A stretch of DNA of 43,953 bases from Flavobacteriaceae bacterium (GTDB lineage Bacteria; Bacteroidota; Bacteroidia; Flavobacteriales; Flavobacteriaceae), in contig CANCJZ010000001.1 of NCBI GenBank assembly GCA_947378465.1, forward strand, positions 1 through 43,953. Reading direction: 5' to 3'. Position 1 is the first letter of the stretch. The number at the start of each line of letters is the position of its first letter. Shown here one piece after another: positions 1 through 43,953 of this stretch. Made by a program: the position numbers and the translations under genes. Below the pieces are notes generated by a model. The model saw nothing but the letters and a program-made list of their open reading frames with translations. It had not been told where the DNA came from and made no database searches.

Positions 1-83
1 ATTTCACTTTATGCCAACTTAAGAGTCTCGATAGCACTGTCTATATTACCATCTTTTTTTAGTTCTGTTGCTTTTTTAAACAA

Positions 84-232
84 AAAAAACTCGGTTTGAT
101 TACGGTCTTTTCCTATAATGAATTTGCTCATAGTAGCTTGTTTTACAGCATAAATATAAGAAAAAACATTTTTTTTACAAGTAAAAACTCCTTTAAAAGT
201 ATACTTTATTAAAGGAGTTTTTAGACAGTTTG
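84..232 (-). mobile_element. Truncated left end of an IS1182-like insertion sequence
   Basis: Minus strand starts CAAACTGTCTAAAAACTCC directly after the attC-like ...CTAACGT. Perfect 15-bp subterminal inverted repeat (182-196/209-223). ATG at 131 encodes MSKFIIGKDRNQTEFF, resembling from memory the N-terminus of Bacteroidota IS1182 transposases. The frame then continues into unrelated sequence (LFKKATELKKDGNIDSAIETLKLA) and stops at 9-11. Confidence 0.6.
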
Positions 233-360
233 ACGTTAGGCGCTTTGCGAGGTTGCGGACTAAATATGCCTTTACTTTTAGGTTATTACTGAACTTTATT
301 GATATGCCAAAACTTTAAATTAATCACTTACCCCGCAATCTTGCAAAACGCTTGTTGGAG
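233..360 (-). other. attC-like recombination site (hairpin)
   Basis: Minus strand reads CTCCAAC (inverse core), AAGCG..., then ...CTAAC GT (core truncated by the IS). Arms 240-258 GCGCTTTGCGAGGTTGCGG and 333-351 CCGCAATCTTGCAAAACGC pair with 16/19 Watson-Crick plus 2 G-T on the + strand. Confidence 0.7.
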
Positions 361-439
361 GAAGCCATATCTTTTTCCACCACGATTTTCCGTTTTTTAT
401 TCGGATTATTTATTTTTGTTAAGTACCTATTTTACTGGT

Positions 440-628
440 GCACAAGTCTTATCTATTTTGGCGTAAGCCTTATCTACTTTTGCACAAGTCTTAACTGATT
501 TGGCAGTTGTCATATTTACTTTGGCATAAGGCTTATATAGTTTTGCGGTTGCTTGTTTTACTTTGGTACAAGCCACATCTATTTTGGAATAAGGCCTATG
601 CAGTTTTGAATAAGCCTTATTTAATATA
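440..628. repeat. Degenerate 21-bp tandem array A (9 units)
   Basis: Units start at 440, 461, 482 ... 608, e.g. gcacaagtcttatctattttg / gcgtaagccttatctactttt / gcataaggcttatatagtttt. Confidence 0.85.
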
Positions 629-634
629 ACTATT

Positions 635-1609
635 TTATTCTATTATTAATTTACTATTACTTGTACCATAGTCGTTTTTTATTGTTATTAGATAAGTTCC
701 AGTTTGATAATTTGAAATATCTAATTGTGTATTTATGTTATTAACTTCTATGGTTTTTAATATTCTTCCTTGCATATCAGATAATGTTATTTCATTTATA
801 TTTTTATTGTTACTTGTAATATTCACTATGGTATTTGCTGGATTAGGAAAAATTTTGAAGCTACTATTTTCATAGGTTAATGTAGATAAACCTTGACGAT
901 TGGCAATTGGAAATGTATTGCAATCAACAAGTACAAAATTTGGTAAATGATAGTTATTATAAAAAGTATAAGATTGTCCTTGTTTTGTATAACAATGAAT
1001 ACGAGAATACATACCGCCATTATTATCAATACTCATAGGTGTAAAACAATCATTAAAAATCATTCCAACCCCTTCAAGTGCAGAACCTCCTGAAAGAATA
1101 TCAGTTCCTGAAAATATCATTTTAGAATTTAATCCTGATATAAGCATTGAATTGATGGTGCTTGTTGAGCAATATTGATTTGTTAAACCATCATAATGTA
1201 AAAAATAATTATCCCCTAATTGCGTATTTAATAGTAATTGATTATCAAAATATACAATATCACTACTATTAACATCATATTTCATAAAAAATTTACCAGT
1301 ATTATCTTCTCTGAAGTATCCAACAAATTCTGTAAAATTTGAAGATTGTGGATAAATGACAGATGAATAGTCATATTCGTAACCTATATAATAATAAGTC
1401 CTAAACATTTTATAGTATATATAGCCACCAATATTTTCAAAACCATCAAAAAACAATGTTTCGTATCTGAAATTTTGAAAACCAGCATTAGTATCTCTGT
1501 TAATTATTTTCCATTCGGAAGTTGCATCAAGATAATTGGAATAATAAATTTGTGAATAGCCAAAATTACATACAAGTAATAAAACCATTAATTTTAATGT
1601 ATTTTTCAT
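635..1609 (-). CDS. Secreted protein with T9SS type A C-terminal sorting domain
   Basis: N-terminal signal peptide; C-terminus FKIFPNPANTIVNI...DMQGRILK...LDISNYQTGTYLITI...KLIIE is a typical type A CTD. Confidence 0.9.
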   Translation of the reverse strand: MKNTLKLMVLLLVCNFGYSQIYYSNYLDATSEWKIINRDTNAGFQNFRYETLFFDGFENIGGYIYYKMFRTYYYIGYEYDYSSVIYPQSSNFTEFVGYFREDNTGKFFMKYDVNSSDIVYFDNQLLLNTQLGDNYFLHYDGLTNQYCSTSTINSMLISGLNSKMIFSGTDILSGGSALEGVGMIFNDCFTPMSIDNNGGMYSRIHCYTKQGQSYTFYNNYHLPNFVLVDCNTFPIANRQGLSTLTYENSSFKIFPNPANTIVNITSNNKNINEITLSDMQGRILKTIEVNNINTQLDISNYQTGTYLITIKNDYGTSNSKLIIE

Positions 1610-1614
1610 GATGG

Positions 1615-1884
1615 TTAGTTTTTAATTAATTTTAAAGTTTTTTGTTTAGTATTACTATCTAATCTTGCAATATAATATCCATTTGATAATTGAGAAAGAT
1701 TTATTAAATTATTTTCCTTGGGAACAATAGATAATGTATAAACATTTTCACCTAAGATATTGTAAATCGAAATTTTCTCATAATCTTCTATTTCTTGTGT
1801 TAAGTCAATATTAAAAAAGCCATATTGGTTAATTTTTTTATTGAGTTTTGTTCGCGTATCGTGTAGCTCAATGGTTTCCTCCAA
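1615..1884 (-). pseudogene. Fragment: isolated T9SS type A CTD with no signal peptide or cargo domain
   Basis: GFFNIDL...ISIYNILGENVY...LSQLSNGYYIARL...KTLKLIKN. The nominal TTG start is the TT-G of the GTT crossover core, so this is probably an internally deleted gene. Confidence 0.65.
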
Positions 1885-1950
1885 CTAGTATATAGGCGAT
1901 ATAAAACTTCGCCAATCTACCCCAATTTGGGTGTATGTACGAAGTTTTGT
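1879..1950 (-). other. attI-like primary cassette insertion site
   Basis: Minus strand ...CCTATATACTA GTTGGAGG; upstream imperfect palindrome AAAACTTCG (1903-1911) / CGAAGTTTT (1940-1948) with inner CCCAA/TTGGG. Lies between the recombinase remnant and the first cassette. Confidence 0.5.
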
Positions 1951-1966
1951 TTCTCTTTGCTTTTTT

Positions 1967-2000
1967 CAAATATAAATAATATTTTTTACAAATCATCAAA
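1967..2000 (-). promoter_or_regulatory. Bacteroidota sigma-A type promoter facing the cassette (Pc-like)
   Basis: -7 TATATTTG (1974-1967); -33 TTTG (2000-1997); 22-bp spacer. Confidence 0.5.
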
Positions 2001-2118
2001 AGGGCTTTTTATTCATTGAATGCTTTTAGTGCTAACATGGGGTTAGATTTCAGTAGCCTTACTTTGTGTTTAAAAGTTCTGGAATGTATCTTAAATCGGT
2101 GCTAATTTCAAACAAATA
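1986..2118 (-). pseudogene. C-terminal remnant of an IntI/XerD-like tyrosine recombinase
   Basis: Manual translation: YLFEISTDLRYIPELL, frameshift near 2070, then SKATEI*PHVSTKSIQ*IKSPFDDL*. Matches box II ...DLRxIQELLGHxSxKTTEIYTHV...SPxD; the catalytic Tyr codon is now TAA (2043-2045). Confidence 0.85.
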
Positions 2119-2322
2119 GGAGAGGGTTGATAGCATTTATAATAGTTCCGTAGCATAGCTAATTTCTTGGGTGATAGTGCTGCTATTGGTCTTTTTTATC
2201 CCTTTCCCACAGTCCATCAATCCCCAAAAAAGGTTCAAGTTCCCCTTCCAGTTCCCCTTCCTTCCAATATACATTATTCAAGAACATCCACCACTTCGTT
2301 TCCGTCTCGTGCCCACCCAGTT

Positions 2323-2351
2323 TGTCACCTCGACCGAAGGGAGAGGTCACA
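2323..2351. repeat. REP-like imperfect palindrome
   Basis: tgtcacctcgaccgaagggagaggtcaca: GC-rich intergenic hairpin of a type I recall as dispersed in Flavobacteria. Confidence 0.55.
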
Positions 2352-2449
2352 TAAAGAAGCTCCCTCCCCAAAGCAAATATTACAGAGTAAACAACACAAA
2401 TCCACTGCTACGGTTCCGTCTAGTAGCTCTCCACCAACTAATTTTCTCG

Positions 2450-2701
2450 TTTCAAAACACTTTTGCACTCTTTCAAAATAGTTTTCTACTCTTTCAAAAC
2501 ACTTTTACACTCTTTCAAAATGTTTTTGTTCTCTTTCAAAACACTTTTGCACTCTTTCAAAATAGTTTTGCACTCTTTCAAATCATTTTTCTACTCTTTC
2601 AAAACAGTTTTGCACTCTTTCAAAATAGTTTTGTTCTCTTTCAAATCATTTTTCTACTCTTTCAAAATAGTTTTGCACTCTTTCGAAATACCATATTACA
2701 A
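2450..2701. repeat. 21-bp tandem array B (12 units)
   Basis: tttcaaa recurs at 2450, 2471 ... 2660, and tttcgaaa at 2681; consensus tttcaaaatagttttgcactc. Confidence 0.95.
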
Positions 2702-2823
2702 TTTGTAAATTATTTTGTCGTATAAGGAACCTCATTCGTTCTCTCATAAAACACATTTGTACAATAAGGAAGTCCAAACATACAGTAACCACAAAGTACA
2801 ATATACAACATACATTATACAAC

Positions 2824-2857
2824 AAAAAAAAGCCTTTCAAACAAATGAAAGGCTTTT
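2824..2857 (-). terminator. Intrinsic terminator of usp
   Basis: Stem aaaagcctttca / tgaaaggctttt with a T-run on the minus strand, about 20 bp past the stop codon. Confidence 0.85.
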
Positions 2858-2875
2858 CTATAAAGTTATTTAAAA

Positions 2876-3700
2876 TTATATTTTAAAAGTAACCACCGGT
2901 CTAGATGCGTGATTTACTAAATCCTCACTAATACTTCCATTAAAGAAGTGTGATAAACCTTTTCTTCCGTGAGTACTCATTCCAATTAAATCAGCATCAA
3001 TACTGTTAGAGAAATTCAAGATTCCTTTCTCAACATTTGTCTCATTATAAATATGAGTTTCGAATTTGTTAATCGTAAATCCTGCTGTAAACTTATTCAT
3101 GATCTCAGTTGATTCTGAAGTAGGTTTAAAGTTGTTAGGAGTATTAATCATTGCTAAATGAAGTGTAGCATCAAATTTATTAGCAAAATCCACCACTTTT
3201 TGGAACGGTTTTTTGATTTCATCTGCAAAGTCAGAAGCAAATACAAAGTTATCCACTTTGAAATCGTTCTCTTCTTTTTTGATAATCAATACAGGTACAT
3301 CAGAATTTCTAACTACTTTCTCTGCATTTGATCCAATAAACATTTCTTTGTAGCCACTTGCCCCGTGAGATCCCATTACAATCAAATCAACATTATTCGT
3401 TTGGCTAATTTTTAAAATTCCATCAAATGCTAATTCAAATTGAATAACTTCTGAAACTTTAAGGCCATCTAAATAATCCTCATCCATCAAATCTTCTAAT
3501 CTTCTAATGGCTGCGTTTTTGAAAAACATAATCTCTGGTATCTCGGTTCCTGATCCAACGGCATCACTCGCTTGATGAGGTAATTCTAACATGTGTAGTA
3601 AAATGATTTCTCCATCATTTTTTCTTGCAATTTGTGCGGCAACTCTCAAGGCATACTCTGCGTGCTTTGAAAAGTCGGTTGGGATTAAAATCTTTTTCAT
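2876..3700 (-). CDS. Universal stress protein (two USP domains)
   Basis: MKKILIPTDFS; DLIVMGSHG...GSNAEKVVR; second domain DLIGMSTHGRKG...GSISEDLV. Start moved to ATG 3700. Confidence 0.95.
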   Translation of the reverse strand: MKKILIPTDFSKHAEYALRVAAQIARKNDGEIILLHMLELPHQASDAVGSGTEIPEIMFFKNAAIRRLEDLMDEDYLDGLKVSEVIQFELAFDGILKISQTNNVDLIVMGSHGASGYKEMFIGSNAEKVVRNSDVPVLIIKKEENDFKVDNFVFASDFADEIKKPFQKVVDFANKFDATLHLAMINTPNNFKPTSESTEIMNKFTAGFTINKFETHIYNETNVEKGILNFSNSIDADLIGMSTHGRKGLSHFFNGSISEDLVNHASRPVVTFKI

Positions 3701-3821
3701 GGTAAGATATAAATTATTTGGTTTTGTAAGTTTTTTAATTTGTTGATAAAGGTACAAATATATTTTAATTTCAATAAATGATAATTGTCATATTAAAAAT
3801 ATTTAACTTTAATAATTCATA

Positions 3822-3851
3822 TTTGTTAAATTAAAAAAAATTGTATATTTG
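3822..3851 (+). promoter_or_regulatory. Promoter of rimP-nusA-infB
   Basis: TTTG (3822-3825), 18-bp spacer, TATATTTG (3844-3851). Confidence 0.7.
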
Positions 3852-3881
3852 CAGCATTATTTATTAGCATGACTAAATAAT

Positions 3882-3907
3882 GAGGGAAGCACTGCTTCCC
3901 TCTTTTT
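3882..3907 (+). promoter_or_regulatory. rimP leader hairpin / attenuator
   Basis: GAGGGAAGCA-C-TGCTTCCCTC followed by TTTTT, between the promoter and the rimP ATG; matches the known rimP-leader architecture. Confidence 0.7.
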
Positions 3908-3915
3908 ATAAAATT

Positions 3916-4383
3916 ATGACATTTAAAGAGAAAGTTTTAGCGGTTTTAAATTCTAAGTTAGTGGAACGAAGCGATTTGTTTTTAATCGACCTTAACATTA
4001 ATGACGCTAACAAAATCACCATCGCTATTGATGGAGATAGTGGAGTAGTTCTTCAGGATTGTATTGATATCAGCCGTGCAGTCGAAGACGGTTTAGACAG
4101 AGAAGAACAAGACTTCTCTCTTGAAGTAGCTTCTGTTGGTGTTGGATCCCCTCTTAAATTTGTCCGTCAATACAAAAAGAATATTGGCAGAACTTTAATT
4201 GTTAAAACTGCTGATGATAAAATAGAAGCCGAATTAGTAGACGCTAATGATGATTTTATTGTCTTGACTTGGTCAGCTAGAGAACCTAAAAAAATTGGTA
4301 AAGGAAAAGAAACAGTTCAAAAAGAACTTCAAATCCCTTACTCAGATATAAAAGAAGCAATTGTTACAATAAATTTTAATTAA
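3916..4383 (+). CDS. rimP: Ribosome maturation factor RimP
   Basis: DCIDISR...[14 protein letters not shown] motif; first gene before nusA. Start set at ATG 3916. Confidence 0.95.
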
Positions 4384-4391
4384 TAAGAATA

Positions 4392-5633
4392 ATGGAAAAT
4401 ATTGCATTAATCGAATCATTCTCAGAGTTTAAAGACGATAAACTTATTGATCGAGTAACGCTTATGGCGATTTTGGAAGATGTATTTAGAAATGCTTTAA
4501 AAAAGAAGTATGGCTCTGACGATAACTTTGACATCATTATCAATCCTGATAAAGGAGATATGGAAATCTGGAGACGCAGAATTGTAGTTGCTGATGATGA
4601 TTTAGACTTAGAGAACGAAGAGATTACTTTAACTGAAGCTAGAAAAATAGAGCCAGATTTCGAAATCGGAGAAGAAGTTTCTGAAGAAGTTAAACTTATT
4701 GATTTAGGTAGAAGAGCAATATTAGCGTTACGCCAAAACCTTATTTCTAAAATCCACGAACACGATAACACCAATCTTTACAAACAATTTAAAGATCTTA
4801 TCGGTGAAATTTATACGGCTGAAGTGCACCATGTTCGCCCAAGAGTTGTAATTTTGGTCGATGATGAAGGTAATGAAATTGTGCTTCCTAAAGAAAAACA
4901 AATCCCTTCCGACTTCTTTAGAAAAGGAGATAACGTGAAAGGTATTATTGAAAGCGTTGAATTAAAAGGTAATAAACCTCAAATTATTATGTCTAGAACA
5001 GCTCCTAGCTTTTTAGAAAAATTATTTGAACAAGAAATCCCTGAGGTATTCGACGGTTTGATTATGATTAAAAACGTAGTCAGAATCCCTGGTGAAAAAG
5101 CAAAAGTAGCCGTTGATTCTTATGATGATAGAATTGATCCTGTTGGAGCTTGTGTAGGTATGAAAGGTTCTCGTATTCACGGTATCGTTCGTGAATTAGG
5201 AAACGAAAATATTGATGTGATTAATTATACAACCAATATGCAGTTGTATATTACTAGAGCATTAAGCCCTGCTAAAGTTTCGTCAATCAAAATTGATGAA
5301 GAAAACAAAAGAGCAGAAGTGTTCTTAAAACTAGAAGAAGTTTCTAAAGCTATTGGTCGTGGAGGACACAATATCAAATTAGCAGGTCAATTAACAGGAT
5401 ATGAATTAGACGTAATTAGAGAAGGTGCTGCCGTTGAAGAAGATGACGTTGAATTAACGGAATTCTCTGATGAAATCGATGGATGGGTAATTGACGAATT
5501 TGCTAAAATTGGTTTAGATACCGCTAGAAGTATCTTAAAACAAGACGTGGCTGATTTAGTGAGAAGAACAGATTTAGAAGAAGAAACAATTTTAGAAGTA
5601 ATAAAAATTTTAAAAGAAGAATTTGAAGACTAA
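4392..5633 (+). CDS. nusA: Transcription termination/antitermination factor NusA
   Basis: S1 and KH domains; DPVGACVGMKGSRI; AIGRGGHNIKLA. Confidence 0.98.
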   Translation: MENIALIESFSEFKDDKLIDRVTLMAILEDVFRNALKKKYGSDDNFDIIINPDKGDMEIWRRRIVVADDDLDLENEEITLTEARKIEPDFEIGEEVSEEVKLIDLGRRAILALRQNLISKIHEHDNTNLYKQFKDLIGEIYTAEVHHVRPRVVILVDDEGNEIVLPKEKQIPSDFFRKGDNVKGIIESVELKGNKPQIIMSRTAPSFLEKLFEQEIPEVFDGLIMIKNVVRIPGEKAKVAVDSYDDRIDPVGACVGMKGSRIHGIVRELGNENIDVINYTTNMQLYITRALSPAKVSSIKIDEENKRAEVFLKLEEVSKAIGRGGHNIKLAGQLTGYELDVIREGAAVEEDDVELTEFSDEIDGWVIDEFAKIGLDTARSILKQDVADLVRRTDLEEETILEVIKILKEEFED

Positions 5634-5669
5634 TTCAAATTCTCAATAAAATAACATTAAAAAGATTTT

Positions 5670-8486
5670 ATGTCTGAAGGAAATATTAGAATAAACAAAG
5701 TTTTAAGGGAATTAAATATTTCTTTAGAAAGAGCTGTAGATTATCTTAAGGATAAGGGAATTGCTATTGAAGCAAGTCCAAATACAAAAATTTCTGACGA
5801 TGTATACAATACTCTTTGCGGTCAATTTGCTGGTGACAAAGGCAATAAGGAAGCGTCAAAAGGTGTTGGTGAAGAGATTAAAAAAGAGAAAGAAGCACTT
5901 CGTCTTGAAAGAGAAAGAGAAATTGAAGAGAAAAAAAGACTAGAAGAAGAGCGTCAACGTCAAGAAGTAATTAAAGCTAAAGCTGTTGTTACAGGGCCAA
6001 AACAAGTGGGTAAAATTGACTTGGAACCTAAAGCCGCTCCTGTTCATTCTGAAAAACCTAAAGAGGTAAAAGCTGTTGAAAAACCAACTGAAAAACCAGT
6101 TGAAAAAGTAGCTCCTAAAATGGAAGCTGCTCCTAAAGCAGTGGAGCCAACTCCTGTGGTAGAAAAAGCCGTAGAAAAACCAGCTGAAAAACAAGTGGAA
6201 AAAGCTCCTGTAGCTGAAACTCCTAAAACAGCTGAAGAGGTTGCCGCTGACGAAACACACACTACACAATATCAAAATCTTACTGGACCTACTTTAACAG
6301 GTTTGAAAATTGATTTATCACAATTCAACAAGCCTAAAAAGAAAAAAGAAGAACCAAAGATTACTCCTAACAAACCTGGAGATAACAAAATCGTTGATAA
6401 AAACAAACGAAAAAGAATCCCGCCTAAACCAGGTGAAAACAAACCAGGTACTCCTGGCGCGAATACGGGTACTGGTCCTAGAATTGCCGGAGGTGGTGGT
6501 AAGTTTACTCCTCGCCCTGGTGGTGGAGGTGGAGGTTTCCAAAAAGGAAACAGACCTGCTATTGTTCAAAAAGTAGAGCCTACAGAAGAAGAGGTTAAAA
6601 ACCAAATCAAAGAAACTCTTGAAAGATTACAAGGTAAAGGAAACAAATCCAAAGCTGCGAAATACAGAAGAGATAAAAGAGATACCCACCGTCAACGTTC
6701 CGACGATGAACAAAGAGCCATTGACGAAGGTAGCAAAACAATTAAAGTAACGGAATTCGTTACCGTTGGTGAAGTAGCTACCATGATGGATGTGCCAATT
6801 ACTAAAGTGATTGGAACTTGTATGTCTCTTGGAATTATGGTTACCATGAACCAACGTTTAGATGCGGAGACTTTGTCTATTGTAGCAGATGAATTTGGTT
6901 ATGAAGTAGAATTCATTACTACCGATATCGAAGAAGCGATTGAAGTGGTTGAAGATAAAGCGGAAGATTTAGTAACTCGTGCTCCTATTGTTACGGTTAT
7001 GGGTCACGTCGATCACGGTAAAACTTCCCTTTTGGATTATATCCGTAAAGAAAATGTTATTGCCGGTGAATCAGGAGGTATTACACAGCACATTGGTGCT
7101 TATGCAGTAACTTTAGATAATGGTCAAAAAATCACCTTCCTTGACACTCCTGGTCACGAAGCCTTTACCGCTATGCGTGCTCGTGGTGCTCAAGTAACCG
7201 ATATTGCTATTATCGTGGCAGCTGCCGATGATGATATCATGCCTCAAACTAAGGAAGCGATCAGCCATGCGCAAGCTGCTGGAGTTCCTATGATTTTTGC
7301 AATTAATAAAATTGATAAGCCTGCCGCTAATCCTGAAAAAATTAAAGAGCAATTAGCTGGTATGAACTTATTAGTAGAAGACTGGGGTGGTAAATACCAA
7401 TCGCACGATATTTCTGCTAAACAAGGAACTGGTGTTAAAGAACTTTTAGAAAAAGTATTATTAGAAGCAGAGCTTCTTGACTTAAAAGCAAATCCTAACA
7501 AACCAGCTGTTGGAACAGTTGTGGAAGCACAATTAGATAAAGGTAGAGGATATGTATCTACAATATTAGTTCAAGCAGGTACTTTAAAAGTAGGTGACTA
7601 TGTGTTAGCGGGTAAAAATCATGGTAAAATTAAAGCCATGTATGACGAAAGAGGACACAGTGTTAAAGAAGCAGGTCCATCAACTCCAATCTCAATTTTA
7701 GGTTTAGATGGTGCACCTACAGCGGGTGATAAGTTCAATGTATTTGAAGACGAAAGAGAAGCAAAACAAATTGCAGCGAAACGTACTCAATTAATGCGTG
7801 AGCAATCCGTTCGAACTCAAAAACACATTACGCTTGCCGAAATCGGTCGTCGTATTGCTTTAGGTCAATTTAAAGAATTGAACATTATCCTTAAAGGAGA
7901 TGTGGATGGTTCTGTAGAAGCTTTATCAGATTCGTTCTCTAAATTGTCTACAGAAGAAATTCAAATCAATATCATTCATAAAGGGGTTGGAGCAATCACG
8001 GAATCTGACGTTATGTTAGCTTCTGCATCCGATGCCATCATTATTGGATTCAACGTTCGTCCTGCAGGTAATGCAAAACAATTGGCCGATAAAGAAGAAA
8101 TTGACATTAGAAACTACTCCATCATCTATGATGCTATTGACGATTTAAAAGATGCAATGGAGGGAATGCTTTCTCCAGAAATGAAAGAAGAAATTACGGG
8201 TACTGCTGAGATTCGCGAAACATTCAAAATCTCTAAAATTGGTACCATTGCAGGATGTATGGTTACCGATGGTAAAATATTCCGTAACTCTAGAATCCGT
8301 TTAATCAGAGACGGTGTAGTGATCTTTACAGGTGAACTTACTGCTTTGAAACGTTTCAAAGACGATGTGAAAGAAGTTTCTAAAGGATATGATTGTGGTA
8401 TCCAAATCAAAAACTACAACGATATTCAACAATTGGATTTAATCGAAGCCTTCCAAGAGGTAGAAGTAAAGAAAAAGTTGAAATAA
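5670..8486 (+). CDS. infB: Translation initiation factor IF-2
   Basis: [26 protein letters not shown] and NKID GTPase motifs. Confidence 0.99.
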
Positions 8487-8494
8487 TCAATATT

Positions 8495-8523
8495 AAAAAA
8501 TCCCGAGTAATCGGGATTTTTTT
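8495..8523 (+). terminator. Intrinsic terminator after infB
   Basis: aaaaaatcccga-gtaa-tcgggattttttt. Confidence 0.9.
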
Positions 8524-8694
8524 ATTTAAAATAACCTCTATTCTCTTTGCATCTTAAAGCTAATTTGTAATTGTTAATTTTTGTTTTCGAATCAATAATT
8601 AATTAAATGGCTCATTTGATTTTGTTTTGTTTCAAAAGTAAATTAGTTGAAAGAAAAATAACTCTCCTTATAGTGCATCTACTACTATTTGTAA

Positions 8695-8790
8695 AGAAAA
8701 TAGTTCTAGTTATAAAGAAACTAGTTCTACTTATAGAGTAAGTAGTTCTAGTTATAAAGAAACTAGTTCTACTTATAGATAAACTAATTC
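8695..8790. repeat. 21-bp tandem array C (about 4.5 units, 42-bp higher-order repeat)
   Basis: tagttcta at 8701, 8722, 8743, 8764 and taattc at 8785; 37-bp exact repeat at 8701 and 8743. Confidence 0.9.
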
Positions 8791-9057
8791 ACGTTTCAAT
8801 ATTTGAAAGTTTAAAATATTCTTTACGTATAGAAATGCAAATGTTTATAAGAATTATTTAGGTGGCCTATTTGAAAAGAAATAATAAGAAGAAATTCACA
8901 ACCAAAATCAATTTGAAAAGCATTTTCTGTCCAGAATTTAATGGTTTTTATTTTAAATAGTCTTATTACACCATCCAACCTATTAAACTAGTGCTTTTAC
9001 ATTCCAATTCTCGGTTCGAATGGCTATTTTCTATATCCTATCACCTAAATCCTAAAA

Positions 9058-9447
9058 CTACTTGTTAGGCTTAATCAAAATCGCTGCAGGAAATTTTAAT
9101 TTCAATTCATTTAAGCTTTTTTCTGCTTCAATGCGGGTCTTAAAATTACCCACCCAAACTTTATAGGCAGGAGTACTGAACACTATTGTGGCATCATAGT
9201 TTTTATACTCTTTTTTGAAATCAATTAATATCTTTTTAGAGTTCTCACTATTGCCGTTAAATATTTGGATTTTATATCTGTTGTTTACTGTAAGAGAAGA
9301 GTTTATGTTTCTTTTTTCATTTAATAATTGTTCGAATTTAGCGTCTTGACTTACACTAACATTTTGGGCGTTTAAAGAAGAAATTCCTATAAAAAACACT
9401 GATGTTTTTACTAATTTAAGGAATAATTTATTTGTTAAAACATTCAT
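9058..9447 (-). CDS. SPOR domain-containing protein
   Basis: Signal peptide; YKIQIFNG...YKVWVGNFKTRIEAEK pattern. Confidence 0.85.
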   Translation of the reverse strand: MNVLTNKLFLKLVKTSVFFIGISSLNAQNVSVSQDAKFEQLLNEKRNINSSLTVNNRYKIQIFNGNSENSKKILIDFKKEYKNYDATIVFSTPAYKVWVGNFKTRIEAEKSLNELKLKFPAAILIKPNK

Positions 9448-9505
9448 AATATATTGATTTTAATGCAAATGTAATACTTCCTTGAATATCCCTCAATAAA
9501 AAATT

Positions 9506-9524
9506 ATTTAGAATTAGTATAAAT
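9506..9524. promoter_or_regulatory. Putative Fur-type operator
   Basis: ATTTAGAAT-T-AGTATAAAT, a 9-1-9 imperfect palindrome (7/9 symmetric), in the divergent SPOR/act promoter region. Confidence 0.5.
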
Positions 9525-9548
9525 TGAATGTAAGGATAGAGATTAGGT

Positions 9549-9578
9549 TTTGATAATAGTTCTTAAATTGTATTTTTG
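9549..9578 (+). promoter_or_regulatory. Promoter of act-cox operon
   Basis: TTTG (9549-9552), 18-bp spacer, TATTTTTG (9571-9578). Confidence 0.6.
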
Positions 9579-9751
9579 TGCAAGTTTTAAAAGTGTATAG
9601 TTTGTTGCTATTGCTATATAATAGTAAGGAATGTACCGAATTTAGTAGAAAACCATTTTAATATTAGAAATTAGTTAAATGTATTTTTACAGATATATTT
9701 AGCGAATTCACCCGGAGAGCGGGATGACCTATTAAAAAATTAATAAATCAC

Positions 9752-11116
9752 ATGAAAAAAGTGGGTAACCATAATTCGATTTCAAGGAGTTTACTTTTTA
9801 GCTTAGCTTTAATGCTAACGTTTTCCTTAACTTCATTAGCACAAAATCCAGATTCAAAAACTCCAGCTCCAGCTACGGCTGCTGCTCCAGCTGCTGCCGC
9901 TGCAACCGCTCCGGCTACTGCATCTGCGGGTGGTGATGCTGCTAAGGGGAAAGAGCTTTTTAATACGAATTGTGCGGCATGTCACAAACTTGATGATAAA
10001 GCTACAGGTCCTGCCTTAAGAGGTGTGGCTGACAAGCACAGTATGGCTTGGATTTACAAATGGGTAAATAACAGTGCAGCACTTATTAAAGCTGGTGATG
10101 CTGAAGCGGTTAAAGTTTACGAAGCAAACAATAAAGTAAACATGACAGCTTTTCCTCAGTTATCTAACGCTGATATTGATAATATCATCGCTTATACTTC
10201 TGAGAAAAAACCTGATGCTAAAGCGGGTGGAGCAGTAAGTAAATTACCGGGTACTGAAGCTCAAGATAGTGGAATTTCTAATAATGTAATCCTTGGATTC
10301 TTAGTTACTATTATGTTGTTGTTAGTAGTAATGTTGTTCTTAGTATACAACATGCTAACAAAGGTAGCGGATGCTAAAGGAATCGAAATTTTGAAAAAAG
10401 ACCGTTCTTTTGGAGCGCTTTATAAAGCATTCGCTAAAAACCAATTCTTGGTGTTAGTGTCTTCAATCTTGTTATTGTTGGTGAGTGCTTTCTATTTCTA
10501 CACCTTTGTAATGCAAATTGGTGTTGATCAAGAATACTCTCCAGTTCAACCAATACATTTCTCTCACAGAATCCACGCTGGTAGTAATGGTATCAACTGT
10601 AAATACTGTCACTCCTCTGCACGTGTAAGTAAAAATGCTGGTGTACCATCATTAAACGTGTGTATGAACTGTCATAAAAACATCAGTCAAGTATCAGATA
10701 CAACTGCTACACCGGAACATTCAAAAGCATTTTATGACGGAGAAATCCAAAAATTATACAAAGCTGTGGGTTGGGATGGAACACTACAAAAATATACAGG
10801 AAAAACAGAGCCAGTGAAATGGGTTCGTATTCATAACTTACAAGATTTTGTTTACTTTAACCACTCACAACACGTTACTGTTGCTGGTTTAGAGTGTCAA
10901 AAATGTCACGGAGAAGTTCAAACTTATGAAGTTCAAAAACAATTTGCTCCATTGACAATGGGATGGTGTATCAACTGTCACCGTCAAACAGAAGTAAAAA
11001 TGGAAGGTAATGCTTACTATACTAAAATTCACGACGAACTTTCTAAAAAATACGGTGTACAGAAATTAACTGCTGCACAAATGGGAGGTTTAGAATGCGG
11101 TAAGTGTCACTATTAA
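9752..11116 (+). CDS. actA: Alternative complex III multiheme cytochrome c subunit A
   Basis: Six CxxCH motifs (CAACH, CKYCH, CMNCH, CQKCH, CINCH, CGKCH); operon context. Confidence 0.92.
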   Translation: MKKVGNHNSISRSLLFSLALMLTFSLTSLAQNPDSKTPAPATAAAPAAAAATAPATASAGGDAAKGKELFNTNCAACHKLDDKATGPALRGVADKHSMAWIYKWVNNSAALIKAGDAEAVKVYEANNKVNMTAFPQLSNADIDNIIAYTSEKKPDAKAGGAVSKLPGTEAQDSGISNNVILGFLVTIMLLLVVMLFLVYNMLTKVADAKGIEILKKDRSFGALYKAFAKNQFLVLVSSILLLLVSAFYFYTFVMQIGVDQEYSPVQPIHFSHRIHAGSNGINCKYCHSSARVSKNAGVPSLNVCMNCHKNISQVSDTTATPEHSKAFYDGEIQKLYKAVGWDGTLQKYTGKTEPVKWVRIHNLQDFVYFNHSQHVTVAGLECQKCHGEVQTYEVQKQFAPLTMGWCINCHRQTEVKMEGNAYYTKIHDELSKKYGVQKLTAAQMGGLECGKCHY

Positions 11117-11148
11117 TCGATTTATTAAGAAGCTAATATTTATATACA

Positions 11149-14100
11149 ATGTCATCAAACAAAAAATACTGGAAAAGTGTTGAGGAACTAAACGAGAATA
11201 GTTCTATTGTTGAGACGCTTAGAAATAACGAATTTGTGGAAGAAATTCCTACAGATCAATTTTTAGGAGACGAAGCGTCTTTGTCATCATCATCAACTAC
11301 TAGACGTGATTTTTTAAAGTATGTTGGGTTCACCACTGCTGCTGCAACTTTAGCCGCTTGTGAAGGACCAGTACATAAAACTATTCCTTATGTAGTTCAA
11401 CCAGATCAAATTATTCCTGGAGTTGCGGATTATTATGCAACTACTATGTTTGATGGTTTTGATTTTGCCAATCTTTTAATTAAAACTCGTGAAGGGCGAC
11501 CAATTAAAGTAGAAAACAATACTATTGCTGGAGCAAGATTTCTTGCCAATGCGAGAGTACACGCTTCTGTTTTGTCTCTTTACGACAGTATGAGATTGAA
11601 AAACCCTAAGATTGCAGGTAAAGATGCAACTTGGAATGAGGTAGAAAGCAAAATCAGATCCGCAGTTGCTGACGCTAAAGCAAAAGGTAAACAAGTTGTT
11701 TTACTTACAAATACTTTAGCAAGTCCATCTACTGAAAAATTAATAGCTGATTTCTTGGCTAAAAATCCTGGTGCTAAACATGTAATTTATGACGCTGTTT
11801 CTGAATCAGCTGCATTGGATGCATTTGAAGCAGTTTATGGTGAAAGAGCCTTAGTAGATTATGATTTTTCTAAAGCAAGTACTATTGTTGCCTTGAATGC
11901 AGACTTCTTAGGAGACTGGCAAGGAGGTAGCTTTGATGCTGGTTATGCTAAAGGAAGAATTCCTCAAAATGGTAAAATGTCTAAACATTTCCAATTTGAA
12001 GCAAATATGACTTTATCTGGTGCTGCTGCCGATAGAAGAGTTGCAATGTCAGTTGCAAGTCAAAAGCAAGCATTAGTAAAAATATACAATGTAGTTACTG
12101 GGTCTTCAATTGCAACGGGTAAAGTTGAAAATGAAGCTGAAGTAATGAAAGCTGCAAAACAATTAAAAGATGCGGGTACTAAAGGTTTATTAGTATCAGG
12201 TATTCAAGATAAAAATGCCCAGTTATTAGTATTAGCAATCAACCAAGTGTTGAAAAGCGAAGCTGCTGTTGCCTCTGGTGCAAGACAAATCAGAAAAGGT
12301 TCTAACGAAAAAGTGGCTCAATTAATTGCTGATATGAATGCAGGTAGCGTTCATACTTTAATTATGAGTGGTGTTAATCCAGTATATACTTTAGCAAATT
12401 CTAAAGCATTTGTGGATGGATTAAACAAAGTGCCAGTATCAGTTGCTTTCTCTTTAAGAGAAGACGAAACTGTAGAGAAATCTAAAGTTGCTGCTGCTGT
12501 TCCTCACTATTTAGAGTCTTGGAATGATCACAGTTTGACTAAAGGAACTTATTCTTTGGTTCAACCTACAATCCGTCCATTATTCAAAACTAAACAATTC
12601 CAAGAGGTATTGATGGCTTTGAATGGTATTCCGGGTTCTTATTATGATTATTTAAAAGCCAATTCGGCTGCATATATTTCAGGTTCTTCTTGGAATCAAG
12701 TAGTTCATGACGGTGTATTCGCTGCGGGAGCTGTTGCTTCAGTAGGAGGTACTGCAGATTACGCTTCAGCTGCTAATGCTTTAGCTGCTACAAAAGCAAA
12801 TGCAGGTTTCGAATTGAACTTATATACAAAAACAGGTTTAGGAGATGGTCAACAAGCAAACAACCCTTGGTTACAAGAGTTTCCAGATCCAATCACTAGA
12901 GTTTCTTGGGATAACTATTTAACAGTTTCTAATGCAGATGCTAAAAAGTTACAATTAGAAAACTCAATCGTTGCTAATGGTGGATTGAATGGTAGTTATG
13001 CTACTATTAAATTAGGTGCTATTACAATGAAAGTTCCAGTAATTGTTCAACCAGGACAAGCTGTTGGAACAGTAGGTTTAGCTTTAGGATATGGTCGTAA
13101 AGCAGCTTTAAAAGAAGAAATGCAAGTAGGTGTTAATGCTTACTCATTATATAATGGATTTAATGATGTTCAAATTGTTGATGTAACTAAGGCTGAAGGT
13201 GAGCATGAATTTGCTTGTGTTCAATCGCAAAAAACATTAATGGGTAGAGGTGACATCGTTAAAGAAACTACCTTAACTATTTTCAATACTGCTAAAGACT
13301 CTCAAGAATGGAATGAAGCTCCTATGGTATCTTTAGATCACAAAGAAGTAGAAGCTACTAAAGTAGATTTATGGGAGTCATTTGATCGTTCCGTTGGACA
13401 TCACTTTAACTTATCAATCGACTTGAATGCTTGTACAGGATGTGGTGCTTGTGTAATTGCATGTCACGCTGAAAATAATGTTCCTGTTGTAGGTAAATCT
13501 GAGGTAAGAAGAAGTCGTGATATGCATTGGTTGCGTATTGATAGATATTATTCTTCTCAAGATACATTTGCAGAAGACAACGAGAAAAAAGAAAACTTCG
13601 ACGGTTTATTTGGTGAAAAAGGATCATTGGGTGGATTTGGTCAAATGGAGCATCCTGCTGACAACCCACAAGTGGTATTCCAACCAATCATGTGTCAACA
13701 TTGTAACCATGCACCATGTGAAACAGTATGTCCAGTAGCAGCTACTTCACACGGTCGTCAAGGACAAAACCAAATGGCTTATAACCGTTGTGTAGGTACT
13801 CGTTACTGTGCAAATAACTGTCCTTATAAAGTTCGTCGTTTCAACTGGTTCTTGTACAACAACAATGACGAGTTTGATTATCATATGAATGATGATTTAG
13901 GTCGTATGGTAGTTAATCCTGACGTGAATGTACGTTCTCGTGGGGTTATGGAAAAATGTTCAATGTGTATTCAAAAAACACAGTTGACTATTTTAACTGC
14001 AAAACGTGAAGGTAGAGAAGTAGCGGTGAATGAATTTGCTACAGCTTGTTCTAGTGCATGTACTACAGGAGCTATGCAGTTTGGAGATGTGAACAACAAA

Positions 14101-14208
14101 GAAAACAAAATTGCAAGCTTGGCAGAAGACAAGAGAGCATACCATTTGTTAGAGCATGTTGGAACAAAACCAAATGTGGTTTATCAAGTTAAAGTTAGAA
14201 ATATATAA
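11149..14208 (+). CDS. actB: ACIII subunit B (TAT-exported molybdopterin oxidoreductase-like plus Fe-S domain)
   Basis: TRRDFLK TAT motif, LAAC lipobox, CTGCGACVIAC, CQHCNHAPCETVCP, CVGTRYCANNCP. Confidence 0.95.
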   Translation: MSSNKKYWKSVEELNENSSIVETLRNNEFVEEIPTDQFLGDEASLSSSSTTRRDFLKYVGFTTAAATLAACEGPVHKTIPYVVQPDQIIPGVADYYATTMFDGFDFANLLIKTREGRPIKVENNTIAGARFLANARVHASVLSLYDSMRLKNPKIAGKDATWNEVESKIRSAVADAKAKGKQVVLLTNTLASPSTEKLIADFLAKNPGAKHVIYDAVSESAALDAFEAVYGERALVDYDFSKASTIVALNADFLGDWQGGSFDAGYAKGRIPQNGKMSKHFQFEANMTLSGAAADRRVAMSVASQKQALVKIYNVVTGSSIATGKVENEAEVMKAAKQLKDAGTKGLLVSGIQDKNAQLLVLAINQVLKSEAAVASGARQIRKGSNEKVAQLIADMNAGSVHTLIMSGVNPVYTLANSKAFVDGLNKVPVSVAFSLREDETVEKSKVAAAVPHYLESWNDHSLTKGTYSLVQPTIRPLFKTKQFQEVLMALNGIPGSYYDYLKANSAAYISGSSWNQVVHDGVFAAGAVASVGGTADYASAANALAATKANAGFELNLYTKTGLGDGQQANNPWLQEFPDPITRVSWDNYLTVSNADAKKLQLENSIVANGGLNGSYATIKLGAITMKVPVIVQPGQAVGTVGLALGYGRKAALKEEMQVGVNAYSLYNGFNDVQIVDVTKAEGEHEFACVQSQKTLMGRGDIVKETTLTIFNTAKDSQEWNEAPMVSLDHKEVEATKVDLWESFDRSVGHHFNLSIDLNACTGCGACVIACHAENNVPVVGKSEVRRSRDMHWLRIDRYYSSQDTFAEDNEKKENFDGLFGEKGSLGGFGQMEHPADNPQVVFQPIMCQHCNHAPCETVCPVAATSHGRQGQNQMAYNRCVGTRYCANNCPYKVRRFNWFLYNNNDEFDYHMNDDLGRMVVNPDVNVRSRGVMEKCSMCIQKTQLTILTAKREGREVAVNEFATACSSACTTGAMQFGDVNNKENKIASLAEDKRAYHLLEHVGTKPNVVYQVKVRNI

Positions 14209-14235
14209 ATTAATTAAGAAACAATATAAAGGATT

Positions 14236-15645
14236 ATGTCGTCTCATTACGAAGCACCCATTAGAAAACCTTTAGTTATCGGTGATAAAAGTTATCATGA
14301 TGTAACTATAGACGTAGCTGCACCTGTTGAAGGAAGAGCAAACAAACAGTGGTGGACTGTATTTTCTATCGCATTAGCAGCTTTCCTTTGGGGAATAGGT
14401 TGTATTATATATACCATTTCAACAGGTATCGGTTCTTGGGGTTTGAATAAAACCGTAGGATGGGCTTGGGATATCACCAACTTCGTTTGGTGGGTAGGTA
14501 TTGGTCACGCAGGAACTCTTATTTCTGCAGTACTTTTATTATTCCGTCAAAAATGGAGAATGGCAATTAACCGTTCTGCAGAAGCGATGACTATCTTCTC
14601 TGTAGTTCAAGCAGGATTGTTCCCAATCATTCACATGGGTCGTCCATGGTTAGCGTACTGGGTAGTGCCTATCCCGAATCAATTTGGTTCGTTATGGGTT
14701 AACTTTAACTCACCATTGTTATGGGACGTATTCGCAATTTCTACGTATTTATCGGTATCATTAGTTTTCTGGTGGACTGGTTTACTTCCTGACTTTGCAA
14801 TGTTACGTGATAGAGCAGTAACACCTTTCACTAAAAGAGTATATTCTATTCTAAGTTTTGGATGGAGCGGTAGAGCTAAAGATTGGCAACGTTTCGAAGA
14901 AGTATCATTGGTATTAGCTGGTTTAGCTACACCACTTGTACTTTCGGTTCACACGATTGTATCTTTTGACTTTGCTACTTCGGTAATCCCTGGATGGCAT
15001 ACTACCATCTTCCCTCCATACTTCGTTGCTGGAGCGGTATTCTCAGGATTCGCAATGGTAAACACCTTGCTGATCATTATGAGAAAAGTTTCTAACCTTG
15101 AAGCATACATTACTTTACAACATATCGAATTGATGAACATCGTAATCATGATTACTGGTTCTATCGTTGGGGTTGCCTATATTACGGAGTTATTCGTAGC
15201 ATGGTATTCAGGAGTAGAGTATGAGCAATATGCTTTCTTGAACAGAGCAACTGGACCTTACGCTTGGGCTTATTGGTCGATGATGACTTGTAACGTTTTC
15301 TCTCCACAGTTCATGTGGTTTAAAAAACTAAGAACAAGTATTATGTTCTCTTTCATTATCTCGATCGTGGTTAACATCGGTATGTGGTTTGAGCGTTTCG
15401 TGATTATCGTTACTTCATTACACAGAGATTATTTACCATCATCTTGGACTATGTTCTCTCCTACCTTTGTAGATATCGGTATTTATATCGGAACAATTGG
15501 ATTCTTCTTCGTATTATTCTTATTGTACGCTAGATCATTCCCAGTTATTGCACAAGCAGAGGTTAAAACAATTTTAAAATCTTCTGGTGAGTATTATAAA
15601 AAACAAAGAGAAGCAGAAGGTCATAATCATTCAGAAAAACATTAA
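14236..15645 (+). CDS. actC: ACIII subunit C (NrfD family quinol-binding membrane protein)
   Basis: FVWWVGIGHAGTLISA, HMGRPW, SPLLWDV. Confidence 0.95.
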   Translation: MSSHYEAPIRKPLVIGDKSYHDVTIDVAAPVEGRANKQWWTVFSIALAAFLWGIGCIIYTISTGIGSWGLNKTVGWAWDITNFVWWVGIGHAGTLISAVLLLFRQKWRMAINRSAEAMTIFSVVQAGLFPIIHMGRPWLAYWVVPIPNQFGSLWVNFNSPLLWDVFAISTYLSVSLVFWWTGLLPDFAMLRDRAVTPFTKRVYSILSFGWSGRAKDWQRFEEVSLVLAGLATPLVLSVHTIVSFDFATSVIPGWHTTIFPPYFVAGAVFSGFAMVNTLLIIMRKVSNLEAYITLQHIELMNIVIMITGSIVGVAYITELFVAWYSGVEYEQYAFLNRATGPYAWAYWSMMTCNVFSPQFMWFKKLRTSIMFSFIISIVVNIGMWFERFVIIVTSLHRDYLPSSWTMFSPTFVDIGIYIGTIGFFFVLFLLYARSFPVIAQAEVKTILKSSGEYYKKQREAEGHNHSEKH

Positions 15646-15653
15646 TATTTGTT

Positions 15654-16181
15654 ATGAGTAGTAATAAAGTAATACACGCTATATATAATGATGATGATAT
15701 ATTAATGGATGCTGTAAAGCAAACACGTAAAGCACATCATCATATTGAAGAAGTTTTTACTCCATTTCCTGTTCACGGATTGGATAAAGCGATGGGATTG
15801 GCACCAACTCGATTAGCAATATGCGCCTTTATTTATGGTTGTATTGGTCTATCGGTTGCAACGACTATGATGGATTACATCATGATTCAAGATTGGCCAC
15901 AAGACATCGGGGGTAAACCAAGTTTTAGTTATATCCAAAACATGCCGGCTTTCGTGCCTGTAATGTTTGAGATGACTGTATTTTTTGCAGCTCACTTAAT
16001 GGTAATTACTTTTTATATGAGAAGTAGATTATGGCCATTTAAAGAAGCGGAAAATCCAGATGTAAGAACTACAGATGATCACTTCCTAATGGAAGTTGCT
16101 GTTGACAATAATGAGGCTGAGCTTACTTCTTTTTTACAAAGTACCGGTGCCATTGAAGTAAAAGTAATTGAAAAGCATTAA
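15654..16181 (+). CDS. actD: ACIII subunit D (DUF3341)
   Basis: TPFPVHGLD, IGGKP, PVMFEMTV; operon order. Confidence 0.92.
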   Translation: MSSNKVIHAIYNDDDILMDAVKQTRKAHHHIEEVFTPFPVHGLDKAMGLAPTRLAICAFIYGCIGLSVATTMMDYIMIQDWPQDIGGKPSFSYIQNMPAFVPVMFEMTVFFAAHLMVITFYMRSRLWPFKEAENPDVRTTDDHFLMEVAVDNNEAELTSFLQSTGAIEVKVIEKH

Positions 16182-16187
16182 TTAGAT

Positions 16188-16754
16188 ATGAAAAGTTTAT
16201 TTAAAATAGCGCTAGTATTAGGCATCGTAATTTCGGTTTCGTCTTGTAGAGACAAATCTAAACCTAATTATCAGTATATGCCAAACATGTATGAATCGGT
16301 TGCTTACGAAACCTATTCAGAATCTAAAGCTTTCAATTCGCCTAATGCAATTGCTGAAAACGGAAAAGAAGGTCAATTACCACCTGCAGGGACTATCAAA
16401 AGAGGGTATACTCCTTATGAGCAACCTAATACACCTGAAGCATTAGTAGCTATTAAAGCGGCTAATCCTGCTTCGCCTCTTGAAGGAACTAAAGTAGATA
16501 TGGATAAAGCGAAAGAGTTATTTGAAATCTATTGTGCAATCTGTCATGGAACGGCTGGAGATGGTAAAGGTAAATTAGTAAAACAAGAAAAGTTTTTAGG
16601 TGTTCCTAACTATAAAGATAGAGACATCAATAAAGCAAGTGTATTTCACGTGATAACTTATGGTTTAAATTCTATGGGTTCTCATGCTAATCAATTAAGT
16701 GCAAACGAAAGATGGTTAGTAGCGGAATACGTTCTTAAACTTAAAAACGAATAA
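16188..16754 (+). CDS. actE: ACIII subunit E, monoheme cytochrome c lipoprotein
   Basis: Lipobox VSSC; YMPNMY; CAICH. Confidence 0.92.
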   Translation: MKSLFKIALVLGIVISVSSCRDKSKPNYQYMPNMYESVAYETYSESKAFNSPNAIAENGKEGQLPPAGTIKRGYTPYEQPNTPEALVAIKAANPASPLEGTKVDMDKAKELFEIYCAICHGTAGDGKGKLVKQEKFLGVPNYKDRDINKASVFHVITYGLNSMGSHANQLSANERWLVAEYVLKLKNE

Positions 16755-16787
16755 TAGTAATAGTTGTTTAAACAGATTGTTATAGAT

Positions 16788-18278
16788 ATGTACACATTTT
16801 CAAAAAAATTAAAAACCACTGCTTTAATTCTGATGATTCTCGGAATAATTGGAATTGCCTATGGTTTTTTCTCTACTCCAAAAACCATTGAAGACGTAGA
16901 AAAAATAGTTGCTGCTAGTCATCATGGAGGTAATCATGCTGAATCAGCTGAACATAAAAGCGAGGTAAAAGAAGCTGTTACTCCAGTTGTTAATCACGAA
17001 AATGATCCAATAAAAAATGAAGTTGTAGCTACTGATTCATTAGCTAAAACGGAAACAGCGGTAGATACTGCTAAGGCGGCTCCAGTTGCTGAAACTCACG
17101 AAGCTCCTAAAGCGGAAAATCCTGAGGTTGCTGCTGAAGAAGCTCATAAAGAGCACCAAGCTCACTTAGAGCATGTGTTGAAACAATTACAAAACAAGCC
17201 ATGGGCGGCGTTATATGTTGCTTGTATCTTCTTTTTGTTAATATCAATGGGTGTTTTAGCATTTTATGCTATCCAACAAGTTGCACAAGCAGGATGGTCA
17301 CCAGTATTATTTAGAGTAATGCAAGGGATTACGGCTTATTTGCCAGTTGCTTCTGTAATTTTCTTCTTGTTATTAATCTTATCAGGAATGCATTTTAATC
17401 ATTTGTTTGCTTGGATGGAAGAAGGGGTAACCGATCCTAAGAGTGCTCATTATGATGCTATGATTGCTGGTAAATCAGGATATTTAAACTTTGCTTTCTG
17501 GATCGCTAGAGCAGCTATCTTCTTATTGGGATGGAATGTGTATAGACATTTATCTAGAAAAAACTGTTTAGCTCAAGACGACGCTACAGACAATACGTTC
17601 TACAAAAAGAATTTCAAAATGTCTGCTGCATTCTTAGTATTCTTTATCGTATCTGAGTCTATTATGGCTTGGGATTGGATTATGTCTGTTGACCCACACT
17701 GGTTCAGTACATTATTCGGATGGTATGTATTTGCTTCATTCTTTGTAAGTGGTATTACTACTATTTCAATGGTAACGATTTACTTAAAATCAAAAGGTTA
17801 TTTAGAAAATGTAAATACAAGTCACCTACACGATTTATCAAAATTCATGTTTGGTATCAGTGTATTCTGGACTTACTTATGGTTCTCACAATTTATGTTG
17901 ATTTGGTATTCCAACATTCCAGAAGAGGTAACTTACTTCAAAACTAGAATTGAAAACTATAATATTACGTTCTTTGGAGCTGTATTTTTAAACTTTGTAT
18001 TTCCTATTTTAGTATTAATCAATACTGATTTCAAACGTATTGCTCCTATTGTTGTAGGTGCAGGTGTTGTAATCTTGTTTGGACACTATATTGATTTCTT
18101 CAATATGATTATGCCAGCAACGGTAGGTGACCAATGGTTTATTGGAGTATCTGAAATCGCATCCATATTATTCTTCTTAGGTTTGTTTATTTACGTTGTG
18201 TTCACTGCTTTAACCAAAGCACCATTAACACCAAAACGCAATCCATTCATTGAAGAAAGTAAACATTTTCATTATTAA
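16788..18278 (+). CDS. actF: ACIII subunit F, membrane protein
   Basis: DWIMSVDPHWFSTLFG; YLWFSQFMLIWYSNIPEE. Start set at ATG 16788. Confidence 0.92.
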   Translation: MYTFSKKLKTTALILMILGIIGIAYGFFSTPKTIEDVEKIVAASHHGGNHAESAEHKSEVKEAVTPVVNHENDPIKNEVVATDSLAKTETAVDTAKAAPVAETHEAPKAENPEVAAEEAHKEHQAHLEHVLKQLQNKPWAALYVACIFFLLISMGVLAFYAIQQVAQAGWSPVLFRVMQGITAYLPVASVIFFLLLILSGMHFNHLFAWMEEGVTDPKSAHYDAMIAGKSGYLNFAFWIARAAIFLLGWNVYRHLSRKNCLAQDDATDNTFYKKNFKMSAAFLVFFIVSESIMAWDWIMSVDPHWFSTLFGWYVFASFFVSGITTISMVTIYLKSKGYLENVNTSHLHDLSKFMFGISVFWTYLWFSQFMLIWYSNIPEEVTYFKTRIENYNITFFGAVFLNFVFPILVLINTDFKRIAPIVVGAGVVILFGHYIDFFNMIMPATVGDQWFIGVSEIASILFFLGLFIYVVFTALTKAPLTPKRNPFIEESKHFHY

Positions 18279-18298
18279 TATTTAAATAAAACAAACAA

Positions 18299-19468
18299 AT
18301 GACAGGTTTATTGATACTTCTTGTTTTAGTGTTACTATCGGTTGCTTTATGGCAACTAACCAAAATCTTTGATTTAACTCAAATGGGTCAATCGGGTGCT
18401 GAAACTCAGATTGCCAATGATAATGATAATAAAGTTAATGGTTACTTAATGTTTGGTTTCCTTGCGTTCATATATGTTTTTACAATATATGGTCTTTGGA
18501 AATGGGGAGGTTTAGTACTTGGTAAACCCGCTTCTGAACACGGTCCTGAGTATGATAATTTGATGACAATCTCGATGTGTTTGATCTTTTTCGTTCAAAC
18601 CGTTACTCAAGCCTTATTGCACTATTTTGCTTTTAAATACAGAGGGAAACAAGGTCAAAAAGCATTATACTATGCTGATAACAACAAATTAGAGTTTATT
18701 TGGAGTTCTGTTCCTGCAATCGTTTTAGCGGTATTGATTTTTTACGGATTGTACGCTTGGACTGATATTATGTTTGTTGAGCAAGATAAAGATACTGTAG
18801 TTATTGAATTATATGCAAAACAATTCTCTTGGGAAGCACGTTACGCTGGACAAGATGGTGTGTTAGGTAAAGCTAACGTTCGTTACATTGAAGGAGCGAA
18901 TACTTTAGGAGTTGACTTAGCGGATCCAAATGCTCAAGATGATAAAGTGGTTACTGAATTGCACATCCCTAAAGGGAAAAGAGTAATTTTCAAATTACGT
19001 TCACAAGATGTTCTTCACTCCGCTTATATGCCTCACTTTAGAGCACAAATGAACTGTGTTCCTGGTATGGTAACTCAATTTTCATTCATTCCTACAGTTA
19101 CTACTGCTGAAATGAGAGAAGATGAAGCAATCAAATCTAAAGTAGCCAACATCAACTCTCTTCGTGAGAAAAAAAGTGCTGAGTTAGTTGCTGAAGGTAA
19201 AACAGCTTTAGATCCTTATACTTTTGACTACCTTTTATTATGTAATAAAATCTGTGGTGCTTCTCACTATAACATGCAAATGAAAATTGTAGTAGATACT
19301 CCAGAAGAATTTCAAAAATGGTTAAAAGACAAACCAACTTTAGTATCTGCTGTTAAAACGGCTGCTGCTGGAGAAAAAGGTAAAGAAGAAGGAACTACTC
19401 CTGGTACTAAAGATACAACAGCTGTAAAAAATGATACTGCAGTAGTTGCTAAAGTTGAATCAAAATAA
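18299..19468 (+). CDS. coxB: Cytochrome c oxidase subunit II
   Basis: SQDVLHS and CNKICGASHYNM CuA ligands. Confidence 0.93.
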   Translation: MTGLLILLVLVLLSVALWQLTKIFDLTQMGQSGAETQIANDNDNKVNGYLMFGFLAFIYVFTIYGLWKWGGLVLGKPASEHGPEYDNLMTISMCLIFFVQTVTQALLHYFAFKYRGKQGQKALYYADNNKLEFIWSSVPAIVLAVLIFYGLYAWTDIMFVEQDKDTVVIELYAKQFSWEARYAGQDGVLGKANVRYIEGANTLGVDLADPNAQDDKVVTELHIPKGKRVIFKLRSQDVLHSAYMPHFRAQMNCVPGMVTQFSFIPTVTTAEMREDEAIKSKVANINSLREKKSAELVAEGKTALDPYTFDYLLLCNKICGASHYNMQMKIVVDTPEEFQKWLKDKPTLVSAVKTAAAGEKGKEEGTTPGTKDTTAVKNDTAVVAKVESK

Positions 19469-19486
19469 TAAAATAATTACACTTAT

Positions 19487-21289
19487 ATGTCAGCAATGAG
19501 TCACGAACACGATCACCACGAACACGATCATCACGAACATCATCATAAGGATACTTTTATTACTAAATATATATTTAGTATTGATCATAAAATGATCGCT
19601 AAACAGTATCTTATTACTGGTACAATAATGGGTATTATTGGTGTGGGTATGTCGATGCTTTTCAGAATGCAATTAGCATGGCCTGAAGAGTCATTCAAAA
19701 TATTTAGCTTTTTCCTTGGAGAAAGAATGGCTCCAGGTGGAGTTATGAATAACGAAACTTATTTAGCCTTAGTTACTATTCACGGTACTATTATGGTATT
19801 CTTTGTATTAACTGCTGGTTTGAGTGGTACTTTTAGTAACCTTCTTATTCCATTACAGATTGGTGCACGAGACATGGCTTCTGGATTTATGAACATGATT
19901 TCTTATTGGATGTTCTTCCTTTCAAGTGTAATCATGGTTTGTTCTTTATTTGTTGAATCAGGACCTGCTTCTGCTGGATGGACGATTTATCCACCATTAA
20001 GTGCCTTGCCTCAAGCGATCCCAGGATCAGGATTAGGGATGACATTATGGTTAGTAGCAATGGCTATCTTTATCGCATCATCGTTGATGGGATCATTGAA
20101 CTACATTGTAACGGTAATCAACTTAAGAACAAAAGGGATGTCAATGACTAGAATGCCACTTACAATCTGGGCGTTCTTTATTACAGCTGTAATTGGGGTG
20201 ATATCATTCCCTGTATTATTATCAGCAGCCTTATTATTGATTTTTGATAGAAGTTTTGGTACTTCATTCTTCTTGTCTGATATTTATATTGCAGGAGAAG
20301 TATTAAACTATCAAGGTGGATCACCTGTATTATTCGAACACTTATTCTGGTTCTTAGGACACCCTGAAGTATATATCGTATTATTACCTGCATTAGGAAT
20401 TACTTCTGAAGTTATTGCTACTAATGCTCGTAAACCAATCTTTGGATACCGTGCGATGATCATGTCGATCTTAGCTATTGCTTTCTTGTCAACTATCGTA
20501 TGGGGTCACCACATGTTCGTATCAGGGATGAATCCATTCTTAGGATCGGTATTTACCTTTACGACCTTGTTGATTGCAATTCCATCTGCGGTAAAAGCAT
20601 TCAACTATATCACTACCATCTGGAAAGGTAACTTACAATTGAACCCAGCAATGTTGTTCTCTATTGGTTTAGTTTCTACTTTCATTACTGGAGGTTTGAC
20701 AGGATTAATTTTAGGAGACAGTACTTTGGATATCAATGTTCACGATACGTATTTCGTTGTCGCTCACTTCCACTTAGTAATGGGTATCTCTGCACTTTAC
20801 GGAATGTTTGCTGGTATCTACCACTGGTTCCCTAGAATGTTTGGAAGAATGTTAAACAAAAACTTAGGGTATGTTCACTTCTGGGTAACTGCTATCTGTG
20901 CGTATGGAGTATTCTTCCCAATGCACTTTATCGGAATGGCTGGTTTACCAAGACGTTACTATACCAACACCAATTTCCCTTTATTCGATGACTTACAAAA
21001 TGTAAACGTTGTTATTACAGCATTTGCATTAGTAGGAGGAGCATTCCAATTAGTGTTCTTATGGAACTTCTTCCACAGTATGTTCTTCGGAAAGAAAGCG
21101 GTTCAAAATCCATGGAGATCAAACACGTTAGAGTGGACTGCGCCTGTAGAGCACATGCACGGAAACTGGCCTGGAGAGATTCCAGAAGTTTACAGATGGC
21201 CTTACGATTATAGCAAACCAGGTCATGAAGAAGATTTCGTTCCTCAGAATGTACCAATGTTGCCTGGTGAAGAAGTATTACATCACTAA
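19487..21289 (+). CDS. coxA: Cytochrome c oxidase subunit I (A1 type)
   Basis: WFLGHPEVY, WGHHMF, HDTYFVVAHFH. Confidence 0.97.
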   Translation: MSAMSHEHDHHEHDHHEHHHKDTFITKYIFSIDHKMIAKQYLITGTIMGIIGVGMSMLFRMQLAWPEESFKIFSFFLGERMAPGGVMNNETYLALVTIHGTIMVFFVLTAGLSGTFSNLLIPLQIGARDMASGFMNMISYWMFFLSSVIMVCSLFVESGPASAGWTIYPPLSALPQAIPGSGLGMTLWLVAMAIFIASSLMGSLNYIVTVINLRTKGMSMTRMPLTIWAFFITAVIGVISFPVLLSAALLLIFDRSFGTSFFLSDIYIAGEVLNYQGGSPVLFEHLFWFLGHPEVYIVLLPALGITSEVIATNARKPIFGYRAMIMSILAIAFLSTIVWGHHMFVSGMNPFLGSVFTFTTLLIAIPSAVKAFNYITTIWKGNLQLNPAMLFSIGLVSTFITGGLTGLILGDSTLDINVHDTYFVVAHFHLVMGISALYGMFAGIYHWFPRMFGRMLNKNLGYVHFWVTAICAYGVFFPMHFIGMAGLPRRYYTNTNFPLFDDLQNVNVVITAFALVGGAFQLVFLWNFFHSMFFGKKAVQNPWRSNTLEWTAPVEHMHGNWPGEIPEVYRWPYDYSKPGHEEDFVPQNVPMLPGEEVLHH

Positions 21290-21307
21290 GAGTTACTATA
21301 CTATACT

Positions 21308-21340
21308 AAAAATGCCTTTCTTTATTAGAAAGGCATTTTT
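21308..21340 (+). terminator. Intrinsic terminator after cox operon
   Basis: aaaaatgcctttct-ttatt-agaaaggcattttt. Confidence 0.9.
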
Positions 21341-21372
21341 ATTTACCTTTGATTTTGTTATATATTTGTAAT

Positions 21373-22395
21373 ATGAACGAACATCTAGATCCTACTAATA
21401 CCAACTTTAATCCCGAAGAACTTGACCTTGAAAAAAAGTTAAGGCCGCTTTCCTTCGATGACTTTACTGGACAAGACCAAGTGCTTGATAATCTTAAGGT
21501 TTTTGTGGAAGCTGCGAACCAGCGTAACGAAGCTTTGGATCATGCCTTATTCCACGGACCTCCTGGATTAGGGAAGACCACATTGGCCAACATCCTTGCG
21601 AATGAATTAGGGGTAGGGATTAAAATTACTTCGGGGCCTGTATTGGATAAGCCGGGTGATTTGGCTGGTTTGTTAACCAATTTAGAAGAACGCGATGTGC
21701 TTTTTATAGATGAAATCCATCGATTGAGTCCTGTAGTGGAAGAGTATTTGTATTCGGCTATGGAGGATTACAAAATCGATATCATGATTGAGTCGGGGCC
21801 CAATGCACGTACCGTTCAAATTAATTTGAATCCCTTTACTCTTGTAGGTGCTACTACGCGCTCAGGACTTTTGACCGCACCTATGCGTGCGCGTTTCGGA
21901 ATCCAAAGCCGTTTACAGTATTATAATACCGAATTATTGACCACTATTGTACAACGTAGTGCGGCCATCTTGCGTATGCCGATTAAGATGGAAGCCGCTA
22001 TCGAGATTGCAGGACGCAGTCGTGGGACACCTCGTATCGCCAATGCTTTGTTGCGTCGCGTTCGTGATTTTGCACAAATTAAAGGGAATGGCACCATCGA
22101 TATTGAAATTGCGCGTTATGCCCTAGGGGCGTTGCACGTCGATGCGCACGGTTTGGATGAAATGGATAACAAAATCCTTGTAACAATCATCGATAAGTTT
22201 AAAGGAGGACCCGTTGGTCTTTCCACTTTGGCTACAGCCGTGTCTGAAAGTGGCGAAACAATAGAAGAAGTATACGAGCCGTTTTTGATTCAAGAAGGTT
22301 TTATTGTACGTACTCCTCGTGGTCGTGAAGTCACCGAAAAGGCCTATACTCATTTAGGAAAAATCAAACACAATATCCAAGGAGGTTTGTTTTAA
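21373..22395 (+). CDS. ruvB: Holliday junction branch migration helicase RuvB
   Basis: [32 protein letters not shown]. Start set at ATG 21373. Confidence 0.98.
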
Positions 22396-22410
22396 TATAA
22401 AATATACGCT

Positions 22411-23118
22411 ATGAAAAAGGTATTTCTATTTTTAGTTTTTTTCAAAATGGCAACTGTTTTTGGGCAGGATGTTCAGTTTATTGAAAAAGAAAACATACTC
22501 GACCGTCCCAAATACCAACAATTTGTGTATTTGATGGAGCAAACGAGTATTGCCAAATGCAAATTTGTAGGTCGAGTTAAAGCGACTGGAGCTTCACAAA
22601 ATGTGGTGGCTTTGTTTGATGCTATCAAACGCGAAACCCAACCTCTTGGGGCCAACTCATTTAAATTTCTTAGTTTTAAATGGTTTGACGCCAACGTATC
22701 CGAATTGATATTGGACGTTTTTTATAGTGATGACAGCACTTTACAGGATAATATTTCCTATATCCCTTTGAATAAGGTGTATATTTTTGGGAGTCCAGAC
22801 TTTTCGGTGACTTCCAATCAATCGTTTAAAGTGAATTCTGACAAATACAAAGTCGACAACGGTAAGTACCGTGTGTTTGATGTAGAAGTAGGACAGGTAT
22901 GTAAAATCAGCAAAGGTGGTTTTACCGGGATGTCCTTATGGGTGGATGGGGAAAAAGGCAAATTGAGCACTTTTCTGAGCTTTAACGGAATTGGAGTGAA
23001 TACAATTGGATTGAACCCTCGTGGGGGAGGCGGAATAGCTATTAACACCGGAAAAATCAATCACGTTGAGCAAAATTTAGCCTTGGCTTTGCTGAAAATT
23101 TATACACTACAAGAATAG
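22411..23118 (+). CDS. Hypothetical exported protein
   Basis: 235 aa, signal peptide, 15 bp after ruvB in the same orientation. Confidence 0.75.
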
Positions 23119-23131
23119 TAAATTTATCATT

Positions 23132-24052
23132 CTGAATAACAAATCAAAGTATACCGCATTTATCAAAGCCGAGGCCCTGCGTCTCGGCTTTATGTCGTGT
23201 GGCATCTCGAAAGCGGGTTTTTTAGAAGAAGAAGCGCCGCGATTGGAACGATGGTTGAAGGACGAACGCCATGGTTCGATGGGGTATATGGCAGATTATT
23301 TTGACAAGCGTCTTGATCCAACCCTTTTAGTGGAAGATTCGAAAAGCGTCGTGTCTCTTTTGTTGAACTATTATCCAGAGCAAACCCAAAATCCAGATTC
23401 TTATAAAATTTCCAAATATGCTTATGGTAAAGACTACCATTCGGTGATTAAGAAAAAGACCAAAAAGTTACTTCGAAGCATACGAAACGAAATTGGAGAT
23501 GTTTCTGGTCGTGCCTTTGTAGATTTTGCCCCAGTGATGGAAAAGGCTTGGGCGGCCAAAAGCGGTCTGGGATGGATGGGGAAAAATGCGAATCTGATTA
23601 CACAACGAGTGGGTTCCTTTTATTTTATAGCCGAACTGATAATTGACTTGGAATTGGAGTACGACACCATTACTACGGACCATTGTGGTACGTGTACTGC
23701 TTGTATCGATACTTGTCCTACTCAAGCGATTGTAGCGCCTTATATTGTTGATGGAAGTAAGTGCATTTCCTACTATACTATTGAGCTTAAAGAAGCCCTT
23801 CCGCAAGAAATGAAAGGTAAGTTTGACGATTGGGCTTTTGGTTGTGATGTCTGTCAGGATGTGTGTCCTTGGAATAGCTTTTCTAAACCCCATCAAGAGC
23901 CCTTGTTTCAACCGTATCCCGAGCTTTTGTCGTTTTCACGAAAAGATTGGGATGAAATTACTGCCGATACATTTGATAAAGTTTTTACAAATTCCCCTTT
24001 AAAGCGCGTCAAACTGGAAGGCTTGCAGCGCAATATCAATTTTCTTAAATAA
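23132..24052 (+). CDS. queG: tRNA epoxyqueuosine(34) reductase QueG
   Basis: [36 protein letters not shown]. Similarity extends 5' of ATG 23192 ([10 protein letters not shown]), so the start is uncertain (CTG 23132 used). Confidence 0.93.
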
Positions 24053-24212
24053 CTTCGGATTGAATTATTTCAAGCAATTGAAAATAATTGTAGTTGTTTG
24101 TTTTAATTACATAATTTCTTGCTTTTTTTTATTATGTGAAATGCTTGATGTGTTGAGAATTTACATCAATTGGTTCTTTGTGGAAAGAGATTCTTAGATA
24201 GTGGTTTATTAT

Positions 24213-24560
24213 CACGCCAAGGCGCTAAGACGCAAAGCTGTTGCGTAATCTCTTTGGTGCTTTGGTACTTAGAAACTTTGGCATTTTGAAATTTTATTTA
24301 TTGCAAATTCACGAACTAATCTAAATTTATGTTTTACACAAATTCGTGTAGTGTTGGAATTATACCAGTTATCAATTAGGTAATGCAATTGATTTAAATC
24401 GATAGGATTTGTTTCAAATAACCACATAGATTCATAGTTATATAGAACACTCAAAGACGCTTTGCTCAACATAGAGCACATAGTCATCCCGTATGAATCA
24501 CTATGTGAAATACAATGCTTATTTGTACTTTAACAGAACAAGGGCTATGTCTCTAGGTGA
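24213..24560. repeat. Cluster of decayed short-unit inverted-repeat (REP-like) elements
   Basis: 8-bp units cgccaagg/cgctaaga/cgcaaagc facing ctttggtg/ctttggta/cttagaaa/ctttggca; cacgaa...ttcgtg; cacatag...ctatgtg sets. Confidence 0.55.
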
Positions 24561-24654
24561 TTTGAATTTTATCATTTTAGAAAAAATTTAGATTTAGCTA
24601 GAAGAAATGATTGTTTCAATGAAAAGTATATACACCATTTTACAATTTCAATCG

Positions 24655-24906
24655 AATCGTTCTATCGAGCAAGTGTAGCTTTGTCGCGAAAACACTTAGC
24701 GTTGTTGCGATAACGTTAAGCTTTGTCGCGAGTATTGAAAGCGTTATAGCGAAAACACTAATCGTTCTATCGAGTAAATGAATCGTTGTACAGATTAAGT
24801 CAATCGTTGATGCGAGAATCAATAGCGTTGTTGCGAGTACTATTAGCGTTGTCGCGAAAATGGAAAGCGTTATCGCGATATCTAATAGCGTTGTGAAAAG
24901 GACTAT
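24655..24906. repeat. Degenerate 21-bp tandem array D (12 units)
   Basis: Units start every 21 bp from 24655 to 24886, e.g. aatcgttctatcgagcaagtg / tagcgttgttgcgataacgtt / aagcgttatcgcgatatctaa. Confidence 0.92.
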
Positions 24907-25291
24907 TTACTAGATGAAAATTGATATTTTATCTTCATCGATAAATGATTACTTGATTTGACGGAGGTTGTTCATTTTATAAAAAATAAAAAGTTCTGTT
25001 AGTTTTAATCTGAAAAATGAATCATTTAATCATTTTAATAAAAAAATCTTCTCCAACCATTCCAAACGATTGGATTTGTAAGTGATGGATTAAGCGTAAA
25101 TTAAGTCTATTTTTTTGGTCTAATTTAAGGAAATTAGTAAATCTTGAAATTATTTTTAACAATTACTTAAAAGAGACTTCCTTTTTTTTACTTTTGCAAA
25201 ATATTAGTAACGGTTTGATACAATAAAGGTGTTCGATTGCAGTTACTTAATAAAGCGTAGCATTCGTTTTTTTTAAACACTTATCAGTTCA

Positions 25292-26689
25292 ATGAACAAT
25301 AATAAAAAGGTTGTTTTCCTTATTGTAGTAGTTACTATTATCCATTTATTATTGTCTGTATTTTCCAGCGAGTTCATCCGCTATTACCCTAACTTTAAGA
25401 ATGTAAACTTACTGTCGGACATTTTGTATGACGCTAAGGGTAAAACGCAGCAATCCAAGCAACAAAACGCAATTGATCAGGAGGAAATAGCGCAATCATT
25501 GCCCTATAATGATTTTGATTCGTATGTAAAAAAGGGAACTATTGTTGCTTTTAACGGAGATACGATTGAACCGGCATTAAAAAGTTTTAATGAAAAGCTA
25601 ATACAACTTTCCCAAAACAAAAAAGTCAAAATCCGAATTGCATGGTTTGGCGATAGTCAAATAGAAGGCGACTTTATAACCCAAGATTTGCGAGTTATGT
25701 TGCAAAATTATTTTGGGCAGCAATCGGGTGTTGGGTTTATCCCGATCAATTCGATCTCGTCTGACTTTAGACATTCGGCTAAGTTAGTCACCACTGGCGA
25801 TGTTCGATCTGACAATTTCAAAAAATCGATTCGCAATTCCAGTCTTTTCTTTTCGGGTTACTCTTTCTTTTGTAATGATTTAGGGGTTGACTTTAAGGAT
25901 AACGTTAAAAAGAGTCCTGATCAAATTACTCAGAAGTGGTTGTTGTATGGAAAAGGTGATACGATAGCGGTGCGTACTAACGACTCCCTTATGCGTTATC
26001 CAGCGGATAAGGAATTCAATCGAATATTGTTGAACAGTTCGACTTCGAATAAAATGCATTGCCAAATCAATGCGGGCAATACTCCTTTGTACGGAATTAG
26101 TTCCGAACCTCAATCCGGTATTATCGTCGATAACTTTTCGTTTAGAGGGATTACTGGGGTGGAGTTAAAAAAGCTGGATGCCAAACTATTGGCGGAGCTT
26201 AACCAATCTGGTTACTATGATTTGATTGTATTTCAATACGGAGTTAATTTGATGTACAAGCCGAATGACACCAATTACAAGTATTACTACCGCGCGATGA
26301 ATCCGGTGATTAAAAAGCTGAAAGCGAATTTGAACAAATCCGAATTTTTGTTATTTGGTTGTTCGGATAGAGCTTTTAATTATGATGGAGAATGGAAAAC
26401 CGCAGTGGGTATTGATTCGTTGATTACTACTCAAGCCAAATTGGCTTATGATAACAATATCCCTTTTTATAATTTATATAAATCGATGGGAGGTAACGGT
26501 ACTATTGTCAAATGGGCTGACAGCTTACAGTACGCCAATAAGGATTATATCCATTTTAATCACCGCGGTTCGAGAGTGGTAGCGAAAATGATTTATAATG
26601 CCATCATCAATGACTATAATAAGGCCGTAAAGAAAAAATCGAGTTCGGTATCCGTTCAAGCTAATAGCAAAAAAGACATCAAAATATGA
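25292..26689 (+). CDS. SGNH/GDSL-family membrane-anchored protein (PatB-like O-acetyltransferase candidate)
   Basis: N-terminal TM; WFGDSQIEGD, FRGITG, YGVN, KDYIHF blocks; overlaps the MBOAT gene by 4 bp; TACTTTTG -7 box at 25189-25196. Confidence 0.8.
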   Translation: MNNNKKVVFLIVVVTIIHLLLSVFSSEFIRYYPNFKNVNLLSDILYDAKGKTQQSKQQNAIDQEEIAQSLPYNDFDSYVKKGTIVAFNGDTIEPALKSFNEKLIQLSQNKKVKIRIAWFGDSQIEGDFITQDLRVMLQNYFGQQSGVGFIPINSISSDFRHSAKLVTTGDVRSDNFKKSIRNSSLFFSGYSFFCNDLGVDFKDNVKKSPDQITQKWLLYGKGDTIAVRTNDSLMRYPADKEFNRILLNSSTSNKMHCQINAGNTPLYGISSEPQSGIIVDNFSFRGITGVELKKLDAKLLAELNQSGYYDLIVFQYGVNLMYKPNDTNYKYYYRAMNPVIKKLKANLNKSEFLLFGCSDRAFNYDGEWKTAVGIDSLITTQAKLAYDNNIPFYNLYKSMGGNGTIVKWADSLQYANKDYIHFNHRGSRVVAKMIYNAIINDYNKAVKKKSSSVSVQANSKKDIKI

Positions 26690-28164
26690 TAAACATCGAT
26701 TGGGGGAAATTGCAAGACCAGTTTTTGTATGATGCTCATAATCCATTATTGTTCAATAGTGGGTTCTTTGTTTATTTCCTATTTGTTTTTATTCTCTTTT
26801 ACTACCTTTTCCGCAAGAACTATATGCATCGAGCGATGGTTTTGACGGTGTTCTCGTTGTATTTCTTTTATAAAGCGAGCGGTAGCTTTGTATTGTTGGT
26901 AGTGCTGTCAGCGGTGTTTAACTTTGGGATTTCGAACTTAATATTTAAATATCCGAAACAGTCCGTTAAAAAGTTCTTTCTTTTGATCAGTGTGCTGGTC
27001 AATCTAGGGCTGTTATTTTATTTTAAATACACCAATTTCTTTATTGAATTGGTCAATAGTTTTTCGACCGTTCATTTTAATGCCCTGCACATTTTATTGC
27101 CTATTGGAATCTCGTTCTTTACTTTCGAGAACCTGAGTTATACGATTGATGTGTACCGCGGGGAAATCGAACCTGAGAAGGGAATCGTCAATTATATGTT
27201 GTTCCTGTCCTTTTTTCCCAAGCTGGTGATGGGGCCTATTGTAAGAGCAAAAGATTTTATCCCTCAATTAAAGCAACCCTACCATGTTAGCGATACTGAT
27301 TTTTCCAAAGGATTCTATCTGATTATTTCGGGATTGATTAAAAAGTTGATTATCTCGGATTATATCACGCTGAATTTGGTGAATTACGTATTCGACGGTC
27401 CTAATTTGCACAATGGATTCGAATGTTTGATTGCTTTATACGGTTATGCGATTGTAATATACTGTGATTTTAGCGGTTATAGCGATGTGGCCATTGGAAT
27501 TTCCAAATGGATGGGGATTACCATCCCAACGAACTTCCTGTCGCCTTATCAAAGTAAGTCCATCAGTGAATTCTGGCGTCGTTGGCACATTTCATTGTCG
27601 AGTTGGTTGCGAGATTATTTGTACATCTCTATGGGTGGGAACCGAAAAGGCAAATTCCGCACGAATATCAACTTATTTTTGACGATGTTAATAGGAGGTT
27701 TTTGGCATGGAGCCAGCTGGAATTTTATCATCTGGGGAGCGATGCACGGAACAGGCTTAATGATTAACAAAGTATGGACCTCTATATTTGGAAAATTCAA
27801 AATTCTGCCTGCTTTTATGAGCAATTTTATCTACGGATTGTTGACGTTCCATTTTGTAATATTCTGTTGGATCTTCTTTAAGGCAGCCGACTTGCCGACA
27901 GCGATGGAGTTTATCCATCAAATAGTATATCAATTCACCTTTGATGGAGCGCAGGAGTATTGGTTCAATTATCAGGTGCCGATTATTATGATCGTGATTG
28001 GCTATATGATTCATTTGATTCCGGATAGCTTTGCCGATAAGTTTGTCGACAAACAAAAGCATTTTCCATTAATTTATCACGTGGTGGTAACCTTGCTATT
28101 TATCGTATTGTATTCCTACTTTAAAAGTGCCGAGCCAGTAATGCCAATCTATTTGCAATTCTAA
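26686..28164 (+). CDS. MBOAT O-acyltransferase (AlgI/PatA/DltB family)
   Basis: LPIGISFFTF, DFSGYSDVAIG, EFWRRWHISLSSWLRDYLY, GFWHGA. Confidence 0.95.
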   Translation: MINIDWGKLQDQFLYDAHNPLLFNSGFFVYFLFVFILFYYLFRKNYMHRAMVLTVFSLYFFYKASGSFVLLVVLSAVFNFGISNLIFKYPKQSVKKFFLLISVLVNLGLLFYFKYTNFFIELVNSFSTVHFNALHILLPIGISFFTFENLSYTIDVYRGEIEPEKGIVNYMLFLSFFPKLVMGPIVRAKDFIPQLKQPYHVSDTDFSKGFYLIISGLIKKLIISDYITLNLVNYVFDGPNLHNGFECLIALYGYAIVIYCDFSGYSDVAIGISKWMGITIPTNFLSPYQSKSISEFWRRWHISLSSWLRDYLYISMGGNRKGKFRTNINLFLTMLIGGFWHGASWNFIIWGAMHGTGLMINKVWTSIFGKFKILPAFMSNFIYGLLTFHFVIFCWIFFKAADLPTAMEFIHQIVYQFTFDGAQEYWFNYQVPIIMIVIGYMIHLIPDSFADKFVDKQKHFPLIYHVVVTLLFIVLYSYFKSAEPVMPIYLQF

Positions 28165-29402
28165 TGTGCGTTGATCTTTTTAGATAAAAAATCATTCCAT
28201 ACTTTGGCGAAAGCCGCCACAAAAAGATTCCCTTGAAGGACGTATCCTTCCTTAGAGAAGTGTACTAAGTCACCGCGCAATAATTGTAAGGCTTTCCAAC
28301 TTGAGGCGCCATTGAGCCCATTACTGACGTTGAATAAATCCCAATACACTAAGTTGTTCTGTTCGCAATAATCGATTACGGCATTCGTAATGGTGGCGAG
28401 GGAAGCATTGGGTTTGCTTTTTTTAAAATAAGAAACTGGAGGTGTTGAAATAATGATGCAGGCATTAGGGGAAATGGCTTTGAGGTGATCGACAGTGATG
28501 CGCACTTGAGCGATAAAATCCAATGGTGCAATATTAGGGTCCTGTGCTTCATTTGTTCCTAAAGAGATGACATAGCAATCGGCGTGGAGTTGTTCGATTT
28601 GTTTCCAAAAAAGAGGAGTTTTATTATAGTCCGAAAACTTAGCTCCGTTGGCCCCAATACTATGGTATAACACGCCACCTACATCTTTTTTCTCCAAAGA
28701 AGCGCCATAGAACTGAATGGTATCAAGGGTGGGGAACGAAAGTTTGAATCCCGAGGACATCGACTTTAGGCAAACCGAAGTAAAGTCGGTTGCTTTAGGA
28801 AAACACATCGATTCGTATTGCGATTCATTGTAGTCGAGTTGCATTTCCGATACTTTGCCACCCATAAAGAAATCGATTTTGTCGAAGGTTTCCTTTTTGT
28901 TGTCAATGGTTCGAAATTCGAAGTTAAACTCTGGATTGATGGTACAGGATTGCATTCCAAAGCCCGAAATTCCACAAGCGATAGTAGTGTCGGCTTTAGT
29001 GATTCGATTGCCTTTCCAGCTCGATTTAGAGTTGGATATTAAATCGACTGGGGCATTGGATTTGATGACTTGGTAAGGGAATATCAGTCCGCGGCCTGCA
29101 TTTCCAAAAAAGGATTGCATTTCTGTTCGGATAACGGAAGTCATCATATCCGCCTGGATATGGGAATCGCCCAAATGGACGATGACTGCTTTTTCGTTGC
29201 TGAAATGCTTGATACGGTATAATTTGCTTAATAAAGGAAATAAGGAATTGGTATTGTTCAGATTGTTTTTGCTGAGATTCAATTTGTCAATAATACAAGA
29301 ATCTAGTTTTTTGGTTGTCCAATAATCGTTCTCTTGTGCTTGCGATTGCAAAACAAGTAGGAGGAATAATCCAATTGAAACGATTGTTTTTTTACTACAC
29401 AT
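28161..29402 (-). CDS. Secreted SGNH/GDSL esterase or acetyltransferase
   Basis: Signal peptide; HLGDSHIQAD, GANGA, LGTNE, GDLVHF; TATCTTTG -7 box at 29489-29482. Confidence 0.85.
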   Translation of the reverse strand: MCSKKTIVSIGLFLLLVLQSQAQENDYWTTKKLDSCIIDKLNLSKNNLNNTNSLFPLLSKLYRIKHFSNEKAVIVHLGDSHIQADMMTSVIRTEMQSFFGNAGRGLIFPYQVIKSNAPVDLISNSKSSWKGNRITKADTTIACGISGFGMQSCTINPEFNFEFRTIDNKKETFDKIDFFMGGKVSEMQLDYNESQYESMCFPKATDFTSVCLKSMSSGFKLSFPTLDTIQFYGASLEKKDVGGVLYHSIGANGAKFSDYNKTPLFWKQIEQLHADCYVISLGTNEAQDPNIAPLDFIAQVRITVDHLKAISPNACIIISTPPVSYFKKSKPNASLATITNAVIDYCEQNNLVYWDLFNVSNGLNGASSWKALQLLRGDLVHFSKEGYVLQGNLFVAAFAKVWNDFLSKKINAH

Positions 29403-29542
29403 TAACCTTTTGATTGTACTGTATGATGACTGCTATTATCGAGGTTACCCTCCTCTATTTCTCTTTTAAAAAAGAGGATTGCAAAGATAGTTTTTTTACT
29501 TCATTTTATTTTGACAACTTTGCCACTATTAAAGCTAAGCTT

Positions 29543-30004
29543 ATGAAACTTCATTTGAATAAGATAACGTTGGTATTGTTTATTAATTGTTTGTTTGCGA
29601 CCTATTCATTCGCACGTCCCACGCATCCCTATGTAGTACAATACAAAAGCTTATCGGATTCTTTGTCGGTGCAGTATGGGATTCCTTCCTCGGTTATTTT
29701 GTCTATTGCGATATTGGAATCCGATTACGGTAGGAGTAGGGTGGCGGTACAATTGCACAATCACTTTGGATTTACCGGAGCGAATAAAGCTCCTTGGCGT
29801 ACACGCTTTAAACAATACACTACTGATAGGGCCTCGTTCGTTGACTTCTGTGATAAAATCGCTAAGACTAAATTCTACTCCCAGCTTAAAGGTACCAATA
29901 GTCTTTCCAAATGGATATTGCACATTAGTAGAATGGGGTATTCCACGCAACCGAAAAAGTGGAAGCGAAAGGTGATGAAGACTATTTTAATCAATAAGCT
30001 ATAA
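29543..30004 (+). CDS. Glucosaminidase-domain (GH73-like) peptidoglycan hydrolase
   Basis: YGIPSSVILSIAILESDYG, NHFG, GYST motifs; signal peptide from ATG 29543. Confidence 0.8.
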   Translation: MKLHLNKITLVLFINCLFATYSFARPTHPYVVQYKSLSDSLSVQYGIPSSVILSIAILESDYGRSRVAVQLHNHFGFTGANKAPWRTRFKQYTTDRASFVDFCDKIAKTKFYSQLKGTNSLSKWILHISRMGYSTQPKKWKRKVMKTILINKL

Positions 30005-30062
30005 ACGGCGTTTAGTTTATTTTAAATAAATAAAAAAAATATACTATCGTTATTTTATTTCC

Positions 30063-30097
30063 ATAAAAAAAGGTTCCTAATGATAGGAACCTTTATT
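30063..30097. terminator. Bidirectional intrinsic terminator
   Basis: aaaggttccta-atga-taggaaccttt between convergent genes, with A/T tails. Confidence 0.85.
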
Positions 30098-30102
30098 ATG
30101 TA

Positions 30103-33100
30103 TTAGTCTTTCTTTCTTAATTTTTCCACCCAATAATATAAAGGCGGTAGTAGGATAGGAGCAAAGATTAGCGTGCTTGTCAATCCACCGATAATCACGG
30201 TTGATAAAGGACGTTGCACGTCAGATCCAATTCCACTAGAGATGGCTGCTGGAACTAACCCGATGATGGCTACAACAAGAATCGAAAGCAAGGCTCTTAA
30301 CTGATCGTTTGAAGTTGCTTTGATGGATTCTTTGTCGACGACACTTCCTGGAGGCACGGCTCGATTCAATGCCGAGACGAGCAGCACACCGGCCATTACA
30401 GATATCCCGAAGATACTTACGAATCCCACTCCTGCGGAAACGTTGAAGTAATACCCTCTTAATAATAAGGCTACAATTCCTCCGCCCAAAGCGAATAGAA
30501 TACAGCTCATGGTTACTAAAGTATGTTTCAAATCTTTGAATAACATGAATAGGAATAGGAATACCAATACGATGGTTAATGGGATGGTGAACATCAATTG
30601 TTTACCGGCACGCTCTAGGTTTTCATATTGACCACCGTAGATGATGCTGTAACCTTTTTTGACGTGAATGGCTTTGTCCACTTTGCCTTTTAATTCTTTC
30701 ACAAAACTTCCTTGGTCACGCCCTTGAATGTTGGTACGAACCGTAATCATACGTTTACTTCCGTAGTGGTAGATATTAGTTTGCCCTTCGACGAAATGCA
30801 CATCGGCCAATTGACTCATAGGAATCAAAGCCCCATTAGCAGAAGGCACTAACATGTTTTTGATGGCATCAATAGAGTTTCTATATTCTGGTAAAAAGCG
30901 CACTACAATGTCGTAACGTTTGGCACCATCGTATAATTTGGAAATGCTTTTCCCACCAATAGCGGCCTCAATCATGTTTTGAATATCGGCTACATTGATT
31001 CCGAAACGGGCTACTGCTTCACGATTGATGGAAATCGCTAATTGTTCCTGAGCGCCCTCTTGTTCAATATTTACGTTCTTAGCACCTGGAATTTGTTTCG
31101 CAATTATGGCGATACTATCGGCTTTTTCACGCATCATTTTCAAGTCGTCCCCAACTACTGAAATGGCTAAGTCGGCTGCACTACCGTTCACGATTTCCAT
31201 TACCTGGTCGATAATAGGTTGTCCCGATGAGAACTGAACGGAAGGAAGGGCTTGTTGTAATTCGTTCTTAACGTCCTCTACTAATTCCTTTTTAGTGATG
31301 GTATCGCTCCAAAGTTTGTAATCTTTTAACCCAACCAAAATTTCATTTCTGTTGGCAGGGAATGGATCGGTACCGTCGTCATTACGACCGGTTTGTGTAA
31401 TGACGTAAGATATCTGAGGGTATTTGGAAATGATCTCACGGATTTTAGGCGCATATTTCACATTCTCTTGAATAGAAATACCTGCCGCAAAGTTCCCTCT
31501 TAAGAAGATGGATCCTTCATCGAGTGTTGGTAAGAATTCGGTTCCTAATTTTAATCCACAAAGGATAAAGAACAGCACTACAGAGAAACCGATAAGGACT
31601 GATTTTTTGTAGTTATTAATAATTATGTTCAGTAATTTAGCATAGGCTTTCGCCATACCGTCCAATACTATGTTTTTATGCTCTTTGATCGGTACATCAG
31701 CATTAGAGATGGCTTTTCTATACACAAAAGAGATCAATACAGGGATAAAGGTCAAGGCGGCAAGCATCGATCCGATTACGGCAAATGCAAGCGTTAAGGC
31801 CATAGGTGAGAAAAGTTTGCCCTCCACACGAGTCATCAACAGGATCGGCATATAGGCCAAGATGATGATGGTCACGGAGAAGAAAATTTCTCTACCCACT
31901 TCTTGAGCGGCTTGTAAAGTGATTTTGACAATCCCTTCTTTCTTTTCCTCAGGGGTAGCGGTTCGGTACTTCCTAATTAAGTGTTCGGCCATTACACAGG
32001 CTCCGTCCACGATGATACCAAAGTCGATGGCACCAAGCGATAATAGGTTGGCCGGAATACCCGCTAACTTCATCAGGATAAAAGCAAACAATAATGAGAA
32101 AGGAATGGTTAAGGCCACTACTAAAGCACTACGAGTACTACCAAGGAAGAAGATCAATAAGATGATTACAATGGAGATTCCTTCAAATAAGGTGTGAGCC
32201 ACAGTTTCTAAAGAGTGGTCAATTAAGAAACTACGGTCGTACATAGGACGAAGTTTGACCCCTGCAGGTAAATCTTCATCTTGCAATTCCTGCATACGTT
32301 CTTTGAGGACCTTTAGTACCTCACTTGGGTTTTCATATCTTCTTAAAAGGATGATTCCTTCGACCCCGCTTTTTACATCAATTTTTTCCGTAGGAAGTGC
32401 ATAACCCATCACCCCACTTGGTGGAGGAGGCGTAATTTCAACGGTTGCGACATTACGCAAAAAGATAGGCACCCCTTTTTCAGATTTTAGGACGATATTC
32501 TCAATGTCTTTCTCCGTTTTGATTGCTCCCAACCCGCGGACAGCAAAACCTTGACCACCGCGTTCAATTACGTTACCCCCAGTATTTTGGTTGTTCACGT
32601 TAACGGCATCCATTACGTTTTGAAGCGTTAGGTTGTATTTGCGCAGTTTTTCAGGGGAAGTAACAATATGAAATTGTTTCAAAGGACCTCCAAAGGTCAC
32701 TACGTCAGCAATTCCAGGTACTTGCAGTAAGGCGGGTTTGATCACCCAGTCCTGTAAGTCTCTTAATTCAGTTTGGCTATAGGTAGGAGGCGCTTCTACT
32801 ACATAACGAAAGATTTCACCTACTGCAGTAGATAAGGGAGCTAATTCAGGAGCGACACCATCAGGCAATTCGGCAGCAGCGACTCTTTCAGTAACCTGTT
32901 GACGAGCGAAATAATCATCGGTACCGTCTTTGAAGGTAAGTTGCACCACAGAAAGACCAAAGATGGTTCTGCTACGACGGTCCAATACGTTAGGTGTATT
33001 TTGTAAAGCTCTTTCGACAGGAATGGTAACTTGTTGTTCCACTTCCTCTGCAGCTCTACCGGGATATTGTGATACTACAATAACGTTAGTATCCGCGATA

Positions 33101-33222
33101 TCGGGATAGGCTTCGATTTTGAGTTGGGTAAAACACCAATAACCAATTGCCATAATCACGGTACTGATAGCGATTACTGCCCATCGGTTTCTTAAACTGA
33201 ATATTAATAAATTCTTAATCAT
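30103..33222 (-). CDS. CusA/CzcA family RND efflux permease (set 2)
   Basis: IEAYPDI, SLGAIDFGIIVDGA, EGKLFSPMA, GSDVQRPL. Confidence 0.95.
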   Translation of the reverse strand: MIKNLLIFSLRNRWAVIAISTVIMAIGYWCFTQLKIEAYPDIADTNVIVVSQYPGRAAEEVEQQVTIPVERALQNTPNVLDRRSRTIFGLSVVQLTFKDGTDDYFARQQVTERVAAAELPDGVAPELAPLSTAVGEIFRYVVEAPPTYSQTELRDLQDWVIKPALLQVPGIADVVTFGGPLKQFHIVTSPEKLRKYNLTLQNVMDAVNVNNQNTGGNVIERGGQGFAVRGLGAIKTEKDIENIVLKSEKGVPIFLRNVATVEITPPPPSGVMGYALPTEKIDVKSGVEGIILLRRYENPSEVLKVLKERMQELQDEDLPAGVKLRPMYDRSFLIDHSLETVAHTLFEGISIVIILLIFFLGSTRSALVVALTIPFSLLFAFILMKLAGIPANLLSLGAIDFGIIVDGACVMAEHLIRKYRTATPEEKKEGIVKITLQAAQEVGREIFFSVTIIILAYMPILLMTRVEGKLFSPMALTLAFAVIGSMLAALTFIPVLISFVYRKAISNADVPIKEHKNIVLDGMAKAYAKLLNIIINNYKKSVLIGFSVVLFFILCGLKLGTEFLPTLDEGSIFLRGNFAAGISIQENVKYAPKIREIISKYPQISYVITQTGRNDDGTDPFPANRNEILVGLKDYKLWSDTITKKELVEDVKNELQQALPSVQFSSGQPIIDQVMEIVNGSAADLAISVVGDDLKMMREKADSIAIIAKQIPGAKNVNIEQEGAQEQLAISINREAVARFGINVADIQNMIEAAIGGKSISKLYDGAKRYDIVVRFLPEYRNSIDAIKNMLVPSANGALIPMSQLADVHFVEGQTNIYHYGSKRMITVRTNIQGRDQGSFVKELKGKVDKAIHVKKGYSIIYGGQYENLERAGKQLMFTIPLTIVLVFLFLFMLFKDLKHTLVTMSCILFALGGGIVALLLRGYYFNVSAGVGFVSIFGISVMAGVLLVSALNRAVPPGSVVDKESIKATSNDQLRALLSILVVAIIGLVPAAISSGIGSDVQRPLSTVIIGGLTSTLIFAPILLPPLYYWVEKLRKKD

Positions 33223-33318
33223 CTTTTTATATTATTAATTATAAGTAGCGTTAGCTAATGCGTTGAGAAATGGTCGACTTTGAATGATCGGAAGTCCTAT
33301 TTCCAACGGAACTTATAA

Positions 33319-33621
33319 TTATTTCCAAATGTCTACTTTGTTCGTCACAATAAAACCACCTTTGTAGTGCTGTCTTAATTCGGTTAGGGCAGCGTGTACT
33401 TTTTCTTCCTCATCGATAAAAACGATTTGATAAGGTGTTTCATCAAAGCTAAAAAAGTCATTTGGACGTTTCAAGTATTGATTCGCACCGAACCCACTTC
33501 TGCCACGGAATACCGTTGCTCCTTTTACTTTTTGTTTGATAAGAATTTCTAAGATGTATTCATATAGGAGTTTTGACCCCATAAGTTCATCTGCGTCGAT
33601 AAATATTTGAGCTTGTACCAT
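33319..33621 (-). CDS. DUF190 (PII-like fold) protein
   Basis: IFIDADE...LYEYI...GATVFRGRSGFG...P.QIVFIDEEEKV pattern. Confidence 0.8.
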   Translation of the reverse strand: MVQAQIFIDADELMGSKLLYEYILEILIKQKVKGATVFRGRSGFGANQYLKRPNDFFSFDETPYQIVFIDEEEKVHAALTELRQHYKGGFIVTNKVDIWK

Positions 33622-33623
33622 AA

Positions 33624-34640
33624 TTAATATCCGAATGAAAGTCCTTTTAATTGCATTACGCCTTTAACCGCTACCGTTTCGCCTTTTTCAAGGCCACTGA
33701 ATATGATGATACGGTCGCCTACTTGATCGCCAATGGTCACTTCTCTACGTTCAAAGGTAGTGTCGTTCTTTTTGATGAACACATAGTTTTTCGCCTGTAT
33801 AGTGATGATAGAGGTTTTGTTCACATTGATGTTTTTCCCTTGACTGATTCCGAATGAAACGGTAGCAAACATCCCAGCTTTGAACTTTCCGCCATTGTTG
33901 TTTAAGGTAATACGGAGTTTCACCATACGAGTAGTTTCGTCCGTCATGTCGGCAATAGCATCCACTTTACCATTAAATGTTTCGTTAGGGAAAGCAGTGA
34001 ACTGAACGATACAGCTACTTCCTTTTTTGATTTCGCTTAGTTCGTTCTCAGGAACATCACAAATCACGAATGAAGTACCCGCAGCGGCTCTTTTTAGTTC
34101 CGATGGTTCAAATCCACCCGCCTTTAGTTTCGCTTCGTGTTCAATGATTGCTGCTTTTTCGTTCGCGAGATTGGTTTCCTCCATCGAAAGCAAGGTTTGT
34201 GCTTCCAACAAATCTCTACCAGTAGCCGCACCGTGTGCTTGTAAGTCCTTTACACGGTCTAACTCGATTTGTTTTTGACGGATGTTTTTGTTTTTGATTT
34301 GATTGATATTAATCAAATGTTGGAATAATTGGGTGTAGTTACTTGCTAAATCGGGGTTTTCAAATAATACTATATTTTGAGCCGCGCCTTCTTGCGAGCT
34401 AACTACAGTAGCAGCCACGGTTGCAGGAGCGGTAATCTTTGCGTTCAACACATTATCATCGATCGTTTCTGATTCGAAGAAATCAGCGCTTTTTTTAGCA
34501 GGAAAGACAATTTCAGTTCCATTGTTAGTCACTTTTGGAGTCAAATCTTGTTCTTGATCCTTCTTGGTTTCTTTTCCACACGAAGCAAGCAAAAGGGCTG
34601 TTAGCAAAAGTGTGAATAAGGTGGTTTTATTATTTTTCAT
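33624..34640 (-). CDS. RND periplasmic adaptor (MFP) lipoprotein (set 2)
   Basis: Lipobox LASC; DETTRMVKLR, FKAGMFA, GLEKGETV. Confidence 0.92.
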   Translation of the reverse strand: MKNNKTTLFTLLLTALLLASCGKETKKDQEQDLTPKVTNNGTEIVFPAKKSADFFESETIDDNVLNAKITAPATVAATVVSSQEGAAQNIVLFENPDLASNYTQLFQHLININQIKNKNIRQKQIELDRVKDLQAHGAATGRDLLEAQTLLSMEETNLANEKAAIIEHEAKLKAGGFEPSELKRAAAGTSFVICDVPENELSEIKKGSSCIVQFTAFPNETFNGKVDAIADMTDETTRMVKLRITLNNNGGKFKAGMFATVSFGISQGKNINVNKTSIITIQAKNYVFIKKNDTTFERREVTIGDQVGDRIIIFSGLEKGETVAVKGVMQLKGLSFGY

Positions 34641-34668
34641 AAAAAGATGTTTAGAGTGTAGTACGTTA

Positions 34669-35922
34669 CTATTTGCTAATAGTATTAATTAATCCAGATT
34701 GGTACAAAAGCGCGATATAGCTTTCGCGGTATTGCTGTAAAGCATTGTAGTATTGTTGTTGTGTATCCAACCAGCTGCGTTGCGCTTCAAGGAAATCGAT
34801 GATGGTAGTTCCACCTCTGAGGTAGGTATATTTAACACCAGCCAGAATTTGGTCGGATTGTTTTAACATGGCCTCAAAATCGGCTACGTTTTTCTTTTGT
34901 AATAAATAGGCATTATAAGCCGTGGTTAATTCTGCTTGAATTTGTTGTTGCTTAGCGATTAAATCTTGCTCGGCTTGTGATTTTAACACGGCCGATTTTT
35001 GAATTTCCCCTTGATTTCTATCAAAGAAAGGCAATTCAATAGTAGCATAAACCCCTAAATACGGTAAAGTATTTTGCGGGTTATAAATCATCCCCAATTC
35101 TGGTTGAGGATAGGCCAAAGATTTTTGAAGTTTCACATTCGAATTGGCCATTTCAATAGCCGATTTAGCAGCTAATACGTCGGTACGACTTTCCAAAGAG
35201 GTTTTTAATAAATCATCGGAAGTGGTAGTGGTAACGTATTCGAAGTTATCGTTTTCATCTACTGTTATTTCATCAGTAGTCCCAAGAAGGTATTTGAAAT
35301 TAGCGGTTTCATTTTTTAAAGTTTGCCCAGCACTTTTAATTTGCAACGCATATTGATTGGCTAATAATTCGGTTCGGTTGTAATCGATTTGCGTAATCAC
35401 CTGATTCTTCAAACGATTCTTATTGATGGTCACCACACTGTCCAGATTGTTCTTGGCTCTGTTTAGGATGTCGAATTGCTTTTTAGCGGTCCATACGTCA
35501 AGCCATTTAAGGGCTACTGCTTGGTAAAGGTTACGTTTAATTTCCTCAAAATTTTGCTTGGTATAGGCCACACTTTTATTGGCAACATCAATTTTGTTTT
35601 TGCGTTGTCCAGCAATTTGAAATACCTTGGTTGCTTGCCACCAAATTTGGCTGTTGCGTGCACTGACTAAGTTGCTTGCGTTGTTCGCCATGGCACCATT
35701 CATCAAAAACAAGGACTGATTGTTCAATTTGACGTTAGAAATTATCTTAGCACTCACTATTTCGCTTTCGGCAACCGCAATATCGAACTTTTGAGTTTTT
35801 AATATTGGGTTATTATCAGTAGCCGTCTTTAGCGCCTTTTGTAAATTGTAATTGGTTTGTGCAAAGGAAGAAGCGCTTAAAAACAATCCTACAATTGACA
35901 CTAATAGTATACGAATTCGCAT
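34669..35922 (-). CDS. TolC family outer membrane protein (set 2)
   Basis: Signal peptide; IELPFFDRNQGEI; Y..GGTTIIDFLEAQR. Confidence 0.92.
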   Translation of the reverse strand: MRIRILLVSIVGLFLSASSFAQTNYNLQKALKTATDNNPILKTQKFDIAVAESEIVSAKIISNVKLNNQSLFLMNGAMANNASNLVSARNSQIWWQATKVFQIAGQRKNKIDVANKSVAYTKQNFEEIKRNLYQAVALKWLDVWTAKKQFDILNRAKNNLDSVVTINKNRLKNQVITQIDYNRTELLANQYALQIKSAGQTLKNETANFKYLLGTTDEITVDENDNFEYVTTTTSDDLLKTSLESRTDVLAAKSAIEMANSNVKLQKSLAYPQPELGMIYNPQNTLPYLGVYATIELPFFDRNQGEIQKSAVLKSQAEQDLIAKQQQIQAELTTAYNAYLLQKKNVADFEAMLKQSDQILAGVKYTYLRGGTTIIDFLEAQRSWLDTQQQYYNALQQYRESYIALLYQSGLINTISK

Positions 35923-35953
35923 ATTTTTTTTGTTTAAAAAATGAATGACGGCG

Positions 35954-35961
35954 CAAACATA
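35954..35961 (-). promoter_or_regulatory. Possible internal promoter (-7 box) for efflux set 2
   Basis: TATGTTTG about 30 bp upstream of the TolC start. Confidence 0.45.
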
Positions 35962-35987
35962 GTTAATATTTATTAAATCGAAATCAT

Positions 35988-38900
35988 TTACTTAATGAGT
36001 TCATGTTTAGCTCTGTTAAAAATCCAGAAAATAATTGGGAAAATTAAAAGGGTTAATATGGTTGCTGAAATAAGTCCACCAATAATCACAATAGCTAAAG
36101 GCTTTTGAGATTCAGATCCAATACCGGTAGACACTGCTGCGGGCAATAAACCAATAGTAGCCATCAAAGCAGTCATTACTACAGGGCGCGTTCGAACTTT
36201 AACGGCTTCCAAAATGGACTCGTCCAAGGTCATAGCGGTTTTGAGGTTCTTGTGGAATTCAGAGATCAGGATTACTCCATTCTGTATACAAATTCCAAAC
36301 AATGCGATGAATCCGACACCTGCTGAAATTCCGAAGTTCATTCCTGTTAAGTGCAGTGCAAGGATTCCTCCGATTAAGGCAAAGGGAACGTTGGCAAGCA
36401 CTAAGAAAGAATCCTTGATGTTTCCAAACATAATAAAGAGTAAGAAGAAAATAAGGATCAAACTAATAGGAACTACTTGACCCAAACGGGCAGAAGCACG
36501 CACTTGGTTTTCAAATTCTCCGGTCCAACCAATAGAGTAGCCTTCGGGCAATTTGACATTTTGCTCCACTTTTTTCTGTGCTTCGGCGATGGTACTTCCT
36601 AAGTCACGATCACGGATAGAGAATTTTACTCCGATGTATCTTTTTAGATTGTCTCGGTAAATGAATGCCGGGCCGTTGTCAGAAATCACAGTGGAGATTT
36701 CTTTCAGAGGCACTTTGGTATCACGTAGGGTAGGTACCATTAAGTTGGCAATATCGTTAGTGTTTTTACGGTATTCTTTATCGTAACGAATACGCACGTC
36801 AAACTTGCGTTCGCCTTCGTATTTTTGAGTGGCTGTTTTTCCACCAAAAGCCATCTCTAAAACGGCTTGAGCATCGGAAAGCGTCACGCCATAAGCGGCC
36901 ATTTTTTCTTTATCGAGGACTACGCTCACTTCAGGTTGACCAATATTTCTGATGATTCCGGGCTCTTTAATCCCGTCAATGTTGGTAATTTGTTTTAAAA
37001 CTTGAGTGGCAAGCACATCTAATTTTGCTAAATCATCCCCATAAATCTTGATTCCATTAGCGGCTTTGAATCCTGCTACCGCTTCAGCAACGTTATCAAT
37101 AATAGGTTGCGAATAGTTGTAGCCAATTCCTTGGTATTTTTTGAGTTTGTGATCCATTTGGTTGACTAACTCATCCATAGAGATCTTTCTTCCCCATTCG
37201 TCTTTTGGTTTTAGATTGACCTGCATTTGGGCAAAATAGAAACCACTAGGGTCGGTACCGTCGTTACTTCTACCAGTTTGGGAAAGTACGCTGACTACCT
37301 CTGGGAAGCTGCGAATTTCTTTTTTAAGGGTCTCGGTCATCTTAACGGTTTCGCCAAGGCTCGAGCTCATTGGCATTTGGGCAGTTACCCATAATGCGCC
37401 TTCATTTAAAGGCGGTAAGAACTCCGTTCCTAAAAATTTAGAGGAAAATAAAGTCAAGACTAAGATAGAAAGCGCTACTGTAAGACTTAATTTTTTATTT
37501 CTATAAGTAAAGGTAAATCCTTTCTCTACAATGCGGTTCCAGAAATTAACAAAGGGATTGTTTTTTTCTCGAACATTTTTATTTAATAAAATATGGGACA
37601 GTACCGGTACTAAAGTTAAGGTAAAAAGCAAGGCGCCTAGCAATGCAAATCCAAGGGTGTAGGCCAAAGGAGAGAACATTTTACCTTCTACTTTTTGAAA
37701 GGAGAAGATAGGCAGTAGGGCGGTGATGATGATCATTTTAGAGAAGAAGATGGCTTTACCCATTTCGGTTCCTGTTTTTTTGATCCAACCAGCCTTCGCA
37801 AGCTTGTTGAATTTTTCCATTCCCACGGCGTGTGCCCTATGGTCGAGCATCACAAATAGTCCTTCGACCATGACGACGGCTCCGTCAATAATGATCCCAA
37901 AATCGACCGCTCCAAGGGATAGAAGGTTGGCGCTCATTCCCATCATGTTCAAGCAGAAGAACGAGAATAGCAAGGCCAACGGAATAATGATGGACACGAT
38001 AACTGTAGTTCGCCAATCGGCCATAAAGAGCAATACCATTAAAGTCACTAATATGATTCCCTCTAATAAATTGTGCATTACGGTATGCGTACAGAAATCC
38101 ATCAGTTTGTCCCTATCGTAAAAGGTCACTAATTTGATATCGTGAGGTAATATTTTGGTGTTTAATTCTTCTACTTTGGCCTTGATTCGAGTAAGTACTT
38201 CAGGCGTATTCTCGCCTTTACGCATTACTACAATACCTTCCACTACGTCAGGATTATCGTCGAGTCCGGCTTGTCCAACACGAGGCATTGCACTTTCGAC
38301 AACTGTAGCTAGGTTTTTAACCAATACGGGATTCCCGTTATCTTGTTTTACGATGATGTTTTGAATATCGGGAATCGATTGAAGAAGTCCAATTCCACGT
38401 ACTACGTAGGCCTGACCATTTTTTTCAATAACATCTCCACCTACATTCAGGTTGCTTTTACTGACTGCATCGTAAACTTGTAAAGGAGTAAGGGAGTATT
38501 TTTCCAATCGACGAGGGTCGACACTGATTTCGAATATCTTGGTTTGTCCTCCAAAGGCATTAATATCGGCAACACCAGGAACGGAACGCAAGGCACGGTC
38601 AACGACCCAGTTTTGAATGGTAAGTAAATCGCGAGAATCTCTTTTTTTACTTTCTAAAGTATATCTAAAAATCTCACCGGTAGGGCCGTAAGGAGGTTGC
38701 ACTTCAGGAGCGATTCCCTCGGGCATGTCCACATTTCGAAGTTGGTTGTTGACTTGGTTACGGGCGAAGGCGTCTTCCACACCATCGTCAAAAATGATTT
38801 TGATAACGGAAAGTCCAAACATAGTGGTGCTTCGAACACTTGTTTTTTTCTGTAGCGAAGTCATCGCCAGTTCGATAGGAGTGGTTACAAAGCGCTCCAC

Positions 38901-39089
38901 CTCTTCGGCACTTCGACCATTCCATTGCGTAATGATGATGATTTGCGTGTTCGTTACATCAGGGAATGCCTCAATAGGCATGTTTTTGAAGGAAATGAAC
39001 CCCATAACCACTAATAGTCCTACCCAGAAAAAGGTAAAGAATCTATTCGCCAAAGAGAATGAGATGATGTTTTTTATGAATTTATTCAT
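35988..39089 (-). CDS. CusA/CzcA family RND efflux permease (set 1)
   Basis: IEAFPDVT, SLGAVDFGIIIDGA, EGKMFSPLA, RTRPVVMTA, GSESQKPLA. Confidence 0.95.
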   Translation of the reverse strand: MNKFIKNIISFSLANRFFTFFWVGLLVVMGFISFKNMPIEAFPDVTNTQIIIITQWNGRSAEEVERFVTTPIELAMTSLQKKTSVRSTTMFGLSVIKIIFDDGVEDAFARNQVNNQLRNVDMPEGIAPEVQPPYGPTGEIFRYTLESKKRDSRDLLTIQNWVVDRALRSVPGVADINAFGGQTKIFEISVDPRRLEKYSLTPLQVYDAVSKSNLNVGGDVIEKNGQAYVVRGIGLLQSIPDIQNIIVKQDNGNPVLVKNLATVVESAMPRVGQAGLDDNPDVVEGIVVMRKGENTPEVLTRIKAKVEELNTKILPHDIKLVTFYDRDKLMDFCTHTVMHNLLEGIILVTLMVLLFMADWRTTVIVSIIIPLALLFSFFCLNMMGMSANLLSLGAVDFGIIIDGAVVMVEGLFVMLDHRAHAVGMEKFNKLAKAGWIKKTGTEMGKAIFFSKMIIITALLPIFSFQKVEGKMFSPLAYTLGFALLGALLFTLTLVPVLSHILLNKNVREKNNPFVNFWNRIVEKGFTFTYRNKKLSLTVALSILVLTLFSSKFLGTEFLPPLNEGALWVTAQMPMSSSLGETVKMTETLKKEIRSFPEVVSVLSQTGRSNDGTDPSGFYFAQMQVNLKPKDEWGRKISMDELVNQMDHKLKKYQGIGYNYSQPIIDNVAEAVAGFKAANGIKIYGDDLAKLDVLATQVLKQITNIDGIKEPGIIRNIGQPEVSVVLDKEKMAAYGVTLSDAQAVLEMAFGGKTATQKYEGERKFDVRIRYDKEYRKNTNDIANLMVPTLRDTKVPLKEISTVISDNGPAFIYRDNLKRYIGVKFSIRDRDLGSTIAEAQKKVEQNVKLPEGYSIGWTGEFENQVRASARLGQVVPISLILIFFLLFIMFGNIKDSFLVLANVPFALIGGILALHLTGMNFGISAGVGFIALFGICIQNGVILISEFHKNLKTAMTLDESILEAVKVRTRPVVMTALMATIGLLPAAVSTGIGSESQKPLAIVIIGGLISATILTLLIFPIIFWIFNRAKHELIK

Positions 39090-39164
39090 TTTTCTTAATT
39101 TAAGAATTTCTTAATCAAATAGCAAGCTTAATTAAATAATTGTTGGCACCATTGGGTACGATGA

Positions 39165-40250
39165 TTATTCATCTAAAGCATCATAGAACAGCAATTGATT
39201 GTGGGTGATGATCTGTTCCCCTTCCTCTAGGCCAGAGGAGATATAGGTTAGGTCACCTACTTCTCTGAATACTTCCACAGCTCTTCTCTCCAGGTGCTTG
39301 CGATCCTTGTAAACAATCACGTAATTTTTGTTGTTGTCAAAAATGACCCCTGTTGAAGGAACGGCCAGCATGGATTTGTTCTCGGAATAAGAAATAGTAA
39401 TGGTGGCTTTACTGTCAGGAACAAGTAATGAAGCCGTGTTGTCCAAAACGATTCTGGCGTTCATCGCATTGGTTTCAGGATCGATAATTTTGAAAATCTT
39501 ATCTACTTTTCCTTTGAATTTTTTATCGGTATTAGAAAGCGTTGAGATGGTAGCATCCATCCCTAGTTGTACTAAATTGATGTCGCTTTCGTTTACGTTG
39601 GCAATTGCCCAAACATCCTTAGTGTCGGCAACGTCAAAGATGTTGTCGGTTCTGTCACTACGCAACTGCATGTCCTGATTGATGTTCTTTTGGATGATAT
39701 AACCGTTGATAGGTGCTACTACTTGGTAAATAGAACCTGGCTTAAGGTTGTAAATGCGGTAATTTTCCTGCACTCTGTTCAATTGGGATTTGGCCACACT
39801 CAAATCGTTTTTGGCTTGAAGTACATCTTTTTCAGTGATTAATTTTCCTTCAAACATTTCTTGCGCTACTTTCAAGGCGTTTTGCGTTACTTGCACCTGA
39901 CTTTTAGCATCCAATAAGTCTTTTTCAAATCCAGCAACCTCGGTACTGCGAATGGTAGCCAATAGTTGTCCTTTTTTCACATAATCCCCGAGTTCGACAT
40001 AAACGTTTTCAACATTTCCACCAACTACAGGATATACTTCAATCAATTTGTTTTTATCGGCAGAAATTTTCCCGAAAAATCGCAACTCGTTTTTAAGCGT
40101 TTCATTCTTTGCGGTTGCGAAAGTGGTGGTTTTCATCATGGTGTCCGTGATTTGGAAACCGGATGATTTCTTAGGTTCTTCCTCTTTTTTGCCGCAGCTA
40201 AGCACTATTAACGCGACTAATGGTAAGTACAATTTTAAACTATTTTTCAT
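39165..40250 (-). CDS. RND periplasmic adaptor (MFP) lipoprotein (set 1)
   Basis: Lipobox VLSC; GDYVKKGQLLA, APINGYI, SGLEEGEQI. Confidence 0.93.
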   Translation of the reverse strand: MKNSLKLYLPLVALIVLSCGKKEEEPKKSSGFQITDTMMKTTTFATAKNETLKNELRFFGKISADKNKLIEVYPVVGGNVENVYVELGDYVKKGQLLATIRSTEVAGFEKDLLDAKSQVQVTQNALKVAQEMFEGKLITEKDVLQAKNDLSVAKSQLNRVQENYRIYNLKPGSIYQVVAPINGYIIQKNINQDMQLRSDRTDNIFDVADTKDVWAIANVNESDINLVQLGMDATISTLSNTDKKFKGKVDKIFKIIDPETNAMNARIVLDNTASLLVPDSKATITISYSENKSMLAVPSTGVIFDNNKNYVIVYKDRKHLERRAVEVFREVGDLTYISSGLEEGEQIITHNQLLFYDALDE

Positions 40251-40255
40251 TTTAT

Positions 40256-41509
40256 TTAGAATAATTTTGATGCAATAGAATAATTAATTTCTTCGCAAGC
40301 AGTGATGTATGATTTGTATATTTTGTTCATTGAGATGATGCTTTGGTTGTAACTTTCCAAGAAGTCGGTGAACTCAAGCATGCTGATGTTTCTTTTGGAA
40401 AAGTTGTTATATACCCCGTCGTACACTGTTTTTAGGTTTTCGGGAACAGGGCTTTTAATCTTTTCGAAGCTGTTTTTTTGCTCTACATATTTCAAGTAAG
40501 CTGATTTGACATCGTTATTTATTTCAACGATTTGTTGCTTCTTTTGAGCATCAGCTTGCGTGATTAATAATTTGGCAATTTTGATGTTTCCTTTGTTTTT
40601 ATTCCAAAGAGGTAATGGCAATCCGATGGTTAAATCTGTTTGATTATTGAAGGCACCACCACGTTGATCGTAAGCTGCTCCTAAAGTAAGGTCAGGAATG
40701 CTTAAGGATTTTTGATATTTCAAATTCCAATTGTTGGCTTCGATGATTTTTTCAGCCTTTTGTAAATCAGGACGATTTTCAATGGCAATTTTTTGCAATT
40801 CATCAATTTTAGTAGTGATAGGTTTTTGATAAATCGCTATTTCTTGATCAGTAGGAGTAGGTAAGATGTCGATGTTTTTCTCGCTTGATAATAAGGTTTC
40901 AAGATTTCGTCTGTTTTCGATGATTTCGGTCATCAATTCATTTCGATCCGTTTGAAGACTAAGGAATAAGTTTTGCAAACGCACTTGGTCTTTTAATGCG
41001 ACATTGCCTTTTTGGGTTTGAACAGAATAAGCATCGATCAGTGTTTTAAGACTTTCCAATTGCTTGTCAATCTCTTTGATGGATTGGGCATCATAATAGA
41101 TAGCAAAGAAATTCTGACGCAACTGAAATTTTAAATCGCGGAGCAACATATTGAAATCGAGCTCGGCGATTTTGGTATTTGTTTTGGCCAATTCAATTTG
41201 ATTTTTCCGTTGACCACCAATATGGATTAATTGTTGAATATAACCTGCCTTTTCACCGTCAGTTCCGGCGTTAAAATACTTTTTCTCGGAGTTGGGCGAC
41301 CAAGCGTTGACTTCAAAACCAAAACTAGGGTTGTCCCAGATTTTAGCCTGTAGCACTTGCGCTTGAGCTGCATCGATATTATAATGATTGGCGAGGAGGT
41401 AAAGATTGTTCTTTAGGAATTGATTTTCACATTCTTGTAAGGTCATTGGATTTTGTGAAAACAATAAGCTAGAGAAGAGTAGTAATGTGATAATTATTTT
41501 GGTCTTCAT
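40256..41509 (-). CDS. TolC family outer membrane protein (set 1)
   Basis: Signal peptide from ATG 41509; ENRPDL, LPLPLWNKNKGNI. Confidence 0.92.
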   Translation of the reverse strand: MKTKIIITLLLFSSLLFSQNPMTLQECENQFLKNNLYLLANHYNIDAAQAQVLQAKIWDNPSFGFEVNAWSPNSEKKYFNAGTDGEKAGYIQQLIHIGGQRKNQIELAKTNTKIAELDFNMLLRDLKFQLRQNFFAIYYDAQSIKEIDKQLESLKTLIDAYSVQTQKGNVALKDQVRLQNLFLSLQTDRNELMTEIIENRRNLETLLSSEKNIDILPTPTDQEIAIYQKPITTKIDELQKIAIENRPDLQKAEKIIEANNWNLKYQKSLSIPDLTLGAAYDQRGGAFNNQTDLTIGLPLPLWNKNKGNIKIAKLLITQADAQKKQQIVEINNDVKSAYLKYVEQKNSFEKIKSPVPENLKTVYDGVYNNFSKRNISMLEFTDFLESYNQSIISMNKIYKSYITACEEINYSIASKLF

Positions 41510-41548
41510 TTTTTGGTAATTTACGGAGTACAAAAGTCGTACGATGTT

Positions 41549-41586
41549 CTTAAAAGTATTTTAACTTAACCTTAAAAAAAACTTAA
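41549..41586. promoter_or_regulatory. Putative OmpR/PhoB-type response-regulator operator
   Basis: (c/t)TTAA at 41549, 41560, 41571 and 41582, an exact 11-bp period, upstream of the efflux operon. Confidence 0.45.
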
Positions 41587-42953
41587 ATCGAGAAAGTAAC
41601 CTCGAAAACATTGGTGTTAGGTTGGATGGATCGATAGGCAATTGTTGCATTGTGATAGTCTAAAATTCGTTTCACAATTGGAAGTCCTAAACCTGAACCG
41701 TGGATGTTATTAGAGTTAGAACCTCTCATAAACGGTTCGAAGAGTTTGTTTTGTTCTTCTTGGGAAATGATTTCCCCTTCGTTGAAAATACTCACCATTA
41801 AAATAGTGGCACTAATTTGATTGATGGTAATTGTTGCGGTATCGTTGGAAGAGTACAACAAAGCATTTTTGAGTAAGTTGGTAAATGCAATAAGTAATAA
41901 GGAATGAATTCCAGAAACTTCCATTGCATTTTCATATTCATCGGATGCAAGGATTTCGAAATTGAGATAAAAATTAGTATTGATTTTTTTAACAATTTCG
42001 TTGGCTTCGAAGATGGTTTCGTCGATACGAACGGTTTCGAACTTTTTGCCCATTTCCTCTTTGTTGACTTTGGCTAAAAGCAAGAGGGAATTGATCAAAT
42101 CGGCAATTTGATGGATATCATTATTGATGCTATTAAGATAATTGAGCGTGGTTTCGGAATGTTGTTCGGTATGAATAATGTTTTCCAACTGAAATGCGAT
42201 TCGGGTAAGCGGGGTGTATAATTCGTGCGAAGCATTGGAAGTAAACTCCCGTTGTGTGCTGAACGAATTTTCCAAACGGGTAAGCATTTGATTGAAGGCC
42301 TTGGTCAGTAGGTTGATTTCGTTTTTGCTGTTGTTCTCTTGTAAATGGAGGTTTAATTCATTAGCGGATATGGAAGTAATTTGCTGTTGAAAAACATCGA
42401 GTGGGTTGAGGAGTTTTTTGATAAAATAATAAGTAAAGGTCCAAATCAAAGCGATGCTTATCAGAAAGGTAATAATTAAGGAGTAGAACAGGTATTCCAT
42501 TTTAGAATAACCGTATTTGTCTTCAGCGGAAATTAATACATAGTAGTCACCTTGTTCAAAAGGGAACATAATGCCGAGTAGTTCCTTGCCATTTTGTTCT
42601 TTGAATAGTGGTTTTTTGTTGTTTAGTTTGACGAGGTCGGCTTTGGTCCAATTGATTGCAGTATTCTTATCAATACTGCTGTAAATTAGTTTGTAATCGG
42701 CATCAAAAATGAGGGTTTTCTCATTGTAAAGTTTGTTGATGGTATTGTGATCGATAAGTTTGAGGAGTTGTTTGTCGATTTCCTTGACTTCGATAAGCAA
42801 TTTAGCGGTGGTCAGGGCCTTTTCTTCAAGGCGTTCTTTGAATTCTTCCTTTCGGAAATTGGAAAAACTGATATAAATAAAGGTGGCTGCCAGTCCAAAA
42901 AGAATGGAAAAGGCGAGTGCGATATTAACGGCGACTTTTCTTTTTAAGGTCAT
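41583..42953 (-). CDS. HAMP-domain sensor histidine kinase
   Basis: Two TMs, HAMP, ASHELYTPL H-box, NLLKNA, GSGLGLPIV. Confidence 0.95.
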   Translation of the reverse strand: MTLKRKVAVNIALAFSILFGLAATFIYISFSNFRKEEFKERLEEKALTTAKLLIEVKEIDKQLLKLIDHNTINKLYNEKTLIFDADYKLIYSSIDKNTAINWTKADLVKLNNKKPLFKEQNGKELLGIMFPFEQGDYYVLISAEDKYGYSKMEYLFYSLIITFLISIALIWTFTYYFIKKLLNPLDVFQQQITSISANELNLHLQENNSKNEINLLTKAFNQMLTRLENSFSTQREFTSNASHELYTPLTRIAFQLENIIHTEQHSETTLNYLNSINNDIHQIADLINSLLLLAKVNKEEMGKKFETVRIDETIFEANEIVKKINTNFYLNFEILASDEYENAMEVSGIHSLLLIAFTNLLKNALLYSSNDTATITINQISATILMVSIFNEGEIISQEEQNKLFEPFMRGSNSNNIHGSGLGLPIVKRILDYHNATIAYRSIQPNTNVFEVTFSI

Positions 42954-43630
42954 TTTTCAGCACTTAAATAATAACCAAAACCTGGACGTGTATGGATTAA
43001 TTTATCTGGATGTTCCTTGTCGATTTTCTTTCTAAGGAAGTTGATGTACACTTCAATAGTGTTCAGGTTGCTGTCGAAATGGACATCCCATATTTGCTCG
43101 GCAATAGCGTGTTTCGAAAGGGTTCTTCCGTTGGCTTTGGCAAGGATTAATAGGAGTTGGTATTCTTTAGGGGTAAGATCAATAGTAACATTATTGCGTT
43201 TTACTTTTAAATCAATGGTGTTGATTTCAAGATCTTTTATTTTGATAATATCATTTGACTCTTGGGGATTGGAGCTTCGGCGTAGTAAGGCTAAAATACG
43301 AACATATAATTCGTCAAAATGAAATGGCTTCACTAAGTAATCGTCGGCACCCATATTGAAAGCATCCATTTTGTCCTGAATGTCACGGTAAGCGGTAAGC
43401 ATTAATATGGGGGTGTTTTTATCCGTTTCGCGAATTTTTTTACATACATCTAAGCCGTTGAATTTTGGAACATTGATGTCTAAAAGGTAAATGTCGTAAG
43501 TGTTAAGTTTTTGTTGTCGGAAAAATAATTCACCATCAAAAACCGCATCACACTCAATATCCATAGAGTTAAGAAAGTTAATAACCTCTTTGGAAAGGAT
43601 TAAATCATCTTCAAGTAGTATCGCTTTCAT
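42950..43630 (-). CDS. OmpR-family response regulator
   Basis: LLEDD, LLDINVP, GADDYLVKPF; winged helix LTPKEY...IEVYINFLRKKID...GFGY. Confidence 0.96.
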   Translation of the reverse strand: MKAILLEDDLILSKEVINFLNSMDIECDAVFDGELFFRQQKLNTYDIYLLDINVPKFNGLDVCKKIRETDKNTPILMLTAYRDIQDKMDAFNMGADDYLVKPFHFDELYVRILALLRRSSNPQESNDIIKIKDLEINTIDLKVKRNNVTIDLTPKEYQLLLILAKANGRTLSKHAIAEQIWDVHFDSNLNTIEVYINFLRKKIDKEHPDKLIHTRPGFGYYLSAEK

Positions 43631-43680
43631 AGTGTTACATTTTTAAGCGTAAAAGTAAAAGTTATTTGTGATATGTATGT

Positions 43681-43953
43681 TAAATTCCAATATTTAAATT
43701 CCAAATTCCAACACTTTGGGGAGATTCCAATAAAATTAAATTCCAAATTCCAATGATAAGGTTTTAAATTCCAATGTTTAAATTCCAAATTCCAACACTT
43801 TGGGGAGATTCCAATAAATTAAACTTCCAAATTTCTCTGTTTAGGCTTTAAATTCCAATATTTAAATTCCAAATTCCAACACTTTGGGGAGATTCCAATA
43901 AATTAAACTTCCAAATTTCTATGTTTAGGCTTTAAATTTCAAAGTTTAAATTC
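43681..43953. repeat. 84-bp tandem repeat (3.25 copies visible) built from AAATTCC heptamers
   Basis: Units start at 43681, 43765, 43849 and 43933; shared core aaattccaaattccaacactttggggagattccaata; runs off the window end. Confidence 0.92.

Follow-up and report, generated by a model that had tools for sequence, protein, structure and literature searches.

A decayed gene-cassette platform in a Flavobacteriaceae genome probably belongs to an integron-like system of Bacteroidota

A decayed platform and its cassette

The region between positions 83 and 2209 of the window (the whole stretch of 43,953 nucleotides analyzed here) probably represents the head, now decayed, of a Bacteroidota array of gene cassettes of rAID/integron-like type. 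A first-pass annotation had described six parts on the minus strand, and all six were found there in the order it gave. The first is the C-terminal part of a Xer-like tyrosine recombinase pseudogene. Alignment with homologs confirmed its presence and corrected its extent, as it runs longer (about 1986–2209) than the 1986–2160 originally assigned. Next comes a TATATTTG motif (1967–1974), a predicted cassette promoter that fits the Bacteroidota −7 element, for which a passage of PMC6847099 gives the consensus TANNTTTG. An attI-like docking site (1883–1955) follows, in which palindromic boxes precede TATATACTA G|TT, with the G at 1885. The unit with co-oriented ORFs that had been put at about 1.65 kb is real: it is a gene cassette recognized by its complementary ends, and it measures 1,651 bp, from T1884 to G234 (G|TT at 1885/1884 down to 234). 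It holds an 89-aa frame (1615–1884) that consists of a T9SS C-terminal sorting domain alone (PF18962, E 1e-9) and is a gene fragment, a 324-aa predicted secreted protein (635–1609) that ends in a T9SS C-terminal domain according to a domain search, and a tail of degenerate 21/63-bp repeats (411–620, strand not assigned). The attC-like hairpin and the IS end were borne out as well: the site model places a 123-nt site at 356–234, with its AAC at 356–354, and the left end of an IS1182-family element lies at the crossover (83–233), with a transposase that starts at 131 and is truncated in the window.

A universal-stress-protein gene (uspA, 2876–3757, minus strand) forms the chromosomal flank. Among the best uspA loci elsewhere, 29 in number, none has a recombinase within about 1.5 kb of the gene, and uspA was absent from the 80 recombinase loci examined; thus, no intact ortholog of the window locus was found. 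A long contig of two runs, a possible source, matches the window from 83 to 2052 and then carries about 960 differing letters, while window bases 1–82 are unmatched by it. Rfam gave no credible family over window positions 1–4000. Dispersed palindromic repeats of other kinds sit just upstream in the same genome.

The window copy is inactive in cis. Homolog residues 229–255 and 258–261 map to 2204–2107 and then join residues ~307–347, about 45 codons including the H-x-x-R motif having been deleted. Besides this internal deletion, the pseudogene carries a frameshift and two in-frame stops, and the codon of its catalytic Tyr (2045–2043) reads TAA. Residues R204, K229, H294/R297, H320, and Y329, invariant among 59 intact homologs, are destroyed in it. 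A “YATELL” frame at 2160–2137 was rejected as lying in the wrong reading frame; the true match is to residues 229–261. No intact recombinase was found in the source genome, which is 90% complete.

Judged by their sequence, neither the window promoter nor the docking site seems damaged, and both might remain usable in trans. The TATATTTG motif is kept in 40 aligned platforms; no RNA reads were found over the window platform in the runs examined. The two palindromic boxes of the docking site, with 43 bp between them, together form a long inverted repeat, and this palindrome folds better than shuffled sequences (z −3.4/−3.1). The cassette ends are complementary over 14/15 nt, with the C·A mismatch of the family at +8. 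The window hairpin has a 19–20-bp stem with one A·C mismatch and ends in AACG, its GTT broken by the IS. Folded alone, it surpasses shuffled sequences by a modest margin (z −1.9 and −2.1); against a 59-site model, of which it is itself a member, its score is 86 bits (E 3e-17). As the enzyme gene is dead and the downstream site is split by the IS1182-type element, the window cassette should no longer be able to move. A homolog of it in genome G176 has the same end but a different cassette after it. The main gene of the window cassette is also present outside detected sites (G295, G311). The N-terminal part of the 324-aa protein matched no named family in an Atlas search of the cargo.

A family of recombinases without the IntI insertion

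The “integrase” of the first-pass annotation is a tyrosine recombinase, but not an IntI. The IntI-specific insertion is absent (16 residues in the family enzyme versus 60 in VchIntIA, the alignment to 2a3v breaking at query 257–273 versus 186–246), and TIGR02249 scores 198–208 bits in 5/5 enzymes tested, under its cut-off of 265. The nearest solved structures are archaeal XerA. An extra N-terminal domain of 65 residues weakly resembles HARP (profile E 6e-4); Foldseek ranked HARP first, yet with E 0.12, and a wide fold search with this domain gave a best Z of 5.1, with no clear fold and HARP not listed. The family tree was a quick one without IntI rows, in which long branches meet, and carries no claim on origin. 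Capture of 3′ recombinase stubs at one fixed breakpoint was rejected, since their starts scatter over profile positions 704–849, which favors decay over such capture.

Cassette arrays downstream of intact homologs

Comparisons across relatives bore out the proposal of a Bacteroidota cassette system whose array lies downstream of a co-oriented recombinase. Intact homologs head co-oriented arrays: across 80 loci, 113 site matches, all co-oriented, were located downstream of the recombinase and 0 in 612,988 upstream bases, a downstream count that, like the pairing percentage given below, is partly circular, as 57 of the 59 model sites were drawn from recombinase loci and chosen by a hairpin heuristic. 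At least one site was present in 33 of the 41 loci having at least 2 kb downstream (8/41 had none). The hairpin recurs between variable genes, as had been expected, and 90/103 cassettes contain a co-oriented ORF. Sites were present in 85/151 Bacteroidota genomes, including 44 of the 51 with a recombinase.

Insertion and excision of promoterless cassettes at G|TT, between a docking site and folded hairpin sites, are likely the work of the co-oriented Xer-like recombinase, to judge from anatomy, phylum-wide repetition, strand and position bias, base-pair covariation, cognate end-matching, and neighbor change at G|TT. A cassette would leave as a circle, in which both ends rejoin into a folded site. 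This site would comprise two inverted half-sites around an asymmetric spacer, each with GTT or GYT, 7 bp, a C·A mismatch, and 4–6 bp. The enzyme, lacking the IntI insertion, would read the fold with the help of its 65-residue N-terminal domain, and the circle, once integrated into the docking site, would be transcribed from the TANNTTTG promoter. No excision joint was found in eight runs, all searched as contigs, with runs of small shares left out.

It is quite improbable that another enzyme, either host XerC/D or an unrelated integrase, moves the cassettes while the co-oriented recombinase moves the platform only. Platforms are scattered over many different chromosomal positions, with several per genome in many congeners, the source genome holds four platform remnants without enzyme, and sites also occur in 41/100 genomes without a recombinase match, all of which would fit a second enzyme. 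However, the enzyme stop codon directly adjoins the docking site in about 59/68 loci, sites were found only downstream of the recombinase gene, and no conserved site was evident by eye upstream of 25 intact genes. Orphan docking sites, moreover, stand where other species keep an intact gene, which fits decay.

The cassette ends fit the predicted exchange at G|TT. Over 87 units, a cassette end pairs with its own other end at 5.7/7 positions, whereas the figure within sites is 3.3 (n = 95); shuffled ends match at 2.9, with a maximum of 3.45 in 2,000 shuffles, and end-matching reaches 12 nt. Duplicate cassettes of 967 bp and 691 bp have neighbors that differ from G|TT onward, and in 16 pairs of docking sites that resemble each other the first cassettes are never the same, the sequences parting right after GTT. 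That the hairpins are self-spreading REP-like or terminator-like repeats, with a coincidental likeness to integrons, is largely refuted and highly improbable: the 5′ flank of a gene is complementary to the 3′ flank of that same gene rather than to the neighboring flank, and neighbors are swapped exactly at G|TT, even if the other palindromic repeats just upstream of the window locus and the preference of the IS for hairpin sites would suit such repeats.

Probably folded sites with fixed C·A mismatches

Sites of the family are 115–130 nt long with a GTT core, and their unpaired central spacer measures 1 nt on one arm and 4–5 nt on the other. The cores depart from the GTTRRRY/RYYYAAC consensus, as had been noted for the window: RRRY follows GTT in just 9/87 units. 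The stem covaries in one register across positions 5–24; its A·C mismatch is two-sided, and no one-sided bulge is conserved. All 19 of 19 stem pairs vary on both sides, 83.6% are paired versus 32–39% when slid (a share subject to the circularity mentioned above), and the top 18 covarying pairs among 77 de-duplicated sites fall in one register. Each half-site carries a fixed C·A mismatch at equal offset, with no flipped-out base, and position +8 is C·A in 60/69 cassettes and paired in none. Relative to the literature searched, this arrangement appears to be new. The bottom strand is more stable in only 52/77 sites. At the gathering score, Rfam found no family in six arrays.

Duplex DNA is the usual substrate of tyrosine recombinases that lack the IntI insertion (a passage of Cury 2016, PMC4889954, bears on this), and the sites could recombine as ordinary duplex, with the palindromes acting as inverted binding sites and a single-strand fold not needed. 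The enzyme indeed lacks this insertion, and its nearest structures are those of archaeal XerA. A duplex site, however, would conserve sequence and not long-range complementarity, whereas here the arm sequence varies freely and pairing across a spacer of about 80 nt is kept. In addition, the non-pairing C·A is fixed at equal offset in both half-sites. Recombination of ordinary duplex is therefore improbable, and a folded substrate is the reading we retain.

An IS1182 subgroup at the crossover

In the window, the IS begins at 233, within the crossover, so that the site ends in GTC and not GTT. Among 27 ends of one IS1182 subgroup, 19 abut a site exactly at the crossover, all in the same orientation. 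A complete 1.73-kb copy in genome G123 has the same left end as the window, between short inverted ends. This copy matches NF033551 in two pieces (E 1.5e-58 and 4.6e-24), both of which a stop keeps below the cut-off; the 40-aa transposase piece of the window gave no match by itself. A 4-bp target duplication was rejected, as the flanks on the two sides do not agree in several of the complete copies; 2–3 bp fits better.

A less likely account is that the IS recognizes only a short CGTT and that its excess at cassette sites reflects selection against insertion in genes. The remaining 8/27 ends lie away from scored sites, five copies in genome G280 stand at CGTT in ORF-like DNA, and this genome alone gives no significant preference (4/10 ends at sites, P 0.09). 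Against this, the 19/27 ends abut sites in one orientation although AACGTT far outnumbers sites (668–1,207 versus 11–58 scored sites per genome; about 17% of AACGTT lies outside ORFs in genome G000), and the preference for sites holds with P 0.007 under the least favorable background, the genomes being kin. Across the phylum, 30 IS1182 loci contained 0 with a scored site at the IS end; similar ends occurred in only 4/30, three of them with flanks that look hairpin-like by eye and are unscored by the profile. The site preference is therefore claimed for one subgroup in one genus. Like this subgroup, the IS1111-attC insertion sequences and group IIC-attC introns described in a passage of PMC3001079 are mobile parasites enriched in cassette recombination sites. 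A literature search, with subscription journals outside its scope, found no paper on IS1182 at cassette sites or on the long Flavobacterium sites.

Relation to rAID-1 and classical integrons

Among published systems, rAID-1 of Bacteroidales comes nearest, and the arrangement of a co-oriented recombinase and array is already in print under that name for gut Bacteroidales. Passages of Ross et al. (bioRxiv 10.1101/471110) and of PMC12247911 describe a 5′ XerD-like recombinase, co-oriented short genes, and intergenic motifs reminiscent of integrons, and call close homologs restricted to Bacteroidales. Their criteria are a recombinase >44% identical to B. fragilis BF9343_RS08045 and at least 2 co-oriented downstream genes of ≤41% GC, a GC limit that does not discriminate here, as the genome overall has 35% GC. 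Across 271 aa, the family enzyme shares 45% identity with an enzyme of B. ovatus that heads an immunity array and nests in the family (in the quick, long-branch tree). In that array, cognate ends match at 6–7/7 in 8/8 cases, versus 1–4 in situ. Co-oriented genes lie downstream in both systems; the window has two frames, one of them a fragment, and its relatives have long arrays. In contrast, the sites of the B. ovatus array, whose architecture is shared, are 43–46 nt long with an ATT core and go undetected by model R1; by these measures, the intergenic motifs here are not of the rAID type. The cargo of rAID-1 consists of orphan immunity genes, whereas the window holds T9SS-tail proteins and no immunity genes. 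Neither a crossover point nor a fold nor an assay of recombination appears in the rAID-1 passages.

Classical integrons (IntI, attI, attC), as excerpted sources describe them, likewise have a promoter, a docking site, and promoterless cassettes that begin at G|TT and end in a folded site, in which AAC pairs with GTT and a spacer stays unpaired; the newest cassette lies beside the promoter. Here too, cassettes run from GTT to a complementary AAC, with crossover predicted at G|TT. An inverted integrase is known from integrons of Treponema (Cury 2016, PMC4889954, in part). Classical sites differ in having two or three extrahelical bases (passage in Nivina 2016, PMC5027507), where this family conserves none and carries C·A mismatches, and in following the GTTRRRY consensus, to which few family units conform while their ends match over longer stretches. 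Finally, IntI carries its insertion, while the family enzyme lacks it and has an extra N-terminal domain; because of this lack, the system is not an integron.

Resistance units and significance

The site of the veb1 (VEB-1) cassette matches the Bacteroidota model R1 (35 bits, E 2e-7), and the cassette ends follow the 7 + C·A + 4 pattern; the aadB attC beside veb1 gave no match to this model. Truncated recombinases of the family, with a G|TT core behind them, precede both tet(X3/X5), where the gene is labeled “xerD/tnpF”, and VEB-3. Passages of Aubert 2012 (PMC3518468) treat the veb1 attC as atypical and IntI1-inefficient, and passages of Zhang 2020 (PMC7494873) treat xerD beside tet(X3) as a flanking gene; neither set of passages makes a link to a Bacteroidota cassette system. 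The system is thus the likely origin of the blaVEB and tet(X3/X5) resistance units seen on plasmids of pathogens.

We lean slightly toward a joint reading in which these observations would reflect a second, phylum-wide integron class of Bacteroidota that tools have missed. In it, folded sites bearing C·A mismatches would be recognized by a Xer-like enzyme that lacks the IntI insertion, rAID-1 would be a short-site gut branch, and an IS1182 parasite of its own would seek the sites. Both the blaVEB cassette and the tet(X3)/tet(X5) platform in Acinetobacter would stem from this class, which would explain the poor handling of the veb1 site by IntI1.

The system occurs in over half of the sampled Bacteroidota genomes, while integron surveys find almost nothing in the phylum; the passages on IntegronFinder 2 give one complete Bacteroidetes integron only (Neron 2022, PMC9024848). 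Beside the literature searched, the C·A half-sites and the IS1182 subgroup at the crossover appear to be new, and the links to veb1, VEB-3, and tet(X3/X5) may be. A defined crossover and half-site anatomy make the proposed gene capture by rAID-type arrays testable, and raise the question of whether integron-style recombination can be carried out by a tyrosine recombinase without the domain thought to be required. The veb1 match and the positions at which tet(X3/X5) and VEB-3 lie suggest that resistance genes were turned into cassettes along an environmental route, and the site model provides a search profile for resistance surveillance.

The decayed platform of the window

The window opens contig C1 of a 3.05-Mb genome (35% GC, 90% complete), and the closest named recombinase loci among the best 80 relatives are those of Flavobacterium. 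The minus-strand parts that the first-pass annotation had read as a decayed integron-like cassette platform were borne out: a recombinase remnant (about 1986-2209, delimited by homologue alignment), the promoter-type motif TATATTTG (1974-1967), a palindromic sequence whose last bases are G|TT (G at 1885), a pair of T9SS-tailed frames of the same orientation between this docking palindrome and the hairpin site, the attC-like hairpin site itself (356-234), and an IS end (from 233). In the remnant, residues 229-261 of an intact homologue are joined to residues ~307-347, so that the H-x-x-R motif is missing, and the codon of the catalytic Tyr is a stop. The cassette is 1,651 bp long, with two ends complementary at 14 of 15 positions. 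The feature is real and supports the annotation's interpretation, while the window copy is inactive in cis.

A long contig from two sequencing runs (X1 and X2), possibly those behind this genome, matches window 83-2052 and then continues for ~960 other letters; the sample therefore probably holds a longer stretch of the IS than the window does. Positions 1-82 have no match in this contig, which continues differently, and may be an assembly artefact at the contig end. The neighbours on the right-hand side are a universal-stress gene and genes that we take to be rimP, nusA, and infB (3880-8486), an ordinary core operon. Three repeats upstream of the pseudogene have look-alikes elsewhere in the genome: a palindromic REP-like repeat (2310-2360), an 11-copy 21-bp tandem repeat (2450-2690), and an AT-rich repeat (2775-2835).

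Arrays downstream of co-oriented recombinases

A scan of species genomes (6 of 64 parts covered) returned at least 584 relatives; the analysis used the best 80. The platform end had matches in 17 of 41 genomes, and the whole enzyme (347-364 aa) was found at five loci. Behind the stop codon, nearly all kept loci (by pattern, about 59 of 68) carry a promoter motif of the same type, a palindrome, and GTT. Searching the 80 loci with a DNA profile built on 59 sites yielded 113 matches, every one downstream and co-oriented, and none upstream of the recombinase in 612,988 bases; since these same loci supplied 57 of the 59 sites used for training, the upstream zero is the real control. Downstream sequence reached 2 kb or more at 41 loci, and 33 of them had at least one site. 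The claim that the array lies downstream of a co-oriented recombinase thus holds, and the hairpin, whose failure to recur between variable genes had been named beforehand as evidence against the reading, does recur, with docking sites followed by different first cassettes.

R1, a covariance model of the same 59 sites, detected 7 sites in the genome of the window. Within the genus, 23 of 24 further genomes had R1 sites; across the phylum, 85 of 151 genomes did. An enzyme profile matched 51 of these 151 at E 1e-60, a cut-off that may let in related enzymes not heading arrays; sites were present in 44 of the 51, versus 41 of the 100 genomes without a match.

Two loci carry additional features. 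A Chryseobacterium plasmid (L287:12001-23749) holds an intact platform and five scored sites; two degenerate sites there are adjoined by an IS110 transposase and by a group II intron gene, both possibly additional parasites that seek such sites. At L046:7620-8883, each of two successive cassettes has behind it, in place of a hairpin site, one and the same 75-nt element, together with the 3' stub of a recombinase, a promoter motif, and a docking site.

Cassettes probably move as units

For each unit, the 7 nt following GTT were compared with the complement of the 7 nt ahead of the AAC that closes that same unit. Ends matched at 5.7 of 7 positions for 87 units, compared with 3.3 within standing sites (n = 95); shuffling the partners gave 2.9, and at most 3.45 over 2,000 shuffles. 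In 16 pairs of docking sites selected by at least 80% identity before GTT, identity falls to 36% at +21 to +37, and no pair has its first cassette in common. Among 103 cassettes with matched ends (ORFs co-oriented in 90, opposite in 3, absent in 10) were five homologous pairs, two of which (967 and 691 bp) change neighbours from G|TT on. Of 350 other genomes, 6 contain a homologue of the window's cassette; in G176, the homologue has the same end, followed by another cassette and no IS. The gene is not confined to this cassette, since it lies outside any detected site in two genomes (G295 and G311) and has a different upstream neighbour in four freshwater runs. Cassettes probably move as units; no excision joints were seen in contigs of the sequencing runs.

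Sites and enzyme resemble, and differ from, those of integrons

After de-duplication to 77 sites, the 18 pairs with the strongest covariation fall on one register (positions 5-24 with 81-100), interrupted by a single conserved A·C mismatch at 18/87. All 19 pairs vary on both sides in the 59-site alignment; pairing occurs in 83.6% of cells, a percentage inflated by the choice of sites as hairpins, versus 32-39% when slid, and the covariation score was reached by 0 of 500 shuffles. The outer arms, which pair only once cassette ends are joined, comprise 7 pairs, a C·A (in 60 of 69 cassettes, its position never a pair), and 4 pairs; counted from GYT at 8-10, the inner stem has the same spacing. 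Like attC, the site thus appears to consist of two half-sites in inverted orientation with an asymmetric spacer between them, although mismatches take the place of the flipped-out bases described for integron attC in the available text of PMC5027507. The docking site contains two covarying palindromic boxes 43 bp apart.

The catalytic residues do not vary among 59 homologues. The proposed check of homologues for the IntI-specific patch came out negative: all five enzymes scored under the cut-off of the integron-integrase profile, and the enzyme has 16 residues where the Vibrio integrase VchIntIA has 60. By fold, archaeal XerA is nearest and IntI next. The 65-residue N-terminal domain weakly resembles the HARP domain of SMARCAL1 (profile E 6e-4). 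Pfam HARP matched 6 of 61 family members; Foldseek ranked HARP first, but at E 0.12, and a wide fold search with this domain did not return it. HARP domains bind single/double-strand junctions.

Searched against plasmids, the intact enzyme gave 201 matching records, including an immunity-gene array of B. ovatus (L289:7719-16355) with the arrangement described for rAID-1 in the available parts of Ross et al. (bioRxiv 471110; PMC12247911). The enzyme of this array shares 45% identity with the family enzyme over 271 aa; the array's repeats, 43-46 nt with an ATT core and not matched by R1, have ends matching at 6-7 of 7 positions in 8 of 8, versus 1-4 in place. As far as their available text goes, Cury 2016 (PMC4889954) judged recombinases without the IntI domain near attC not to be IntI, and Neron 2022 (PMC9024848) reported one complete Bacteroidetes integron. 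In its predicted workings our system is integron-like; it does not pass the IntI test and fits best in the rAID kind, as a variant with long sites.

An IS1182 subgroup prefers cassette sites

A 17-letter pattern from inside the IS end had 31 matches in 17 of 301 genomes. Leaving out two chance matches and one at a contig edge from 30 loci left 27, and a site ends at the IS junction in 19 of these (18 full, 1 partial), always in a single orientation, or in 17 of 24 without three seen before the pattern was chosen. Five genomes contain 11-58 scored sites versus 668-1,207 AACGTT; with the least favourable background, a binomial test gives P 0.007, the genomes being kin, but 0.09 for G280 alone, where five IS copies lie in ORF-like DNA. 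A complete 1.73-kb copy belongs to the IS1182 family, and miniature derivatives exist. In 30 IS1182 loci from across the phylum, the IS ends were without a scored site. The preference is thus that of a single subgroup and is not strict; selection may contribute. IS copies sit at successive cassette junctions on G280 contigs C37, C74, C76, and C95 (L235-L245), and the assembly is broken there because of them.

Decay and probable relocation of platforms

The genome of the window contains four platform remnants, that of C1 and those at C40:12674-13500, C89:111-2030, and C102:1177-1404, along with a small enzyme-less array (C66:10121-12620). In the C40 remnant, another piece of IS1182 lies reversed at an AACG junction. 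The enzyme profile found no intact enzyme in this 90%-complete genome. The platform end was matched in 70 of 101 congeners, often several times; neighbours of intact recombinase genes varied, no enzyme lay beside uspA in 29 relatives, and some orphan docking sites sit where other species have the whole gene. The simplest reading is repeated platform relocation, followed by decay of the gene with promoter and docking site persisting.

Resistance genes in probable Bacteroidota-type cassettes

Truncated recombinases of the family lie directly upstream of tet(X3), tet(X5), and blaVEB-3, in the same direction, each followed by a G|TT core. The "tnpF/xerD" before tet(X3) and tet(X5) (L285:6004-8118 and L286:4516-6537) is such a truncated member, followed by the TATATTTG motif. 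The stretch preceding tet(X3) occurs in 52 plasmid records, 49 from Acinetobacter; behind the gene, one half of a hairpin site scores E 3.5e-4, and the end match is weaker. The available text of Zhang 2020 (PMC7494873) proposes Flavobacteriaceae as the source of tet(X) and names "xerD", there without a link to cassettes.

VEB-3 plasmids retain the truncated recombinase and a docking-site-like palindrome before the cassette, and the ends and closing site of the blaVEB cassette (L290:1502-2574 and L288:6001-7763) are of the Bacteroidota type. The VEB-1 cassette of class 1 integrons begins at the same GTT, and its closing site, atypical and poor for IntI1 according to the available part of Aubert 2012 (PMC3518468), matches R1 at E 2e-7, while the neighbouring aadB attC gave no match. 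We infer that the blaVEB, tet(X3), and tet(X5) units probably originated in Bacteroidota.
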